From a virus: a stretch of 64,000 bases of DNA. Numbering within the stretch: the stretch's first letter is position 1; the number at the start of each line of letters is the position of its first letter. A program made the position numbers and the translations under genes. The notes under the pieces were generated by a model. The model was not told the DNA's origin, did no database searches, and saw nothing but the letters and a program-made list of their open reading frames with translations. Location of the stretch: positions 1 through 64,000 of the IMG/VR virus record IMGVR_UViG_3300047284_000202; one strand, written 5' to 3'. Positions 1 to 64,000 of the stretch are shown here, in pieces.

Positions 1-117
1 GGACAGATTGAGGATATTGCCCCACTGAATCAGATTAAAGTTATTGCTTATAAGGATAAGGTAGAGTGGAACTTAGAAAGTAAGTATAATATTGGTAAGA
101 AGAAAACTGCAGAATAA
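1..117 (+). CDS. regA: Translational repressor RegA, C-terminal fragment (truncated by window edge)
   Basis: Frame 1 reads GQIEDIAPLNQIKVIAYKDKVEWNLESKYNIGKKKTAE*, matching the RegA C-terminus; usual position before hsp20/gp43. Confidence 0.85.
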   Translation, partial: GQIEDIAPLNQIKVIAYKDKVEWNLESKYNIGKKKTAE

Positions 118-145
118 AAAAGGGGGCTCATGCCCCCTTTGTTTT
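116..145. terminator. Bidirectional intrinsic terminator between convergent genes
   Basis: AGGGGGC-tcat-GCCCCCT hairpin flanked by A and T runs. Confidence 0.8.
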
Positions 146-230
146 ATCCAAGTGTAGCAATGTAGTATTGTGCTTCTTGGAGTTTTCTTTGTTTAATAAT
201 TTGTTTGCGAATTACATTCAACCAGTTCAT
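144..230 (-). CDS. 28-aa hypothetical peptide
   Basis: MNWLNVIRKQIIKQRKLQEAQYYIATLG; GGAGG RBS; start overlaps the DUF4278 stop (ATGA). Confidence 0.6.
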   Translation of the reverse strand: MNWLNVIRKQIIKQRKLQEAQYYIATLG

Positions 231-385
231 TGTGCTACCTCCTGATTCTTACAGGGACGGTAGGCAACACCACGATAGGTGTTTTGTGGATGTGCTGGTG
301 CGTGAGTTTGGGAATACCACTTACGATATTCTTCTTTAGGGGTATCAGTGTTATACTGACAACCACGATATGTTGCTTGTGACAT
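227..385 (-). CDS. DUF4278-family small protein (52 aa)
   Basis: MSQATYRGCQY...TYRGVAY with two YRG motifs; AGGAG RBS; follows a glnA-like riboswitch. Confidence 0.8.
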   Translation of the reverse strand: MSQATYRGCQYNTDTPKEEYRKWYSQTHAPAHPQNTYRGVAYRPCKNQEVAQ

Positions 386-417
386 TAGGTTTTCTCCTTA
401 GTGTTTTAAGTTAAAGA

Positions 418-505
418 GCGTTCCTTCAGTCGGCTTTTGCGTCCCATTCGGGATGAACGATCCGTTCCGAGTCGGCTTACTTCCGTCTGGATTTCCAGAT
501 GAACG
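418..505 (-). ncRNA. Tandem glutamine riboswitch aptamers (glnA RNA motif-like)
   Basis: Minus strand CGUUCAUC-stem-GACGGAAGUAAGCCGACUCGGAACG then CGUUCAUC-stem-GACGCAAAAGCCGACUGAAGGAACG; closing stems CGUU/AACG; 5' of DUF4278. Confidence 0.8.
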
Positions 506-545
506 TATAATATCTATAATACTAAGAGTGTATCATATGATACAA

Positions 546-866
546 TTAATCTCTCTGCCTCCAGTCTTCGGGTTTATCCTCGGTGAAGAAGTCCACAATG
601 TCGTCCACGGTGCTGAACCCACTGATCCCCTTCCCCTCATGACCGATGCCTCCGATGTCCAGTTGGTTCAGGAAGTCGTCCATATCCCCCTCTACCATGT
701 CTGGGTTGGCTGCGGTCCTTCTTGCCTGCCTGAGCATCGTTCCTGCGGTCCTGTTTGCCTTGGCAAGCTTCTCTGCCCAGATCATATCTTCTAGTTTTAC
801 CTCTGCACCTTCAACAATTCTGTTACAGATATATTCAAGACGAAGACGATATTGTGTAGAGAGCAT
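546..866 (-). CDS. Conserved cyanophage-type hypothetical protein
   Basis: 106-aa ORF MLSTQYRLRLEYIC...DWRQRD; ATAAATA late-type motif upstream on the minus strand. Confidence 0.75.
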   Translation of the reverse strand: MLSTQYRLRLEYICNRIVEGAEVKLEDMIWAEKLAKANRTAGTMLRQARRTAANPDMVEGDMDDFLNQLDIGGIGHEGKGISGFSTVDDIVDFFTEDKPEDWRQRD

Positions 867-890
867 AATGTTATCTCAGATTGAAATTAT

Positions 891-980
891 TTATTGTGGA
901 TATGCATGAGTCATTCCCCAATAAACAAATGAAGTAATAGTTGAAAAGATTATTACTGCACTAATAATAGTATTCGTCAT
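891..980 (-). CDS. 29-aa hydrophobic peptide
   Basis: MTNTIISAVIIFSTITSFVYWGMTHAYPQ; single TM-like; overlaps the neighbouring ORF. Confidence 0.5.
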   Translation of the reverse strand: MTNTIISAVIIFSTITSFVYWGMTHAYPQ

Positions 981-1089
981 CGTATTCGTCTTCGTAGGTC
1001 GATGGTTCTTCGAAGAGTTCTTTCATTTTTAATTGAAATACTCTTTCTAGTAATTTTTTATAGTCTTCATCTTTCGTCTGCTCGTTCAT
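961..1089 (-). CDS. 42-aa acidic-tailed hypothetical peptide
   Basis: MNEQTKDEDYKKLLERVFQLKMKELFEEPSTYEDEYDDEYYY. Confidence 0.55.
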   Translation of the reverse strand: MNEQTKDEDYKKLLERVFQLKMKELFEEPSTYEDEYDDEYYY

Positions 1090-1189
1090 GAATCACTGCT
1101 ATTCCTATAATGGGTGTCATAATCAATGCTAGGCAGAGTATACCTAGAAATATTTGATTATTTAACAATTCAACTACTAAATGTCTCAC
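1067..1189 (-). CDS. 40-aa membrane peptide (GTG start)
   Basis: MRHLVVELLNNQIFLGILCLALIMTPIIGIAVIHERADER; GTGA start/stop overlap. Confidence 0.5.
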   Translation of the reverse strand: MRHLVVELLNNQIFLGILCLALIMTPIIGIAVIHERADER

Positions 1190-1341
1190 GGTTCTTTCGG
1201 GAAATTTTGTTCTTTGTAATTGTGTAATCTGTTAATTAAATGTCGGTATTCCGATTGTGTAAGAGTATTTGGACTTCCCATAATCATTTTGTTACAGGCA
1301 ACAATTAGTTTGTTGATGTCTGACTGAGATAGCATGTACAT
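1186..1341 (-). CDS. 51-aa hypothetical protein
   Basis: MYMLSQSDINKLIVACNKMIMG...; GAGG RBS upstream. Confidence 0.55.
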   Translation of the reverse strand: MYMLSQSDINKLIVACNKMIMGSPNTLTQSEYRHLINRLHNYKEQNFPKEP

Positions 1342-1647
1342 GCCGATACCTCTTTAACTGTAATTAACAAAGCACATTACAATAGTACCGTGTTTTCTCA
1401 TTTCGTCAAGACACTTTTTCCCCCAGCAGGTATTTCTCCATTCAGTTTTTCCGTTTGGGAGTAAAAGCATAATCGACAAGTATTTCACGGTACTATTACC
1501 TATGCTTGATTATTTAGTTTTTCATTTCGGTATCCCCAACAAAAATGTTGTGTTATCAATACATTCGTTTATGAACTGAAACACTAAATAATGATGGATG
1601 CCTTCGGGGTCCACTACCAAATTCTTGCTTATTTAAGGAGAAGTAAA

Positions 1648-2097
1648 ATGATCACTACCGAAACATTTTGGAAAGAATACGCACCTCACACTGTAGGTCT
1701 GGATGAAGTTTTTCATAGACTAGAAGCTATGTCTGGTCATAACATTAACTATCCTCCCTACAATTTAATCAAACATGATTCCAGTAATTTCACTATTGAA
1801 GTCGCACTTGCAGGATTTAAACGAGAAGAGATCGAAGTCTCTACTGAACAAAACATTCTCAGAGTTACCTCTAAGCATGAGGACAAAGATACTACAAGAA
1901 CTTACCTACACAAAGGATTATCAAAGAGAAGTTTCACAAGATCTTGGCAACTATCTGAAGACGTAAGAGTAAGAGATGTACTTTTCGAAGATGGACTTCT
2001 AACGATTGACCTAGAAAGAGTTATTCCCGATCACCAGAAAAGAACTGTTTACGATATTGGAGCAACAACCGAGAAACAACTACTCACAGAAAGTTGA
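1648..2097 (+). CDS. hsp20: Small heat shock protein Hsp20 (IbpA-like)
   Basis: NYPPYNLIK...IEVALAGF...YLHKGLSKRSF...DGLLTIDL alpha-crystallin domain; AAGGAG RBS supports the 1648 start. Confidence 0.95.
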   Translation: MITTETFWKEYAPHTVGLDEVFHRLEAMSGHNINYPPYNLIKHDSSNFTIEVALAGFKREEIEVSTEQNILRVTSKHEDKDTTRTYLHKGLSKRSFTRSWQLSEDVRVRDVLFEDGLLTIDLERVIPDHQKRTVYDIGATTEKQLLTES

Positions 2098-2248
2098 TAA
2101 ATAGATTTGGGGCTACACCCATTTATCGTCGTCGCAAACAAAGAAACACCTGGCAAATATCAGGATACTGTTTCTTTTTAACAATTTAAAACTGAATAGG
2201 GAGGAGGTCTTGACCACTCCCTTTTTTAATGCTATTATGGAGATCAGT

Positions 2249-2491
2249 ATGAATCATTACGTCAATCTATGTCCACCAGAATGTGAAGACATTGAAAATC
2301 TCAATATTGACATTCCTAGCCATTATATGGATGGGATTCTAGATCTCGCAAGAGAACTATCATACGAAAAAAATATCACTCTTCGAAAGAGTATGAGTGA
2401 ATTGTTCAAAGAATCATTTAAAACATTAATGGAGAAATCATATGAGCGTAAGAATCGTAAGACTACAAAACGGGGAGGACGTTATCGCTGA
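2249..2491 (+). CDS. Hypothetical protein
   Basis: ORF with GGAG RBS after a sigma70-like promoter. Confidence 0.6.
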   Translation: MNHYVNLCPPECEDIENLNIDIPSHYMDGILDLARELSYEKNITLRKSMSELFKESFKTLMEKSYERKNRKTTKRGGRYR

Positions 2492-2792
2492 TGTGAAAGA
2501 AGCACTCAATGATGACACCCTAGTTGGTCTTTTACTTACCGATCCTTATCAGGTTTATATTCAATCCGACCGTGTGATGGTAGAAACTGATAGTCCACAA
2601 AAGATCAATGATGTTCAAGTGCAATTTCTTCCATGGGCACCATTGTCTGAGAAAAATGAATTTCTTCTCAGACTGGAACAAATTGTAACTCTTTATAATG
2701 CCCATCCAGAAATTCTAGATCGTTATACACAAATTGTGGAGGTTACTACCGATGACAGTGAAACTACTGCTGCTGCAACAGAATCCGAATGA
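2442..2792 (+). CDS. Conserved T4-like hypothetical protein (Sm-like fold suspected)
   Basis: MSVRIVRLQNGEDVIA...PWAPLS; GGAG RBS; typical between hsp20 and gp43. Confidence 0.75.
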   Translation: MSVRIVRLQNGEDVIADVKEALNDDTLVGLLLTDPYQVYIQSDRVMVETDSPQKINDVQVQFLPWAPLSEKNEFLLRLEQIVTLYNAHPEILDRYTQIVEVTTDDSETTAAATESE

Positions 2793-3123
2793 ATATCTAA
2801 TTGGTTCTCTTACTGAATTGGATGAAGAACCAGCACTGTTCGTACAAAATTGTTACAAGATTGTTGAATGTGCAGAGTATGGAGCAGATCCAGAAAATTT
2901 GGTAAGCAGAGCACATACACTAGAAAATGATCATGTTAAACTTTCTGCACGAAAAGTTGATGAGGGTTCTAAAGATTGGTATGTTTACGAATATGTAATT
3001 CTTGAGAAATTTCCCAAATACTCAGATCAACGGGACCTCTTCTTGACAACCGACTCGATCTTCACTATACTGGATCCGACTGAGGAGATTCTCAAGTTGT
3101 ACAATCGTTGCCTAGGGAGTTGA
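2752..3123 (+). CDS. Hypothetical protein
   Basis: GGAGG RBS; stop overlaps the gp43 start. Confidence 0.7.
   Translation: MTVKLLLLQQNPNEYLIGSLTELDEEPALFVQNCYKIVECAEYGADPENLVSRAHTLENDHVKLSARKVDEGSKDWYVYEYVILEKFPKYSDQRDLFLTTDSIFTILDPTEEILKLYNRCLGS
3043..3071 (+). promoter_or_regulatory. Sigma70-type early promoter for gp43
   Basis: TTGACA-17-TATACT. Confidence 0.75.
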
Positions 3124-5615
3124 TGGATTTTTATACAAACGTTGAATTGGTGGGGGATGATATTCTCTTTCGTGGTTATGAAGGTTCCGACCGAGTAACT
3201 TACAGAGAGAGTTTCTCTCCCACTCTTTTTGTACCTTCTAAAGTTGAAACTAAATTCAAAACTCTAGAGGGACAAACAGTAAAACCAATTAAATTTACCA
3301 GTCCAAGGGATGCCCGTGAGTTCATCAAGAAGTATGAAAACGTAGAGGGATTTGACGTTCATGGATATGATAGGTTTGTATATCAATTCATTGCAGATAA
3401 ATATCCAAAACAGGTTGACTATGAATTTCAAGCTCTTCAGATATACACTATCGATATTGAGGTTGCATCAGAAAATGGTTTCCCTGATGTAGAATCTGTT
3501 GCAGAAGAAATTCTTTGTATGACGATTAAGAATCTGAATACAAAGGAGATCAACACTTGGGCAACCAGAGAATTTGATGCACCTTCGGGAGTTAATGTTC
3601 ACATCTTCGATGGTGAAGAGGCAATGATGCGTCACTTCATTGAGTGGTGGGCAAAGAATACTCCCGATATTGTGACTGGATGGAACTGCAATCTGTACGA
3701 CATTCCGTATATCTGTCGTCGTGTTTCACGTATCCTTAGTGATAAGTGGGCAAAGTCTCTGTCCCCCTGGAATCGCATTAAGGAAAATGAGATCTTTATT
3801 AAGGGTCGTAAGCAACTTTCTTATACGATTCTTGGTGTTTCGATTCTAGACTATCTGGATCTCTACAAGAAGTTCACTTACACAAACCAGGAATCTTATC
3901 GTCTCGATCATATTGCTTTCGTTGAACTAGATCAACGTAAGTTGGATCACAGTGAGTTTGAGAACTTCAAGGCATTCTATACGTATGGGTGGCAGAAGTT
4001 TATTGAGTACAACATCTTCGACGTGGAACTTGTTGACCGTCTGGAAGACAAGATGAAACTCATCGAACTTGCTGTTACGATGGCATACGACGCAAAGGTA
4101 AACTTTGAGGATGTATATTCTCAGGTTCGTATGTGGGATACTCTAATCTTCAACTTCCTCAAGGAAGATAATCTTGTCGTTCCCCCTAAGAAAACTGGAG
4201 TCAATAAGGACGAAAAGTATGAAGGTGCTTATGTGAAAGAACCTATCCCTGGTCTGTATGACTGGGTGGTGTCCTTTGACTTGAACTCCCTGTACCCCCA
4301 CCTGATCATGCAGTACAACATCAGTCCTGAGACCCTGCAGGACCACAGGCACCCCTCTGCGACCGTAGATCGTCTGCTCAACCAGGAACTCGATCTGGGT
4401 GCCCTCAGGGGGGAGACGGTCTGCCCAAACGGTGCGATGTACACTACATCTGAACAGGGATTCCTCCCTAAGATGATGCAGAAAATTTATGATGAACGTA
4501 CAATCTACAAGAAATTGATGATTGAGGCAAAGAAAGAATATGAGGTGACCAAGAACAAAGATCTCACTAAAAAGATCTCAAAGTACAACAACATTCAGAT
4601 GGCACGTAAGATCCAACTTAACTCTGCCTATGGTGCCATTGGTAATCAATACTTCCGTTATTATAACTTGTTGAATGCTGAAGCAATTACTCTATCTGGT
4701 CAACTTTCTATTCGTTGGATCGAAAAGAAACTGAATCAATATTTGAATACACATCTCAAGACTGAAGATCATGACTATGTTATTGCTATCGATACTGATT
4801 CCATCTATCTGTGTTTGGATAATCTGGTTGAAACTATATTCAAGGGAAGAGAGAAAACTACTGAAAGCATTGTTTCGTTCCTTGATAAGGTCTGTAAAAT
4901 GGAACTTGAAAAATATATTGAAAGTTCTTACCAAGAATTGGCAAACTATGTAAATGCTTACGATCAGAAGATGTTCATGAAACGTGAGACTATTGCAGAC
5001 AAAGGAATCTGGACTGCAAAGAAACGTTATATTCTGAATGCTTGGGATATTGAGGGTGTTCGATTCTCAGAACCTAAACTCAAGATCATGGGAATCGAAG
5101 CAGTTAAATCTTCTACTCCAGCACCATGCCGTCAGAAGATTAAAGATGCTCTCAAGATCATCATGACCAAAACTGAAGATGATCTTATTAAGTTTATTGA
5201 GCAGTTCCGTAATGAGTTTAAAGAACTTCCATTGGATCAAATTGCATTTCCTAGGAGTGCTAATAACTTAACTAAGTTTTCTAGTTCGGTTACTATTTAC
5301 GGTAAGGGAACCCCAATGCATGTTCGTGGAGTCCTTCTATATAATTTTTACATCAAAAAGAATAAACTGACTCACAAATATCCTGTGATCCAGGACGGTG
5401 AGAAGATTAAATATCTACTTCTTCGTACACCAAATAAGATCAACGAGAATGTGATTGCATTCTTGCAGACGTTTCCTGATGAACTAGGACTTGACAAATC
5501 GGTAGATCGTGACTTACAATTTGAGAAAAGTTTCGTCGAACCACTGAAGATCATCCTTGATATCATCGGTTGGAAAACTGAAAAAGTTAACACACTAGAA
5601 TTTTTGTTTGGATAA
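3123..5615 (+). CDS. gp43: DNA polymerase, family B (T4 gp43)
   Basis: Exo DIEV; SFDLNSLYPHLI; KIQLNSAYG; DTDS motifs. Confidence 0.98.
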   Translation: MDFYTNVELVGDDILFRGYEGSDRVTYRESFSPTLFVPSKVETKFKTLEGQTVKPIKFTSPRDAREFIKKYENVEGFDVHGYDRFVYQFIADKYPKQVDYEFQALQIYTIDIEVASENGFPDVESVAEEILCMTIKNLNTKEINTWATREFDAPSGVNVHIFDGEEAMMRHFIEWWAKNTPDIVTGWNCNLYDIPYICRRVSRILSDKWAKSLSPWNRIKENEIFIKGRKQLSYTILGVSILDYLDLYKKFTYTNQESYRLDHIAFVELDQRKLDHSEFENFKAFYTYGWQKFIEYNIFDVELVDRLEDKMKLIELAVTMAYDAKVNFEDVYSQVRMWDTLIFNFLKEDNLVVPPKKTGVNKDEKYEGAYVKEPIPGLYDWVVSFDLNSLYPHLIMQYNISPETLQDHRHPSATVDRLLNQELDLGALRGETVCPNGAMYTTSEQGFLPKMMQKIYDERTIYKKLMIEAKKEYEVTKNKDLTKKISKYNNIQMARKIQLNSAYGAIGNQYFRYYNLLNAEAITLSGQLSIRWIEKKLNQYLNTHLKTEDHDYVIAIDTDSIYLCLDNLVETIFKGREKTTESIVSFLDKVCKMELEKYIESSYQELANYVNAYDQKMFMKRETIADKGIWTAKKRYILNAWDIEGVRFSEPKLKIMGIEAVKSSTPAPCRQKIKDALKIIMTKTEDDLIKFIEQFRNEFKELPLDQIAFPRSANNLTKFSSSVTIYGKGTPMHVRGVLLYNFYIKKNKLTHKYPVIQDGEKIKYLLLRTPNKINENVIAFLQTFPDELGLDKSVDRDLQFEKSFVEPLKIILDIIGWKTEKVNTLEFLFG
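5491..5520 (+). promoter_or_regulatory. Sigma70-type promoter inside the gp43 3' end, for uvsX
   Basis: TTGACA-18-TACAAT. Confidence 0.55.
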
Positions 5616-5618
5616 ATT

Positions 5619-6656
5619 ATGGATTTTCTAAAAGAGATTGTAAAAGAGATTGGCAATGAGTATGCAACTGTTGTTGCTGATGGTGTTGCCACTGGTGACT
5701 GTGACACATTCATTGATACTGGGAGTTATATTTTTAATGCTCTACTGTCTGGATCTATTCATGGTGGAATTCCATCAAATAAGATCACTGCTATTGCTGG
5801 AGAATCATCAACTGGTAAAACATTCTTTTGCTTGAGTATTGTCAAGCATTATCTTGATAGCAATCCAGATGCTGGAGTCATCTATTTTGAATCGGAATCT
5901 GCTATCACTAAACAGATGATTGAGGATCGTGGTATTGATTCCTCTCGTATGATTATTGTTCCTGTTGTTACTGTTCAAGAATTTCGTACTCAATCGATTC
6001 GTATTCTTGATAAACTGCTGGAGCAGAAAGCAAAGGATCGTCAACCCCTAATGTTTGTTCTTGATTCTCTTGGTAATCTTTCTACCACAAAGGAAATTGA
6101 AGATAGTTCGGAAGGTAAAGAAACCAGGGATATGACCCGTTCTCAGGTTATTAAATCTGTATTCCGTGTTCTAACTTTGAAGTTGGGTAAAGTTGGTGTA
6201 CCAATGCTGGTTACTAACCATACATATGATGTGGTCGGTGCTTATGTGCCAACGAAGGAAATGGGTGGTGGATCTGGACTTAAGTATGCAGCATCTACTA
6301 TCATTCACCTAACCAAATCTAAGGAAAAGGATGGTACTGAAATTGTAGGTAACATCATTAAGTGTAAGGCACAGAAGTCAAGATTCACGAAGGAAAATTC
6401 AATCGCAGAAACTCGATTGTTCTATGATACTGGTCTTGATCCTTACTATGGTCTATTGGAACTTGGTGAAAAGCATGGAATTTTTTCCAAGTCAGCAGGA
6501 CGATACGAAATCAATGGTGTAAAAACTTATGCCAAAACAATTTTGAATGATCCTGACAAATATTTTACCCCCGAAATTATGGAGAAGTTAGATGTCGCAG
6601 CAGCAAAAGAATTCAGATACGGAAGCACAGTTTACGAAACTGAAGTACCTGACTGA
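5619..6656 (+). CDS. uvsX: RecA-like recombinase UvsX
   Basis: Walker A GESSTGKT; LDSLGNL; [12 protein letters not shown]. Confidence 0.96.
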
Positions 6657-7212
6657 TTATATTAAAGTTTATGATGATGTCCTCCCAAAAGAAACTTGCG
6701 AGCAACTGATCAAGGCATTTTCAGAATCTGAAGATGGTCATGAAAAGTTCGAGTATGATGGAAGACCAAACTTCACCCAATTGAATATCACAGATTATGC
6801 TGATAAAAATCCAGAATCTGTCTGGCATCCACTGCATGATCTGTTAGTTCAAGCAAGTCATAAGATGGGTGTTGCATATATGACTGAACTTGGAATGGGT
6901 CATTTTTGGCCAGATCAAAATGCTCTGGAACAATATCGAATGAAGTGGTATAAGAATGATGGTGTAGATCGTTTTGATACTCATGTTGATGTGGGTAATC
7001 ACGAAAGTGCAAAACGTTTTCTTGTCATGTTCTTTTATCTTAATGATGTTGAGGAAGGTGGAGAAACCGATTTCCCCACACTGGACTTTACAGTGAAACC
7101 GAAAGCTGGTAGACTGGTGATCTTCCCACCACTGTGGACCTACCCACATACTGGAAAACCACCGATTAGTGACGACAAATTTATCATTGGAACTTACCTC
7201 CACTATGTCTGA
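6592..7212 (+). CDS. 2OG-Fe(II) oxygenase
   Basis: HVD...[13 protein letters not shown]...YPH facial-triad motifs. Confidence 0.9.
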
Positions 7213-8587
7213 TAAGATTGAATCTATTATTATTTCTAAGTTGATTACTGAAGAGAAATATACCCGCAAGGTTATTCCCTTCATTAAACCAGAATACTTT
7301 GAAAATTATGTAGAGCAAGTTATTTTTACCGAGATCAATAAGCATGTGCAGGAGTATGGGACTCTCCCATCTCCTTCTATTCTTTCTATTGAGATTGAAA
7401 AGAGAAAAGATATTACAGATGATGTATACAAAGAATCATGTGAATATCTCAACCAAATAAACAAAGATAACTATAACTTTGAATGGTTAGTGAACACTAC
7501 TGAGAAGTGGTGTAAGGATCGTGCAGTATATCTTTCTTTGTTTGATGCTGTTCGAATCGCAGAAGGTAAAGATAAAGAACGTAGTAGAGATGCAATTCCT
7601 GCTATCTTATCCGAGGCACTTTCAATTAGTTTTGATGATCACGTAGGTCACGATTACATTGAAGATTACGAAAGTCGTTATGATTTCTATCATCGTAAAG
7701 AAGAAAAGATTCCCTTCGATCTGGAGTTTTTTAACAAGATCACCAAGGGTGGTCTACCTTCCAAAACACTCAATATTGCCTTGGCAGGAACGGGTGTTGG
7801 TAAATCTCTCTTCATGTGTCACTTTGCCAGTTCAGTCCTTCTTCAGGGGAAGAATGTTTTATACATTACTCTCGAAATGGCAGAAGAACGAATCGCAGAA
7901 AGAATCGACGCAAATCTTTTGAACGTAAGTGTTCAACAATTGCAGGATCTACCAAAACAGATGTATGAGAGTAAGATCATCAAACTTGCTCAAAAGACTG
8001 TAGGTAAACTAATCATTAAGGAGTATCCAACTGCATCTGCTCATGCTGGACATTTCAAAGCACTTCTTTCTGAACTTAGTTTGAAGAAAGGATTCAGTCC
8101 AGATATTATCTTTATTGATTACTTGAACATTTGTGGGAGCAGTCGTTACAAAGGTTCTATTGTAAATTCATATACCTATGTGAAAGCAATTGCAGAAGAA
8201 CTTCGTGGTTTGGCAGTTGAGTTCAATGTTCCTATCTTTAGTGCTACACAAACTACTCGTTCTGGATATAGTAGTACTGATGTGGATCTAACTGATACTT
8301 CAGAATCCTTTGGTCTTCCTGCTACTGCTGACTTGATGTTTGCTCTCATCAGCACAGAAGAACTGGAACAGATCAATCAGATCCTTGTCAAACAACTGAA
8401 AAACAGGTATAATGACCCTACGATGAATAAACGTTTCATCGTCGGAATAGATCGATCCAAAATGAGATTATATGATGTGGATCAATCAGCACAAGATAAT
8501 CTTCTAGATTCTGGTCAGGATGATGAAGAAGAGTCACCAAAACTTATGTTTGGTAAAAAAAGTACATTTGCAAGTCTAAAAGTTTGA
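7205..8587 (+). CDS. gp41: Replicative DNA helicase (T4 gp41)
   Basis: AGTGVGKS; IFIDYLN; SATQTTR; KQLKNRY. Confidence 0.97.
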   Translation: MSDKIESIIISKLITEEKYTRKVIPFIKPEYFENYVEQVIFTEINKHVQEYGTLPSPSILSIEIEKRKDITDDVYKESCEYLNQINKDNYNFEWLVNTTEKWCKDRAVYLSLFDAVRIAEGKDKERSRDAIPAILSEALSISFDDHVGHDYIEDYESRYDFYHRKEEKIPFDLEFFNKITKGGLPSKTLNIALAGTGVGKSLFMCHFASSVLLQGKNVLYITLEMAEERIAERIDANLLNVSVQQLQDLPKQMYESKIIKLAQKTVGKLIIKEYPTASAHAGHFKALLSELSLKKGFSPDIIFIDYLNICGSSRYKGSIVNSYTYVKAIAEELRGLAVEFNVPIFSATQTTRSGYSSTDVDLTDTSESFGLPATADLMFALISTEELEQINQILVKQLKNRYNDPTMNKRFIVGIDRSKMRLYDVDQSAQDNLLDSGQDDEEESPKLMFGKKSTFASLKV

Positions 8588-8595
8588 GGTAATTT

Positions 8596-9171
8596 ATGTC
8601 TAAACAAAATGCTGGTCTTGGTTTTGAAGATTCGGAATACGCAAAACGATATGAGGAAAAGGCAAAAGCATTTGCTGAAGATGCCCAGAAGGATGCTAAC
8701 TACAGTGTCGATGAGGCAAAGGAAACTGTCGAACGGATGAAGAATGCCCGAACAGAAAACATGCGAATGGAAGTTGATTTTCCTAAGTATGTTGAATTTG
8801 TTGATGGGATGACCAGTCGTGCATCGAAGAGTACTGAAACTTGGATTGAACGTATTCGTGAACTTCAGGAAGGTGGTCTTGATGTTTCTCGTTTGACTAC
8901 TGCTGCTGTTGGAATGTCTGCCGAAGCAGGTGAGTTTCAGGAGATTGTTAAGAAGATGCTGTTCCAAGGTAAACCTTGGACTGAAGATAACAAAGAGCAT
9001 CTGATCATTGAACTTGGTGATATCATGTGGTATGTTGCACAGGCATGTATGGCACTTGGTGTCGGTATCGATGATGTTGTGTGGAAGAACACTATGAAAC
9101 TCGCAAAACGTTATCCTTCTGGTGGATTTGATGTTAGTAAGTCTGAAAATCGTCAAGCAGGTGATCGGTAA
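8596..9171 (+). CDS. mazG: MazG nucleotide pyrophosphohydrolase
   Basis: AEAGEFQEIVKK...ELGDIMWY...KLAKRYP. Confidence 0.92.
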   Translation: MSKQNAGLGFEDSEYAKRYEEKAKAFAEDAQKDANYSVDEAKETVERMKNARTENMRMEVDFPKYVEFVDGMTSRASKSTETWIERIRELQEGGLDVSRLTTAAVGMSAEAGEFQEIVKKMLFQGKPWTEDNKEHLIIELGDIMWYVAQACMALGVGIDDVVWKNTMKLAKRYPSGGFDVSKSENRQAGDR

Positions 9172-9374
9172 TGGTTTACGAAAATCTTACGGAATTTGAG
9201 AGAGCACTTGCTCGTTTCGGTGATAAAGTAGATATGGTTGTTGGATTTGAGGTTGCTGGAAAACTATCTGCCGATGAAGCATATAAACAAATTAAAGAAA
9301 TGATGAAAGATCTCAAACGACTTCGTAAAAATGAAATCAAAGCTGGGAATGATCTAGATAACGATTCTTGGTAA
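9171..9374 (+). CDS. Conserved hypothetical protein
   Basis: 67-aa ORF coupled to mazG. Confidence 0.7.
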   Translation: MVYENLTEFERALARFGDKVDMVVGFEVAGKLSADEAYKQIKEMMKDLKRLRKNEIKAGNDLDNDSW

Positions 9375-9382
9375 TAAATTTT

Positions 9383-9419
9383 AAATTCCTCTCCTAAATA
9401 TTAAGAGAGGAATTTTTTA
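9383..9419 (+). terminator. Terminator hairpin with a late promoter-like CTAAATA in its loop
   Basis: AAATTCCTCTC/GAGAGGAATTT 11-bp stem followed by a T run. Confidence 0.7.
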
Positions 9420-9432
9420 TAGGTAGATACTA

Positions 9433-10155
9433 ATGAGTGCAGCATCAGACAAATACGAAAAAGACGTTGCTGATAATGTAAACAAAATTCCAGGAGTTAA
9501 AGCAGAACGTCCACCTGGTGACACTGCTTATGCTGATGTAAAAATTACCTATAAAAATAAGACTCATTGGATGGAAGTGAAGATGAATCACAAAGATAAT
9601 CTTTCCAATCCACGTGTGTATTATGAAAATGGAGTATGGAAGACAACTTACAAAACACCATCCGCAAAAGCAGCAGTTGATATCTTAAATAAAGATCCAA
9701 AGACTCTCAAGTTTTTAAAGGACATTGCTGAATTTTCAGGTATCCCATTCAAAGATCTTAAGATACCAACTACCAAAGGTGGACTAAAGCAACCTGGAGC
9801 AGTTCCTCTTGCTGTTATGAAAATGTATTTCGATCAACCAAAGGTTAATCGTTACATTGCTAACAGTTCTAATATGGATCTCGGTAAAGTTGTAACCGAA
9901 CATTATACAAAAGGTAAGGCAGCACCAGCCTACTACATGCAAGCAGGTGACGACTTCTACAGAATTTCTTCCGAGGATCCTTTTGGTTTTGGTACTAGAA
10001 TACCATTGCTATCTGGCAAGGGGGATTTCAAAGTACGTGTTGCTACCCGTTCCGAGTTCTATGAAGTTCAGGCTGAGATCAAAATTGATCAGATGCCCAC
10101 AAGTAAATATTCACTCAAACCAGGAACTAAAAAAGATAATCCATTCTTGATATAA
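9433..10155 (+). CDS. Hypothetical protein, putative PD-(D/E)XK nuclease
   Basis: YE...AD(V)...MEVK spacing near the N-terminus. Confidence 0.6.
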   Translation: MSAASDKYEKDVADNVNKIPGVKAERPPGDTAYADVKITYKNKTHWMEVKMNHKDNLSNPRVYYENGVWKTTYKTPSAKAAVDILNKDPKTLKFLKDIAEFSGIPFKDLKIPTTKGGLKQPGAVPLAVMKMYFDQPKVNRYIANSSNMDLGKVVTEHYTKGKAAPAYYMQAGDDFYRISSEDPFGFGTRIPLLSGKGDFKVRVATRSEFYEVQAEIKIDQMPTSKYSLKPGTKKDNPFLI

Positions 10156-10158
10156 ATT

Positions 10159-10359
10159 ATGAAAACGAATGAAGATCTGACTAAAGCACTTCAAATTCTC
10201 TTAAACACTAAGAAAATGGAAGTTGCTCTTGCCTATTATGCAACAGTTATGGATTGTAAAATCTCTGTGGCAAAGACTAAAGCATTAAAACATAAATATA
10301 TTATGATGAAAAACTCAGGTTTAGAGTACATTTCAAACAATAAGAACTGGGGTAAATGA
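10159..10359 (+). CDS. Hypothetical protein
   Basis: 66-aa ORF packed between neighbours. Confidence 0.55.
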   Translation: MKTNEDLTKALQILLNTKKMEVALAYYATVMDCKISVAKTKALKHKYIMMKNSGLEYISNNKNWGK

Positions 10360-11528
10360 AGAACTTTAAAGACTTTCTGACCGAAGTAAAGAACGATACT
10401 AATAAGCACGATAACAATCCTAAAACAAAGGATGATAATCTAACTTTTACTTTTGGTAGATTTAATCCACCTCATATTGGACATGAAAAACTTGTGAACG
10501 CAGTTCATGCCAAATCAAAAGGTGGTGATTATAGAATCTATGCTAGTCAATCACAAGACCCCAAAAAGAATCCTCTTCATCCAGAAGAGAAAATGAAGTA
10601 CATGCAGCATTTCTTTCCAGATCATGCAAATAATATTCACAATAATGCAAATAATGTATTTGATATTTTAAAAGGAGCACATCAAGAAGGTTATAAGAGT
10701 GTGCATATTGTAGTGGGTGCAGATAGAGTTAAAGAATTCGAGCACCTTGCTAACAAATATAATGGTTCTGAGATGTACAACTTCAAAAAGATCAAGGTGT
10801 CTTCGGCAGGTGAAAGGCACGACAATGAAGACGGTGGAGTTGAAGGTATGTCCGCATCTAAGATGAGGAAATATGCTCAGTCAAATGACCATCAATTATT
10901 CCATTCTGGTATGCCAGTTCATGTTGATCCCGAAGTGTCAAAAGAATTGATGCAGAAGGTTCAGGGAAGAATGTCAGAAGCACAAAAGAAAAAGGAAAAG
11001 AAACCATCCACAAAGAAAACAACAACAAAGGAGCAATTCGAACTTTGGGAAATTGCACCAAAACTTGATAGGGATGGTCTTCGTGAAAATTATATGGCAG
11101 GAAATATTTTTGAAGTTGGGTCATATGTTCAGCATTTAGATACTGGAATTTCTGGAAAAGTTATTCACCGTGGGACTAACTATGTGATCTATGTTGATGA
11201 GAATGATAACTCATATCGTGGATGGTTGACTCAATTGGCAGAGGGTGCTAATCCAAAAACTCAATGGGAAATTGGTACAGATGCTTATAGGAAAGCAGTA
11301 CAGAAATTAACTCCAGGACAACCAGTTAAGAAATTTTCTGATTTTGTTGCTGATGGTACTAATAGTGCTATTTGGACAGTTAAGTATCAATTAAAAGATA
11401 CTGGAGCTAAGTATCATTACCAAACAGTCACTGGTGTCAATCAGAGAGAGGCACTTATTAAAGCAAAGGCAAAATTAACAACTGCAAAGATAGTCGGATT
11501 ACCACAAAGAAATTTCAAACATAAATAA
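10356..11528 (+). CDS. HIGH-motif nucleotidyltransferase (cyanophage 'cytidyltransferase')
   Basis: FTFGRFNPPHIGHEKL; VVGADRV; MSASKMR. Confidence 0.9.
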   Translation: MKNFKDFLTEVKNDTNKHDNNPKTKDDNLTFTFGRFNPPHIGHEKLVNAVHAKSKGGDYRIYASQSQDPKKNPLHPEEKMKYMQHFFPDHANNIHNNANNVFDILKGAHQEGYKSVHIVVGADRVKEFEHLANKYNGSEMYNFKKIKVSSAGERHDNEDGGVEGMSASKMRKYAQSNDHQLFHSGMPVHVDPEVSKELMQKVQGRMSEAQKKKEKKPSTKKTTTKEQFELWEIAPKLDRDGLRENYMAGNIFEVGSYVQHLDTGISGKVIHRGTNYVIYVDENDNSYRGWLTQLAEGANPKTQWEIGTDAYRKAVQKLTPGQPVKKFSDFVADGTNSAIWTVKYQLKDTGAKYHYQTVTGVNQREALIKAKAKLTTAKIVGLPQRNFKHK

Positions 11529-11563
11529 TACAAGAAAGAATTATACTCTAAGGAGATCCTTGT

Positions 11564-13579
11564 ATGTCAATGTTTTTAGAACTAAGTAGTCGCATGATTG
11601 ACTACTTACCTGAAGAAGTTTCTAAGATTCAGAGAACTATTGAGATTGCTCTTACTGAATCTAATAGTGAAGAGGAGATGTTTGCTAAGGTTGATTCGCA
11701 ACTAACAACAAATCATCTAAGAGAAGGAGCTCGTGAATTCTGGGATGTATGGTCAAATGCATCTGACTATGCAGAACCAGTAACTGAGGGATTCGGTGGA
11801 TTCCCAATTGATAAGGCAAATGTTGCTAAAAATAGAGGTAAGGATCGTAATATTGGTAGAGTATTTGATATTAATGGACAGCAAGTTTTAGCAATCAATA
11901 AGAGAAGCAGTGGTGATTACGTTCTAATGGACAAGACTGGTCGTAGAATGGTGAAGAAAGGTGATGCTATTGGTGCAACTCGTACCGAAAAGGTAGAAGT
12001 AAATCTTTTGGATGTACTTGAAGAAGAGGATTATTCATCATCTGAGTCACCCAACCCATCTTCAAAAAAGAAGGCAGGTAAGACCACTGTTGTCGTCAAT
12101 CCAAAATTAAGTGACCTCATGAAAGAGGGAGCAAAGAAGGATTATGATGGTGATGGTAAACTAGAATCTGGTGCTAAAGAACATGCAGGTGCTGTTCATA
12201 ATGCAATTCAACGTAAGAAGGGTGGCAAACCAGATGGTCAGGACACTACAAATATTAAAGAGAAGATTGATGTAGGTGCTGATGCTGGTAAGACTATCTC
12301 AGATTTTGTTAAATCAAAAGATCCTAGATTTGAGGGTGACACCAAAAAGCAAAGAATTAAGAGAGCACTAGGTGCTTACTACGGTGCACAGAAAGAAGAA
12401 GTTGAAATCCAAGAAGATAAAGATCCTTGCTGGAAAGGATACCAAATGGTTGGTATGAAGAAAAAAGGTGGTAGAGAAGTTCCTAATTGTGTACCCAAAG
12501 AAGAGTATGAAGATCTAGTGGGTCAACTGGTTTCTGAAGGATATGAAGATGAGCAAGTTCGTGAAATTCTTGAAGCAATTGAAGATGGGTTTGAAGTTAT
12601 TTTTGAAGAGAACGGGTATTCTGTTATTACTGAAGAGACTTTAGATGAAGAAGCACAATTCCTTTCTGATGTAGAAGTAGTTGCAGATTGGTTACATGCT
12701 GAAGGTATCATCCATAATGAAGATGAGTTCTTTGAGTTAATGGAAGATCTTTCCGAAGAAGAAATCGAAGAACTATATGATGTTGTACTTGCTGAAGCAG
12801 AAGGTTCTTATGGACAAACTCCTAAGGCTAGATCTGCAATGGGCAAACTGGCTATTAGTAGAATGCGTAAACCCGCAAGTGAGTATTCACAAAGGGGTGA
12901 GAAAACCAAAAAACTAAAGGCAGCAGAAAAGCACACAAGAAGACAGGACCGACTAGCAAGTGGCAATAATCATCATGGTTCGAGAGGTCCAATGGATCAA
13001 GCTCGTAGAAATTGGTCCAGAGGTGCTGATGATTATGGTCATAGCGGATATGATGGAGATGGATATGGTGGTTCAGTAACCAAGAATCCTAAGAAACTTC
13101 GTAAGCAAAAGGCAATGGGGGAGATTGCTAAGGAGCAGTTTGAAATTGATGAAGCAACTGCAATGGCAAAACGTGGATATGACGAAACTAAACTTCGTCA
13201 ACGTGCTGGTGGTGGTGAAGCAGCAGATAGAGCAACTTCATTAGAGAATAGACCAACTTATGGTGATGCTAACAAGGCAAAGCAAAGACAGAATTATGCT
13301 AGAGCACAGAGAGGTGACTTCCGTAAAACTGCATCATCAAATCCTGGACTTCATGGATATTCCCACAAGTCCGATGATCCTAAGGTGAAAGCAAAGCAAG
13401 CAGCAAGAGGTGCTCAGAGAGGTGCACTAACACCTAATGAGAAGAAGAATCTCAACATGGGATATGAGATGATTGGTGATTCTCTAGAGGAAGGTGGAAT
13501 GGAAGTTCGTACTTATTCTTGGAGAGAAGTTATGGGTGAGGCATGGAAAAAAGGAGGTAAGAAGAATGGAAGCTGCTAA
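11564..13579 (+). CDS. Large modular charged protein, putative internal head polyprotein
   Basis: 671 aa; ATAAATA and AAGGAG upstream; basic modules separated by (I/L)xE acidic linkers. Confidence 0.75.
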   Translation: MSMFLELSSRMIDYLPEEVSKIQRTIEIALTESNSEEEMFAKVDSQLTTNHLREGAREFWDVWSNASDYAEPVTEGFGGFPIDKANVAKNRGKDRNIGRVFDINGQQVLAINKRSSGDYVLMDKTGRRMVKKGDAIGATRTEKVEVNLLDVLEEEDYSSSESPNPSSKKKAGKTTVVVNPKLSDLMKEGAKKDYDGDGKLESGAKEHAGAVHNAIQRKKGGKPDGQDTTNIKEKIDVGADAGKTISDFVKSKDPRFEGDTKKQRIKRALGAYYGAQKEEVEIQEDKDPCWKGYQMVGMKKKGGREVPNCVPKEEYEDLVGQLVSEGYEDEQVREILEAIEDGFEVIFEENGYSVITEETLDEEAQFLSDVEVVADWLHAEGIIHNEDEFFELMEDLSEEEIEELYDVVLAEAEGSYGQTPKARSAMGKLAISRMRKPASEYSQRGEKTKKLKAAEKHTRRQDRLASGNNHHGSRGPMDQARRNWSRGADDYGHSGYDGDGYGGSVTKNPKKLRKQKAMGEIAKEQFEIDEATAMAKRGYDETKLRQRAGGGEAADRATSLENRPTYGDANKAKQRQNYARAQRGDFRKTASSNPGLHGYSHKSDDPKVKAKQAARGAQRGALTPNEKKNLNMGYEMIGDSLEEGGMEVRTYSWREVMGEAWKKGGKKNGSC

Positions 13580-15068
13580 TCAACAGGCACAAAAACAATT
13601 GCAACTTCAAAAGCAATTTGCTATGAAAAAGCAACAAATGGAGAGAGCAAAATTGCAGGCAAAGCAACAAGGCAAACTCCCCGTAAATGCTGAATCATTA
13701 GATGCTAAGATTTCTTCTTTAGTTTCTGAGAAAATCTCTAGTTTTTCTGAGGCTGGAGATTGGTGGCATCCAGATCCAGAAAAGGATAAGAAACTTCCTG
13801 GTAGAGGTCCAAAACTAAGAGCACGTGAAGATGCTGCTACTGCAACTAAATCTAAACCAGATTATAGTAAGAGTCTAAAACCAGGTGAGTCCTATATGGA
13901 TTTTGCAAAACGTAAAGCAAGAGGTGAGTCTTATGTTCCTGGACAACCTGCAGAAAAACTCGGTGCTGTAACTGCTATTCCTCAGTCTGAACGTGAAGCA
14001 GCAAAGCAGAGACTCCTTGCCAAAGCAAAGGCAAAGAGAGAAGCAATGCAGAAAGAAGAGACTGATCTTGAAGAAGGCATGACGATGAAGGACTTCAAGA
14101 AGAACCGTAGTCGTCAAAAACAAAAGGAAAAGAGGGCAGCAGAAAAGACTTCACCTCTTCGCAGAGCAGGTATTCATGATGATAAAGCATCTCCCGAGAG
14201 AGCAGCAAGACATCGTGCAAATGTAGATCCTGATTTTGAGGGTAATGATGAAAGAAATTATCCTGGTGGTAAGTTGAAGAGTTTTAAGAAAATGCGCAAA
14301 GCAAAAGCAACTGGAGAACTCACAACTGAAGGTAAAGTTGCTTGGGATGACAAGAAAAATCCAAATCCTTCTGGTTATACCCCAAAAGAAAAGTCTGAGG
14401 CAAAGAGAAAGCAACTAGGTGTAGATAATCCAGATACTCAATCGTTTGAGAAGGGTGGTCCTGGTGAGAAAGAATATGCTAGGCATGGCAATCTTTCCGC
14501 AGCACAGGAAAAGATGAAGAAGAGAGGTGAGCAACCAAAAGGAAAGCCTCATCAGTTTAAGAAAGATCCATTTTGGAAGAAAACTAAAGGTCAGGTAAAA
14601 AGAACGATGTTTGGGACAGATGTTCCTAAGAGTAAAGAGAGTTCTTACCCATCATCAGTAGCAAAGGCAAAGTCTAGAAACGAGGAAACTGAAATGCTAA
14701 CATTCTCGCAATTTATGGAAGCACGCAGAATGGATAAAGAAGGTGTCGATCGTGGGGATTCCCGTCGTTCCGAACGTGCTGAAAGAGCAAAGGCATCTCT
14801 AGCAGCAGTTAAGAAAGGTGCTGAGAGACAACAAAAGATGGCCAAGAAATATGGCACTCCTGTTACAGGTGACACTGTAGAGAAGAGAGCACATAAGAGA
14901 GACTTCCCTGGTTCTCGTCAAGAACCTAAGAAAAAGGGTGAAAAGGAAACTGCACTGCAAACTCACAACAGAAGAGTGAATCGTCAAGTTTCCAGAGTTG
15001 TCAAGCATGGACATACTGCGAAAGAGAAGGAAGCAAGCAGAGGAATGTATTCAAGTAGGTTTGACTAA
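13566..15068 (+). CDS. Large basic modular protein, putative internal head polyprotein
   Basis: AGGAGG RBS before MEAANQQ; K/R-rich modules ending in E. Confidence 0.75.
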   Translation: MEAANQQAQKQLQLQKQFAMKKQQMERAKLQAKQQGKLPVNAESLDAKISSLVSEKISSFSEAGDWWHPDPEKDKKLPGRGPKLRAREDAATATKSKPDYSKSLKPGESYMDFAKRKARGESYVPGQPAEKLGAVTAIPQSEREAAKQRLLAKAKAKREAMQKEETDLEEGMTMKDFKKNRSRQKQKEKRAAEKTSPLRRAGIHDDKASPERAARHRANVDPDFEGNDERNYPGGKLKSFKKMRKAKATGELTTEGKVAWDDKKNPNPSGYTPKEKSEAKRKQLGVDNPDTQSFEKGGPGEKEYARHGNLSAAQEKMKKRGEQPKGKPHQFKKDPFWKKTKGQVKRTMFGTDVPKSKESSYPSSVAKAKSRNEETEMLTFSQFMEARRMDKEGVDRGDSRRSERAERAKASLAAVKKGAERQQKMAKKYGTPVTGDTVEKRAHKRDFPGSRQEPKKKGEKETALQTHNRRVNRQVSRVVKHGHTAKEKEASRGMYSSRFD

Positions 15069-15116
15069 ATAAAAGGGGAAACCCAATACATTAAAAAAAA
15101 GTAAAGGAGGTTAATT

Positions 15117-15290
15117 ATGGGTGCTATCGTAGAGGTTGTAAAACCAATTCTATTTGCTCTTATTGGTTCATGCCACACTAAGAGACTTGTTGTTGAATTA
15201 GTTGAGCGTTATGCTAAAACTACCGACAACGATATTGATGATGTAATTGCTGGTACTGTTCGCACTGCACTTCTTAAGAACTGCCAGTGA
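15117..15290 (+). CDS. 57-aa hypothetical protein
   Basis: AAGGAGG RBS; MGAIVEVVKPILF...TDNDIDD. Confidence 0.75.
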   Translation: MGAIVEVVKPILFALIGSCHTKRLVVELVERYAKTTDNDIDDVIAGTVRTALLKNCQ

Positions 15291-15451
15291 TCAGTTGTTT
15301 AGTTCTTAACTGGGGTATTACTGTTATACTGGGATTACTTCTAGCATTTTCAGAATACCTTGCTAAGACAAAACGATTTAAGGAAAACGGTATTATAGAT
15401 TTCACACGACATCTAATCAAAGCAATGCTATATGGAAAGGGGTCTCACTAA
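15287..15451 (+). CDS. 54-aa membrane protein (holin-like candidate)
   Basis: GTGA overlap; hydrophobic WGITVILGLLLAFSEYL followed by basic residues. Confidence 0.5.
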   Translation: MISCLVLNWGITVILGLLLAFSEYLAKTKRFKENGIIDFTRHLIKAMLYGKGSH

Positions 15452-15470
15452 GACCCCTTTTTTATAAATA
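15437..15470 (+). promoter_or_regulatory. Terminator followed immediately by a late promoter TATAAATA
   Basis: AAGGGGTCT/AGACCCCTT plus T run, then TATAAATA at 15463-15470. Confidence 0.8.
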
Positions 15471-15504
15471 AATACAGGATATCAAAGTTTATTGGGAGAA
15501 CACA

Positions 15505-16107
15505 ATGTCTCTTTACGGAAGAACAGATTCAAACACAAATAAAACAAAGGCAGGTATTGGTATTGCTGCTAGCTCAATCACCCCTACTGTAGTTTTCGTT
15601 GACGAAACCGAAGCAGCACTAAACGAGAACCGCACCCGTGGTATTGATGGTCCTGGCTGGTGGTCGTATTATACTTACACCGATGCAGCAGGTGCTACCA
15701 GATATAAGGTAGAAAAGCTAGTTGCTCTTGGTGATGCAGATACAAATGCTAACGAAACTCAGTCTGATGACACAATCGCAGCAGACGTTGCATCAGCAGT
15801 AACCATCACTGGTCAACCTGCTAATGCAACTACCGTTACTGGTGGTGCAACATTCACAGTTACAACCAGCACAACTGGTACTCCTGGAACTCTTGCATAT
15901 CAGTGGCAACGTCAAACAGCAACAGGAACTAACTGGGCAAATGTTACCAACACTGGAATCTACACTGGTGCTACTACAGCAACTCTAACCCTAACTGGAG
16001 CAACAAACTCAGTTGACGGTTATAAGTATAGAGTGAAGATCACATCTGCTGGTGGTACTGAGGAAGTAACTTCTAACGGTGCAGCAACTCTAACATTCGG
16101 AACTTGA
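15505..16107 (+). CDS. Virion protein with a C-terminal Ig-like domain (Hoc-like)
   Basis: TITGQP...YQWQ...GATTATLTL...DGYKYRVKIT Ig I-set pattern; late promoter upstream. Confidence 0.8.
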   Translation: MSLYGRTDSNTNKTKAGIGIAASSITPTVVFVDETEAALNENRTRGIDGPGWWSYYTYTDAAGATRYKVEKLVALGDADTNANETQSDDTIAADVASAVTITGQPANATTVTGGATFTVTTSTTGTPGTLAYQWQRQTATGTNWANVTNTGIYTGATTATLTLTGATNSVDGYKYRVKITSAGGTEEVTSNGAATLTFGT

Positions 16108-16120
16108 TGAGATGTAACCT

Positions 16121-16492
16121 ATGAGATTTGATGAGTTGAACAGTGATAATTATATAATGTTTGCTATTAAACATTATGAAAATCCTCAGTCTGTTACTAA
16201 GGAAGATTTCGAAGAAGACATTAAGAGATTTAAATACCTTAAACGTCTTCTTCGAAAATACCTGAGAGGTGGTGAATTAAGGACTCATCTAATCTTAAAC
16301 CATATTATAATTTTGTTTAATGTATTTGGTGACGCAACAATTCCATTAATGATGTATAAACTTGAAATGGAATACTGGAGTGCATTGAAAACATTTTTAG
16401 TCTTTTTAGATCGATATCCCGAATTTAATGATGGTTCATTACACGATGTTGATATCGATATGGATATTTTAAACGAACTGGAGAGAGTATAA
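16121..16492 (+). CDS. Conserved T4-like hypothetical protein
   Basis: FAIKHYENP...RTHLILNHIIILFNVFG. Confidence 0.8.
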   Translation: MRFDELNSDNYIMFAIKHYENPQSVTKEDFEEDIKRFKYLKRLLRKYLRGGELRTHLILNHIIILFNVFGDATIPLMMYKLEMEYWSALKTFLVFLDRYPEFNDGSLHDVDIDMDILNELERV

Positions 16493-16648
16493 TGGAAGGT
16501 GGAGCACCCCCAACTAATTCAATCGGAGCAAACCAGGGAGCAGAGGTATCATTACCACCTGCAGTTCAACCAGGAAGACGATTGAAACTTCGTAAAGAGA
16601 TTCAAAGAAGATTAAAGTTCGACCTGCAGAAGATGCAGGATAAGTAAG

Positions 16649-17077
16649 ATGCCATTTGGATTTGGAAATTCTAAAGATATTGCAGTTCTAGAATCAAAGT
16701 TTTTGATCTATGAAGAACTATCAAAGCAGATGCTAGACAAATTAGAAACTGCAGTAAGTAAGATTACTGAATCTAACAATCATATTGCCATGATACTTGC
16801 CAAACATGATGAGAGAATTGATCAAAGTATTAAGACAGATGAACTCATCGTTAAAATGATTGAGGATGTCAAGCATCAGAACTCAGAAGAACACAAATCA
16901 GTTATCAAAAGATTAGAAACTGTAGAAGCAAATGTAAACGAACTATCAAAGTTCAAATGGCAAGCAGCAGCCTTGGTGGGTGCTGCTGTTTTGTTGGTGG
17001 GGTTCCTGGTCCCCTTTGTTGACAACCTGATGCCAAACCACTATAATGGAGGGACTGAGCAGACCCAATCCAAATGA
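16649..17077 (+). CDS. Coiled-coil protein with a C-terminal TM helix
   Basis: Heptad-rich body, then KWQAAALVGAAVLLVGFLV. Confidence 0.75.
   Translation: MPFGFGNSKDIAVLESKFLIYEELSKQMLDKLETAVSKITESNNHIAMILAKHDERIDQSIKTDELIVKMIEDVKHQNSEEHKSVIKRLETVEANVNELSKFKWQAAALVGAAVLLVGFLVPFVDNLMPNHYNGGTEQTQSK
17019..17047 (+). promoter_or_regulatory. Sigma70-type early promoter for the primase/nrd operon
   Basis: Perfect TTGACA-17-TATAAT inside the upstream ORF. Confidence 0.85.
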
Positions 17078-18075
17078 ATTTCGTTGATGCTAAGTATGTT
17101 TCGTTAATCTCAAATCGTTTTGAAAAATTTGCAAGAAAAAAAGATAATCTTTATAATCTTCGATGCCCCTACTGTGGAGACTCTCAGAAGCACAGGAATA
17201 AAGCACGGGGATATTTTTATGAGAAAAAAGGTGACTTTGTTTTCAAATGCCATAATTGTGGAGTAGGAAGAACACTTTCAAATTTCTTAAAGGATCATGC
17301 ACAGGATCTACACAAACAGTATATCCTTGAGAGTTTTAAAGAGACTACAGTTGGCAAAGGAACATTTCGACCAGAACCAAAATTCGATTTTAAAAAGACG
17401 ACATTTGAGCATAAGGTTGACGGAATTATTTCCATAGACAAACTAAATAAAGAACACCCAGCAGTTCAATACTTAGCAAAACGACAAGTTCCTGAAGAAA
17501 AATATTCAGAACTCTACTATGCCGAGAAGTATAAAACCTGGGTAAATACTCAAAAAAATACATTTAAAGTTATAGATCCTGATCATTCTAGAATTGTTAT
17601 TCCACTCATTTCTAATGGTGTTTGGTTTGGATTTCAAGCACGGGCATTAAATCCCAGAAATCCTCTGAGATATATTACAACAATCCTTGATGAGGATCAA
17701 CCTAAGATTTTTAATTTAGATGGTGTCGATTATGCTGATACAGTTTATATTACTGAAGGTCCCTTGGATAGTTTATTCGTAGATAACTGTATTGCGATGG
17801 TCGGTGCTGATATAGATTGGGGATTTTTACTCTCAAATGAAGATGTTGATTTTGTCTTCATCTATGACAACGAACCACGTAATAAGCAAATTGTCGATAG
17901 GATGGAAAATCTTATTGCTAAGGGATTACCTATTGTTATTTGGCCAAAATCTATCAAACAAAAAGATGTCAATGACATGGTATTGGCTGGACATGACGTA
18001 AATAATCTGATACAATCTAATACCTTTCAAGGTTTAGAAGCAAAAGTAAAACTCGCAGAATGGAAAAAAGTATGA
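17074..18075 (+). CDS. gp61: DNA primase (T4 gp61)
   Basis: Zn finger CPYCGDS...CHNC; TOPRIM EGPLDS, YDNE, KDVND. Confidence 0.96.
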   Translation: MNFVDAKYVSLISNRFEKFARKKDNLYNLRCPYCGDSQKHRNKARGYFYEKKGDFVFKCHNCGVGRTLSNFLKDHAQDLHKQYILESFKETTVGKGTFRPEPKFDFKKTTFEHKVDGIISIDKLNKEHPAVQYLAKRQVPEEKYSELYYAEKYKTWVNTQKNTFKVIDPDHSRIVIPLISNGVWFGFQARALNPRNPLRYITTILDEDQPKIFNLDGVDYADTVYITEGPLDSLFVDNCIAMVGADIDWGFLLSNEDVDFVFIYDNEPRNKQIVDRMENLIAKGLPIVIWPKSIKQKDVNDMVLAGHDVNNLIQSNTFQGLEAKVKLAEWKKV

Positions 18076-20372
18076 GCAACGGTACAAAAGTTACGAAGAG
18101 AGACGGCAAGCAGGAATACCTGAATCTTGATAAGATTCATACCATGGTAGAACATGCATGTGCTGATCTAAGTGGAGTCTCTGCTTCTCAAGTAGAAATT
18201 CAATCTGGAATTCAATTTTATAATGGAATCACTACGAATGAAATTCAAGAGATCTTGGTTAGATCGGCTAGTGACCTCATTACTCTTGACAATCCAAACT
18301 ATCAGTTTGTTGCTGCTCGTCTTCTTCTGTTCGGTCTATATAAGCAGGTCTTTGGAGCAAATTGGAAAGTAGAATTTCCAGATGTTCATGATCATCTTTG
18401 TGGTGGTGTTTCTCTAAACATTTATGATGGAGAACTTCTCGGTAAGTATTCCATGGAAGAATGGGATAAGATCAATTCATTTATTGATCATGAACGTGAC
18501 TTTTTGTTTACATATGCTGGATTGCGTCAAGTTGTAGATAAATATCTTGTACAAGATAGAAGCACTGGGAATGTCTTTGAGACACCACAATATGCATACA
18601 TGCTGGTAGCAGCAACTATCTTTGCAGAGTATCCAAAAGAAACCCGTCTATCTTATGTCAAACGATACTACGACGCAATCAGCAAGCACAAAATCAACGT
18701 TCCCACACCTATCCTGGCAGGGGTGCGAACTCCACTTCGACAATTTGCGAGCTGTGTTCTTGTTGATAGTGATGACTCCCTCGATAGCATCTTTAGTAGT
18801 GACATGGCTATTGGTCGTTATGTTTCTCAAAGGGCAGGAATCGGCATCAACGCAGGTCGCATCCGTGGCATCAACAGTAAGATCAGAGGGGGAGAAGTTA
18901 CGCACACAGGTGTTATTCCATTCCTCAAAAAGTTTGAAGCAACTGTCCGATGTTGCACTCAGAATGGCATCCGTGGTGGATCAGCAACTGTTCACTTCCC
19001 CATCTGGCACAAAGAAATAGAGGACATCCTTGTATTAAAAAATAACAAAGGAACCGAGGATAACCGTGTTCGTAAGTTAGACTACAGTATTCAAATTAGC
19101 AAGTTGTTCTATGAACGATTCATCAAGAACGAAGAAATCTCACTCTTCTCTCCGCACGACGTTCCTGGTCTGTCTGATGCTTTTGGACTTGCTGGTTTTG
19201 ACGAGTTGTATAACACTTACGAACGAGATGAGTCTATTCCAAGAAAGACTATCGGAGCTCAAGAACTCATTCTGGACCTTCTGAAAGAACGTGCTGAGAC
19301 TGGTCGTATCTACATTATGAATATCGACCACTGCAATGAGCACTCTTCTTTCAAGGATAAAGTTTGGATGAGTAACCTCTGTCAGGAGATTACACTTCCC
19401 ACCAAACCCATTCAACATATTGATGATCCCTTTGGTGAAATTGCTCTGTGTATTCTCTCAGCAATTAATGTTGGTAAGATCAAACACCTTGATGAACTAG
19501 AAGATCTTTGTGATCTTTCTGTTCGTGGATTGGATGCACTAATTGATTATCAAGAGTATCCAGTTCGTGCTGCTGAAATTTCTACAATTAGCAGGAGATC
19601 TCTAGGTATTGGTTACATTGGTCTGGCACACTATCTTGCTAAGCACGGTGAGCACTATGATGATCCTAAAGCATGGCAACTAGTTCATGATCTCACAGAA
19701 GCATTCCAGTATTACCTACTGAAGGCATCTAATCAACTTGCTAAAGAAATTGGTGCATGTGATTACTTTGATCGCACTAAGTATGCAGATGGTATTCTTC
19801 CGATTGATACATACAAAAAAGATGTAGATAACATTGTACCTAATAATCTAAACTATGATTGGGAGACACTTAGAGCATCCATCCTGGAACACGGTCTTAG
19901 GAACTCAACACTGTCCGCACAGATGCCATCGGAGAGCAGTTCCGTTGTGTCAAACGCAACAAATGGAATCGAGCCACCTAGAGGATACTTGTCCGTTAAG
20001 AAATCAAAGAAAGGACCTCTTAAGCAGATTGTCCCCCAGTATACAACTCTTAAGAATAACTATACGCTTCTTTGGGATATGCCTAACAATACTGGTTATA
20101 TCAATATTGTTGCTGTTATGCAAAAGTTCTTTGATCAGGCAATCTCGGGTAACTGGTCGTATAATCCAGAGCATTATCCCGATAATGAGGTTCCTGTGTC
20201 GGTGATGGCACAAGATCTTCTAACTACATATAAGTACGGTTGGAAAACCTCTTATTACCAGAACACATATGATGCCAAAAAAGATGTAGATGATAACGAA
20301 GAAAAACTAAAAGCACTTCTTTCTGATATTGAATTAGAAGGTGATGATGATTGCGATTCGTGTAAAGTTTAA
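18072..20372 (+). CDS. nrdA: Ribonucleotide reductase class Ia, alpha subunit
   Basis: ATP cone VTKRDG; TPILAG; FASCVL; SNLCQEI; C-terminal CDSCKV. Confidence 0.98.
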   Translation: MSNGTKVTKRDGKQEYLNLDKIHTMVEHACADLSGVSASQVEIQSGIQFYNGITTNEIQEILVRSASDLITLDNPNYQFVAARLLLFGLYKQVFGANWKVEFPDVHDHLCGGVSLNIYDGELLGKYSMEEWDKINSFIDHERDFLFTYAGLRQVVDKYLVQDRSTGNVFETPQYAYMLVAATIFAEYPKETRLSYVKRYYDAISKHKINVPTPILAGVRTPLRQFASCVLVDSDDSLDSIFSSDMAIGRYVSQRAGIGINAGRIRGINSKIRGGEVTHTGVIPFLKKFEATVRCCTQNGIRGGSATVHFPIWHKEIEDILVLKNNKGTEDNRVRKLDYSIQISKLFYERFIKNEEISLFSPHDVPGLSDAFGLAGFDELYNTYERDESIPRKTIGAQELILDLLKERAETGRIYIMNIDHCNEHSSFKDKVWMSNLCQEITLPTKPIQHIDDPFGEIALCILSAINVGKIKHLDELEDLCDLSVRGLDALIDYQEYPVRAAEISTISRRSLGIGYIGLAHYLAKHGEHYDDPKAWQLVHDLTEAFQYYLLKASNQLAKEIGACDYFDRTKYADGILPIDTYKKDVDNIVPNNLNYDWETLRASILEHGLRNSTLSAQMPSESSSVVSNATNGIEPPRGYLSVKKSKKGPLKQIVPQYTTLKNNYTLLWDMPNNTGYINIVAVMQKFFDQAISGNWSYNPEHYPDNEVPVSVMAQDLLTTYKYGWKTSYYQNTYDAKKDVDDNEEKLKALLSDIELEGDDDCDSCKV

Positions 20373-20382
20373 GGAGAATTAA

Positions 20383-21525
20383 ATGGTAGAAGGTATGACC
20401 GTATTCAACACCAGCAAAGTTGACGTTAAAAAACAACCTATGTTTTTTGGTGCCCCACTTGGGGTTCAACGTTACGATGGATTTAAATATCCAGTTTTCG
20501 ATAAACTTACAGAAACTCAGACTGGATACTTCTGGAGACCCCAAGAAGTATCCCTTCAAAAGGATCGTGCAGATTATGCACAACTCAGGCAAGAACAAAA
20601 GCACATCTTTACTTCTAATCTGAAGTATCAAATTCTTCTAGATTCCGTTCAGGGTCGTGGTCCTTCGTTGGCATTTCTTCCATACTGTTCTCTACCAGAA
20701 CTAGAGGCATGTATGGAAGCATGGGGATTCATGGAAATGATTCATTCCCGTTCATATACTTACATCATCAAGAATGTATATTCAGATCCTTCTGAAGTCT
20801 TTAATACTATTCTTGATGATGAAAAGATTCTTTCACGTGCTCAGTCTGTGACTAAAGCATATGATGAATTCATTCGAGCAGCACAAGATTATGGTTCTGG
20901 TAATCAATGGAAGCATCAACTTGAGGGTGTTCCTGCTGCTAAAGAAACATTGTATGAGTTGAAGAGAAAACTTTATCTTGCAATGATGAATGTCAACATT
21001 TTAGAGGGGATTAGATTCTATGTTTCGTTTGCTTGTAGCTTTGCGTTTGGTGAACTCAAACTCATGGAAGGATCAGCTAAAATTATCTCTCTCATCGCAA
21101 GAGACGAAAGTCAGCATCTTGTCATCACACAAAATATTATCAACAAGTGGCGTGATGGAGATGACCCAGACATGCTCGAAATTGCTAAAGAAGAGCAAGA
21201 AAATGTTTATGAGATGTTTAGACAGGCAGTAAATGAAGAGAAGACCTGGGCAGAGTATCTGTTCAAAGATGGATCTATGATTGGTTTGAATGACAAACTA
21301 CTCAATCAATATGTTGAGTGGATTGCAAATCGTCGTATGAAGTCTATTGGTCTTAAACCAATCTATGATGTACCACAGAACAACAATCCACTTCCTTGGA
21401 CTGAGCATTGGTTGAATTCTAAGTTGATGCAAAATGCACCACAGGAAACAGAAATTGAATCCTATGTGATCGGTGGTATTAAACAGGATGTTAAGAAAGA
21501 TACATTTGTAGGATTTGAACTATGA
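20383..21525 (+). CDS. nrdB: Ribonucleotide reductase class Ia, beta subunit
   Basis: FWRPQEV; DSVQGR; EMIHSRSY; EGIRFY; DESQH. Confidence 0.98.
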   Translation: MVEGMTVFNTSKVDVKKQPMFFGAPLGVQRYDGFKYPVFDKLTETQTGYFWRPQEVSLQKDRADYAQLRQEQKHIFTSNLKYQILLDSVQGRGPSLAFLPYCSLPELEACMEAWGFMEMIHSRSYTYIIKNVYSDPSEVFNTILDDEKILSRAQSVTKAYDEFIRAAQDYGSGNQWKHQLEGVPAAKETLYELKRKLYLAMMNVNILEGIRFYVSFACSFAFGELKLMEGSAKIISLIARDESQHLVITQNIINKWRDGDDPDMLEIAKEEQENVYEMFRQAVNEEKTWAEYLFKDGSMIGLNDKLLNQYVEWIANRRMKSIGLKPIYDVPQNNNPLPWTEHWLNSKLMQNAPQETEIESYVIGGIKQDVKKDTFVGFEL

Positions 21526-22859
21526 GTGTACCTGCATCAGGAGTATCTCTTATCAAAGAGTTTGAACATTGTGAGTTAGTTGCATACCCTGACCCCAAAA
21601 CTAAGGGGAAACCATACACTGTGGGTTGGGGTAGCACTCGCAAAAAGGATGGATCTCCTTTTAAGTTGGGAGAAAGGATCACCCAGAAAGAAGCAGACGA
21701 ACTCTTTGATTATCAAATTCAAAATGAATTTCTCCCGCAACTGAAAAAGATTCCATATTGGGAGGAAATGAATGACAATCAAAGAGGGGCTTTACTTTGC
21801 TTTGCTTATAATCTTGGTGGAGATTTTTATGATCATCCTGACTTCAATACTATTACAAGGGTCTTGAAGAATAAGGAGTGGTCTAAGGTTCCTGATGCAC
21901 TCTATTTGTATAGAAATCCTGGAAGTGATGTGGAGGCAGGATTGGCAAGAAGGAGAAAGGCAGAAGGTAATATGTGGAAAAGTGGCTTAGTATCTACAAC
22001 AAAGGAGGTTGATATGTCAAAAATATTGCTAAATTTTTACAAGTTCTATGATGAGAACAATCAAAATCATGTTGCTGCTGTCAGTTTACTAGAGGCAGCA
22101 ATTCCAGAATACCTTAAACAGGATTCACCATGGGTTGTCACCTATAGAGGTGGTAATGCATCTGGTGGTCCTGTAGATTTGCATAAGTTCTTTGAACATT
22201 TCTCTGAACGCAATCCCAACCACGTTAAGGCAGTCTCACAACTTGAGGAGGCACTTGCCAAGACTCATCCCCAATGCCTCGTAGAGGACGGTGTAGGGGG
22301 GTCTACGGATGCTGCTTGGATCGAGAAGTACCGTACCAAGCCACCCATTCCATCTATTCTCGCAGTGCCCTACTTTAATCAAGTAGATAACTACAGAGAT
22401 GCACATAGAACTTGCAACAGTTCTTCATGTGCTATGTGTCTTGCTTTCCTCAAACCAGGAAGCATTAAAGGTGATGATGAATATGTTAAAAAAGTCTTTG
22501 CGATTGGTGACACAACAGATCATAGTGTCCAGACAAAGGTTCTTGCATCGTATGGTGTCAAGTCTCACTTCTCATATAATCTTTCATTTGCTGATCTGGA
22601 TAAGTCCCTTGCTGCTGGAAAACCAGTAGTTATTGGTATTCTCCATAGAGGTTCTTTGAGTGCTCCTACTGGGGGACATATGGTTGTAGTTATCGGTAAG
22701 AAGGGTGATGGGTATGTTGTCAACGATCCATACGGTTCATGTAACGATGGATATACTGGTCCTGTGACTAATGGTAAGGGTGCTGTCTATAGTAAGTCCA
22801 TGCTCAAAGCACGTTGGTGCCCTGGTGGTAACGATGGCTGGGGTCGTATTTTTGATTGA
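21522..22859 (+). CDS. Endolysin-like protein: GH24 lysozyme plus C39-like peptidase
   Basis: IKEFE...AYPDP...TVGWGST...GLARRRKAE; C-terminal VPYFNQ...TCNSSSCAM...GHMVVVIG...VNDPYG. Confidence 0.88.
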   Translation: MSVPASGVSLIKEFEHCELVAYPDPKTKGKPYTVGWGSTRKKDGSPFKLGERITQKEADELFDYQIQNEFLPQLKKIPYWEEMNDNQRGALLCFAYNLGGDFYDHPDFNTITRVLKNKEWSKVPDALYLYRNPGSDVEAGLARRRKAEGNMWKSGLVSTTKEVDMSKILLNFYKFYDENNQNHVAAVSLLEAAIPEYLKQDSPWVVTYRGGNASGGPVDLHKFFEHFSERNPNHVKAVSQLEEALAKTHPQCLVEDGVGGSTDAAWIEKYRTKPPIPSILAVPYFNQVDNYRDAHRTCNSSSCAMCLAFLKPGSIKGDDEYVKKVFAIGDTTDHSVQTKVLASYGVKSHFSYNLSFADLDKSLAAGKPVVIGILHRGSLSAPTGGHMVVVIGKKGDGYVVNDPYGSCNDGYTGPVTNGKGAVYSKSMLKARWCPGGNDGWGRIFD

Positions 22860-23095
22860 TTATGGCAAATACTAGTTATTACATATGGTTGTTAGTTTTT
22901 GGTATTGTTGGATATATCTGCATTCTAGATGAGAATGTACCAAAATTTCTTTATCTCATACTGCAGATAATCAGAATACAGATTGTTAGATTCTTCTGGG
23001 GTATTCGTCTCAGAGCAGGTTTAGAATTTCAAACCTGGAAGATGAAGAGAGATATGAAGAAGTGGATTAAAAATAAGGAACAGGAAGGGGGTTGA
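22856..23095 (+). CDS. Small membrane protein
   Basis: N-terminal TM segment and basic tail; adjacent to the lysin. Confidence 0.65.
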   Translation: MIMANTSYYIWLLVFGIVGYICILDENVPKFLYLILQIIRIQIVRFFWGIRLRAGLEFQTWKMKRDMKKWIKNKEQEGG

Positions 23096-23120
23096 CACCC
23101 CTTCTTTTTTTCACTAGAAT
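23084..23120 (+). promoter_or_regulatory. Terminator hairpin with a nested sigma70 promoter
   Basis: GAAGGGG/CCCCTTC plus T run; TTGACA(23092)-17-TAGAAT. Confidence 0.7.
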
Positions 23121-23178
23121 CAACCATGTGGAGGGTTGAGACAAATTATAAATACTTCTTAGAGAAAAAAGAGAATAA

Positions 23179-24222
23179 ATGAAAACATATACTCAGTTCA
23201 TTGAAGAGTGTTATGAATATATTCTTGAAGGTGCTTATAACGACGAACATGCACTTAGAAAGACTTGGAATCACTTCATGGTTCATAAAAAGCACGGTGC
23301 TGAAGTAAGACAACATCTAGATGCTGGTGATCATAAAGCAGCACTAGATCATATGAAGTCTGAAGTTGAGAAAGCAAAGTCAGATCCTAAGCATCCACTA
23401 AGTTTCGAGAAAGCTAAGAGAGGATTTAAAACTGGTAAGACTGATGCAGATAGAAAGTCATACCATCAAGAGTTAGATAATGCTGTACATGGTGCACATA
23501 CATTGGCAACTAAAGAAAGAAGAACTGCTAATGCTGCCAAGAAAGGTCTGCCAATGCAGAACACTGGAGCAGGTAAAGCACCAGTAACAGCATCATGGGA
23601 AAAGACTGGTGCTAAGAATACAACTCCTAAGAGAGATGTTGAAATCCATGATCCTAAGAATAAGAAGCATGGTATTGGTATTAGTATGAAGAAACCTGGT
23701 GGTTCTCAACTAATGTCAGGTGGTCCAGAGGAAACACATGCAACTATCAAACATGCTGCTAAGAGACATGCTGCAGAACTAGTTAAGTCTGGTAAATCAA
23801 AAGAAGAAGCAGATGTAGCACATAAGGATATTGTCAATAGATCTGAAAGAATTTCATGGTTAGTGAAGGGAATGGAGAAAGGATCTCCCGCAAGAAAGGC
23901 AGCAATTAAGCAAGCAGCACAGAGACACATTGACCACATGCATGACAATCATCCTGGACTAGAGAATCACATCGGCAGTGAGGCATCTAGTGGCAATCAG
24001 AAGTTCGGTAAGAGGGTCTCAGCAGGGTCTGGACAGGCATCTGTGGTTCTCAAGGGTGCAGACACCAAGAAGGGTGTGGAGGCAAAGGCACAGGACATCA
24101 GCAGAAGAGAACGTGCCCGTGGATTCAAGGGTAAGTTGAGAGCAGCATTACCTAAGAGTGACAAAGTAAATCCAAAGACAGGTAAGACTAGATCTGGTAA
24201 CGTTAAATTAGATGAAAGATGA
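23179..24222 (+). CDS. His/Lys-rich protein with a T4-like capsid-targeting N-terminus
   Basis: Starts MKTYTQFIEE; TATAAATA at 23147-23154; TPKRD...ISMK motif. Confidence 0.75.
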   Translation: MKTYTQFIEECYEYILEGAYNDEHALRKTWNHFMVHKKHGAEVRQHLDAGDHKAALDHMKSEVEKAKSDPKHPLSFEKAKRGFKTGKTDADRKSYHQELDNAVHGAHTLATKERRTANAAKKGLPMQNTGAGKAPVTASWEKTGAKNTTPKRDVEIHDPKNKKHGIGISMKKPGGSQLMSGGPEETHATIKHAAKRHAAELVKSGKSKEEADVAHKDIVNRSERISWLVKGMEKGSPARKAAIKQAAQRHIDHMHDNHPGLENHIGSEASSGNQKFGKRVSAGSGQASVVLKGADTKKGVEAKAQDISRRERARGFKGKLRAALPKSDKVNPKTGKTRSGNVKLDER

Positions 24223-24397
24223 TTGATAGGAAAAAATTTACATGTCCTCATTGTGGTGGAGTATTTGGTATAGGACCGAAAGGTGAAGCATCTATTTACT
24301 CCTATAAAATCTATACCTCTCACGTAAATAATTGTGAGAAGAAACCAAAACAATGTAAAAGTTGCTAACTAAATATCTCCATAACGGAGGTCTTTTA

Positions 24398-24832
24398 ATG
24401 GGTAGTTATGAAAATCCTTGGATGTTTAATTCAGAAGTTTTTGAATCGGATAACATTGAAGATTATTTTGGTTTTGTTTATCATATCTACTGCACTGCAA
24501 CTGGTAAGTCGTATATTGGTAGAAAGTATTTCTGGAGTTTCCGCACACCGAAGGGCAAATCTAGAAAGGTTAAATCAGAGTCTGATTGGAAAAATTATTA
24601 TGGATCATGTCCCGAACTCAAAACCGATGTTAAACTTTGGGGCAAAGCATCCTGCAACAGAACAATACTTAGCCTCCATAAAACAAAAGGACAGTGCAAC
24701 TTCGAAGAAACAAAACAACTCTTCTTGAATAATGTACTGACAGAGGCACTGGAGGATGGAAGTCCTGCCTACTACAATTCAAATATTCTCGGAAGATACA
24801 TGCGTAAAGATTACTTTGGGAAGGGGGCTTGA
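24398..24832 (+). CDS. GIY-YIG family nuclease-like protein
   Basis: GFVYHI...SYIGRK...YYGS...E...YYN. Confidence 0.75.
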   Translation: MGSYENPWMFNSEVFESDNIEDYFGFVYHIYCTATGKSYIGRKYFWSFRTPKGKSRKVKSESDWKNYYGSCPELKTDVKLWGKASCNRTILSLHKTKGQCNFEETKQLFLNNVLTEALEDGSPAYYNSNILGRYMRKDYFGKGA

Positions 24833-24858
24833 CAGGGCAGGCAGGGGTGCTATATAAT
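24829..24858 (+). promoter_or_regulatory. Sigma70-type promoter for the tRNA-Arg/ncRNA transcript
   Basis: TTGACA-18-TATAAT. Confidence 0.75.
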
Positions 24859-24884
24859 TACTAGGTAAGCAACGGAGACGACCG

Positions 24885-25043
24885 ATGACTGACAAAGAGA
24901 TTCAAGATTATTTCTACGATTCTCAAATTTATCAATCTACTGTTGATGAACTAGTCGATAAACTCCATGAACTTATCTCTCAGGGTGATTTCTGCAAAGC
25001 ACAATTGGTTGCTGAGACTATCCGAGAGTTGCAATTGGGATAG
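24885..25043 (+). CDS. 52-aa hypothetical protein
   Basis: GGAG RBS; MTDKEIQDYFY...; stop lies in the tRNA-Arg 5' end. Confidence 0.55.
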   Translation: MTDKEIQDYFYDSQIYQSTVDELVDKLHELISQGDFCKAQLVAETIRELQLG

Positions 25044-25110
25044 TAGCTCAGTGGAATAGAGCAACTGCCTTCTAAGCAGTCGGTCGATGGTTCGAATCCA
25101 TCCTATCTCG
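25037..25110 (+). tRNA. tRNA-Arg(TCT)
   Basis: Cloverleaf; ACTGC-ctTCTaa-GCAGT; GGTTCGAATCC. Confidence 0.93.
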
Positions 25111-25240
25111 TAGTCACGGAGAGACTTAAAAAGTACTGGTGGAGTCAATTTTGACCCTATTATGCCCGTCACGGATGGACGTTAACAGCACTGGTCGGGA
25201 ACCCCCCTACGGAGTTTCTAGTTTCTCTCAAAAACTGGTG
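25111..25240 (+). ncRNA. manA-like RNA, 5' part
   Basis: Two GTCACGGA..GAC..ACTGGT-hairpin modules, then an H-type pseudoknot ending TGGTG; follows a tRNA; family recognised from memory. Confidence 0.6.
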
Positions 25241-25276
25241 TATCCTATATAAATAAATATAGTTATATAGGATACA
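25239..25276 (+). promoter_or_regulatory. Perfect 14-bp hairpin containing a late promoter and the HNH gene RBS
   Basis: TGTATCCTATATAA/TTATATAGGATACA; TATAAATA at 25248-25255; ATG at 25277. Confidence 0.85.
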
Positions 25277-25711
25277 ATGGCAACTAGAGAACAAAAGTTA
25301 GAAGCAAAAAGACGCTACTATCAAAAAAATAAAAACAAACTAAACTCAGAATCAAGAGAACTCAATACTAGATTGAGATATGAAAAGAAAAACTTTATCA
25401 TAGAATCTCTTGGATCTAAGTGTTGTGAGTGTGGGATTACTGATTGTCTAGAAATAGATCATATCAATCCTGGATTAAAAAAAGATAGAAGATGTCTTTA
25501 TGTTTGTTCTTGGGACAGAATCAAAAGTGAAATGGACAACCTCCAACTTCTCTGTAGTGCATGTCACCATGAAAGATCTCAACTTCAAAAAGATGCTTCG
25601 TGGTTTTATTTTAAAAATCTTCCCCTAGAAGAACAAAATAAAATAATGAAGCAGTTTAAAGAGGGAGGTTCTAACTTGCCTTCCTGGTCCCCGCAAGATA
25701 AGGGACAATAA
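25277..25711 (+). CDS. HNH homing-type endonuclease
   Basis: CCECG...LEIDHINP...NLQLLCSACH. Confidence 0.9.
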   Translation: MATREQKLEAKRRYYQKNKNKLNSESRELNTRLRYEKKNFIIESLGSKCCECGITDCLEIDHINPGLKKDRRCLYVCSWDRIKSEMDNLQLLCSACHHERSQLQKDASWFYFKNLPLEEQNKIMKQFKEGGSNLPSWSPQDKGQ

Positions 25712-25788
25712 AAATTCTTGCTGGTGCGGATGGGACTCTCTCCCGCCTGGTTTCCAATTTCCAGTCAAAGAATTGGTGGCGAGCCTGG
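25687..25788 (+). ncRNA. manA-like RNA, 3' part
   Basis: Pseudoknot GTCCC/GGGAC with GCAAGA/TCTTGC; TGGTGCGGATGGGA..TCCCGCC; pseudoknot CTGG/CCAG with CCAATT/AATTGG; TGGCGAGCCTG. Confidence 0.65.
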
Positions 25789-25798
25789 AACTTAAGTT

Positions 25799-26242
25799 AT
25801 GGAATTCTCTATTGTTGGACAGTACTTGAATCAAAAACAAGCATTTTCTAACCCTGCTTTTTATGCCATGATTCGTGTCATATATAAACAGGTGGGAGAT
25901 AACAAACTTAAGTCCGAAAACTGGTACGAATATTTGTACCCCTCAGGGGAACCTTATAAACAGGAATATCATTCTTATGATATAATATCCCCTACAGAAG
26001 TTGATTTTCAATCCTATAATATGGACTGGGAACCAACCTGTAAATTTAAGTTCACATGGGATGGGAACTTCTGGGTTGCTGAACCATGTGGTGAGTGCGT
26101 AGTAAAGGATATAAAAATAAACAGTACGGTCAAGTTCAATGATCAGGTTTACATTTCCGAAGATGTAGGTTATGATCGAACAGGAAACGTAGTGTTTGGT
26201 CGAGTGGGAATGCCTTTCATTTTTGATAGGATTCCCATTTGA
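25799..26242 (+). CDS. cpeT: CpeT/CpcT-like phycobiliprotein lyase
   Basis: NQKQAFSNPAFYAMIRV...PYKQ...DVGYD.TGNVVFG...PFIFDR. Confidence 0.8.
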   Translation: MEFSIVGQYLNQKQAFSNPAFYAMIRVIYKQVGDNKLKSENWYEYLYPSGEPYKQEYHSYDIISPTEVDFQSYNMDWEPTCKFKFTWDGNFWVAEPCGECVVKDIKINSTVKFNDQVYISEDVGYDRTGNVVFGRVGMPFIFDRIPI

Positions 26243-26247
26243 TTCCT

Positions 26248-26327
26248 GCCCAAGTGGTGAAATTGGTATACACGCTTGACTTAGGATCAAGTGCTTCGGC
26301 GTGGAGGTTCGAGTCCTCTCTTGGGTA
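26248..26327 (+). tRNA. tRNA-Leu(TAG)
   Basis: CTTGA-ctTAGga-TCAAG; variable arm present. Confidence 0.92.
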
Positions 26328-26329
26328 TT

Positions 26330-26401
26330 ACTCTGGTAGTCTATTGGTAAGGACGGGTGGACAACACACATGGAAACTAGGTTCGATTCCTAGACAGAGG
26401 A
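26330..26401 (+). ncRNA. tRNA-like RNA with an aberrant anticodon arm
   Basis: Intact D and T arms; mismatched acceptor ends; anticodon loop lacks U33. Confidence 0.6.
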
Positions 26402-26508
26402 AATAAGGTAAGGAAAGTAAAAGGAGCATGGGAACCGTATGGAGATACCGCACCTGCCTTGTTAACACCCCTCAAGCCTATCAACGATGCTCAAACAGAG
26501 GGGTCACT

Positions 26509-26580
26509 GCGGATTTAATTCAGTGGTAGAATGGCTGCCTTCCAAGCAGTTCGTCAGGGGTTCGAATCCCCTAATCCGCT
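26509..26580 (+). tRNA. tRNA-Gly(TCC)
   Basis: GCTGC-ctTCCaa-GCAGT. Confidence 0.93.
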
Positions 26581-26625
26581 TGAGTTCTAAACTCTTATAA
26601 ATAAATTCATTAAAGGTCGAAAATC

Positions 26626-26724
26626 ATGAACACTGCATTTATCCAAGAGCATATTAAGTTTAACGATTACCGTTGGTATATCGTGGGAACCCCCTTTTGC
26701 GATAAATCAGTAAAACTTATGTAA
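26626..26724 (+). CDS. 32-aa late peptide
   Basis: TATAAATA at 26596-26603, AAGG RBS, downstream terminator-like hairpin. Confidence 0.45.
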   Translation: MNTAFIQEHIKFNDYRWYIVGTPFCDKSVKLM

Positions 26725-26839
26725 GACCACTGATACATCAGCAAAACTTAAGGGGGGCAGGTTGCAAAACCACCCCCCTTTTGCTATGGTAGATTCATCG
26801 GTGGGAGACCCACCAGCACCTCGAAAATTTAAACCTCAT

Positions 26840-26911
26840 GGGTCTGTAACTCAACGGTAGAGTAACGGGCTTTTAACCTGGAAGTTGTGGGTTCGAGTCC
26901 CACCAGACCCA
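26840..26911 (+). tRNA. tRNA-Lys(TTT)
   Basis: Cloverleaf; loop ctTTTaa. Confidence 0.9.
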
Positions 26912-26914
26912 TAT

Positions 26915-27005
26915 GAGAGAGTGGCTACTGTTGGCAATACGTGTGGCTGCGGTCTGTAAAACCGTTACATAAGAACCATCGGGGGTTCAATTCCCTCCTC
27001 TCTCA
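26915..27005 (+). tRNA. tRNA-Tyr(GTA) with an enlarged D arm
   Basis: GCGGT-ctGTAaa-ACCGT; acceptor GAGAGAG/CTCTCTC. Confidence 0.85.
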
Positions 27006-27009
27006 CCTT

Positions 27010-27081
27010 GGCCCTATAGTGAAGTGGCTATCACGCATCTCTGTCCAAGATGTATCACGAGTTCGAATCTCGTTAGGGTCG
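27010..27081 (+). tRNA. tRNA-Asp(GTC)
   Basis: CATCT-ctGTCca-AGATG. Confidence 0.92.
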
Positions 27082-27259
27082 TTGAGAGTCAGTATTCTAA
27101 CTCTCACGCATTTCTTAGAGTTTGCCAGTGTGTAGAGAAATGTTGTAGCAAGAACTGGAATTGGGGAGGGATTTCTAACCACCATCGGATGATGGCAGGA
27201 TTCATAAGGCTACGAAGCGTAATCCGTAAGTAACTTCGTGTGGGATACCCCTCCCATCT

Positions 27260-27331
27260 GGTCCTATCGTCTAGTGGTGAGGACATCACTCTTTCACAGT
27301 GAAGACACGGGTTCAAATCCCGTTAGGACTA
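27260..27331 (+). tRNA. tRNA-Glu(TTC)
   Basis: TCACT-ctTTCac-AGTGA. Confidence 0.93.
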
Positions 27332-27334
27332 TAT

Positions 27335-27410
27335 CGGGGAGTAGCTCAGTTGGTAGAGCACATGTCTGAAGAACATGGTGTCGGTGGTTCAATTCCACCC
27401 TCTTCGACCA
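27335..27410 (+). tRNA. tRNA-Phe(GAA)
   Basis: CATGT-ctGAAga-ACATG; encoded CCA. Confidence 0.93.
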
Positions 27411-27483
27411 GGAAACATAGCTTAGTTGGTAAAGCATTCGACTGATAATCGAAAGAGCACTGGTTCGAGTCCAGTTGTTTCCA
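27411..27483 (+). tRNA. tRNA-Ile(GAT)
   Basis: TTCGA-ctGATaa-TCGAA. Confidence 0.93.
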
Positions 27484-27485
27484 TT

Positions 27486-27568
27486 GGAAGATTGGCAGAG
27501 TGGTTAATGCAGAGGTTTGCTAAACCTTGAGGGTCACACCTCCGTTGGTTCGAATCCAACATCTTCCG
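27486..27568 (+). tRNA. tRNA-Ser(GCT)
   Basis: Loop ttGCTaa; long variable arm. Confidence 0.92.
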
Positions 27569-27571
27569 TTT

Positions 27572-27645
27572 GGCAGTATAGCTCAGTCTGGTAGAGCACG
27601 GGTCTCATATTCCTATGGACGGTGGTTCAAATCCATCTACTGTCA
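27572..27645 (+). tRNA. tRNA-Met/Ile2(CAT)
   Basis: Loop ctCATat; weak anticodon stem. Confidence 0.8.
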
Positions 27646-27646
27646 T

Positions 27647-27720
27647 GTGACGTTAGCCTAGTGGTAAGGCAGTGGTTTGTGGAACCACCTAGATGGGTTC
27701 AATTCCCATACGTCACCCCA
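27647..27720 (+). tRNA. tRNA-His(GTG)
   Basis: GTGGT-ttGTGga-ACCAC; C73 and CCA. Confidence 0.92.
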
Positions 27721-27721
27721 T

Positions 27722-27795
27722 TGAGAAATCGTCTAACGGTAGGACACCTCCCTTTGAAGGAGTTTATCTAGGTTCGAGTCCTAGTTTCTCAGCCA
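27722..27795 (+). tRNA. tRNA-Gln(TTG)
   Basis: Loop ctTTGaa; U1-A72; GCCA end. Confidence 0.92.
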
Positions 27796-27870
27796 GTTGG
27801 GTTGGTCTAATGGTAAGATGCAGGTCTCCAAAACCTTGCGATGGGGGTTCAAATCCCTCACCCTTCGCCA
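27796..27870 (+). tRNA. tRNA-Trp(CCA)
   Basis: Loop ctCCAaa; GCCA end; two U-U mismatches in the acceptor stem. Confidence 0.85.
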
Positions 27871-27871
27871 T

Positions 27872-27946
27872 CCTCTCTTAGCTCAGTGGATATAGAGCAC
27901 TTGACTACGGATCAAGGTGTCCTAGGTTCGAATCCTAGAGAGAGGG
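27872..27946 (+). tRNA. tRNA-Arg(ACG)
   Basis: CTTGA-ctACGga-TCAAG. Confidence 0.92.
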
Positions 27947-27947
27947 C

Positions 27948-27976
27948 TTGACAGACTGCTTCTGGTCTGTTACTAT
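27948..27976 (+). promoter_or_regulatory. Sigma70-type promoter
   Basis: TTGACA-17-TACTAT. Confidence 0.7.
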
Positions 27977-28001
27977 ATACTATGTGATCAGGGACAAATT
28001 T

Positions 28002-28157
28002 ATGTCACTATTATCAAAACAAGATCGAGACCTAACGGTTGAAGCAATTGAGTTCTATCTTTTTAATAAAAAGTTTGATCTCTCTGAGGAGAAAATCATG
28101 CAACTCAATGCCCTTAGGAACTGGATCCAATTAGAAAATTTTAAGCATGAAAATTAA
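28002..28157 (+). CDS. Hypothetical protein
   Basis: MSLLSKQDRDL...; follows the promoter. Confidence 0.6.
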   Translation: MSLLSKQDRDLTVEAIEFYLFNKKFDLSEEKIMQLNALRNWIQLENFKHEN

Positions 28158-28320
28158 TCTCTGGTATTGTGAAACGATGAAACAATGGAGGTGGACTCTA
28201 ATTGATGATCATCGTCCAATTGTTAAAATGGAATCTGGTCAACAACCAGATCTTCGAGTAGCAATGAATGACATTGCTACTACTGTTGAATATATGTTAG
28301 AAAATAGTGGGGAAGTGTAA
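28147..28320 (+). CDS. 57-aa hypothetical protein
   Basis: MKINLWYCETMKQWRWTL...; 3' end overlaps the tRNA(CAT). Confidence 0.65.
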   Translation: MKINLWYCETMKQWRWTLIDDHRPIVKMESGQQPDLRVAMNDIATTVEYMLENSGEV

Positions 28321-28380
28321 CGGTTGCACAGAAGTCTCATAAGCTTCAGGTAGATGGTTCAATTCCATCCCCCGCCACCA
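28306..28380 (+). tRNA. tRNA-Met(CAT)
   Basis: GAAGT-ctCATaa-GCTTC; ACCA end; 1:72 mismatch. Confidence 0.85.
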
Positions 28381-28386
28381 AATCAT

Positions 28387-28458
28387 TCCCCTATAGCTCA
28401 ACGGCAGAGCAGAGAGCTGTTAACTCTAAGGTTCCTCGTTCGAATCGAGGTGGGGGAG
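28387..28458 (+). tRNA. tRNA-Asn(GTT)
   Basis: Loop ctGTTaa; TCCCCTA/TGGGGGA acceptor. Confidence 0.92.
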
Positions 28459-28493
28459 TCCGTGTGAAGGAAGTGTTAAAGGAGAAGTAAACT

Positions 28494-28841
28494 ATGAATT
28501 CAAATAATTTTGAGCAACTTGATTTTAAAAACTTAGAATCAAAATCTAGGTTTGCTTCTCTTTTTCCAAAAGATATTAAATTCTTAATTAAAGCAGTTGA
28601 GAATTTTTCAGTAGGGTCTGATACAGACCCTATTTCTGGATTCAGTGATTCTGTTATGATGAAAGAAAGAGTTCTTCTTAAACTTGAAGCATATCTAGAA
28701 CTCTTCGGAGGCAAAGATCCAGAAATGATTGATCCAGAATTTATTAAACATCATATGCCCGATGAATTCAAACAAAAATATTTTGAACAAATTCAAAATC
28801 TTCATCAAAAGCACACTAAGAAATTTCCTGCGAGATACTGA
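28494..28841 (+). CDS. Hypothetical protein
   Basis: AAGGAG RBS; 115 aa. Confidence 0.7.
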   Translation: MNSNNFEQLDFKNLESKSRFASLFPKDIKFLIKAVENFSVGSDTDPISGFSDSVMMKERVLLKLEAYLELFGGKDPEMIDPEFIKHHMPDEFKQKYFEQIQNLHQKHTKKFPARY

Positions 28842-28998
28842 TAGTATAAATTCCAGTTCAAGCAGACAGTGCTCAAAGTGTCATGAGGTGAAACCCCTTG
28901 ACAGGGACCACTACCAGGTGGTAAAGTACTTTCGTACAGGATTCTCCTACTACTGCAATGAGTGTAGCAAACCTAAACCCCGTGAAAGTTCTTCTTGA
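28729..28998 (+). CDS. Small Zn-ribbon protein (start uncertain)
   Basis: CSKC...CNEC. Confidence 0.45.
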   Translation: MIQNLLNIICPMNSNKNILNKFKIFIKSTLRNFLRDTDSINSSSSRQCSKCHEVKPLDRDHYQVVKYFRTGFSYYCNECSKPKPRESSS

Positions 28999-29221
28999 AA
29001 GAGAAGGTTATCGATTTGTAGAAAAAGGTATTCTAGAAATTAATGGTAAACCAGACTTTCGTTTGCAGAAACAAAACTACTATACCAAACGGTGGTATGA
29101 CATTTATCTTTTTGATAATGGTATGCAATGCTCTCTAGCAATGGAGGATATTGAATATGCAAAATGGTTAGATCCTGATCGAGTTCCATGTTACATTAAG
29201 GGAGATGACGACGATGAATGA
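28958..29221 (+). CDS. Conserved hypothetical protein
   Basis: 87 aa; acidic tail. Confidence 0.65.
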   Translation: MSVANLNPVKVLLEREGYRFVEKGILEINGKPDFRLQKQNYYTKRWYDIYLFDNGMQCSLAMEDIEYAKWLDPDRVPCYIKGDDDDE

Positions 29222-29417
29222 TCGTGCTTTGTATCAACTTGAACGTGCTATTGATGCACTTTCACAAATGGCAAAATATCTAAGGGAAGAACAGACACCT
29301 GTTTCATTTACTGATCTGAGTTCTGGATATAATCATTCTTCTTACTGGTATGATTTTGATCGAAATCAACCAATCAATTTTGCTTCTTCTAGTTCTCCTG
29401 ATGTTATTGTTTTCTAA
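29205..29417 (+). CDS. Hypothetical protein
   Basis: 70-aa ORF in a tight operon. Confidence 0.55.
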   Translation: MTTMNDRALYQLERAIDALSQMAKYLREEQTPVSFTDLSSGYNHSSYWYDFDRNQPINFASSSSPDVIVF

Positions 29418-29419
29418 TT

Positions 29420-29665
29420 ATGCTCCGTATCAAAGTCGAACTTGAACCTTTCGGTATGACGATTGGTGGTAAACAACTTGCAGAGATTCGTATCTGGAAT
29501 TCCACTGGAAAGGGTCTCACTGCAAAACATAATTATGAATATGAAGTATACGAACCAACTCCTCTGAATGGAGAACCTATCATGAAACGTGGTAGTGTGA
29601 AAGGTTACGATAGACAGCAACCAGTTCTCAATCTGGTCAAAGAGGTCTTGACAGATTTGGACTGA
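29420..29665 (+). CDS. Hypothetical protein
   Basis: MLRIKVELEPFG...; 81 aa. Confidence 0.65.
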   Translation: MLRIKVELEPFGMTIGGKQLAEIRIWNSTGKGLTAKHNYEYEVYEPTPLNGEPIMKRGSVKGYDRQQPVLNLVKEVLTDLD

Positions 29666-29699
29666 TCTCTATATAATACAGTCTGTTAAAAAACTTAAC

Positions 29700-29918
29700 A
29701 TGACCACAACGACTAATGAATTTGGCCAACAAAACATGTTTGCCAAAGAACCAACAATGTACATTTCTGAAGAGGTAATTGAAGCTATGGATAACGGTGT
29801 ATACGAAACTCACAACGAAAAAGCAGAACGTCTGAATGGTCGTCTTGCCATGATTGGATTTGTTGCTGCTGTCGGTGCATATCTAATGACTGGTCAGATT
29901 ATTCCTGGGATTCTCTGA
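29700..29918 (+). CDS. hli: High-light-inducible protein (HLIP)
   Basis: AERLNGRLAMIGFVAAVGAYLMTGQIIPGI; TTGACA-18-TATAAT at 29648-29677. Confidence 0.95.
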   Translation: MTTTTNEFGQQNMFAKEPTMYISEEVIEAMDNGVYETHNEKAERLNGRLAMIGFVAAVGAYLMTGQIIPGIL

Positions 29919-29931
29919 CATTCGATTGACA

Positions 29932-30018
29932 ATGACAGAACTCTTATTTACAATGACTAGTGTTGCCTTCTTTGTATTGTTGGCAGCATCCGTAGAAAAA
30001 CTTTGTGAAACTTACTAA
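29932..30018 (+). CDS. 28-aa membrane peptide
   Basis: [28 protein letters not shown]; TAATG overlap with petF. Confidence 0.55.
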
Positions 30019-30308
30019 TGACCTATCAAATTACTCTTCGTTCCCCTGATGGAACCGAACAAACTATTCAGTGTGCTGAGGATCAATACATTCTCGAAGC
30101 AGCAGAAGAAGCAGGAGTAGATCTTCCTTCGTCATGTAAAGCTGGTGCCTGCTCTGCTTGTGCTGGCAAACTGATTGAAGGTGAAGTTGATAACGAGGAG
30201 CAATCGTTCCTTGATGATGATCAAATGGCAGATGGATGGGTGCTTACCTGTGTAGCATATCCTAAATCTGATTGTGTAATTCTAACCGAACAGGAAGAGA
30301 ATCTGTGA
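30018..30308 (+). CDS. petF: Plant-type [2Fe-2S] ferredoxin
   Basis: [16 protein letters not shown]...LTCVAYP. Confidence 0.97.
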
Positions 30309-30492
30309 TTACAACTGGAGATATGTTAGGGCAATTTAGTCTTGCCCTTCAACAACTTATAGAAGAAGGTATCTGGGATAAAGACGACGAACTAGAAGTC
30401 AAAGTCGCAGGTACGTTAAAGAAAGATAAATTCATTGTCATTCAGAATAAAACCAAGAGGGGGTGACCCCTCTTTTTTCTTGTCCAGCCCCC

Positions 30493-30526
30493 TTGACAGG
30501 GTTTCCTGACCGTGCTATTATAAATA
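30493..30526 (+). promoter_or_regulatory. Overlapping early and late promoters for psbA
   Basis: TTGACA-17-TATTAT overlapping TATAAATA (30519-30526), after a terminator hairpin. Confidence 0.8.
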
Positions 30527-30588
30527 AATGTTAAGGGATGGAAACATTCTTTAATAATTTATTCCCCCAATTACTCGGAGTATTATCT

Positions 30589-31668
30589 ATGGTTGCTACT
30601 ATTGCTCAACGTAGGCAAGAAAGCACATGGGAACAGTTCTGTGAGTGGGTAACATCAACCGATAACCGTCTTTATGTCGGTTGGTTCGGAGTCCTGATGA
30701 TTCCTTGCCTGCTTGCTGCTACTATCTGTTTCATTGTTGCTTTTATTGCTGCACCTCCCGTCGATATTGACGGTATCCGTGAACCTGTTGCTGGTTCACT
30801 CATGTACGGAAACAACATTATCTCTGGTGCTGTTGTTCCCTCGTCTAATGCTATTGGACTGCACTTTTATCCCATTTGGGAAGCACTTAGCCTCGATGAG
30901 TGGCTATATAATGGTGGACCATTCCAACTGGTCGTCTTCCATTTTCTAATTGGTATCTATGCCTACATGGGTCGTGAATGGGAACTATCTTACCGACTGG
31001 GTATGCGTCCTTGGATTTGTGTTGCCTACTCTGCACCCGTTGCTGCTGCTAGCGCAGTGTTTCTGGTCTATCCCTTCGGTCAAGGATCCTTCTCTGATGC
31101 AATGCCTCTGGGGATTTCGGGAACTTTCAACTACATGCTTGTTTTCCAGGCAGAACACAACATTCTCATGCATCCTTTCCACATGCTGGGAGTTGCTGGG
31201 GTCTTCGGTGGTTCTCTTTTCTCTGCTATGCACGGATCTCTTGTCACCTCTAGTCTTGTACGTGAGACTACAGAAACTGAATCCCAAAACTACGGATACA
31301 AGTTTGGACAAGAAGAAGAGACCTACAACATTGTCGCAGCTCATGGATACTTTGGACGACTCATTTTCCAGTATGCAAGCTTCAACAACAGTCGCAGTCT
31401 TCACTTTTTCCTTGCTGCTTGGCCTGTTGTTGGTATTTGGTTTACTGCTCTTGGTGTTAGCACTATGGCATTCAACTTGAATGGTTTCAACTTTAACCAG
31501 TCGATCGTTGATAGTCAGAACCGTGTGATTCCTACTTGGGCAGACATCCTGAACCGTGGTGGTCTGGGTATGGAAGTGATGCATGAACGTAATGCTCACA
31601 ACTTCCCTCTTGACCTTGCTGCTGCTGATATGACTCCTGTAGCACTCACAGCACCTGCAATCGGTTGA
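30589..31668 (+). CDS. psbA: Photosystem II D1 protein
   Basis: [14 protein letters not shown]...[13 protein letters not shown]; GGAG RBS; no intron. Confidence 0.99.
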
Positions 31669-31710
31669 TACTCGGATTCCTAATAAACGACGTTTATTGA
31701 GAAAACAACT

Positions 31711-31738
31711 AAACCACTCCTTCGGGGGTGGTTTTTTT
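31711..31738 (+). terminator. Intrinsic terminator after psbA
   Basis: AACCACTCC-ttcg-GGGGTGGTT plus T run. Confidence 0.9.
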
Positions 31739-31771
31739 GTAACAATAAATAAATGTAAGTTGCAAATACTT

Positions 31772-32146
31772 ATGGGTCCCCAACACTCGTTTAAGTCCTA
31801 CTTGTACAATCTGGAAACAACAAGTAAAGCAGAAGCAAAACGAATGTGGAAAAGAAGTATAAAAGAACAATGGGAACATAAGTGTGCCTACTGTGAGTCA
31901 GAAGAAAATATCACACTAGATCATATTCTTCCTCAGTGTAAGGGTGGACTTGATGTTAAGACTAACGTAGTTGCTTGCTGTCATTCTTGCAATCAGGATA
32001 AGGGACATACACCTTGGGAAGAGTGGTACTTCAATCAACATTTCTTTTCTCATGAAAATTATGAGAAGATTAATAACTGGATGAAACCAGATAGACCTAC
32101 TAATCTTTATGCATATCCACCCAGAAAGAATTACATTCCAAAGTAA
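31772..32146 (+). CDS. HNH endonuclease
   Basis: CAYC...TLDHILPQCKGG...NVVACCHSCNQDKG. Confidence 0.9.
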   Translation: MGPQHSFKSYLYNLETTSKAEAKRMWKRSIKEQWEHKCAYCESEENITLDHILPQCKGGLDVKTNVVACCHSCNQDKGHTPWEEWYFNQHFFSHENYEKINNWMKPDRPTNLYAYPPRKNYIPK

Positions 32147-32180
32147 CTAAATATTGTACACAGAATTTGGTGATTATGAA

Positions 32181-32525
32181 ATGAGAAATGGAATTAAAGT
32201 GGGTCGTCATGCTATCTTTGAATTATATGGTTGTGAATCATCACTCTTGGATGATGAACAATATATCGTAGATAGTCTTACTAGAGTTGCAGAAGAATTA
32301 GGTGCAACAGTATTGTCCACTTCAAGCCATAAATTTTCACCACAAGGAGTAACAGCAATACTGCTGTTATCGGAAAGTCATATAAGTATTCATACATGGC
32401 CAGAGAAACAATTTGCCACATGTGATATCTTTACTTGTGGAACATGTGTCCCCGAGGATGGAATTGAAATTTTTAAATCAAAGTTCAAAGCAACAGAAAC
32501 AAACTCTATAGTTTTCGATAGATAA
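32181..32525 (+). CDS. speD: S-adenosylmethionine decarboxylase proenzyme
   Basis: HKFSPQGVTAILLLSESHISIHTWPE...CDIFTCG. Confidence 0.95.
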   Translation: MRNGIKVGRHAIFELYGCESSLLDDEQYIVDSLTRVAEELGATVLSTSSHKFSPQGVTAILLLSESHISIHTWPEKQFATCDIFTCGTCVPEDGIEIFKSKFKATETNSIVFDR

Positions 32526-35482
32526 TGGCAGATACAAACAAAGGACAAACTAATAATCCAGATCAGCATTGTTATACCAATGAGGAACCAACACAAGATG
32601 CTGGTGAATACTATAGAAGTTTTGTGCGTGATCCAAGGACTGTTTTTAGTCCTGCTCCACAAATGCCTGACCCTGTGCGTGGGTTGTCAGATAACTTGGA
32701 TCAACTTTGTTATCCATCTGAAGCACCAATGTCTATTGCTTCTTATGTACCAGAAGAGGAAGGACTTAAATTACCTTCTTTTACTTTCGAAGGTCCAATA
32801 GATATCTGTAAATGGATTCCTGACCTTTGTGATAAACTACCAAAAACATTTTCCATTGACTTTGATGGTGTCAAACCATGCATAGTTCTTGAGGGTGATG
32901 AATGTTATGATCCAACTGAGTGGGATTTTGAACCAAACTCTTGTATTCAAGATGCAATTGAATGTATCTTCAAACCATTTTCTCAGGCTGGTGGATGGTT
33001 GCCAACTGCTTCTGACTGTGACACATTTTATCCACCAGGTTTTAATAGAAACCCAGACAATAAGACTTGTATTTTGAATTGTGTTCCAGAAAGAATTCCA
33101 GTCTATGAATGGAAGTGGAATGGTAGTGATAAAACAGATTACTACTACACAACAAATGAAAATGAAACTCCTTCTGGATATGTGAGAGTTAGACCTGCAT
33201 CATCTGGTGGTTCTGTTGCTAAGATTTCCATCTCCACTGCACAATCTGCTGGTGTATATCAGCAAGGTAATTGGAAAGAGATGAAAATTGACAAGTCATA
33301 TGTCAACGAGGCAGGTAATTTGTGGTGGCCAAGTCTTCCTAATAAAAAATTTGAAGGTAAGTTTAGACTTGGAAATAAAGGTGCAGTGGTCGAGATGATC
33401 ATTGCTGGAAAACGTGATGGTGGTGAATGGGATACCAGATATGTTCTGAAAGGATTTGAGAATAGAGGTGACGGATATACAGTTGGGGAAACATATGAAC
33501 TCAGATCTTTAGATAGTAGTAATACTCTTCTTGGGTATGTTCAAATCTCAGAAATCAAATCCCAAGAACCTAGTTTTTACATTCTCAAAAATGCACAGAT
33601 GAATTCATCTGGAAATGTCGTTCCCCTATATCATCTGTTCTCTTCCAGCAGACAGGATAGTTTGTTAACGACAGATTTATCTGCAGAATCTAATAGAATT
33701 AGTAATGGATCATATGTAGTTAAGGGTATTTTGGGTTATGTTTTCAAGAACAAAGATAATGTAGATGATTATCTTTGTGAAGGTGAGACTATTACTAGTC
33801 TCTATCGTTATTATCAAAGTTCTGCTGCAGGTGGTGGGCAGACTCATGTTGACCATAGGTACAGTACTATTCCCCTTGCTGTTAATGAACAACTAAAACC
33901 AGGTGAGAAAAAGTTATACTATAAAATTCCATTTCAACCTTTGAGTCCTATTATAATTCGTTATAAGGCACAAAGAGGAAGTGCAGGAAAGAAAAGTTCC
34001 TGGGGATATTATTTTGCAAATGAATCTGGAATCCCTCAAGTTGGTTATGTCCTCAGAAAGAACATGACAGACTCTGTTGCATCAGCTAATGTTGAACTAT
34101 CCGTAAATACGTTGTCAACGTATGCTGGTGGATATATTGGATTCTTTTTAATTCCTGGTGGAAATGCAGATACAAATATTTCTGATGGATCTCAGGTAAC
34201 TTTTACTGAGGTCTCAATTAATGGTCAACGAGGATATCGAGCTTATGTGAATGGCAACTTAGTATATGCTAGAGCAGGTGTTTCTGGAAATTCTAATGGA
34301 GGGGAAAATTATATTTTCTTCAGTGATAATCAATTAAATCCATATCAAAAAACCTGGACTCGTTGGAGTGGTAAGATTCAGGGATGGGAGGATTGGTATG
34401 GTGGAGATGATGATTATGATGATATTAAAGTTGACTACAATGTAAAGTGGAAAACTGGTACAAATTACAAGGCAGAAGGAATTCAATGCTATCTGTTTAA
34501 AGATGATGTACTACCAAAAGTTTACATGACATCTCAAGTTAGAGTTGGTTGTGAGGCTGATAGACTATTCAAAACTTCATTTAAAGATCCAATTATAAAA
34601 AGATTAGGATGTGGATCTACGGTTGATGGCACATATCAATCTGGAACTTGCACAGGAAATTATGTTGTAACCACAAACTGTGATCAAACAATCACATGTA
34701 GAATGGATGGTGATATTACATTAATGTCTTGGGGTTGTGATGTTCTCAGTGATTTCAAAGAAACATCTTGGAGAATGAGGTTCACTAAAAATGGTGAATA
34801 TATTTTAGATGAAGTTTATTCCGCAGCAACCTTCCCCAAAAAGGGAAGAGTTTTGCATCCAACATTTGATGTGAAGGCTGGTGATAGTTTGAGGTTTGAA
34901 TTGTTAGAGATTCAATCTGGATCTCCCAATGGAATCGTATTCCCTAAAATTAGTTTGTATGATGAATTGAATGAGATTCATGAATCAGTTATCAACATAA
35001 CTATTAATACAAAATCACATGATACAACATCATACACAACATCAGTTGCTAATGATGGAACTGGCATTAAACAGATTAGAATTGAGAGCAGTGATGGAAC
35101 ACAATCTGTAATTGGATATGATAATAATGCTACTCAAGCATCACTGATTGTAAATGATGGTGATAACTTATGGAGAAAAATTAAAGCATCTGATAGAAAC
35201 GATACTTTATATCAAAGAGTTTCTTATTCTTTCCAGAAGAGTAATCAGGGAACCAATGGTCCTCTCGATGCAATTATTCAAGTTAGAGTTGAACCTGTTA
35301 TGGGATCTAATAATAGATACCAAACAAAAGTCACTATCGAACAGGTAGTATTCAAAGGAAGAGGATTTGCAGTTGGAGATAAAATTGTGTTAGACTGGCC
35401 CAATGCCATGTATGTTGGTACGACAAGGATTCCTCAGAATAAAAAATTTCAATTTAAATTGACAGTAACAGGTGTTAACTAA
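32525..35482 (+). CDS. Large putative virion structural protein (DUF4114-like domain)
   Basis: Cys-rich N-terminus; PLY/SLYRYY..DH repeats; GWEDWYGGDDDYDD motif. Confidence 0.7.
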   Translation: MADTNKGQTNNPDQHCYTNEEPTQDAGEYYRSFVRDPRTVFSPAPQMPDPVRGLSDNLDQLCYPSEAPMSIASYVPEEEGLKLPSFTFEGPIDICKWIPDLCDKLPKTFSIDFDGVKPCIVLEGDECYDPTEWDFEPNSCIQDAIECIFKPFSQAGGWLPTASDCDTFYPPGFNRNPDNKTCILNCVPERIPVYEWKWNGSDKTDYYYTTNENETPSGYVRVRPASSGGSVAKISISTAQSAGVYQQGNWKEMKIDKSYVNEAGNLWWPSLPNKKFEGKFRLGNKGAVVEMIIAGKRDGGEWDTRYVLKGFENRGDGYTVGETYELRSLDSSNTLLGYVQISEIKSQEPSFYILKNAQMNSSGNVVPLYHLFSSSRQDSLLTTDLSAESNRISNGSYVVKGILGYVFKNKDNVDDYLCEGETITSLYRYYQSSAAGGGQTHVDHRYSTIPLAVNEQLKPGEKKLYYKIPFQPLSPIIIRYKAQRGSAGKKSSWGYYFANESGIPQVGYVLRKNMTDSVASANVELSVNTLSTYAGGYIGFFLIPGGNADTNISDGSQVTFTEVSINGQRGYRAYVNGNLVYARAGVSGNSNGGENYIFFSDNQLNPYQKTWTRWSGKIQGWEDWYGGDDDYDDIKVDYNVKWKTGTNYKAEGIQCYLFKDDVLPKVYMTSQVRVGCEADRLFKTSFKDPIIKRLGCGSTVDGTYQSGTCTGNYVVTTNCDQTITCRMDGDITLMSWGCDVLSDFKETSWRMRFTKNGEYILDEVYSAATFPKKGRVLHPTFDVKAGDSLRFELLEIQSGSPNGIVFPKISLYDELNEIHESVINITINTKSHDTTSYTTSVANDGTGIKQIRIESSDGTQSVIGYDNNATQASLIVNDGDNLWRKIKASDRNDTLYQRVSYSFQKSNQGTNGPLDAIIQVRVEPVMGSNNRYQTKVTIEQVVFKGRGFAVGDKIVLDWPNAMYVGTTRIPQNKKFQFKLTVTGVN

Positions 35483-35769
35483 TGAATGATTTTAATTTAG
35501 AACCAGAAATTGAATCTGCTGCCAAACGCAACAGTAACTGGGATAGGAAACTTGCAAGTTCGATTATGGAACTTCAGGATCTCCAATCCGTAATGAAAAA
35601 ATATGAAAGTGATCCAGCAGAGATGCGAAAGCAAATCAAAAAGGTAAGAAAGTATCACAAGTCTCCCCTTGCCGCAATTAAAGTTTTGGATATCCCCAAA
35701 GAGAGCTTGACAAATCCTGTGGACCTTGCTATGCTAGATAATGTGGATGAAAATCCATTACAACCTTAA
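35482..35769 (+). CDS. Hypothetical protein
   Basis: 95-aa ORF coupled at both ends. Confidence 0.65.
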   Translation: MNDFNLEPEIESAAKRNSNWDRKLASSIMELQDLQSVMKKYESDPAEMRKQIKKVRKYHKSPLAAIKVLDIPKESLTNPVDLAMLDNVDENPLQP

Positions 35770-35783
35770 TGATACTAATGTTT

Positions 35784-37262
35784 ATGAAACTCAATCAACT
35801 GATGCTTGCACCTGTTGCTCTGGGAATGGTTGCTCCTGTTGCTGCGAATGCCGCAGACCTTAATATGGCAGCAGTCAATCAATATTCCTCAGAACAGGTT
35901 ACAAGTGTTTCGCAACTGTCTGATGTCCGTCCTACCGATTGGGCATATCAGGCACTCACTAATCTCGTTGACCGTTATGGTTGCGTTGCTGGTTATCCTA
36001 ACGGCACCTATGGTGGTGGTCGTGCTATGACTCGTTATGAGGCAGCAGCACTTCTGAATGCTTGTCTCGATCGTGTGACTGAAGTTACTGATGAACTCAA
36101 ACGTCTTACTAGTGAGTTTGCTGCTGAACTTACTGTTCTTCGTGGTCGTGTTGACGGACTTGAAGCTAAAGTTGGTCAACTGGAAGCAACTCAATTCTCT
36201 ACCACTACCAAACTGAAGGGTGAAGCAAATTTCATTCTCGGTGGTGTTCCTGGTGCTCGTACCACGAACGGTGCTAATGTTGGAAACACTGCTTTCAACT
36301 ATGATCTTCGTCTGAACTTTGATACTTCGTTTACTGGTAAGGACTTGCTCCGTACTCGTCTTCGTTCTGGCAACTTCAGTGCTCAACCTTTCGGTTCCAG
36401 TTCTTCAATCCTGAAACTGGATAAGGCAGAGACTTACGAAAATCAAGTTACTCTTGACCGTCTGTACTACAGTTTCCCTGCACTTGCTAAGGGTGTAACT
36501 CTTACTGCAGGTCCTCTGGTTCGTAACACTGAGATGGCATGGATTCCTACTGCCTACCGTTCAGAAATCCTTGACTTCTTCACCACTGCTGGTGTTCCTG
36601 GTGTCTATAACAAGGCAACTGGAGCTGGTTTCGGTGCTCAGTATGTTCAACCTGGTAAGAAAGGTGGATTTGTTGCTGGTGTAAACTATGTTGCCCAAAA
36701 TGGTGATAACAGTGACACTGGTGTGTTCAATGAGCAAGGTGCTCTGAATACCCTGGCACAAATCGGTTATCGTGCCCCTCAGTACGGTATTGCTTTTGGT
36801 TATCGTTATGGTACTCAAGGCACCCGTGTTCGTACCTACAATGGTCTTCTCGGTGCTAACGGTACTCTTGCTGCTAACCAAACCTCGAATGGTTATGCTG
36901 TGAATGCTTACTGGCAACCCAAGACATCTGGCATCATTCCTTCTGTGAGTGGTGGTTATGGTTGGAACACTGTCAGTGGACCTTCGACTCCTAGAAATGC
37001 AACCAACACCTCTACTTGGTTTGCTGGTCTTCAGTGGAGTGATGTGTTCGGCAAAGGCAATGGTGCTGGTATTGCTTATGGTCAACCTGGCAATGCTGCT
37101 GGTCTCAGTGAGAAAGCTGGTCTGCTTGAAATTTTCTATAAGTATCGTGTAAGTGATAACATCAGCATTACTCCTGCTGTTATCTACGTTGCTAATAACC
37201 AAGCATTCCAAGGTTCTTCCTCTAACTGGGGTGGTGTGATTCAGACGAAGTTTACGTTCTGA
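35784..37262 (+). CDS. Cyanobacterial outer-membrane porin (Som/OprB type, SLH domain)
   Basis: Signal peptide; DVRPTDWAYQAL...TRYEAAALLNACL; QFSTTTKLKGE; terminal Phe. Confidence 0.93.
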   Translation: MKLNQLMLAPVALGMVAPVAANAADLNMAAVNQYSSEQVTSVSQLSDVRPTDWAYQALTNLVDRYGCVAGYPNGTYGGGRAMTRYEAAALLNACLDRVTEVTDELKRLTSEFAAELTVLRGRVDGLEAKVGQLEATQFSTTTKLKGEANFILGGVPGARTTNGANVGNTAFNYDLRLNFDTSFTGKDLLRTRLRSGNFSAQPFGSSSSILKLDKAETYENQVTLDRLYYSFPALAKGVTLTAGPLVRNTEMAWIPTAYRSEILDFFTTAGVPGVYNKATGAGFGAQYVQPGKKGGFVAGVNYVAQNGDNSDTGVFNEQGALNTLAQIGYRAPQYGIAFGYRYGTQGTRVRTYNGLLGANGTLAANQTSNGYAVNAYWQPKTSGIIPSVSGGYGWNTVSGPSTPRNATNTSTWFAGLQWSDVFGKGNGAGIAYGQPGNAAGLSEKAGLLEIFYKYRVSDNISITPAVIYVANNQAFQGSSSNWGGVIQTKFTF

Positions 37263-37322
37263 TACCTTCGGGGGGTTGACGGACCCCCCTTCCACCATAT
37301 ATAATGTGGTGGTCAAACAAAT

Positions 37323-37407
37323 GGAAGTGTGGCCGAGTGGTTGAAGGCACTTGTCTTGAAAACAAGCATGGTGAAAGCCATCGTGGGTTCGAATCCTACC
37401 ACTTCCG
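37323..37407 (+). tRNA. tRNA-Ser(TGA)
   Basis: CTTGT-ctTGAaa-ACAAG; long variable arm; TTGACG-18-TATAAT upstream. Confidence 0.94.
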
Positions 37408-37541
37408 TTGGTACTCGTTAGGCAGATAGCCTAGAAGGAGACCAAATTATCACATGCGCCTGGAGATAAACTTGTCTGCTGTGATAAGATAGAGGGTAAG
37501 TCACTGTTATATCCTTGAGGTATATCACACTTACTCCATCT

Positions 37542-37615
37542 CGGAATGTAGCTCAGTTTGGTAGAGCACTGCTTTTGGGAAGCAGGGGCCGTAGGTTCGA
37601 ATCCTATCATTCCGA
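37542..37615 (+). tRNA. tRNA-Pro(TGG)
   Basis: CTGCT-ttTGGga-AGCAG. Confidence 0.94.
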
Positions 37616-37637
37616 TTCCGTAAATAATGGAGCAAAG

Positions 37638-37886
37638 ATGTCAACACCTAACGTAACTGTAATTTATACCAAGAAAGGTTGTCCCTTTTGCGATAAGATT
37701 AAAGAGGTTTATAATCTCAAGGGGTGGAGTTATACTGAGTATGTTCTTGATGAACAATTCAATAGGGACCAATTCTATAATGAGTTCGGACCTGGTGCGA
37801 CATTCCCACAAGTCATTATTGATAATAAGAAGACTGGTGGAGCATCCGATACTATTCAATACTTTAAAAATAATGGTTTAGTCTGA
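37638..37886 (+). CDS. nrdC: Glutaredoxin
   Basis: YTKKGCPFC...TFPQV...GG. Confidence 0.92.
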   Translation: MSTPNVTVIYTKKGCPFCDKIKEVYNLKGWSYTEYVLDEQFNRDQFYNEFGPGATFPQVIIDNKKTGGASDTIQYFKNNGLV

Positions 37887-37959
37887 CAATAAATAGTTTT
37901 GCCATTACAAAAACAAGGAGGTTGGGTTTCGTAATAGAGGTAGTTTAACGGAGGAACCC

Positions 37960-38199
37960 ATGAGCAGTATTGAGTTTTTATACCTGTCATTCTTTATGAC
38001 AGTCGGAACATTTATTGGTGGATTTATTTTATCTTGGATCACCAAAGATTACGTAGAGGCATTCATTGATAATGCCTCATACGCAAAGGCAATTGTGCAT
38101 CCCGAAATGCTAGACGATGATGGAAGTGTTTTAAGGGATGAGTTGATTTACTTGCATTTCTCAGATGAGGATGCTATGATGGATGAGGAAGACGATTAA
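37960..38199 (+). CDS. Membrane-anchored hypothetical protein
   Basis: TM helix followed by HPEMLDDDG. Confidence 0.75.
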   Translation: MSSIEFLYLSFFMTVGTFIGGFILSWITKDYVEAFIDNASYAKAIVHPEMLDDDGSVLRDELIYLHFSDEDAMMDEEDD

Positions 38200-38207
38200 G
38201 GTCTATT

Positions 38208-39086
38208 ATGATTCTCATTGACATGAATCAGGTGATGATTTCAAACCTGATGGTGCACTTGACACAAAATCAAGAAATTGAAGAAGGACTAGTTCGACAT
38301 ATGGTTCTGAATTCACTTCGAATGTTTCGTTCGAAGTTTTACAAGGAATATGGTGAACTGGTCCTTTGTTATGACTCCAAAAATTATTGGAGGAAGAAAG
38401 TATTTCCTTTCTATAAAGGAACCCGAAAACGAGATAGGGAAAAGTCAGCACACAACTGGTCGAATATTTTTGATACTCTGAATAAACTTCGAGATGAGTT
38501 TAGAGAGAATCTTCCTTATCCGATTATGGATGTTGATGGTGCTGAGGCAGATGATATTATTGCTGTACTCTGTAAGTATCAAGGCACAATTAATATTCGT
38601 CTGCAGAAAGATATGCAGCCTGCAGTAAAAGTCCTCATTTTATCTGGTGATAAAGACTTTATTCAATTGCAGAAGTATAAGTTTGTGAGACAGTACAATC
38701 CAATCCAGAAGAAATTTGTTTCTGGAATTGATCCAAAACTATACATTCTTGAACACACTATCAAGGGTGATAGGTCTGATGGAATTCCTAATTTCCTTTC
38801 AGAGGATGATACTTTTGTAGAAAACAAAAGACAGAAACCATTGTCCAAAAAGAACATTGAACGATGGTTGGAAATGTCACCAGAGCAGTTTTGTCAAACT
38901 GATGAAATCCTGCAACAGTACAATAGAAATAAACAACTGATTGATTTCACTTGTATACCAAATGACGTAGAGCAAAATATTATAGATAGTTATGAATCCA
39001 TTACCCTGAACAAAAAGGGTAGACTTTACGAATACTTCATTAGGTATGGTCTTAATGAAATGCTTGACAAAATAGGAGATTTTTAA
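38208..39086 (+). CDS. rnh: T4-type RNase H (5'-3' exonuclease)
   Basis: MILIDMNQ; YWRK; EADDIIA; SGDKDFIQL; GDRSDGIPN. Confidence 0.95.
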   Translation: MILIDMNQVMISNLMVHLTQNQEIEEGLVRHMVLNSLRMFRSKFYKEYGELVLCYDSKNYWRKKVFPFYKGTRKRDREKSAHNWSNIFDTLNKLRDEFRENLPYPIMDVDGAEADDIIAVLCKYQGTINIRLQKDMQPAVKVLILSGDKDFIQLQKYKFVRQYNPIQKKFVSGIDPKLYILEHTIKGDRSDGIPNFLSEDDTFVENKRQKPLSKKNIERWLEMSPEQFCQTDEILQQYNRNKQLIDFTCIPNDVEQNIIDSYESITLNKKGRLYEYFIRYGLNEMLDKIGDF

Positions 39087-39087
39087 A

Positions 39088-39525
39088 ATGAGATTGTTAA
39101 TTTCTGAAGTGCTACAAAAAGTATCTAACGCAAAAACAAAGGCAGAGAAAATTTCTCTCCTTCAAAAGTATAATACCCAAACTCTCAGATCAATTTTGAT
39201 TTGGAATTTTGATGAGTCGGTCGTATCACTTATTCCAGATGGGGAAGTTCCCTACCGTCCCAATGAAGCACCAATTGGAACTGAACATACTCTACTGGAA
39301 CAAGAGTCAAAGAGATTTTATTATTTCGTTGCAAATGGTAGGACCAACATCCCCCAGATGAAAAGGGAAAACATGTTCATCCAAATGCTAGAGGGTCTTC
39401 ATAAAGATGAAGCTGAGGTGATGGTTCTGATTAAGGATCAAAAACTTGGAACTAAGTATCGGATTACAAAGGCAACCGTTCAGGAAGCATTTCCTGAGAT
39501 TGTTTGGGGGAATCGTGGTGCATGA
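39088..39525 (+). CDS. Conserved T4-like hypothetical protein
   Basis: PDGEVPY...KRENMFIQMLEGLH. Confidence 0.8.
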   Translation: MRLLISEVLQKVSNAKTKAEKISLLQKYNTQTLRSILIWNFDESVVSLIPDGEVPYRPNEAPIGTEHTLLEQESKRFYYFVANGRTNIPQMKRENMFIQMLEGLHKDEAEVMVLIKDQKLGTKYRITKATVQEAFPEIVWGNRGA

Positions 39526-39806
39526 AGTATAATTGCAAAGTTTTTAGACATGATTGCTCCCCATCGGATGCCGAAGATAAATCTCTTCCAACTAATTCTT
39601 ATCTTGTGAAATATGTTATAGAGGGATATATCAAATATGACATTGCAATTTCACATAAGAGGGTAGAAATTTTTGATTATTACTATGACCTTTTAAAAGA
39701 TGATGAGAACAGTGAAATTCTATCAATTGAATGGACATCGGGTAGGATAAATCCAAGACTTTGGAATAATCCGAACGATAAGAAACAAGAAAAGAAAAAG
39801 AAATGA
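39522..39806 (+). CDS. Conserved hypothetical protein
   Basis: LPTNSYLVKY...IFDYYYD...GRINPRLW. Confidence 0.7.
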   Translation: MKYNCKVFRHDCSPSDAEDKSLPTNSYLVKYVIEGYIKYDIAISHKRVEIFDYYYDLLKDDENSEILSIEWTSGRINPRLWNNPNDKKQEKKKK

Positions 39807-40204
39807 ACTTTAATTTTGGGAAAAAGAAACCAGACATTAAGCAGTATGCGATTATTGGAATTGTTTTATCAACAATAATCGCAACTCTATCTCAATGTAC
39901 TGGTGTTTCCGAAATTAAACTCTGGGATCTTTTCGATGAAGTCCAAAGAAAATATTTCCCAGGAACAATTCTCAATGAGTTTGTGATTAAAGATCCTGAA
40001 AAATTAGATAGAAGGATCAAACGTGATGTTGACAAAGCCATTGATGATTACTGGGAATCTATTGGAGAAAGACCTGCTGAGGTTTCACCTCCAGTGTATT
40101 CAGAAAAAGCACCTGATGGATCTAAGGCACAAGAATTATTAGGTGGAGAAATGAGATTGTGTGCCCCATGGGTTCCTGATTGTCCTAAAGAAAATGAAAA
40201 ATAA
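39803..40204 (+). CDS. Membrane-anchored hypothetical protein
   Basis: N-terminal TM; ATGA overlap. Confidence 0.7.
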   Translation: MNFNFGKKKPDIKQYAIIGIVLSTIIATLSQCTGVSEIKLWDLFDEVQRKYFPGTILNEFVIKDPEKLDRRIKRDVDKAIDDYWESIGERPAEVSPPVYSEKAPDGSKAQELLGGEMRLCAPWVPDCPKENEK

Positions 40205-40472
40205 GACTACAATTTTCCTCGATCCCAGAGCACTTGATGTTAAGGAAGAAGAGGAACGACAAAAACAATTAGAAGAACAAAAAGAACAAGAAGAAAAAGA
40301 AGAAGCTGCATTGCTAGGATATTCCTTCGTAATGTTCCTTGCCAAACCATTGGTTCTTATGTTATTATGGAACTGGACATTACCAGCACTTGCACCGATT
40401 GCAGCAATCAATTACTTGCAGAGCATGTCAATCTACGTTATGTCCCATATTATTTTTAGAGGTAAAAAATGA
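40194..40472 (+). CDS. Small membrane protein
   Basis: Glu-rich segment followed by LMLLWNWTLP. Confidence 0.65.
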   Translation: MKNKTTIFLDPRALDVKEEEERQKQLEEQKEQEEKEEAALLGYSFVMFLAKPLVLMLLWNWTLPALAPIAAINYLQSMSIYVMSHIIFRGKK

Positions 40473-41164
40473 GCAAAGTTTGTTTAGTTTCGGTGACCCC
40501 AGATGCAGAAAAGACAATGGCATATATTGCTAGAGTTAGCAATCCTGCGAATCAAGACAACGAAAACTATGCCAAGTTGCTTGGTTATTGCATTAAGCAT
40601 AATCATTGGTCTGTGTTTGAACAGGCTACTATGAGCTTGGAGATTGAAACGAATCGTGGCATCGCAGCTCAGATTTTGCGTCATCGTTCGTTTACATTTC
40701 AAGAGTTTTCGCAACGATATGCAGATGCTTCTCTTTTGACTGAAGAGATTCCTGTTCCCGAACTTCGTAAGCAGGACACTAAGAATCGTCAGAACTCTAC
40801 TGATGATCTTGATCCCGAACTAAAGAGAAGTTTTGAACGTCGTACTAAGCATCTCTTTGCAGATATTATGGATCTGTATGATGATATGCTTTCTGCAGGA
40901 GTGGCAAAGGAGTCTGCTCGTTTTGTATTGCCTTTGGCAACTCCAACTCGTATCTATATGACTGGATCATGCAGGTCGTGGATCCATTATATCAATCTTC
41001 GTTCTGCCAACGGAACTCAGAAAGAACATATGGATATTGCTCAAGCAGCAAAGAAAGTGTTCATCTGTCAGTTCCCTACTGTTGCTGAAGCACTTGGATG
41101 GTGTGACGGTAAGTGTGACTGTAGGGATTGGGAAACTGTTCAACCTTGTATTAGGATCGACTGA
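40469..41164 (+). CDS. thyX: Flavin-dependent thymidylate synthase
   Basis: HWSVFEQ; QILRHRSFTFQEFSQRY; TQKEH. Confidence 0.97.
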   Translation: MSKVCLVSVTPDAEKTMAYIARVSNPANQDNENYAKLLGYCIKHNHWSVFEQATMSLEIETNRGIAAQILRHRSFTFQEFSQRYADASLLTEEIPVPELRKQDTKNRQNSTDDLDPELKRSFERRTKHLFADIMDLYDDMLSAGVAKESARFVLPLATPTRIYMTGSCRSWIHYINLRSANGTQKEHMDIAQAAKKVFICQFPTVAEALGWCDGKCDCRDWETVQPCIRID

Positions 41165-41165
41165 T

Positions 41166-41351
41166 ATGTACTATGAATATCTACATCAGGAAGGTATGTT
41201 TACCGAATGGATAACATGCCAAGTATTAGATAATCTATCAGACAAAACTAAAATTTATATTCGATATAAATTAGGTCATGGTGAGTATGAAACTTGGGTT
41301 CCTGGTAATAGAATTCGATTAGTTATAAATTCAATGGAGACATCACAATGA
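41166..41351 (+). CDS. Hypothetical protein
   Basis: 61-aa ORF after thyX. Confidence 0.5.
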   Translation: MYYEYLHQEGMFTEWITCQVLDNLSDKTKIYIRYKLGHGEYETWVPGNRIRLVINSMETSQ

Positions 41352-41505
41352 ACAATCAAGAAGTAATTCAAATGGCAAAAGATTGTGGATTAATTTACAA
41401 TAACAATCATGACATCCTTGAATTTTACCAAAAGATCCGCAAGGAACTGAAAAAAGAATTTGCAGAGCCCGCAAAAACCAATAAATAAAACCAAGGAGTG
41501 TTGAT

Positions 41506-41736
41506 ATGCCTACTTATCCCGTAAAACATAAAGAAACTGGAGAAACTCAAGATCTCTACATGTCAGTAGCTGATTATGAGCAATGGAGAAAAGACAATCC
41601 TGACTGGGATAAAGACTGGTCTAAGGGTATTGGTGGTGTAACCTATGGTGAACCAAAACAATCCGATGGTTTCAAAGAAGTTATGAGAAAAGTGCAAGAC
41701 GCACATCCAAGAGCAAACCTTAGTAGATTTACATAA
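41506..41736 (+). CDS. Conserved hypothetical protein upstream of phoH
   Basis: MPTYPVKHKETGE...; AAGGAG RBS. Confidence 0.8.
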   Translation: MPTYPVKHKETGETQDLYMSVADYEQWRKDNPDWDKDWSKGIGGVTYGEPKQSDGFKEVMRKVQDAHPRANLSRFT

Positions 41737-41737
41737 C

Positions 41738-42496
41738 ATGCCAGTAAGAACTCGCAAGAACAAGGTTAACGGCAACGGCAATGGAATGAGTGCTAAACAA
41801 ATGAGACGAAAGAAACCCATTAATAATGAGCATTTAATCAATATTACACCACTAACCGAAGGACAGAAAAGAGTCTTTGAGTGTTGGGAAGATGGAAAAA
41901 ATATGATTCTTCATGGTGCAGCTGGAACTGGTAAAACATTTGTTAGTTTGTATCTTGCTCTTAGGGAAGTCTTGAATCCCAATACACCATACGATAAAAT
42001 TTATGTTGTACGTTCCCTAGTTCCAACTAGAGAAATTGGATTCCTGCCTGGAGACCATGAAGATAAATCAGCACTTTATCAGATTCCATACAAACATATG
42101 GTCAAATATATGTTTGAGATGCCAGATGACAACTCATTTGAAATGCTTTATGATAATCTTAGGGGTCAGGAGACAATCTCTTTTTGGAGTACCTCTTATA
42201 TTCGTGGTGTCACTCTTGATAATTGCATTATTATTGTTGATGAATTCTCAAACTTGAATTTCCATGAACTTGACTCAATGATTACCCGTGTCGGTCAAGA
42301 TGCCAAAATTATTTTCTCGGGTGATATTAGTCAGTCCGATCTCGTCAAGCAGAATGAGAAGAATGGAGTTCTAGACTTCATGAAAATTCTAGAAACTATG
42401 GATGAGTTTTCTTGTATTGAATTTGGTGTTGAGGATATTGTTCGTTCTGGTCTGGTTCGTTCGTATCTTATTAGTAAAATTAATCTTGGATTTTAA
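41738..42496 (+). CDS. phoH: PhoH-like ATPase
   Basis: GAAGTGKT; IGFLPG; IRGVTL; DIVRSGLV. Confidence 0.96.
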   Translation: MPVRTRKNKVNGNGNGMSAKQMRRKKPINNEHLINITPLTEGQKRVFECWEDGKNMILHGAAGTGKTFVSLYLALREVLNPNTPYDKIYVVRSLVPTREIGFLPGDHEDKSALYQIPYKHMVKYMFEMPDDNSFEMLYDNLRGQETISFWSTSYIRGVTLDNCIIIVDEFSNLNFHELDSMITRVGQDAKIIFSGDISQSDLVKQNEKNGVLDFMKILETMDEFSCIEFGVEDIVRSGLVRSYLISKINLGF

Positions 42497-42498
42497 TT

Positions 42499-43167
42499 AT
42501 GTTTAAATTTGTCGGGACTCCAGTTGAATTAAAAGAACTGGAGTCTTTTGAACGTGATGGTAAACGGTATTATGCTGTTCACGATAACATTGAGTATCGT
42601 TCTGTTACAACTGTAACCTCCATCAGAAGTAAGAAAAGTATTGATGCATGGAGAAAACGAGTTGGTGACGAGGTAGCAGATAATATTTCTGAACGTGCCA
42701 CTAGACGAGGGACTGCATTACATGCTATAATTGAGACATACCTCAAGAATGAACTCAAAGAAATTAATGAAGACCCTCTCCCGACTACTCTCTTCAAAGT
42801 ATGTAAGAGTACTCTTGATAGGATTAATAATATTCATGCTCTTGAAGCCCCTCTTTACTCTGATTATTTACGTCTTGCTGGTCGGGTTGATTGTATTTGT
42901 GAGTTTGATGGCATCCTTTCTGTAGTTGACTTCAAATCGGCAAGTAAAAGCAAAGAAGAAGAGTGGATTGAGAATTATTTTGTTCAGGAAACTGCATATG
43001 CAGCAATGTATTATGAAAGAACTGGCATTAAAGTAGAACAGATTGTCACTATCATCGCAACTGAAGATGGGGAGTGTCAAGTATTCATCAAGAATAATCT
43101 CGATGAATATTTTTCTTTATTAAAAGAGTACATTAAAGAGTTTGAGGTCTATAACTCACATGAATGA
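42499..43167 (+). CDS. PD-(D/E)XK exonuclease (T4-like 'exonuclease A', Cas4/RecB-like)
   Basis: SVTTV; RGTALH; LAGRVDC; VDFK; QETAYA. Confidence 0.9.
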   Translation: MFKFVGTPVELKELESFERDGKRYYAVHDNIEYRSVTTVTSIRSKKSIDAWRKRVGDEVADNISERATRRGTALHAIIETYLKNELKEINEDPLPTTLFKVCKSTLDRINNIHALEAPLYSDYLRLAGRVDCICEFDGILSVVDFKSASKSKEEEWIENYFVQETAYAAMYYERTGIKVEQIVTIIATEDGECQVFIKNNLDEYFSLLKEYIKEFEVYNSHE

Positions 43168-43408
43168 TTTTGAAGAAAAATTTATGACTCAAGCAAGATT
43201 TAGTGACGAAGTTGAACGTGTCGTCAAAGACAGTAATGGTTTGACCAATTATATTGATGCAGTTCTTTCAGTTTGTGATAACTATGAAATTGAAATTGAT
43301 ACTGTAAACAAACTAATTTCTAAACCACTGAAAGATAAACTTAAATATGATGCTCAGCAATTGAACTTCATCAAAAGAACTACGATGGGAGTTCTACCTA
43401 TTGTATGA
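43160..43408 (+). CDS. gp33: Late promoter transcription coactivator
   Basis: NYIDAV...LISKPLKDKLKYDAQQLNF. Confidence 0.9.
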   Translation: MNDFEEKFMTQARFSDEVERVVKDSNGLTNYIDAVLSVCDNYEIEIDTVNKLISKPLKDKLKYDAQQLNFIKRTTMGVLPIV

Positions 43409-44025
43409 CTGGGTATGATGTATACAAATTATATTTGTCTGTGAAGTTGCATTTCACCACAGATAACTATAATTTTTTTCAGTATCAAGGAAAAACGAAT
43501 GCATCTAAGGTGACATTCGATAAAAGAAAGGACAAGTATTTTTTTGAGAAGTTAGCAAATAAATATAATCAGGAGGCACTCATAGAATATTTTGTCTCCC
43601 AATTTGTTACACAGCAGGATGTTTGGGTTGGTGATATTGTAAAAGGTCAAGGTGAGAAAAACTATTACTCTTGGAAGAAAAAAACACAATCACTAGAAGA
43701 AACTTTTACAAATGAGTTAGATAATTTATTGTCTCTTATTCAAGAACCATACCAGAATAATTTTGATAAATTATTTCAATGCAATCAAGGCAGCACACAT
43801 CCACTTATACTCAGAGCATATTTTAAAAAGACGATTGGATTAGAGACCTTGGTTATTTTCAATAAAGTATTACCTTTTATCAAAGACTTGGACAAGAAAT
43901 TGTCAGATCCAATGTGGTTGACAACTAAAAATAAAATCTTGAGATATGCCCCATTCCTGCATGTGAATAGTATGGAGTATAGAAACATCATCAAGAATAA
44001 GGTAATTAAATGTCAGAGTTTTTAA
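43405..44025 (+). CDS. gp59: Helicase loader
   Basis: YKLYLSVKLHF...FDKRKDKYFFEKL. Confidence 0.9.
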   Translation: MTGYDVYKLYLSVKLHFTTDNYNFFQYQGKTNASKVTFDKRKDKYFFEKLANKYNQEALIEYFVSQFVTQQDVWVGDIVKGQGEKNYYSWKKKTQSLEETFTNELDNLLSLIQEPYQNNFDKLFQCNQGSTHPLILRAYFKKTIGLETLVIFNKVLPFIKDLDKKLSDPMWLTTKNKILRYAPFLHVNSMEYRNIIKNKVIKCQSF

Positions 44026-44330
44026 GATCGGAAATTGTACAAAAAGAATTGTACGAAATGCAAAGGTTATACGATCGTCTTTCGAATATTGTTGAGCATC
44101 TAGCAAACTTAAGTAAAGAAGAAAAGACGGAATTTTTAGAACAAACTAAGATGCTAATCGAAAAGCAAAAAGTTTTTCATGCAAGATTGAAACTTGCTTC
44201 TTACGACGACGAAAAAATTAAAGAGATCGTGGATAATATGGATAGATTGTCTATGGTGTTTTGTGGTTCACCCATGACCACTGTTCTCAACACGATGTCT
44301 GATAAGTTAAACTCATACCTCCCCTCTTGA
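44010..44330 (+). CDS. Conserved hypothetical protein
   Basis: SEIVQKEL...LIEKQKVFHARL; between gp59 and gp32. Confidence 0.75.
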   Translation: MSEFLRSEIVQKELYEMQRLYDRLSNIVEHLANLSKEEKTEFLEQTKMLIEKQKVFHARLKLASYDDEKIKEIVDNMDRLSMVFCGSPMTTVLNTMSDKLNSYLPS

Positions 44331-44413
44331 CGGAGGCTAAATAGTGTGCTATCCTTAATGGGTGGCACACAGACAAACCACAGGCCAAATACTAAAACAA
44401 TACGGAGAAATAC

Positions 44414-45370
44414 ATGTCTTTTTCTAATCTCAAGCGCAATTCTGGTTCGGCATTCGACAAACTCACTAAAGAAATCGAAAAGATTTCAAACCCCGAAAGT
44501 GGTTCTAGTGCAGATACTCGATTCTGGAAACCAGAAATGGACAAATCTGGTAATGGATTCGCAGTGATTCGATTCCTTCCAGAACCTGAAGGTGAAGATA
44601 TTCCTTGGGCAAAAGTGTGGTCCCATGCTTTCCAAGGTCCTGGTGGATGGTATATTGAAAACTCACTCACCACTATGGGTAAGAAAGATCCAGTTGGTGA
44701 AATGAATCGTGAACTCTGGAACTCAGGTCATGATTCTGATAAGGAGATTGCACGTAAGCAAAAACGTAAACTCTCCTACTACACGAACATCTATGTTGTA
44801 AGTGATCCTCTTCATCCCGAAAATGAAGGCAAAGTGTTCCTTTATAAGTTCGGTAAGAAGATCTTTGATAAGATCATGGAAACCATGCAACCTCAGTTTG
44901 CAGATGAAACTCCCATCAATCCTTTTGATTTCTGGCAGGGTGCAAACTTCAAACTGAAGATTGTTAAGAAGGATGGTTATTGGAACTACGATAAGTCCGA
45001 GTTTGCCTCTCCTTCGGTTCTTGGTGATTTCTCTGACGATAAGTTGGAGAGTATTTGGAAGACCCAATACTCCCTTAAGGAGTTCACCGATGAAAGTAAT
45101 TTCAAAACTTACGAAGAACTTGAAGCACGTCTTAACATCGTTCTTAATACGGTTAAGAAAGCATCTCGTCGTGTGGATCAAGAAACTGAAGAGGACGAAG
45201 AGTGGACCCCAAGCACCTCAACTTCGACTGCATTCGGTGCACGGAAAGAGTCATCCTGGAACGAGGAGATTACATCCTTCCGAAATACAACGGTTGCTTC
45301 AGTTGCAGAAACTGATGATGATGAGGAAGACAAAATGAGTTACTTTGCTCGTCTTGCGGAGGAAGACTGA
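44414..45370 (+). CDS. gp32: Single-stranded DNA-binding protein
   Basis: DKSGNGFAVIRFLP; WYIENSLTT; acidic tail; TTGACG-17-TATCCT upstream. Confidence 0.97.
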   Translation: MSFSNLKRNSGSAFDKLTKEIEKISNPESGSSADTRFWKPEMDKSGNGFAVIRFLPEPEGEDIPWAKVWSHAFQGPGGWYIENSLTTMGKKDPVGEMNRELWNSGHDSDKEIARKQKRKLSYYTNIYVVSDPLHPENEGKVFLYKFGKKIFDKIMETMQPQFADETPINPFDFWQGANFKLKIVKKDGYWNYDKSEFASPSVLGDFSDDKLESIWKTQYSLKEFTDESNFKTYEELEARLNIVLNTVKKASRRVDQETEEDEEWTPSTSTSTAFGARKESSWNEEITSFRNTTVASVAETDDDEEDKMSYFARLAEED

Positions 45371-45530
45371 TGTATATTGCAACGAGAGAAGTGGGTCAAA
45401 CCAAACTCTATTACCAGAACGATGGTCAATGGACGATAGATAGATCTAGGGCAATGGAATTTGAAACTTCAGACGAAGCACATGTGACTTCTAATTTCCA
45501 TCAAATGTATGATGTTCTTGTGGAATCGGT

Positions 45531-45791
45531 ATGAAACACATTCTTATTTCCTTTGGTGCCCTACTCTCTCTTTGCACTCCTGCATATGCTCAGTACATAC
45601 CTGGTACTATTCCTGGATGCGATAGATTTAATGGAGTCTATGTCTGCGGAGATGGATATGGAAGACGATGGATTCCCCTCCCGAGACAAAGATATGTGCG
45701 GGAGTATTATGAATATGCACCTCCTTGCAGTTCATCGACTCTTACTATTCTAGGAGTACCAATCATTGGATCGACAACCATATGTCAGTAA
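45531..45791 (+). CDS. Secreted hypothetical protein
   Basis: Signal-peptide-like MKHILISFGALLSLCTPAYA. Confidence 0.6.
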   Translation: MKHILISFGALLSLCTPAYAQYIPGTIPGCDRFNGVYVCGDGYGRRWIPLPRQRYVREYYEYAPPCSSSTLTILGVPIIGSTTICQ

Positions 45792-45902
45792 CACCTAAGG
45801 AACAGTTTGAATACATTTGGATTTGTCTTAAGGAAACTATAAAAATTCTTAGGACCCCAAAACGAAAATGACCCTTTAATTCCCAAAAGGTGCCGAAAAA
45901 TT

Positions 45903-45933
45903 CCCCAGGAAAAAATCGTTCCTGGGGTTTTTT
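45903..45933. terminator. Terminator between convergent units
   Basis: CCCCAGGAA/TTCCTGGGG plus T run. Confidence 0.75.
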
Positions 45934-45948
45934 AGTAATTTATACTTA

Positions 45949-46620
45949 TTAAATATAATTCTCAGTGATACTTGTTGGAGTTAGTGGAACATCATCATAT
46001 TCATCCTTTCTCTTATCATATGCAACAAGTTTTTCAAATTCAGAAATGAATTGACCCAAGTATTGTTTCTTAAGTAGGAAGATATCTCTTTTCTTCTCAT
46101 TCTCAGAAACTAGATATTCGTAGTTTGTAACTGCTGTTCTTACAGCATTTCCAGTAAGAAGTATTCCTGTGGTTGGATGTCGATATGTAAAATCGTGATT
46201 GACAATCAGACCACCTTCTAATATCTCAATACCATTATTAGTTGTTATTTGTACAGTTTCATAATGATGAACAGAATTCAACTCATCTAAATTTTTGAAT
46301 CTCTTTTGTGCGTAGTTGTATAATTCAGATGAACTTAATGGCCATTGATCATACACATCAGTAATATTGTTGCATAGTAAGATAACCCACTCATAGGCAG
46401 CATCTCCATAATACTCGTATGCAATTTGATATGGCTTTTCACCGTCACCAATTTGGATAGGAGTGAATACTAAATATTCTTTCTGTAGATTGTTTACTAG
46501 AGCAACGTTTCTAAAGATATTTTTGGCAAGTACATATGGCTGATCAATACCCTTTGCTGGACCCATTCGGACCCAAACATCAGGTAATTGAGAAAAGTAG
46601 AAATTATTGAGAATTGCCAT
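45949..46620 (-). CDS. gp53: Baseplate wedge subunit
   Basis: KPYQIAYEYYGD...WVILLCN...QWPL; HHYET; TNYEY. Confidence 0.9.
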   Translation of the reverse strand: MAILNNFYFSQLPDVWVRMGPAKGIDQPYVLAKNIFRNVALVNNLQKEYLVFTPIQIGDGEKPYQIAYEYYGDAAYEWVILLCNNITDVYDQWPLSSSELYNYAQKRFKNLDELNSVHHYETVQITTNNGIEILEGGLIVNHDFTYRHPTTGILLTGNAVRTAVTNYEYLVSENEKKRDIFLLKKQYLGQFISEFEKLVAYDKRKDEYDDVPLTPTSITENYI

Positions 46621-46626
46621 TTGATG

Positions 46627-47757
46627 TTACTTTTGAGTTTTTTGTGCTTTTGCATTATCAATCAAAGATTGGGCAACATTTTGAGAAACGAGATTAGTTG
46701 CCTTTTTTCCACCAAAATTTGCTTTTGTTAGCATTGCTGTCTCTTTGAATTGTAGATCTATTTGAACTGCTACAACTCCATAGTCACCTTTGGATGAATT
46801 GTTGTATTCGTTATTTAGATTTTTTAGAGGTGCATATGTACCATCAGGGGTATAATTCACTGACATGCCCTCTAAGACACAAAATGTTGGTAGTTGAATT
46901 AATTTATTTAATGTATAACGATCATCTACACTTGAACTATCTCCAGAACCAATAACTCTAACTAATTCTAATTTGAAAAAGTCTGGAAGAGTCAACCAAC
47001 GTTCAGAACTTACATTCACGTCACCGTTCTTGAATTTGTCAGTTAGATTTCCTTCAAATTGCTCATCAGCACCAACTCCTGCAATTCCAGGGTGCATTGC
47101 ATATCTCAAAGATGCAATGATGTTGTTAATAGTTTCTGCATCTTTGAATGATCTAGCAATTAATTTAAAAGAAAACTGGTGAGATCTGAATTCAGTTCCT
47201 TGGTAGATTAATTCTTTGTATGGATTGAGGATAGCACCTTTGGTTAGTTGAGTTACTCCTTTAGTTGAGAGTGAACTTTCTGTTCCAATTAATTGGTTAA
47301 TACCACCAATAGCACCAGACATTGCGTTGATTGCAACTTCTGGTTTTAAACCTTTTGCAGCATCTTTTAATTCTGATGCCATGGAACCCATATCACTTCT
47401 ACCACTCATCATATTAAGGATGCCAGCACCCAACATTCCAATACTTTCAGTATTATATCCTTGCTGGAATGTTTCTGACAGTTGCTGAGGCATGTATAAA
47501 TAAATGGTGTCACCTCTGCCAATAACATTAGTTGTTCCTGCCAATACAGAATTTAAAGTTGCTCCTGTAGAGTTGTTTCCCCTATTTACGTAATTTGAAT
47601 ATGAATTGCTCTCTGAGTTTATGATTTGAATTTTTAAATAATCTCTTGGCTCGTCACTTAGTTCTGCTGTTCCCTCAATAAAGTTCCTCTGCGGATCATC
47701 TTTAAAACGAAGATCCGCAGGACTTGGATACACATATACTTGACCTGAATCTGCCAT
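46627..47757 (-). CDS. gp48: Baseplate tail-tube cap
   Basis: IYLYMP; NPYKELIYQG..FRSHQFSFKL; VNYTPDG; LQFKE. Confidence 0.85.
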   Translation of the reverse strand: MADSGQVYVYPSPADLRFKDDPQRNFIEGTAELSDEPRDYLKIQIINSESNSYSNYVNRGNNSTGATLNSVLAGTTNVIGRGDTIYLYMPQQLSETFQQGYNTESIGMLGAGILNMMSGRSDMGSMASELKDAAKGLKPEVAINAMSGAIGGINQLIGTESSLSTKGVTQLTKGAILNPYKELIYQGTEFRSHQFSFKLIARSFKDAETINNIIASLRYAMHPGIAGVGADEQFEGNLTDKFKNGDVNVSSERWLTLPDFFKLELVRVIGSGDSSSVDDRYTLNKLIQLPTFCVLEGMSVNYTPDGTYAPLKNLNNEYNNSSKGDYGVVAVQIDLQFKETAMLTKANFGGKKATNLVSQNVAQSLIDNAKAQKTQK

Positions 47758-47758
47758 T

Positions 47759-48190
47759 ATGTCCTACCGAGGAAGATATTTACCATCAAATCCCAAAAAG
47801 TACAGGGGAGATTACAATAATATTATTTATAGGAGTTTATGGGAACGAAAGTTCATGATTTACTGTGATCTGAGTGCTCACATTGTTGAGTGGGCTTCAG
47901 AAGAAATTATTATTCCCTATAGATCACCTCTAGATGGTAAAGTTCACAGATATTTTCCAGACTTTTATGTGAAAGTAAGAACTGAAAATGAAACCAAAAT
48001 TTATATCGTAGAGATTAAACCACTTAGGCAGACTAGAGAACCAAAACCACCAAAAAGGAAGACAAAGCAATATTTGAATGAGGTATTTGAGTATACTAAA
48101 AATCAAGCAAAATGGAAAGCAGCAAGAGAATGGTGTGCTGACAGAAGATATGAATTTAAAGTAATTACTGAAGTAGAATTAAAGGTATGA
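47759..48190 (+). CDS. gp4: Head completion nuclease
   Basis: YRSLWE; HRYFPDF; EIKP; NQAKWKAA. Confidence 0.93.
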   Translation: MSYRGRYLPSNPKKYRGDYNNIIYRSLWERKFMIYCDLSAHIVEWASEEIIIPYRSPLDGKVHRYFPDFYVKVRTENETKIYIVEIKPLRQTREPKPPKRKTKQYLNEVFEYTKNQAKWKAAREWCADRRYEFKVITEVELKV

Positions 48191-48657
48191 CACTATATCA
48201 AGAGATCAAAAAAGAAATGAAGGGTTTTGGTAAAACAAATACTTGGTATCGTGACTGGTTATTTGGCAAAGTTAGTGGACATTATACTCAAAAACCAAAA
48301 CCAGGGCAGATGCTCTTTTTCTCATACTTTGCAACTACTTTAAAAGTACCATATTTTGATAAGTATCCCTTAGTTATGGTATCTGAGATCGGAGAAGATT
48401 ACTTTGCTGGTGGAAATCTTCATTATATGGAACCGACACTAAGAACTTCTATTGGCAAATCATTTAAAAATGGTGGAATGTCATATCCACTTAAGATGCA
48501 TCATAAATACTTAAAGATAAATGCTAATTCCCCCTTATTTGTTATTGATGAAGTAGAATGGGCTGATATTGGTCTCATTCCAGTAGAAGAATTTGTTAAA
48601 TTTGTTGATGGGAGAACAGTGAAAATTCCATCATCAAAGGTTTGGAACGACTCATGA
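48187..48657 (+). CDS. gp2: DNA end protector-like protein
   Basis: YFDKYPLV...GGNLHY. Confidence 0.75.
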   Translation: MTLYQEIKKEMKGFGKTNTWYRDWLFGKVSGHYTQKPKPGQMLFFSYFATTLKVPYFDKYPLVMVSEIGEDYFAGGNLHYMEPTLRTSIGKSFKNGGMSYPLKMHHKYLKINANSPLFVIDEVEWADIGLIPVEEFVKFVDGRTVKIPSSKVWNDS

Positions 48658-49397
48658 GTTTTAACAATTTTGAAAATTTTAGACAGAGAATTACTGGGGA
48701 GGCAACATGGAATCCTGCCACCAGTAATTTGTATGGGGTTAGTATATCGAAACCAAAAGTTGCTCAACAAAAGTATCTGGGAACAATCACTCAAAGAGAG
48801 TGGGATGATAGAATAAATCTACTTGCTGATGAGGTTACGGTTCCAAGCAGACAGTTGACGACTGGTGAAGGAAGAACCTTCGGTGCAATGTATAGGTATA
48901 CAACTGGAACAACCTTCAGTGAAATTACGATCAGTTTTCTATTGACAAAGGATTTATCTATTCGTCTGTGGTTTGAGAGATGGATGAATTTCACTCAGTC
49001 AGACTCTTCTAATTTCGTTCTACCTCACGAAGATTATACAGCACAATTGAGAATATCTAAGTGGGAAGCAGGATCTAATATCGTAGTGCAACAAAAGAAT
49101 ACTGAAGGTAAAGTCATAGGTCAGAAGAGACTGAGAACATGTACTGGTAATTGGATTGTTCAGAATGCATTCCCATTCAATATTAGTACCATGACATTTA
49201 ATAATGCAGAAACAACTCTACTGAAGTGTGATGTTTCTTTTTATTATGATAGATATAGATTTGATAATGCTGGAAATGCTTCTAGTGGATTAGCAGGTGG
49301 TACAACATATATTGATAACTCAAACAATGCACTATCTGACTACATTTCTACAGTTAGAAGTAGAGGTGATGTATTTGGAAGTGTTGAGTATGAGTGA
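48654..49397 (+). CDS. Tail tube / tube-initiator-like protein (gp19/gp54 family)
   Basis: VTVPSRQL; IRLWFERW; NAFP; VSFYY. Confidence 0.75.
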   Translation: MSFNNFENFRQRITGEATWNPATSNLYGVSISKPKVAQQKYLGTITQREWDDRINLLADEVTVPSRQLTTGEGRTFGAMYRYTTGTTFSEITISFLLTKDLSIRLWFERWMNFTQSDSSNFVLPHEDYTAQLRISKWEAGSNIVVQQKNTEGKVIGQKRLRTCTGNWIVQNAFPFNISTMTFNNAETTLLKCDVSFYYDRYRFDNAGNASSGLAGGTTYIDNSNNALSDYISTVRSRGDVFGSVEYE

Positions 49398-49430
49398 TAA
49401 ATAAAAATATGAATTAGTAGTTGAGTAATT

Positions 49431-50147
49431 ATGCCTTTACCTAAATTATCTGTTCCTGAGTATGAGTTGGAACTCCCTACAACAAAGGAGAAAGTAAAAT
49501 ATAGACCATTTCTCGTTCGTGAAGAGAAGATTCTATTCATGGCAATGGAATCTCAAGATGAAAAGGAAATGGTCAATGCAGTAAAAACTATTATTAAAAA
49601 TTGTACGAATGTAAAAAGAAAGGTTGAGGAACTTGCAACTTTTGAAATTGAATATCTCTTCCTGAAAATTCGTGCTAAGTCTGTGGGTGAGGGTAGTAAT
49701 TTTATGGTTACCTGCCCAGATGATGGTGAAACTCAAGTCGAAGTTAAGATCAATCTAGATGAAATTGAACTTGAGATGGATGATAATCATAGTAGAAAAA
49801 TCATGCTAGATGATTCTGTGGGTGTGATGATGAAGTATCCTTCTCTAGATACCTTCGTCAAACTAAATCTTTCTACAGAAGATACTCCATCAATGGATAA
49901 CATGTTTGAACTTGCTGCAGGTAGCATTGAGCAAATTTTCTCTGGAGATGAAGTTTGGGAAGCAAAGGGAACACCAAAGAAGGAAATCTTGGATTTCTTG
50001 GAGGGCATGAATAATGAACAATTCCAACTAATTCAATCTTTCTTTGAAACCATGCCAAAACTCAAGAAAGTTATTAATGTGAAGAATCCAAATACTGGAG
50101 TTGTATCTGAAGTTGTGCTTGAGGGATTAGCATCTTTTTTCGCATAG
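49431..50147 (+). CDS. gp26: Baseplate hub assembly protein
   Basis: MPLPKL..PEYEL; RPFLVREEKIL; FLKIRAKSVGE; LEGLASFF. Confidence 0.92.
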   Translation: MPLPKLSVPEYELELPTTKEKVKYRPFLVREEKILFMAMESQDEKEMVNAVKTIIKNCTNVKRKVEELATFEIEYLFLKIRAKSVGEGSNFMVTCPDDGETQVEVKINLDEIELEMDDNHSRKIMLDDSVGVMMKYPSLDTFVKLNLSTEDTPSMDNMFELAAGSIEQIFSGDEVWEAKGTPKKEILDFLEGMNNEQFQLIQSFFETMPKLKKVINVKNPNTGVVSEVVLEGLASFFA

Positions 50148-50152
50148 CACTG

Positions 50153-50344
50153 TTGCATGATAATCTTGGAAACTATTACAAGACTAATTTCGCACTCATG
50201 CAGCACCACAAATATAGTCTGACTGAATTGGAGGATATGATACCTTGGGAAAGGGATATCTACGTTAGAATGCTTATGAAATGGTTAAAAGAAGAAGAAC
50301 AACGTCAGAGATCTGCACAAGCACAAGGTAAAGTTAGTCTCTAA
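50153..50344 (+). CDS. gp51: Baseplate hub assembly catalyst (possibly a -1 frameshift extension of gp26)
   Basis: YYKTNFALMQHHKYSLTELEDMIPWERDIY; no clear RBS or strong start. Confidence 0.8.
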   Translation: MHDNLGNYYKTNFALMQHHKYSLTELEDMIPWERDIYVRMLMKWLKEEEQRQRSAQAQGKVSL

Positions 50345-53300
50345 TGGCACAGATTAAAGTTAGGTCATTCGTAAAGGTAAATCCCACTACTAAAGCTAGT
50401 AGTGGGATTGCTGCGTCTTATGCAGCAACTATAAAAGGTATCAATAGAATGGGAGGGGCAGTAGAATCCCTCGGTAAAAATTTAGAAACGGTAGATAAGT
50501 TATTTAAATTTAGAAATGAATTCTTGATTCAATCGCAGGCAAAACGAATCAAGTTAGAAGATAGGTTAAGTGCAGCAGATGCAAGAGATGAAAAACTATC
50601 TGAGCAGAAACAGAAACGTTGGTGGAGACGTTTCTTAGATCAAAAAGCAGAAGATGCTAGTGAGAAAGCAGTTAAGGATCCTGAAAAGGTAATTGATAAG
50701 AAGGCAGATATAATCAAAAAAGCATTATCACCACTTGAGAAGTTCTTCAAGGTCTTCAATGGTGTGTTGGAACCAATCATGAGAATGTTTGTTCTCATGC
50801 CAATTCTCAATTGGATCACAGGGCAGGATACTGGAAAGTTAGCAAAAACAATAGGTAATGTAATAACCATTGTTAGTTTTGTTCGAAAACTTGTTGGATT
50901 TGGTGTAGGTACATTATTAGATGGACTATCAAATCTATTTGGTGGTTTTGATAGAATTAAGCATGGAAATGTTGCTGGTGTACTGCAGGGATTTGTTGGT
51001 GCATTACAATTAGTCAGTGGTGTTGCTTTAGTTAAGGCAGCACAGTATATCTTCATGCCTTGGAAACTCATTGGTGATGTTAAGTGGGTAACCAGTCTGT
51101 TCACCGAATGGGGTAAGATTACTGGTGAGGCACAAGGTGCCGCAATGAATAAAGACATTGCTGGGTATGTTGATAAGAATGGTAATGTAATCTCTAAGGA
51201 AGATTTTGAGAAAGCAAAAGCAAAAGCACGAAAGCATGATGAAAAGGTTGCCAAAAGGCAAGGTAAGGGATGGGCATACAGTGGTGGTCAAGATTACCTA
51301 GGTGATAGGTATCGTGCACAATATGGTGGACGTAAGAAAGGATTCCTAGCACGAAATGCTCAACGTGGTAGAATTGCATTTAAACGTGGAACTAGAGGAA
51401 TTCGTGGTCAATTTAAAATGGCTGGGAATTGGATGGCAGCCAATCCAACAAAGGGTAATGCTATTTTCTCAGTTGTAGGTGGTGTAACTAGAGCAGCTAC
51501 TGGTTTAATGTCTGGTGAAGGTGGTGCAGCAGTTGGTGCTGGAGTTGGACAGGCTGCAGGTGGCATTGCTGGTTTTGCTCTTGGTAATATGCTTCTTCCT
51601 GGTATTGGAGGAATCATTGGTTCTGCTTTAGGATCATTCTTAGGTGAATGGGTTGGGACCAAATTGGGTCCAATGATTGAACCAATTATCAAACCAATTG
51701 GTAATGCATTTAAACTTGGATTTGATATTATTTCTCCTGCTGTTGGGTTTATTGCTGGTGAAGCAGGAGAGATGTTCTCTGCATTATTTGATGGTCTCGG
51801 TGCTCTATTCCAACTTTCAGGGTATATTGCTAAAGTTGGAATGGATGTGCTCAAATTTGCTTGGGAAAGTTCATTAATCAAAAAGGCAGTTGATGGATTG
51901 GTTTGGATTTGGAAAAATAAAGATAATATTGGTGGTGCAGTAAGAGATGTTTTAGCTACTGGTGCTAAGGGACTTGCTGATAGTTTGACCTTTAACGTAT
52001 TTGATTTTGATAGACAAAATAAGAAAGCAATTGGTGGTCCTGTTCCAATAATGGCAGCAGGTGGTGTTCTGGAAACAGATAGTCCAGAAGTGATGGGATT
52101 GAAGTATGCTGGATCTGCTATCATTGCAACTACTTCTTCTACACTGGACAGACTTGGTATTGTTGGTAATATTGTCAAGTCTGCAATTGCACCTCAAGTT
52201 AGTTTTTATGGTAATTTATTTGGTGTGAGTAAGGTTGCAATTTCTGGTGACAGAATGCAATCTCAGATCAATAAACCTTCTGCAGACCTAAACGTTGGAA
52301 GTCAAAGTGCTCCATCATCAGATAACAGTGCTGCGAGAAAATTAATTGGTGAAGGATCTGTAAATATTCTTACGGCACAACCAGATAAATTTAGTCCAAT
52401 AAATCAAAAAACCACCAGAGGATTACTTGCTGACATTTATAATGCTTTTGTGTCTGCACGTTTTGGTGGAGGTGGTGGAACTACCAACAATCCTGCTGTT
52501 CCAGGTACAGATGCCGCATTAACTGCAGCAGATTTAAAAGCAATTCAGGCATCTTCTGCAGATAAGAGGGCAGCAGCACACCTAGCAACTTTGGAAGCTA
52601 GTGCACCTCAACATGTTGCTGATGTTTATCAGGTAATTTTAAACAGAGCAGCAAAACAATCTGGTGGTATTCCAGCAGTTATTACGGCAAGAGAGCAGTT
52701 CTCCCCATATTCTGCGGCATTATATGGTTCCAGTGCTGATGGTGCTGCAGCATCTAAGTATGGGTCATTGAAGTTAACTAAGAAGGAACTGTTTGAACTT
52801 GCTGCTAAACCAGATGGAATACAGCAATTAACAAAGAGATTCCAAGCAGGCAATCCCAGTGTTGCTGCAAAAGTTCTTGCTGACTTTGAAATGAATGGTC
52901 CACTATCACAATCTGCTAAGAAATTTGTTGGTGGTGCTCAATATTTTATGGGGTACAAAGTTACTGCTGTTGATAGAAGAAGACCAGATGGTGGAAACTG
53001 GATTCGTGATAAGTATGCAGTTGGTGGTGTTTACAAGTATGATAATTTGATGGATTATTATGGAAGCAGAGGTAAAACTGGGCAGCAACTGAAGAAAGCA
53101 TATATGATACAGGACATTGAAGGTACAGAACTAAAAAGAAAATTTGCTGCTGGTGGTGTTTATAATTACAATTTAATACCAGCACAGGCATATGGTGCTT
53201 CTAGAGATGGTGGTCGTAGACAACATGCTGGACAGGATTTAGATATTTCTGGTAATGAAGCAGTACAAACATTTGGTGGTGGAGTTGTTGTTGGTGTATA

Positions 53301-53997
53301 TCACCAAAGTGGTGGTTATGGCAAATATATTGATATCTGGAATGATAAATTAAAAGTTGTAGAAAGAATTGCAGAACTAAGTAGTTTCAGTGTCAAGAAA
53401 GGTGATACTCTACAACCAGGTCAAATTGTAGGTAGAGGTGAGACGGACACTGGAGTTGCTCACATTGAAGTTCGTCCAATGAGTTCATATGCAGAAAAAT
53501 ATGGATTCAGTGGAACCAGAAATCCATTAGCATTTTGGAAGTCTGTGGGAGCTGCTGTTGATGTTGGTGGTAATAAAATCAAACTTACATCAAAGGTAAC
53601 TGGATCTGCAGATTTTGTCCCTTCCGATATTGCTGGTGGTGGAACTGGTGGTAAATCACTATTAGAGGGTGGTGGGGGAGTATCTGATCCATTTATTGGT
53701 GCACAACAAGATTTAGATAAAGCACTGAAATTGTGGGCAGAAGCATTTGGTGGATCTACTGCAAGTACGTCCAATTCTCTATCACCAAAGGCATCACCTT
53801 CTGTAAGTGCAGCTCCAGTGTCAACATCAACTTCATCTACAGTTCAGAGAGGTTCTGAACAACATGTATCTAGAGAAGCAACTAAACCAGGTGTGGCTGC
53901 TGTTGTTCCAGTTCCATTAGTTGCACAGGTAGGATCACCACAACCACTACCTACATTTGTTAAGAGTACAGCACTTCCAAAGGCAACAGTTAACTAA
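50344..53997 (+). CDS. Tape-measure-like protein with cell-wall hydrolase and M23 peptidase domains
   Basis: Helical/Gly-rich N-half; LEA...VILNR...QFS hydrolase motif; HAGQD...HIE M23 motif. Confidence 0.8.
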   Translation: MAQIKVRSFVKVNPTTKASSGIAASYAATIKGINRMGGAVESLGKNLETVDKLFKFRNEFLIQSQAKRIKLEDRLSAADARDEKLSEQKQKRWWRRFLDQKAEDASEKAVKDPEKVIDKKADIIKKALSPLEKFFKVFNGVLEPIMRMFVLMPILNWITGQDTGKLAKTIGNVITIVSFVRKLVGFGVGTLLDGLSNLFGGFDRIKHGNVAGVLQGFVGALQLVSGVALVKAAQYIFMPWKLIGDVKWVTSLFTEWGKITGEAQGAAMNKDIAGYVDKNGNVISKEDFEKAKAKARKHDEKVAKRQGKGWAYSGGQDYLGDRYRAQYGGRKKGFLARNAQRGRIAFKRGTRGIRGQFKMAGNWMAANPTKGNAIFSVVGGVTRAATGLMSGEGGAAVGAGVGQAAGGIAGFALGNMLLPGIGGIIGSALGSFLGEWVGTKLGPMIEPIIKPIGNAFKLGFDIISPAVGFIAGEAGEMFSALFDGLGALFQLSGYIAKVGMDVLKFAWESSLIKKAVDGLVWIWKNKDNIGGAVRDVLATGAKGLADSLTFNVFDFDRQNKKAIGGPVPIMAAGGVLETDSPEVMGLKYAGSAIIATTSSTLDRLGIVGNIVKSAIAPQVSFYGNLFGVSKVAISGDRMQSQINKPSADLNVGSQSAPSSDNSAARKLIGEGSVNILTAQPDKFSPINQKTTRGLLADIYNAFVSARFGGGGGTTNNPAVPGTDAALTAADLKAIQASSADKRAAAHLATLEASAPQHVADVYQVILNRAAKQSGGIPAVITAREQFSPYSAALYGSSADGAAASKYGSLKLTKKELFELAAKPDGIQQLTKRFQAGNPSVAAKVLADFEMNGPLSQSAKKFVGGAQYFMGYKVTAVDRRRPDGGNWIRDKYAVGGVYKYDNLMDYYGSRGKTGQQLKKAYMIQDIEGTELKRKFAAGGVYNYNLIPAQAYGASRDGGRRQHAGQDLDISGNEAVQTFGGGVVVGVYHQSGGYGKYIDIWNDKLKVVERIAELSSFSVKKGDTLQPGQIVGRGETDTGVAHIEVRPMSSYAEKYGFSGTRNPLAFWKSVGAAVDVGGNKIKLTSKVTGSADFVPSDIAGGGTGGKSLLEGGGGVSDPFIGAQQDLDKALKLWAEAFGGSTASTSNSLSPKASPSVSAAPVSTSTSSTVQRGSEQHVSREATKPGVAAVVPVPLVAQVGSPQPLPTFVKSTALPKATVN

Positions 53998-54024
53998 TAA
54001 ATACTTACGGAAAGGGGAATCTAA

Positions 54025-57000
54025 ATGGCAACACCCACAGATAGACCAGCAAAACCTAAACTTTATAAGATGGTTTCTGTACCAAAGGTAACTGGTGGTG
54101 CTACTATTAAAGTTGGTGGTAGCACCATTACTGGTGGTGGTGCATCAATGACTGGAATCATCAAGGCAATGAATAGTCTTGGTGCAACTGTTAATAGTGT
54201 TGCTATTATTACGGAGTCTATTGCTAAGCAAACTCAAAGAACAATTGCTACTGAAATTAGACAGCAGAGTGAACTAATTCGTAGGCAAGAAAGACTCAGA
54301 AAAGTAAAAGCAAAAACTGACAAAGATAAGGAAGACAGAAAGAGAAAAGAAGCACAAAGACAGAGGGATGCAGAATCCGAAAAGAAATCTGAAGCAGGTG
54401 GTAAATTCTTAGTTAAGTTCACTAAATTTGCAACTGCAGCAGCAGGAGGATTCTTTCAAGGATTGGCAACATTACTTGGTGGTATTTTCAAGGCATTTGT
54501 AGTAACTGCTGTACTTGATTGGATTAGTAAACCAGGAAATACTGATAAGGTTGCTAACATCATTAAAGGTATTGTTGGTATCTTTAAGGTTTTCCAGAGA
54601 CTATTATCTTTTGGTGTAAGTAGTGCTTTAGAGGGACTTGCAAAATTAATTGAGAATCCAATATCATTCAAGGGATTATTTGGTGCAGTACAATTTATTG
54701 TAGGTGCTGCTATATTAATGAAGGGAATGAAGTGGATGATGAATCCAGCTTCCCTAGCAAAAGATTTTGTTTCGGTTCTATCCTTTGTTGCTAAGGGCAT
54801 CATTAACCTGAAGAAAGGTGTTGGTGTATATGGTGCCATAAAGAAACTTGCCTCCACCAGAGCAGGCAAATATGCCATGGCAGGTGCCGTGGGAGTCGGT
54901 GCTGGGATGGGTTCTGCCCTGCTGGGTGGCACTAAGGAGGAAGCAATCGGCACGGGTCTCGGTGCTGCAGCAGGCACCATCGGTGGGGAGATGCTCGGCA
55001 CTGCGTTGGGTGGTGAGGCTGGTGGAAAGGTTGGAGCAGCTGCTGGAGGTCTCCTAGGGGGTCTTGTGGGTGGTCCTGTGGGCAAAGCACTCAAGCCAGT
55101 TACGGATGCCATCGGTAAATTCTTCGGATTGATTGGTCAGATTCTGAAACCAGTATTTGATTTTGTAATGAATATTGGTAAAGAATTCTTCAGTGCAATT
55201 GGTGATCTAATTCAATCTGTTGTCAATTTACTTGAACCACACAAGGAAACTCTATCTTGGATTGCAAAGGGATCTCTCTTTGTTGCATTCATGCCTTTGA
55301 TCATGTTGATGAAGGGCATAACAAGTTTAATTAGATTATTCGTACCAAAAGGTTCTGCAGATAAGGGAAGAAGTGATACTACAAAAAGAGCAATAGGTGG
55401 TCCAGTTGTTGTGCCTAAGATGGCAACAGGTGGAATGATTGGAAATACTGTCATGGCAAATCCAATCACCCAACAGTTACAGCAAGCACTTTCAAATGCA
55501 ATCCTATTACCATTCAAAGCAGTTGGTATTGGATTAATTTCTGCTATGAGTATGGTCGGTAGTGTCTTTGGTGCTTTCCTACCAGGACCAATGCAAATGC
55601 TCTTAGGATCAGTATTGGCACCTATTGCATCTATGTTTGGTGTTCCTAATTCAGTCTTTAAGAAGGTTGCTGGATTTGCACTGAAAGGAATTAAGAATGC
55701 AGGACAAGCTGTAGTTGGATTTGCCAATACTGCTTCTGATGCATTATCTGATCTTTTTGATGCTTCTAGAGGTGATAGTGTTAATGGATTATTATCTAAG
55801 ATTCTTGATGCTGTTATGAAGATGGGTGGTCATACCACTCCACAAGCATCTATTGGTGGTGTAATTCCCCAAGCAGCTGCAGGTGGTTGGATTAACGGTC
55901 CTATGTCTGGTTATCCAGTATCATTGGATGGTGGAAGATCAACTGCATTTATTGGTCACGGTAGAGAATGGGTAGGATTTAAAGGTCGTGCTGCTGGTGG
56001 TGGTGCAGGATCTGCTTTTGTCATCCCATTTAATACACCAGCAACTGTCAGAACACCTAGTTTGACTTCATTGAGAATGAGTCAGGCACGTGCTGGTGGA
56101 TATGCATTACCTAGATCTATCGGTGGTGTTGTTCCACAATTTGCAACTGGTGGGGAGTTTGATCCAGCAAAATATAGAGAAGGAATTAAATCTAGTGATA
56201 GAGTTAAGATTCGTTCTCTAGATAAATCATATGTTTTTGGATATACTGTTGGTGAAGATGCACAAGTAAATATCAAACAACTCAACAAGTATACTGGTGG
56301 ATTCCTATCAAATGATCTAGTCGGAGTACAACCAGGATCACCAGAATGGAAAAAGGTAGTTAATTCTACAGATGCAATTGATTGGTTTAAATCACATTCT
56401 GTACCTGCGATCAAGTCAAGTCAAGTCAAGATTAAAGTAGATCCTCAGGCAGATCTTGGATACTGGTATAATCAAGCATATCAGACACATTATAATGATT
56501 GGAAGAAAAAGGGACTCTCCCATAGTGAAGCATCTGCTCTAGCATCTAAAGCAGCAAAGGAATTTGCTATTTCTAAAAAGGCTGGTTCATTGTTACCAGG
56601 AGCAAAGGGTGGATCTGCACCTGCTGATCTTAAGAATGTTGAAGTTGCTTCAGGTGGTCCTGCATCTGGTGATGCATTATCATCAAAAACAGAATCTGAT
56701 CCATTTGCATCGGCACAAACAACTTTAGATGAAGCACTTAAGAAATGGCAGGAAGCATTTGGTCCTAAAACTGGAGACCAATTAGATAAGCAATCTCAGG
56801 ACACCAAGAGTGCTCAGGAGAGAGCACAAATGGATGCAACTCAAGCAGCTGCAAATAAACTATCAGCAACTGCGACTGCAACTGCTGCTAATGTTGCTAA
56901 TGCAAAACCACAAGCAGCAGGGGCAATTCCATTAAATAGTACTGGTGAAAGACCTTCTTCTGATATTAATCCATTCTTAAGGTCTCAATTTGGTGTTGTT

Positions 57001-57039
57001 TCTCAAGCAAATTATGCACCCCAAAATATTGTAGTCTAA
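54025..57039 (+). CDS. Second tape-measure-like protein (paralog)
   Basis: Same architecture; shared SDPF..AQ..LD.ALK.W.EAFG motif. Confidence 0.75.
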   Translation: MATPTDRPAKPKLYKMVSVPKVTGGATIKVGGSTITGGGASMTGIIKAMNSLGATVNSVAIITESIAKQTQRTIATEIRQQSELIRRQERLRKVKAKTDKDKEDRKRKEAQRQRDAESEKKSEAGGKFLVKFTKFATAAAGGFFQGLATLLGGIFKAFVVTAVLDWISKPGNTDKVANIIKGIVGIFKVFQRLLSFGVSSALEGLAKLIENPISFKGLFGAVQFIVGAAILMKGMKWMMNPASLAKDFVSVLSFVAKGIINLKKGVGVYGAIKKLASTRAGKYAMAGAVGVGAGMGSALLGGTKEEAIGTGLGAAAGTIGGEMLGTALGGEAGGKVGAAAGGLLGGLVGGPVGKALKPVTDAIGKFFGLIGQILKPVFDFVMNIGKEFFSAIGDLIQSVVNLLEPHKETLSWIAKGSLFVAFMPLIMLMKGITSLIRLFVPKGSADKGRSDTTKRAIGGPVVVPKMATGGMIGNTVMANPITQQLQQALSNAILLPFKAVGIGLISAMSMVGSVFGAFLPGPMQMLLGSVLAPIASMFGVPNSVFKKVAGFALKGIKNAGQAVVGFANTASDALSDLFDASRGDSVNGLLSKILDAVMKMGGHTTPQASIGGVIPQAAAGGWINGPMSGYPVSLDGGRSTAFIGHGREWVGFKGRAAGGGAGSAFVIPFNTPATVRTPSLTSLRMSQARAGGYALPRSIGGVVPQFATGGEFDPAKYREGIKSSDRVKIRSLDKSYVFGYTVGEDAQVNIKQLNKYTGGFLSNDLVGVQPGSPEWKKVVNSTDAIDWFKSHSVPAIKSSQVKIKVDPQADLGYWYNQAYQTHYNDWKKKGLSHSEASALASKAAKEFAISKKAGSLLPGAKGGSAPADLKNVEVASGGPASGDALSSKTESDPFASAQTTLDEALKKWQEAFGPKTGDQLDKQSQDTKSAQERAQMDATQAAANKLSATATATAANVANAKPQAAGAIPLNSTGERPSSDINPFLRSQFGVVSQANYAPQNIVV

Positions 57040-57040
57040 T

Positions 57041-58504
57041 ATGTTACAGTCACACGGTTATAAATTAGCATCTATTGATATTACTTTGGCTGATAATAAG
57101 CAGTACAATATCAAAGGTATTGTCAGTGAATTTACTATATTTGAAAGTATTGATTCACCAGCAGTTCGTGCAGAATTTCTAATTGCTGATGCTACGGATT
57201 TCATTAGTAGCATTTATGGAAATGAGACGATTGAATTAGAGTTGGCAACTGATTCTGACACAACAGTATCTTATAAGTTGAAGCAAAAGATTTATAAGAT
57301 TGGTTCCAATGTCAAGAATGAAAGAATGCAGATGTATGTCTTACATACTGTAAGTGAGGAGGCAATTAGGAATGAAACCAACAGAGTATTCAAAACTTTT
57401 AAGGGTACTGCTTCAGATACTGTAAGAAAAGTATTAACTGATAATCTTCAAACAAGGAAAAAAGTTATTGTAGAAAATACACAATCTTCTTTCCCATTCA
57501 TTTCCCCTAGCTGGAGACCATTTGATGTGATTTCTTATCTAACCGATAAGTCAGTTAGAGTTGGTAGAGAGAAGATTCAAAGTTCATTCATGTTCTTTGA
57601 GAACAGAGATGGGATACACTTTGAGTCGATTGATTCACTGATCGAAAAATCACAAAACATGGTTCCTAGTGGAAATGTTGTGAAGGGTCTTTTGACAGGT
57701 GATAGATCAAAGGCACAGATGAAGAAATTTGTCTATGCTCAAAAGAATGTTGGATCTCCAGGTAACAACTATTATAATATTCAGAGAGTTACCTATCCAG
57801 ACAAGTATGATGTAATTAACAACCTAAGAACTGGTGTTTTAGGAAACTCAATTATTGGAATTGATTTGCATTCATTTAATGATTCTGCACTTCCAAAAGC
57901 ATCTGCAACGTCTTCATCATCAACTGCAACACCAATTGGACCAGGTGGTGGTAATTATTTTATTGCTTCTAGATCTGCAGACTCATATTGGAAAGAGTTT
58001 TCTCACATTGATAAGAATAATCCATTTGCAGTTTCTTCAAAATCTCTACTGCCAGGTAAAGGACATCGCAAAAGACTAAAGTATATTGCTGGATCTGGTT
58101 TTGCTGATACTAGTCAAGCATCTGTAACACCCAATCAACAGACTGCAAATCAGGCAGCAAAAAATCCAACAACTTCAATATCACCTCTCACCCAAGGTAC
58201 AAATAATAAAGGTGGTGCTGCTATACAACCACAGCAGATTTTAGAATCTGCATTATATTCTCTGATGAGGTATCAGGCAATCAATTTAATTAAGCTAAAT
58301 ATAGTAGTACCTGGGAATGTCGGTGTTACTGTTGGTGATGTAATTGAAGTTGAATTGCCTGCTGCGAATGAGTCTGGTAAATCCCTACCAAAAGAATCAA
58401 CATACAGTGGTTATTATTTAGTTTTAGGAGTTGTACATGTGTGGAGACCAGAGGGTGTTACTACCAATATAGATATCGGTAGGGATAGTGTTAAAGACTA
58501 TTGA
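57041..58504 (+). CDS. Baseplate hub / tail protein
   Basis: IFESIDSP; FFENRDGIHF; VPGN...GDVI...SGYYLV. Confidence 0.75.
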   Translation: MLQSHGYKLASIDITLADNKQYNIKGIVSEFTIFESIDSPAVRAEFLIADATDFISSIYGNETIELELATDSDTTVSYKLKQKIYKIGSNVKNERMQMYVLHTVSEEAIRNETNRVFKTFKGTASDTVRKVLTDNLQTRKKVIVENTQSSFPFISPSWRPFDVISYLTDKSVRVGREKIQSSFMFFENRDGIHFESIDSLIEKSQNMVPSGNVVKGLLTGDRSKAQMKKFVYAQKNVGSPGNNYYNIQRVTYPDKYDVINNLRTGVLGNSIIGIDLHSFNDSALPKASATSSSSTATPIGPGGGNYFIASRSADSYWKEFSHIDKNNPFAVSSKSLLPGKGHRKRLKYIAGSGFADTSQASVTPNQQTANQAAKNPTTSISPLTQGTNNKGGAAIQPQQILESALYSLMRYQAINLIKLNIVVPGNVGVTVGDVIEVELPAANESGKSLPKESTYSGYYLVLGVVHVWRPEGVTTNIDIGRDSVKDY

Positions 58505-58515
58505 GGCATCAAGAA

Positions 58516-58728
58516 ATGAAAAACATAAACGATCATATTCAAAAGGATCAAAACATTTTAGAAGATCCATTAACTTCATCTCAACAGAGAAGACATGTTG
58601 AAGATGAATTGCAATCACTAAAAGCATATAAGGATAGGCATCCAAACGATGATCATGATCCATCTCCTCTAGAACTTTTCTGCGATGAGAATCCAGACGC
58701 AAAGGAGTGCAAGGTATTTGATCTATAG
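58516..58728 (+). CDS. cp12: CP12 Calvin-cycle inhibitor
   Basis: PLELFCDENPDAKECKVFD. Confidence 0.93.
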   Translation: MKNINDHIQKDQNILEDPLTSSQQRRHVEDELQSLKAYKDRHPNDDHDPSPLELFCDENPDAKECKVFDL

Positions 58729-58772
58729 GGATTGACACCCAAACCAAAATTTGCTACAATACTTTCAAATCT

Positions 58773-58844
58773 GGGCAATTAACTCAGCGGTAGAGTGCCT
58801 CCTTTACACGGAGAAGGTCACTGGTTCGAATCCAGTATTGCCCA
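58773..58844 (+). tRNA. tRNA-Val(TAC)
   Basis: Loop ttTACac; TTGACA-17-TACAAT at 58732-58760. Confidence 0.93.
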
Positions 58845-58963
58845 TTGATAGTAGCAAATTTTTTTATGAGAAAGTGACTACTATCAGTAGAGCCCAGGAA
58901 GGTGCCCCCCGAGAGGGGTGGTGGACCCCCCTTCTATTGGGATGTAGAGTTCAATCAAAATTA

Positions 58964-59326
58964 ATGCTTCTTAAAACAGTTTCAATTATTGCTTTTGGTC
59001 TTGTCGGACTGGCACCCGTAACAGCAAAAGCAGCGAGCGGATGTTCCCTCGCATCACATTATGGAATCGGTGATGGATATCATGGGCAGACAACTGCTAA
59101 CGGAGAACGATATAATGCCTATGGGAAATCGGTAGCACATAAGTGGTTGCCATTTGGTACACGGTTGAGAGTGACGAATCAACGAAATGGCAAATCCGTG
59201 ATTGTGCGTGTGAATGATCGTGGTCCTTATGTAGGTGGTAGGGATCTAGATCTATCCTATGGTGCGTTTTCTACTATTGCTTCACCAAGTCAAGGTGTAG
59301 CAAGTATTTGTTACAGTAGAGTTTGA
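58964..59326 (+). CDS. rlpA: RlpA-like lytic transglycosylase (DPBB fold)
   Basis: ASHYG...TANGE...AHKWLPFGT...VRVNDRGP...DLS; signal peptide. Confidence 0.93.
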   Translation: MLLKTVSIIAFGLVGLAPVTAKAASGCSLASHYGIGDGYHGQTTANGERYNAYGKSVAHKWLPFGTRLRVTNQRNGKSVIVRVNDRGPYVGGRDLDLSYGAFSTIASPSQGVASICYSRV

Positions 59327-59331
59327 TTATC

Positions 59332-59363
59332 GGGAGGGAGACCTCCCTTTTTTTGTATAAATA
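59332..59363 (+). promoter_or_regulatory. Terminator followed by a late promoter for gp5
   Basis: GGGAGG-gaga-CCTCCC plus T run, then TATAAATA at 59356-59363. Confidence 0.85.
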
Positions 59364-59390
59364 TTTTGACGTAGTAGTAATAAATTCATA

Positions 59391-61823
59391 ATGTCAATTC
59401 TTAATGTTCCAGGAAAAGTTGACTATGCTGGCAGAGATGGATTTTTCTGGTGGTTAGGGGAAGTTGAGAAAGTTGATCTAGGTGAGCATAGATGTAAAGT
59501 AAGAGTTATCGGATGGTATACGGGTCACCAAGGTATTGACCCAAAGGACGGAACATCTGGTATTAGAAAGGAAGCTGGTTATCTCAAAGATATTCCAACT
59601 GATGATTTGCCTTGGGCATACATCATGCTGCCAAATGACCAGGAAGGTATTCATAATAGTGGCACCAGAGTACAGTTACAAGTAGGTGCTATTGTTATTG
59701 GATTCTTTGCTGATGGTGAGGAAGCACAAATTCCAATTGTACTTGGAAACATCAAAGGATACAAAACAGTTCCAGGTACTGTAGTTGCAGATCCAGAGAA
59801 TAAATTAAACTATCCAGAGAACTCTGCTGCAACTGGCATTACTGATAGAACATCGAAGGATATTGGTAATCCACAAACTACTCCATCAACAGCAAATTCA
59901 CCTGGTGGAGAAACTGGTCCAGGACCATCAAGAGGAGTTCCATCTGTTATTGCTACTGTTGCTCCAGGGCAAACTCAGACTAACCCAACAAAACCACCAA
60001 GTGAAATTAATCCAGTAGCTGATGGCATCATGGGTCCAGCTGGTGCTGGAATGGAGGCAGATCTTAAGAGAATGCTAGTTGATATTGGACAAGCATTTTC
60101 TTCAGTAATTCAAAACGAAAACGGTGAATTCATTTCTATTGTTACTGGTAAAATTGTTAAACTTAATCACTTAATTGATAACGTCAGGGCATTCATCAGT
60201 AGAGCAATCACTGGTATCATGTCCTGGTTGAAAGAAATCATTGCCAAAATTATTCAAACAATTATTGATAAGATTGTTTCCTTAATCTCCACTTTCATTC
60301 CTATTGGTGCAACTGTTGCTATTCTTGAATTAATTGAATTTATTCTCAGTTTGTTCTGTAATTTCGAAGGTGCTTATATTATTGGATATATACGAGGTGC
60401 TTTGGGCAATTTGAATGGATTTATTAATAGTGTTGTCAATAATACTTTCAATAAAGTTGCATCACCAGCAATTGCTCTAGCACAGAAAGCAGAAGAGACT
60501 GTTAATAAAGTAATCGGTCAGATTCAGACTGGATTGAATCAAGCAATTCAGACTGGACAAACTCTAGTGAGTGTAATCAATACAGTTAAAGGTGTAGCAA
60601 AAGTTGCATCTTCATTCAAAGATATTTTTAGAGTTGACTTCACTAAATTAAATTGGACAAGCATTGTTTCAATTATCAAAATGCTTCTCGGTCTTTTGAT
60701 GAAGAAGGATTGTGGTAGAGAAGCAAAGAGTGCTAAACCGAAGTTCTGGTTACCACTTCTAGGATCTACAGAATGTGATGATATTTCTGATGCACTAAAG
60801 AATGATTATAAACTTCCAGCAACTAAATCACAATATACAAAAAGCCCTGGGTCAGTAGTATCAAATTATTTTGATAATTACTATGTTGGGATGGACCCCA
60901 ATTTGATGAACATCACTTCTTATTTGAATGGTGCTTACATTCTAAATGATGCAACTCCAGGAAAAGAAAAGAGAGTCGAACAAGGTCCAGGTGGTGTTAG
61001 TAAATTTGAAGACACTAAAGGTAATATTCACCATGCAGTTCCAAACAATGAAACTAAGATCATTGGTAAGGACTCTTGTGAGACAACCAAAGGACATAAG
61101 ATTCTAACAATTGAAGGTGATCTAACTCTGAAGGTTATGGGTAACTTTAATCTTGAGGTTGGTGGAACAGTCAATAAGCATATCTCTGCTGGTATGGATG
61201 TTGCCAAGGGTGATACCAAGCAACCTAAGTTAGTTACTACAGAAGCAAGTGATAAGAATATTAACCAACAGGGTGACATTACTCTACAGGCACCAAATAT
61301 TAAACTGACTGCAATTTCTACGATTGGATTGAAAGCAGCAACCATCAAGAACGAAGCAGTTACTATTAATAATAGTGCTGATGGTGAGATTCTTAATGAG
61401 TGTGGTTGTGAGACAACCCTAGTGAACAGTCTGCAGACCACTATTATAGCACTATTCAACCCATTAGCACCAGTTACTGGAAGACTCACCTATATGCAGG
61501 GTGCTGATATGACCATCGTACAGGAGAAACTAATTGGTATCCCTGGTGTTCCACCTGTTAAGTTTGATGTGACACTAGGTGTCAAGCAACCAACAGGATT
61601 CATTCGTCTTGCTACTGGTGCTGTGAATGCCTCAAGCATTGATCTATGCCAGGGAGCAACAGCAGCAGCAGGAAGATTCGTTCAGGGTGGTTCTGGTCTC
61701 ATCTGTGATGCTAACAACTCTGGTGGTGGTGCTTCAATCTACCACAATGCTATTGGTATCTTTGCTGCAGGATGTTTGGTTGGTCCTGCTCAATTTTACG
61801 GTTTGCCAATCTTCCTGAACTGA
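59391..61823 (+). CDS. gp5: Baseplate hub / central spike
   Basis: FFWWLGEVE...RCKVRVIGW...LPWA...GFFADGEEAQIPIVLG OB fold; C-terminal beta-helix repeats. Confidence 0.88.
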   Translation: MSILNVPGKVDYAGRDGFFWWLGEVEKVDLGEHRCKVRVIGWYTGHQGIDPKDGTSGIRKEAGYLKDIPTDDLPWAYIMLPNDQEGIHNSGTRVQLQVGAIVIGFFADGEEAQIPIVLGNIKGYKTVPGTVVADPENKLNYPENSAATGITDRTSKDIGNPQTTPSTANSPGGETGPGPSRGVPSVIATVAPGQTQTNPTKPPSEINPVADGIMGPAGAGMEADLKRMLVDIGQAFSSVIQNENGEFISIVTGKIVKLNHLIDNVRAFISRAITGIMSWLKEIIAKIIQTIIDKIVSLISTFIPIGATVAILELIEFILSLFCNFEGAYIIGYIRGALGNLNGFINSVVNNTFNKVASPAIALAQKAEETVNKVIGQIQTGLNQAIQTGQTLVSVINTVKGVAKVASSFKDIFRVDFTKLNWTSIVSIIKMLLGLLMKKDCGREAKSAKPKFWLPLLGSTECDDISDALKNDYKLPATKSQYTKSPGSVVSNYFDNYYVGMDPNLMNITSYLNGAYILNDATPGKEKRVEQGPGGVSKFEDTKGNIHHAVPNNETKIIGKDSCETTKGHKILTIEGDLTLKVMGNFNLEVGGTVNKHISAGMDVAKGDTKQPKLVTTEASDKNINQQGDITLQAPNIKLTAISTIGLKAATIKNEAVTINNSADGEILNECGCETTLVNSLQTTIIALFNPLAPVTGRLTYMQGADMTIVQEKLIGIPGVPPVKFDVTLGVKQPTGFIRLATGAVNASSIDLCQGATAAAGRFVQGGSGLICDANNSGGGASIYHNAIGIFAAGCLVGPAQFYGLPIFLN

Positions 61824-61881
61824 CCCCTTGACAGCCCCCCAGCACCCTGCTACAATAACCTTGTACCCGAGGTCAAGACCC

Positions 61882-62079
61882 ATGGAGCCTAATTCCAATT
61901 CTACCCTTCACCATGTCGTGATAAATATCAAAGAACGAACCATTGAACTACATGGTGATGATGGTGAAGTTAAGATTGAAAAATGTTCTTGGGACGAAAG
62001 GGGTTGCCAACAGTTCGAGAATATGGTAAAATTCTGTCAAGACACACTTCCCCCTGAGATGAGGACTTACGAACTATGA
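61882..62079 (+). CDS. Conserved hypothetical protein
   Basis: GAGG RBS; TTGACA-17-TACAAT at 61828-61856. Confidence 0.7.
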   Translation: MEPNSNSTLHHVVINIKERTIELHGDDGEVKIEKCSWDERGCQQFENMVKFCQDTLPPEMRTYEL

Positions 62080-62336
62080 TGATGACCACTATTACTCCTG
62101 AAGAGCTTGCGGGTAACCTGGGTTTTCTGCTAGAATTGGTACAACGAGGTCACACCTTTAAGATCGTAAAAGAGGGTGCTCGTTCAATTATGTTAACAAG
62201 TATTAATAATCCTATGATTCCAGATGTTGAACCTATTCCTTTGACTGGTGTTCCACCTGCTATGGATCTTGTGCCTGAGACTGAGATCCGTAACTATGTC
62301 CATGAAACTCTTGCGGACATACAAAAAGAGATGTAA
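62076..62336 (+). CDS. Hypothetical protein with a Phd/YefM-like N-terminus
   Basis: TITPEELAGNLGFLLELVQRGHTFKIVKEG. Confidence 0.6.
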   Translation: MMMTTITPEELAGNLGFLLELVQRGHTFKIVKEGARSIMLTSINNPMIPDVEPIPLTGVPPAMDLVPETEIRNYVHETLADIQKEM

Positions 62337-62345
62337 TAATCTCTT

Positions 62346-62417
62346 GGGACTGTTGCTTATTGGTTAAAGCCCACTGCTTATAACGGTGTGAACAGAGTTC
62401 AATTCTCTGCAGTCCTA
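62346..62417 (+). tRNA. tRNA-Ile(TAT)
   Basis: CACTG-ctTATaa-CGGTG. Confidence 0.88.
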
Positions 62418-62422
62418 CCTAT

Positions 62423-62495
62423 GGGAGTGTAGCCCAGCGGAAGAGGCAAACGACTTAAAATCGTTCAAGGGTGGGTTCGAATCCCACCACTCCTA
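62423..62495 (+). tRNA. tRNA-Leu(TAA), short variable loop
   Basis: AACGA-ctTAAaa-TCGTT. Confidence 0.88.
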
Positions 62496-62518
62496 TTGCA
62501 CATATATAATGTGTAAAT

Positions 62519-62592
62519 GCCTGAGTAGCTCAGCTGGATAGAGCAACGGTTTTGTAAACCGTAGGTCGTCGGTTCAAGTCCGACCTTGGGCT
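62519..62592 (+). tRNA. tRNA-Thr(TGT)
   Basis: ACGGT-ttTGTaa-ACCGT. Confidence 0.93.
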
Positions 62593-62646
62593 TTAATGTT
62601 CTACAACTTGTATAAATAAAACTGTATGAAAGGAAGGTAATACTAA

Positions 62647-63978
62647 GTGGCAGTTAAAAGAATATCACAACTTGCTACAATCTCTGATGCGGCTCTCACT
62701 GGAGAAGCAATTCTTCCTGTCGTTGTTTCCGATCCATTACTTCCAAACAGAAAGTCAAAAGTCAGTCAACTCTTTCGTGGAGTTGCTGCAGGATCAAAAA
62801 CAGCACCAGGACTTGCTTTTGACTTAGACCGTGATACGGGATTGTATCAAAATTCGTATAATGAACTTGGAGTTTCATTTGGAACTGCTTCTCTTTATCA
62901 CAGAAAGAATAGCAACAGTGATGGTTCAACTACAGTTATTATTGCAGCTGGTGATTCTGTAGCAACTAACGTTAATGTCCAGTACCAACCACAAGGTGCT
63001 GGATTTTTTACAGTAAATGGTGTTTCTAGATTTACTGATGCAAACTTCTATCTTGTAGACGATACAGATCAGAATAAGAGAGCACAGTTTCAGATTTCTG
63101 GTATCTCTACTGGTGGTGGTATTAAGACTTTTAACTTACCTTCGGTTGGATCTCAAACAGGTACTACATTACTTGGTACTGATACAGCACAGACACTTAC
63201 AAACAAATCAATTGTAATTGTAGATGCTAACTTACAACTTACTGGATCATTAAATGCAAGTAAAATTGCAAAATTTGAAGTTGATAGTTGGGATTCTGTT
63301 GGCACCAAAACTTATAAATTACCTGACCTAGGTGTGAGTGTAATTGAAGCAGTCTTAGTTGATGATAGAACTGTACAATATGTTTCAAATAAATTTTATG
63401 TAAATCCTTTGATTAGTGATACACCATCTAATGATCCCCAAAACCCAACACCATATGTTGCATTAGATAGTGCTAACATTACAGCAAATAGAGTTGCTGT
63501 ATTTCCAGATCAAAACATTGTATTTGTTGGTGAGGATTCAAACCAAGTTTTAACTAACAAAATTTATAGAGGTGCAGTTTTTGCTGACACTACAACTCTA
63601 AGTAAAAGAGTTACTTTTGATCTTTCGAACTATCTGCCACTACAGAATGCTATTGTTGGATTTCCGTCAACAAACCTAAACACTCAAACAACAGAAGTTA
63701 ACTATTTTGTTTGGGAGAGAGCAAGACAAAACCTATATAATAAAACAGCAGTTGGTTTGACAATTGCTAGTCCAACGGCACCTGCTTCTAGACAAGTTGT
63801 AATTGATACGAGTAACTTGACATCTATTCGTAATATTCAATTTCCAGATGCAGATGCTACATTACTTTCTACTAATAACGCAGGATCATTGCAGGGAATT
63901 TCATTCGGTGGTGCCCTTGGTGCCGATTCCTTTGGTGGTAGATTAAGATTACAAACTTATTTTCAGGCAGGATGGTAA
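62647..63978 (+). CDS. Virion structural / fibre-like protein
   Basis: TATAAATA at 62611-62618; APGLAFDLDRDTGLY; repeated QTLTNK-like motifs. Confidence 0.8.
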   Translation: MAVKRISQLATISDAALTGEAILPVVVSDPLLPNRKSKVSQLFRGVAAGSKTAPGLAFDLDRDTGLYQNSYNELGVSFGTASLYHRKNSNSDGSTTVIIAAGDSVATNVNVQYQPQGAGFFTVNGVSRFTDANFYLVDDTDQNKRAQFQISGISTGGGIKTFNLPSVGSQTGTTLLGTDTAQTLTNKSIVIVDANLQLTGSLNASKIAKFEVDSWDSVGTKTYKLPDLGVSVIEAVLVDDRTVQYVSNKFYVNPLISDTPSNDPQNPTPYVALDSANITANRVAVFPDQNIVFVGEDSNQVLTNKIYRGAVFADTTTLSKRVTFDLSNYLPLQNAIVGFPSTNLNTQTTEVNYFVWERARQNLYNKTAVGLTIASPTAPASRQVVIDTSNLTSIRNIQFPDADATLLSTNNAGSLQGISFGGALGADSFGGRLRLQTYFQAGW

Positions 63979-64000
63979 TTAAAAAATGGCAGCAGGAAGA

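Follow-up and report, generated by a model that had tools for sequence, protein, structure and literature searches.

The 64,000-nt stretch of DNA analysed here (the window) is part of the genome of a T4-like cyanophage from fresh water. A sigma-70-type promoter lies upstream of a 52-aa open reading frame (ORF), a tRNA-Arg gene and an array of structured RNA modules, and the scan that identified this promoter found no terminator-like sites between it and a gene for a 144-aa HNH endonuclease located within the array (Table 1). This promoter is likely the source of early read-through transcripts. Behind the tRNA gene, the array runs in the order module X, module Y, pseudoknot P1 and the core of a wcaG RNA (UGGUGCGGA, P2 and P3), and a CpeT-like gene behind the array may be the target of wcaG action. 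wcaG has been an orphan riboswitch candidate since 2010. The motif is described as a cyanophage RNA that is frequently found beside light-related genes (Weinberg et al. 2010, available part of PMC2864571).

Table 1. Genes, RNA elements and control signals at the HNH locus, in window coordinates.
Feature	Position	Strand	Details
Sigma-70-type promoter	24829..24858	+	TTGACA-18-TATAAT, 12/12
tRNA-Arg (anticodon TCT)	25036..25111	+	69.4 bits
Module X	25112..25157	+	Hairpin AGUC/GACU (4 bp), A-rich stretch, CUGGUGG, GAGUC..GAC
Module Y	25167..25207	+	Hairpin CGUC/GACG, A-rich stretch, then CUGGUCGGG..CCCCCC
Canonical wcaG P1 pseudoknot, upstream of insert	25211..25240	+	S1 GGAG/CUCU; S2 CUAGUU/AACUGG (25211-25238), then UG of UGGUG linker
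Control hairpin	25240..25275	+	13 bp; fold -15.9 kcal/mol, z -4.1
HNH cassette (window-specific 483-nt insertion)	25241..25723	+	Alignment with 5 empty alleles; TG ambiguity, 25239-25721 equally possible
HNH endonuclease gene	25277..25711	+	144 aa; PHROG HNH families to E 1e-15
Complete wcaG RNA (Rfam RF01761)	25685..25790	+	79.9 bits (cut-off 42), model positions 1-98 of 98
P1'	25687..25721	+	S1 GUCCC/GGGAC (25687-91/25702-06); S2 GCAAGA/UCUUGC (25693-98/25716-21)
P3 pseudoknot of wcaG	25747..25776	+	S1 CUGG/CCAG (25747-50/25761-64); S2 CCAAUU/AAUUGG (25754-59/25771-76)
CpeT-like gene	25799..26242	+	Pfam CpeT 1.7e-09; PHROG 488 1.1e-28

An initial annotation had described structured RNA modules directly behind the tRNA gene, among them three H-type pseudoknots, with the HNH ORF between the first and second, CTGGTG at both ends of the insert and the final HNH codons encoding the second pseudoknot. 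This layout was borne out in full: CTGGTG was found at 25235-25240 and 25721-25726, the HNH gene and the second pseudoknot overlap at 25687-25711, and the three pseudoknots are upheld by covariation of P1' and P3 and by the pairing classes of canonical P1 (see below). The name given to the RNA did not survive, as the flanks consist of wcaG and two unnamed upstream modules rather than manA, a cyanophage RNA of tRNA clusters. The manA model (RF01745) gave no match at E ≤ 10 in 24700-26600, while cmscan finds manA in S-CREM1 (96.6 bits), where the motif lies in the syntenic region; the rest of the 87-kb record also gave none, with a record-wide tool whose 14 control genomes gave nothing. The absence of a group I core was confirmed, as 24700-26600 gave no RF00028 match at E ≤ 10 with a tool that matched L085 at 64.6 bits, and a group I intron was rejected because no Rfam intron model matched at the locus at this threshold.

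The 144-aa protein scored 21.3 bits against Pfam HNH, just below the cut-off of 21.4, and matched PDB 5h0m in a profile search (2.1e-4). It carries the residues of the beta-beta-alpha-metal motif (CxxC, DH, N and CxxCH), and C49, C50, C52, D61, H62, N88, C93, C96 and H97 do not vary among nine aligned relatives. The median dN/dS was 0.112 (21 pairs, 7 genes) with dS up to 1.06; the gene is intact, under purifying selection and, judged by its sequence, functional. Among 50,697 isolate phage records, no homologue exceeded 40% identity (the best reached 39.7%) and none was from a cyanophage; all comparisons therefore rest on uncultured contigs.

Modules X and Y recur in the fetched loci, with 48 distinct copies of X, the hairpin covariation of which was judged by eye, and 74 distinct copies of Y; many of the fetched contigs are near-duplicates, so counts overstate independent events. 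Neither module matched an Rfam family at E ≤ 10, and both are colinear with alleles that lack HNH. The motif ACTGGTSGR occurs elsewhere in the window at 37833, 38455, 56146 and 56293, and the first, third and fourth of these sites are ordinary coding sequence, not modules.

The conserved linkers UGGUGCGGA, GCCUGGUUUC and GUGGCGAG between the three stems of the wcaG RNA are all intact in the window. The first stem of the complete RNA is P1', a non-canonical pseudoknot that overlaps the coding region. In typical wcaG, canonical P1 with its GUUUC flank comes immediately before the UGGUG linker; in the window, canonical P1 lies 483 nt upstream and the adjacent stem is P1', which lacks this flank. 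Both P1 and P3 of wcaG behave as H-type pseudoknots, although these are absent from the structure line printed by cmscan. The alignment for canonical P1 comprised the window and 79 of 95 distinct canonical sequences. In canonical P1, GAG before UUU is accompanied by CUC in the loop (29 of 30) and GG by UCC (43 of 43), and we regard this class table as better evidence than the anchored-helix metric, which was weak (mean 3.84, compared with 3.62 for shuffled partners, sd 0.084). The S1 helix of P3 showed six compensatory types in 116 distinct sequences. When P1', P2 and P3 were evaluated on 15 P1'-type sequences, 97.1% of cells paired and 12 of 26 pairs changed on both sides; none of 500 shuffles reached the observed level, and slid controls were at most 54.9% paired.

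Comparison with five HNH-less relatives (L124, L091, L052, L040 and S-CREM1) located the insertion point between canonical P1 and the wcaG core. These empty alleles are colinear with both flanks (25105-25240 and 25724-25800) and join 25240 to about 25724; window positions 25211-25240 align with their P1, which abuts GGUGCGGAUGGG. The insert limits agree to within 3 nt with those first proposed (25241-25726). Scanned as natural alleles, S-CREM1 scored 92.7 bits for wcaG and the other four scored 83-102.5 bits. A contig from the public freshwater run X16 joins 25238 to 25722, skipping 483 nt. It represents an empty allele that has the same P1 as the window, and over the 68 letters on its left side it shows a single difference from the window. 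Additional empty alleles with other P1 sequences were present in runs X3 and X16, and X3 also held an occupied allele (25109-25751, 1 difference); all of these are assembled contigs, from which strand, RNA ends and transcription are not readable. The cassette is a presence/absence polymorphism at a single fixed site among related genomes, as is characteristic of homing genes, and the HNH gene lies outside any intron or intein, among conserved genes and in the same orientation, which also fits this description. In L004-L008, homology is confined to the interval from 25240/25241 through 25787/25790, and the left contexts differ.

P1' is made up of the final 8 codons of HNH, the stop codon at 25709-25711, which falls in the A-rich loop, and 10 further nt. 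Three of the five S1 pairs and two of the six S2 pairs show compensatory changes, which alter the encoded residues (S/C/R and G/A), and P1' is under RNA constraint, covarying even through amino-acid changes. Record 5 of run X15 is identical to the window over 25598-25747, P1' included, and the HNH gene of L011 has an earlier stop, with 5 tail codons lost. The 47 nt at 25680-25726 also terminate an unrelated ORF, a putative nuclease, in L103 and L120, and a P1'-like fold terminates a 2OG-Fe(II) oxygenase ORF in L063, L094 and L107. Because such a fold is found behind a non-nuclease ORF, the cassette may have captured P1' rather than brought it to the locus.

We call the ORF of L103 and L120 a putative nuclease for two reasons: we read a Y-x-Y...YIGKG motif in it, and one homologue, present in up to 6 copies per phage genome, carries the annotation 'intron-associated endonuclease 1'. 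The ORF had no match in NCBIfam or PDB, and in PHROGs it matched unnamed families and, weakly, 'restriction endonuclease II'. Pfam returned only a sub-threshold, irrelevant match, leaving the name GIY-YIG unconfirmed.

The HNH family is linked to this RNA family, an association on which the initial annotation had made its interpretation depend. wcaG overlaps the 3' end of the HNH gene in all nine close relatives. Of 16 HNH relatives with 38-70% identity, 15 have the stop codon inside, or at most 5 nt from, one of the modules X, Y, P1' and P3, and 12 have wcaG downstream of HNH. This survey of stop codons covered 28 of 42 loci, leaving aside L132-L140 (repeats of L003-L011) and L163, L164, L166, L168 and L169 (further weak 54-residue matches). 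An intact wcaG is not always retained, as L141 (HNH 70% identical) has lost P1' and P2 and kept HNH, and the L148 clade abuts half of P1' only. Many unrelated ORFs that likewise end in or next to a module encode a 2OG oxygenase, a mannose-6-P isomerase-like protein, phrog_481, a membrane protein of 75 aa and a product of 68 aa.

Expression of the HNH gene may be controlled by a hairpin at the start of the cassette. A T4-late-type TATAAATA (25248-25255) falls in the 5' arm and loop of this hairpin, and an AGGA ribosome binding site (25269-25272) falls in the 3' arm, 4 nt before the ATG. The hairpin covaries: in a comparison of 10 loci, pairing holds in 96.2% of cells, compensatory change affects 4 of 13 pairs, and ATAAATA does not vary. 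The window contains 9 copies of TATAAATA against an expectation of 3.65. By analogy with T4 rather than from cyanophage data, the embedded element would be a late promoter and the gene would be expressed late. There is T4 precedent for such a control hairpin in I-TevI, I-TevII, I-TevIII, segB and mobE (available part of PMC2988022).

We consider it probable that the HNH gene is a free-standing homing endonuclease gene that has colonised but not destroyed a modular pseudoknot RNA locus. The point of insertion of the 483-nt cassette falls precisely between pseudoknot P1 and the UGGUGCGGA linker. Transcripts that read through from the early promoter would fold the control hairpin and hide the ribosome binding site, while transcripts from the embedded late promoter would lack the 5' arm of the hairpin and be translatable. 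P1', carried by the last codons, the stop codon and the following 10 bases, would then re-form a full wcaG RNA beside the core, and we infer that it is functionally equivalent to P1. The protein is presumably an active nuclease that cleaves HNH-less wcaG loci of co-infecting relatives; repair would then copy the cassette into the cut locus, using the RNA modules as homology arms. One observation counts against homing: the occupied allele retains the conserved CTGGTGCGGATGGG, whereas a homing gene would be expected to escape self-cleavage. Of the initial interpretation, the part in which a nuclease invades an ncRNA gene and rebuilds it with a pseudoknot of its own was supported by the empty alleles and the covariation of P1'; the manA label and the proposed partnership analogous to HEARO/IscB were not.

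A rather unlikely alternative is that the HNH protein is a resident nuclease that acts, for example, on the DNA of the host or of competitors, and that its gene lies in a hypervariable region where ORFs are shuffled between RNA modules. Its presence or absence would then reflect ordinary recombination, and the shared 3' tail would reflect recombination at module borders. The region is a mosaic in which many unrelated ORFs also end in or beside modules, but recombination of this kind fits poorly with the fixed position of the gene relative to the modules despite different left contexts. Strong purifying selection, with dS to about 1, suits a useful gene equally well; however, the gene carries the candidate late promoter and control hairpin typical of T4 homing endonuclease genes, and its patchy distribution, with no isolate record above 40% identity and occurrence in several freshwater runs beside empty alleles, is typical of selfish nucleases.

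A further alternative is that P1' is not a working replacement; the insertion could have disabled wcaG, or wcaG could depend on long-range pairing with the old P1, and the Rfam match would be a coincidental hairpin at the right distance. We regard this as improbable. Compensatory changes accumulated in both helices at amino-acid cost, the wcaG core behind P1' is 100% identical over 61 nt to the cores of HNH-less loci, and P1' has been kept behind a different gene. The old P1 remnant 5' of the cassette has been truncated in 2 of 10 loci and is missing from 2 others. Pointing the other way are the intact remnant in the remaining 6 of these loci, the lack of a 5' GUUUC flank, the lower Rfam scores of wcaG in P1'-type alleles (55.7-82.1 bits, compared with 83-104 in canonical alleles) and the decay of the P1' region in L141 and L148.

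It is highly unlikely that the overlapping RNA guides, activates or regulates the HNH protein, like the omega RNAs of IscB/TnpB, or controls translation termination: although the whole HNH family (38-95% identity) stops in or beside a module with CUGGU(G/C)G, the 3' end of the ORF extends into the RNA and the N-terminal 45 residues of the protein are very basic, the 144 aa contain an HNH domain only (the NCBIfam guided_IscB model scored 18 bits against a cut-off of 175 and covered only its HNH positions, 177-242 of 314), wcaG, X and Y are without HNH at most sampled sites (HNH lies within 1.2 kb upstream at only 9 of 126 wcaG cores), non-nuclease ORFs end in the same modules, an unrelated ORF can replace HNH before the same P1', and L141 keeps HNH with most of wcaG lost. 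We give as little credence to a minimal RNA-assisted HNH system distinct from IscB/TnpB that uses the module RNA in cis or in trans. In such a system the RNA might be a cofactor directing the small nuclease to DNA encoding the same module, or it might be a ligand- or ribosome-sensing switch that times nuclease production.

These data place wcaG at the end of a longer series of related modules, which routinely incorporate the stop codons of the genes upstream. The locus is a natural 'P1 swapped' variant for structure-function work on wcaG, and it provides handles for testing the function of the RNA. We found no literature link between wcaG and homing endonucleases, and the words 'homing' and 'HNH' occur zero times in the available part of the S-CREM1 paper.

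The window RNA matches wcaG (RF01761) over the full length and, as is common for the motif, has a light-related gene nearby, the cpeT-like gene that starts 9 nt downstream, but it is preceded by X and Y, which lie outside the Rfam model. IscB/HEARO proteins have a RuvC domain split by HNH, are about 400-500 aa in length and have an omega RNA encoded upstream. Like the RNA-guided nucleases IscB/HEARO and TnpB, the window system combines an HNH domain with a structured RNA that lies beside the gene or overlaps it; however, its protein has no RuvC domain and is one third the size, and its RNA lies downstream and is widespread without the protein.

T4 segB, too, is a nuclease gene that stands free among the tRNA and small-RNA genes of a phage. 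It has a late promoter and a hairpin concealing its ribosome binding site, for which the window shows a similar sequence pattern, and intronless homing would be expected of both (available part of PMC2988022). However, segB encodes a GIY-YIG enzyme and lies between genes in a tRNA gene cluster, as described there, whereas the window gene encodes an HNH protein inside a structured RNA locus, has its stop codon within that RNA and supplies a substitute for one of the RNA elements. The homing-type HNH gene mobE of Aeromonas phage Aeh1 interrupts a functional gene with no intron involved, yet the function of that gene is preserved, and a hairpin masks the ribosome binding site, as is predicted in the window (PMC2988022, same part). 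There the host gene encodes ribonucleotide reductase, the protein pieces of which reassemble; in the window the host is an RNA, and the lost part would be replaced by the invader's copy. Endonucleases encoded in group I introns, such as I-TevI and its relatives, also invade a conserved gene, leave a working product and follow the logic of expression control proposed here, but the window has no ribozyme core, and the RNA would be restored by a duplicated structural element.

Selfish nucleases survive in essential genes by means of self-splicing introns, inteins or a split protein with two working pieces. The cassette described here looks like a further solution, suited to an RNA gene: it carries a spare copy of the displaced element in its own last codons, and splicing is therefore not needed.

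The RNA behind tRNA-Arg had been labelled manA in the initial annotation, a label that proved wrong: Rfam identified a complete wcaG RNA, a family in which a canonical P1 pseudoknot is followed by a core of linker, P2 and P3. No manA match reached E ≤ 10 by cmscan in 24700-26600, and the 87-kb record as a whole gave none either; the same cmscan found manA in phage S-CREM1 at 96.6 bits. In line with the annotation, which saw no group I core (P7), Rfam detected no group I intron in 24700-26600. A related contig (L085) carries one at 3892-4086 (64.6 bits), adjoining an abiF RNA in its tRNA region, and also has a distant HNH upstream of wcaG.

Features of the wcaG locus and its surroundings
Feature	Position	Strand	Basis
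Glutamine riboswitch (RF01739)	415-461	-	38.9 bits
SegE-like ORF	24362-24832		Pfam SegE_GIY-YIG, 1.3e-51
Perfect sigma-70-type promoter	24829-24858	+	sequence scan
tRNA-Arg(TCT)	25036-25111	+	ARAGORN, Rfam
Module X	25112-25157	+	ends CUGGUGGAGUC..GAC; no Rfam family
Module Y	25167-25207	+	ends CUGGUCGGG..CCC; no Rfam family
13-bp hairpin directly before HNH ATG	25240-25275	+	fold -15.9 kcal/mol, z -4.1
TATAAATA in hairpin 5' arm and loop	25248-25255	+	sequence
AGGA in hairpin 3' arm	25269-25272	+	sequence
HNH endonuclease gene	25277-25711	+	144-aa ORF; PHROG and Pfam HNH matches
wcaG RNA (RF01761), complete	25685-25790	+	Rfam 79.9 bits, cut-off 42
P1' helix S1 (GUCCC/GGGAC)	25687-25691/25702-25706	+	covariation
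P1' helix S2 (GCAAGA/UCUUGC)	25693-25698/25716-25721	+	covariation
CpeT-like gene, 9 nt past wcaG	25799-26242
tRNA-like element, 2 nt past tRNA-Leu	26330-26401		28.1 bits, Rfam cut-off 29
abiF RNA (RF03085), directly before tRNA-Gly	26468-26504		50.7 bits

The gene order of S-CREM1 (SegE-like GIY-YIG gene, small ORF, tRNA-Arg, wcaG, tRNA-Leu, abiF, tRNA-Gly) is that of the window without the HNH, and 25112-25200 matches the stretch immediately upstream of the S-CREM1 wcaG. Neither 'homing' nor 'HNH' turned up in a term search of PMC9964418, the S-CREM1 paper. Five HNH-less alleles (L124, L091, L052, L040 and S-CREM1) aligned colinearly with the window on both flanks, leaving a single window-only block, 25241-25723 (483 nt, with a TG ambiguity), with CTGGTG at either end as originally described. 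The counterpart of 25211-25240 in all five is a canonical wcaG P1 abutting GGUGCGGAUGGG, and wcaG scored 83-102.5 bits in the four contigs and 92.7 bits in S-CREM1. Both forms were also recovered as assembled contigs, evidence of existence rather than of transcription, from two public freshwater runs. One contig from run X16 joins 25238 to 25722, skipping 483 nt, with 1 difference from the window in the 68 letters of its left side; further empty alleles with a different canonical P1 between the flanks come from X16 and from a second run, X3, where the occupied allele is found as well (25109-25751, 1 difference). At the sequence level, these runs are independent support for the HNH unit as an insertion into an RNA locus.

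Covariation in P1', P3 and the base classes of canonical P1 agreed with the H-type pseudoknots of the initial annotation. In P3, the four bases before UUU covary with four loop bases, the pairs taking six forms across 116 distinct sequences (CUGG/CCAG, CAGG/CCUG, CCAG/CUGG, CCUG/CAGG, CUAG/CUAG and CGAG/CUCG). Among 80 canonical P1 sequences, GAG before UUU accompanies loop CUC in 29 of 30 cases and GG accompanies UCC in 43 of 43; a cruder helix-length metric was only weakly above shuffled partners. Both helices are intact in the window's remnant P1 (GGAG/CUCU and CUAGUU/AACUGG).

The substitute pseudoknot, P1', is made from the final codons of the HNH gene (…SWSPQDKGQ*) together with 10 nt beyond them, and covariation of its two interleaved helices upholds the earlier proposal that these codons encode a pseudoknot; the stop codon sits in the A-rich loop between the helices. 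Across 15 P1'-type sequences, the P1' helices, P2 and P3 were paired in 97.1% of cells (≤54.9% in slid controls), and 12 of 26 pairs changed on both sides, which none of 500 shuffles reached. Three of the five S1 pairs are compensatory, as are two of six in S2, plus a wobble. The HNH tail looks constrained as RNA rather than protein, because several compensatory changes alter tail residues (S/C/R, G/A) and because a C-to-T change in one relative (L011) keeps the pairing as a wobble while bringing the stop forward and shortening the tail by five codons.

The 47 nt at 25680-25726 also end a different, 187-aa ORF in L103 and L120 (89-96% identical). Its N-terminus is GIY-YIG-like by eye, profile libraries gave it no name, and its homologues are multi-copy in cyanophages, one being annotated 'intron-associated endonuclease 1'. 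In L063, L094 and L107, a 2OG-Fe(II) oxygenase ORF terminates in a related P1'-like fold that has further compensatory changes; this type of fold is therefore not exclusive to nuclease genes, and the cassette may have acquired P1' from such a locus. The oxygenase ORF reaches up to or into wcaG in these three loci, as does another metabolic ORF, a mannose-6-phosphate isomerase-like cupin (L053, 1972-2310).

PHROG HNH families match the 144-aa product at 1e-15; the Pfam HNH score was 21.3 bits, slightly under the cut-off of 21.4. CxxC, DH, N and CxxCH are invariant among nine relatives, and the nearest solved structure by family-profile search is the phage HNH endonuclease 5h0m (E 2.1e-4). Genes 79-95% identical to the window's occur on nine viral contigs, and in all nine wcaG overlaps the HNH 3' end as in the window. 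Over codons 1-134, median dN/dS was 0.112 (21 pairs from 7 full-length genes), and dS reached 1.06. Judged from these sequences, the gene has been long maintained, attached to wcaG throughout. Homology of the window to L004-L008 is limited to 25240/25241 through 25787/25790, and the sequence left of the cassette varies between loci: a P1-type hairpin there is intact, of varying sequence, in 6 of 10 loci including the window and truncated in two, and module X directly abuts the cassette in two of the 10.

The best-supported account is that a free-standing HNH homing-endonuclease cassette would have inserted between P1 and the wcaG core, with P1' restoring the RNA and expression occurring late under T4-type control. 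The insertion and the P1' covariation favour the initial suggestion of a homing nuclease that rebuilds the RNA with its own pseudoknot; homing by the cassette is probable, and P1' would be functionally equivalent to P1. The target may be conserved DNA that codes for the CUGGU(G/C)G junctions; this would account for there being several landing sites. The HEARO/IscB analogy, offered as the other reading, did not hold in membership tests and is hard to square with an RNA common without the gene, an HNH lying ≤1.2 kb upstream at only 9 of 126 core sites.

An HNH profile search returned 42 loci, 28 of which were examined; many contigs are near-duplicates, so these represent perhaps eight independent arrangements. 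The HNH is 38-70% identical in 16 loci, L141-L156; in 15 of these the stop codon falls within a module or ≤5 nt from one (Y in 12; X, half P1' plus core, and a P3 module in one each; L147 is the exception), and Rfam wcaG lies downstream in 12. Twelve weaker relatives (L157-L173) had no such link. In L080, L142 and similar loci, the first hairpin of module Y encodes the HNH tail …DTDGL*. A non-nuclease ORF (phrog_481) in L118 and L032 has the same tail; these HNH genes thus insert immediately upstream of a module, reading into a resident RNA-constrained tail. Two loci speak against a strict preservation of wcaG: L141 (1483-1911, HNH 70% identical) has a P3 module directly downstream and has lost P1' and P2, and L148 (1465-1851), whose HNH belongs to a clade of 128 aa, has just the 3' half of P1' adjoining the gene, with wcaG still at 73.1 bits.

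Modules X and Y lie upstream of wcaG in many cyanophage contigs (48 and 74 distinct copies, respectively, in L001-L131), each beginning with a covarying 4-bp hairpin (AGUC/GACU, AGAC/GUCU, CGUG/CACG, CAUG/CAUG). Upstream ORFs have their stop codons within the first hairpin of X, Y or P1-type modules (L080, L118, L032, L142-L156, L013 and others), with tails such as …DTDGL* and …QLFLVS*. Module Y often sits right in front of the ATG start codon of phrog_2318, a 75-aa membrane protein gene, and GGGAG…CCCC surrounds the ribosome binding site there. This placement suggests a role for the modules at gene junctions.

The gene downstream of wcaG varies by locus, being a tRNA in S-CREM1 and L003. The abiF RNA keeps its order in S-CREM1, and the tRNA-like element is kept at 88-94% in L001, L065, L089 and L033. 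Homologues of the SegE-like ORF go under the name 'NAD synthetase' in PHROG 447 and in many cyanophage records. That name is probably a misannotation that has spread, and the ORF would be a second homing-type nuclease gene next to the tRNA cluster.

The hairpin before the HNH ATG was paired in 96.2% of cells across 10 loci (≤58.5% in slid controls), with 4 of 13 pairs compensatory and ATAAATA invariant. TATAAATA occurs nine times in the window (3.65 expected), eight on the + strand. No terminator-like site was found by the same scan between the sigma-70-type promoter and the HNH gene. According to the T4 review PMC2988022, early transcripts of I-TevI/II/III, segB and Aeh1 mobE fold and so mask the ribosome binding site, late ones begin within the structure and are translated, and T4 segB is located between tRNA genes. 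The HNH hairpin has exactly the arrangement described there for these genes, and T4-type late expression control would by analogy extend to this cyanophage.
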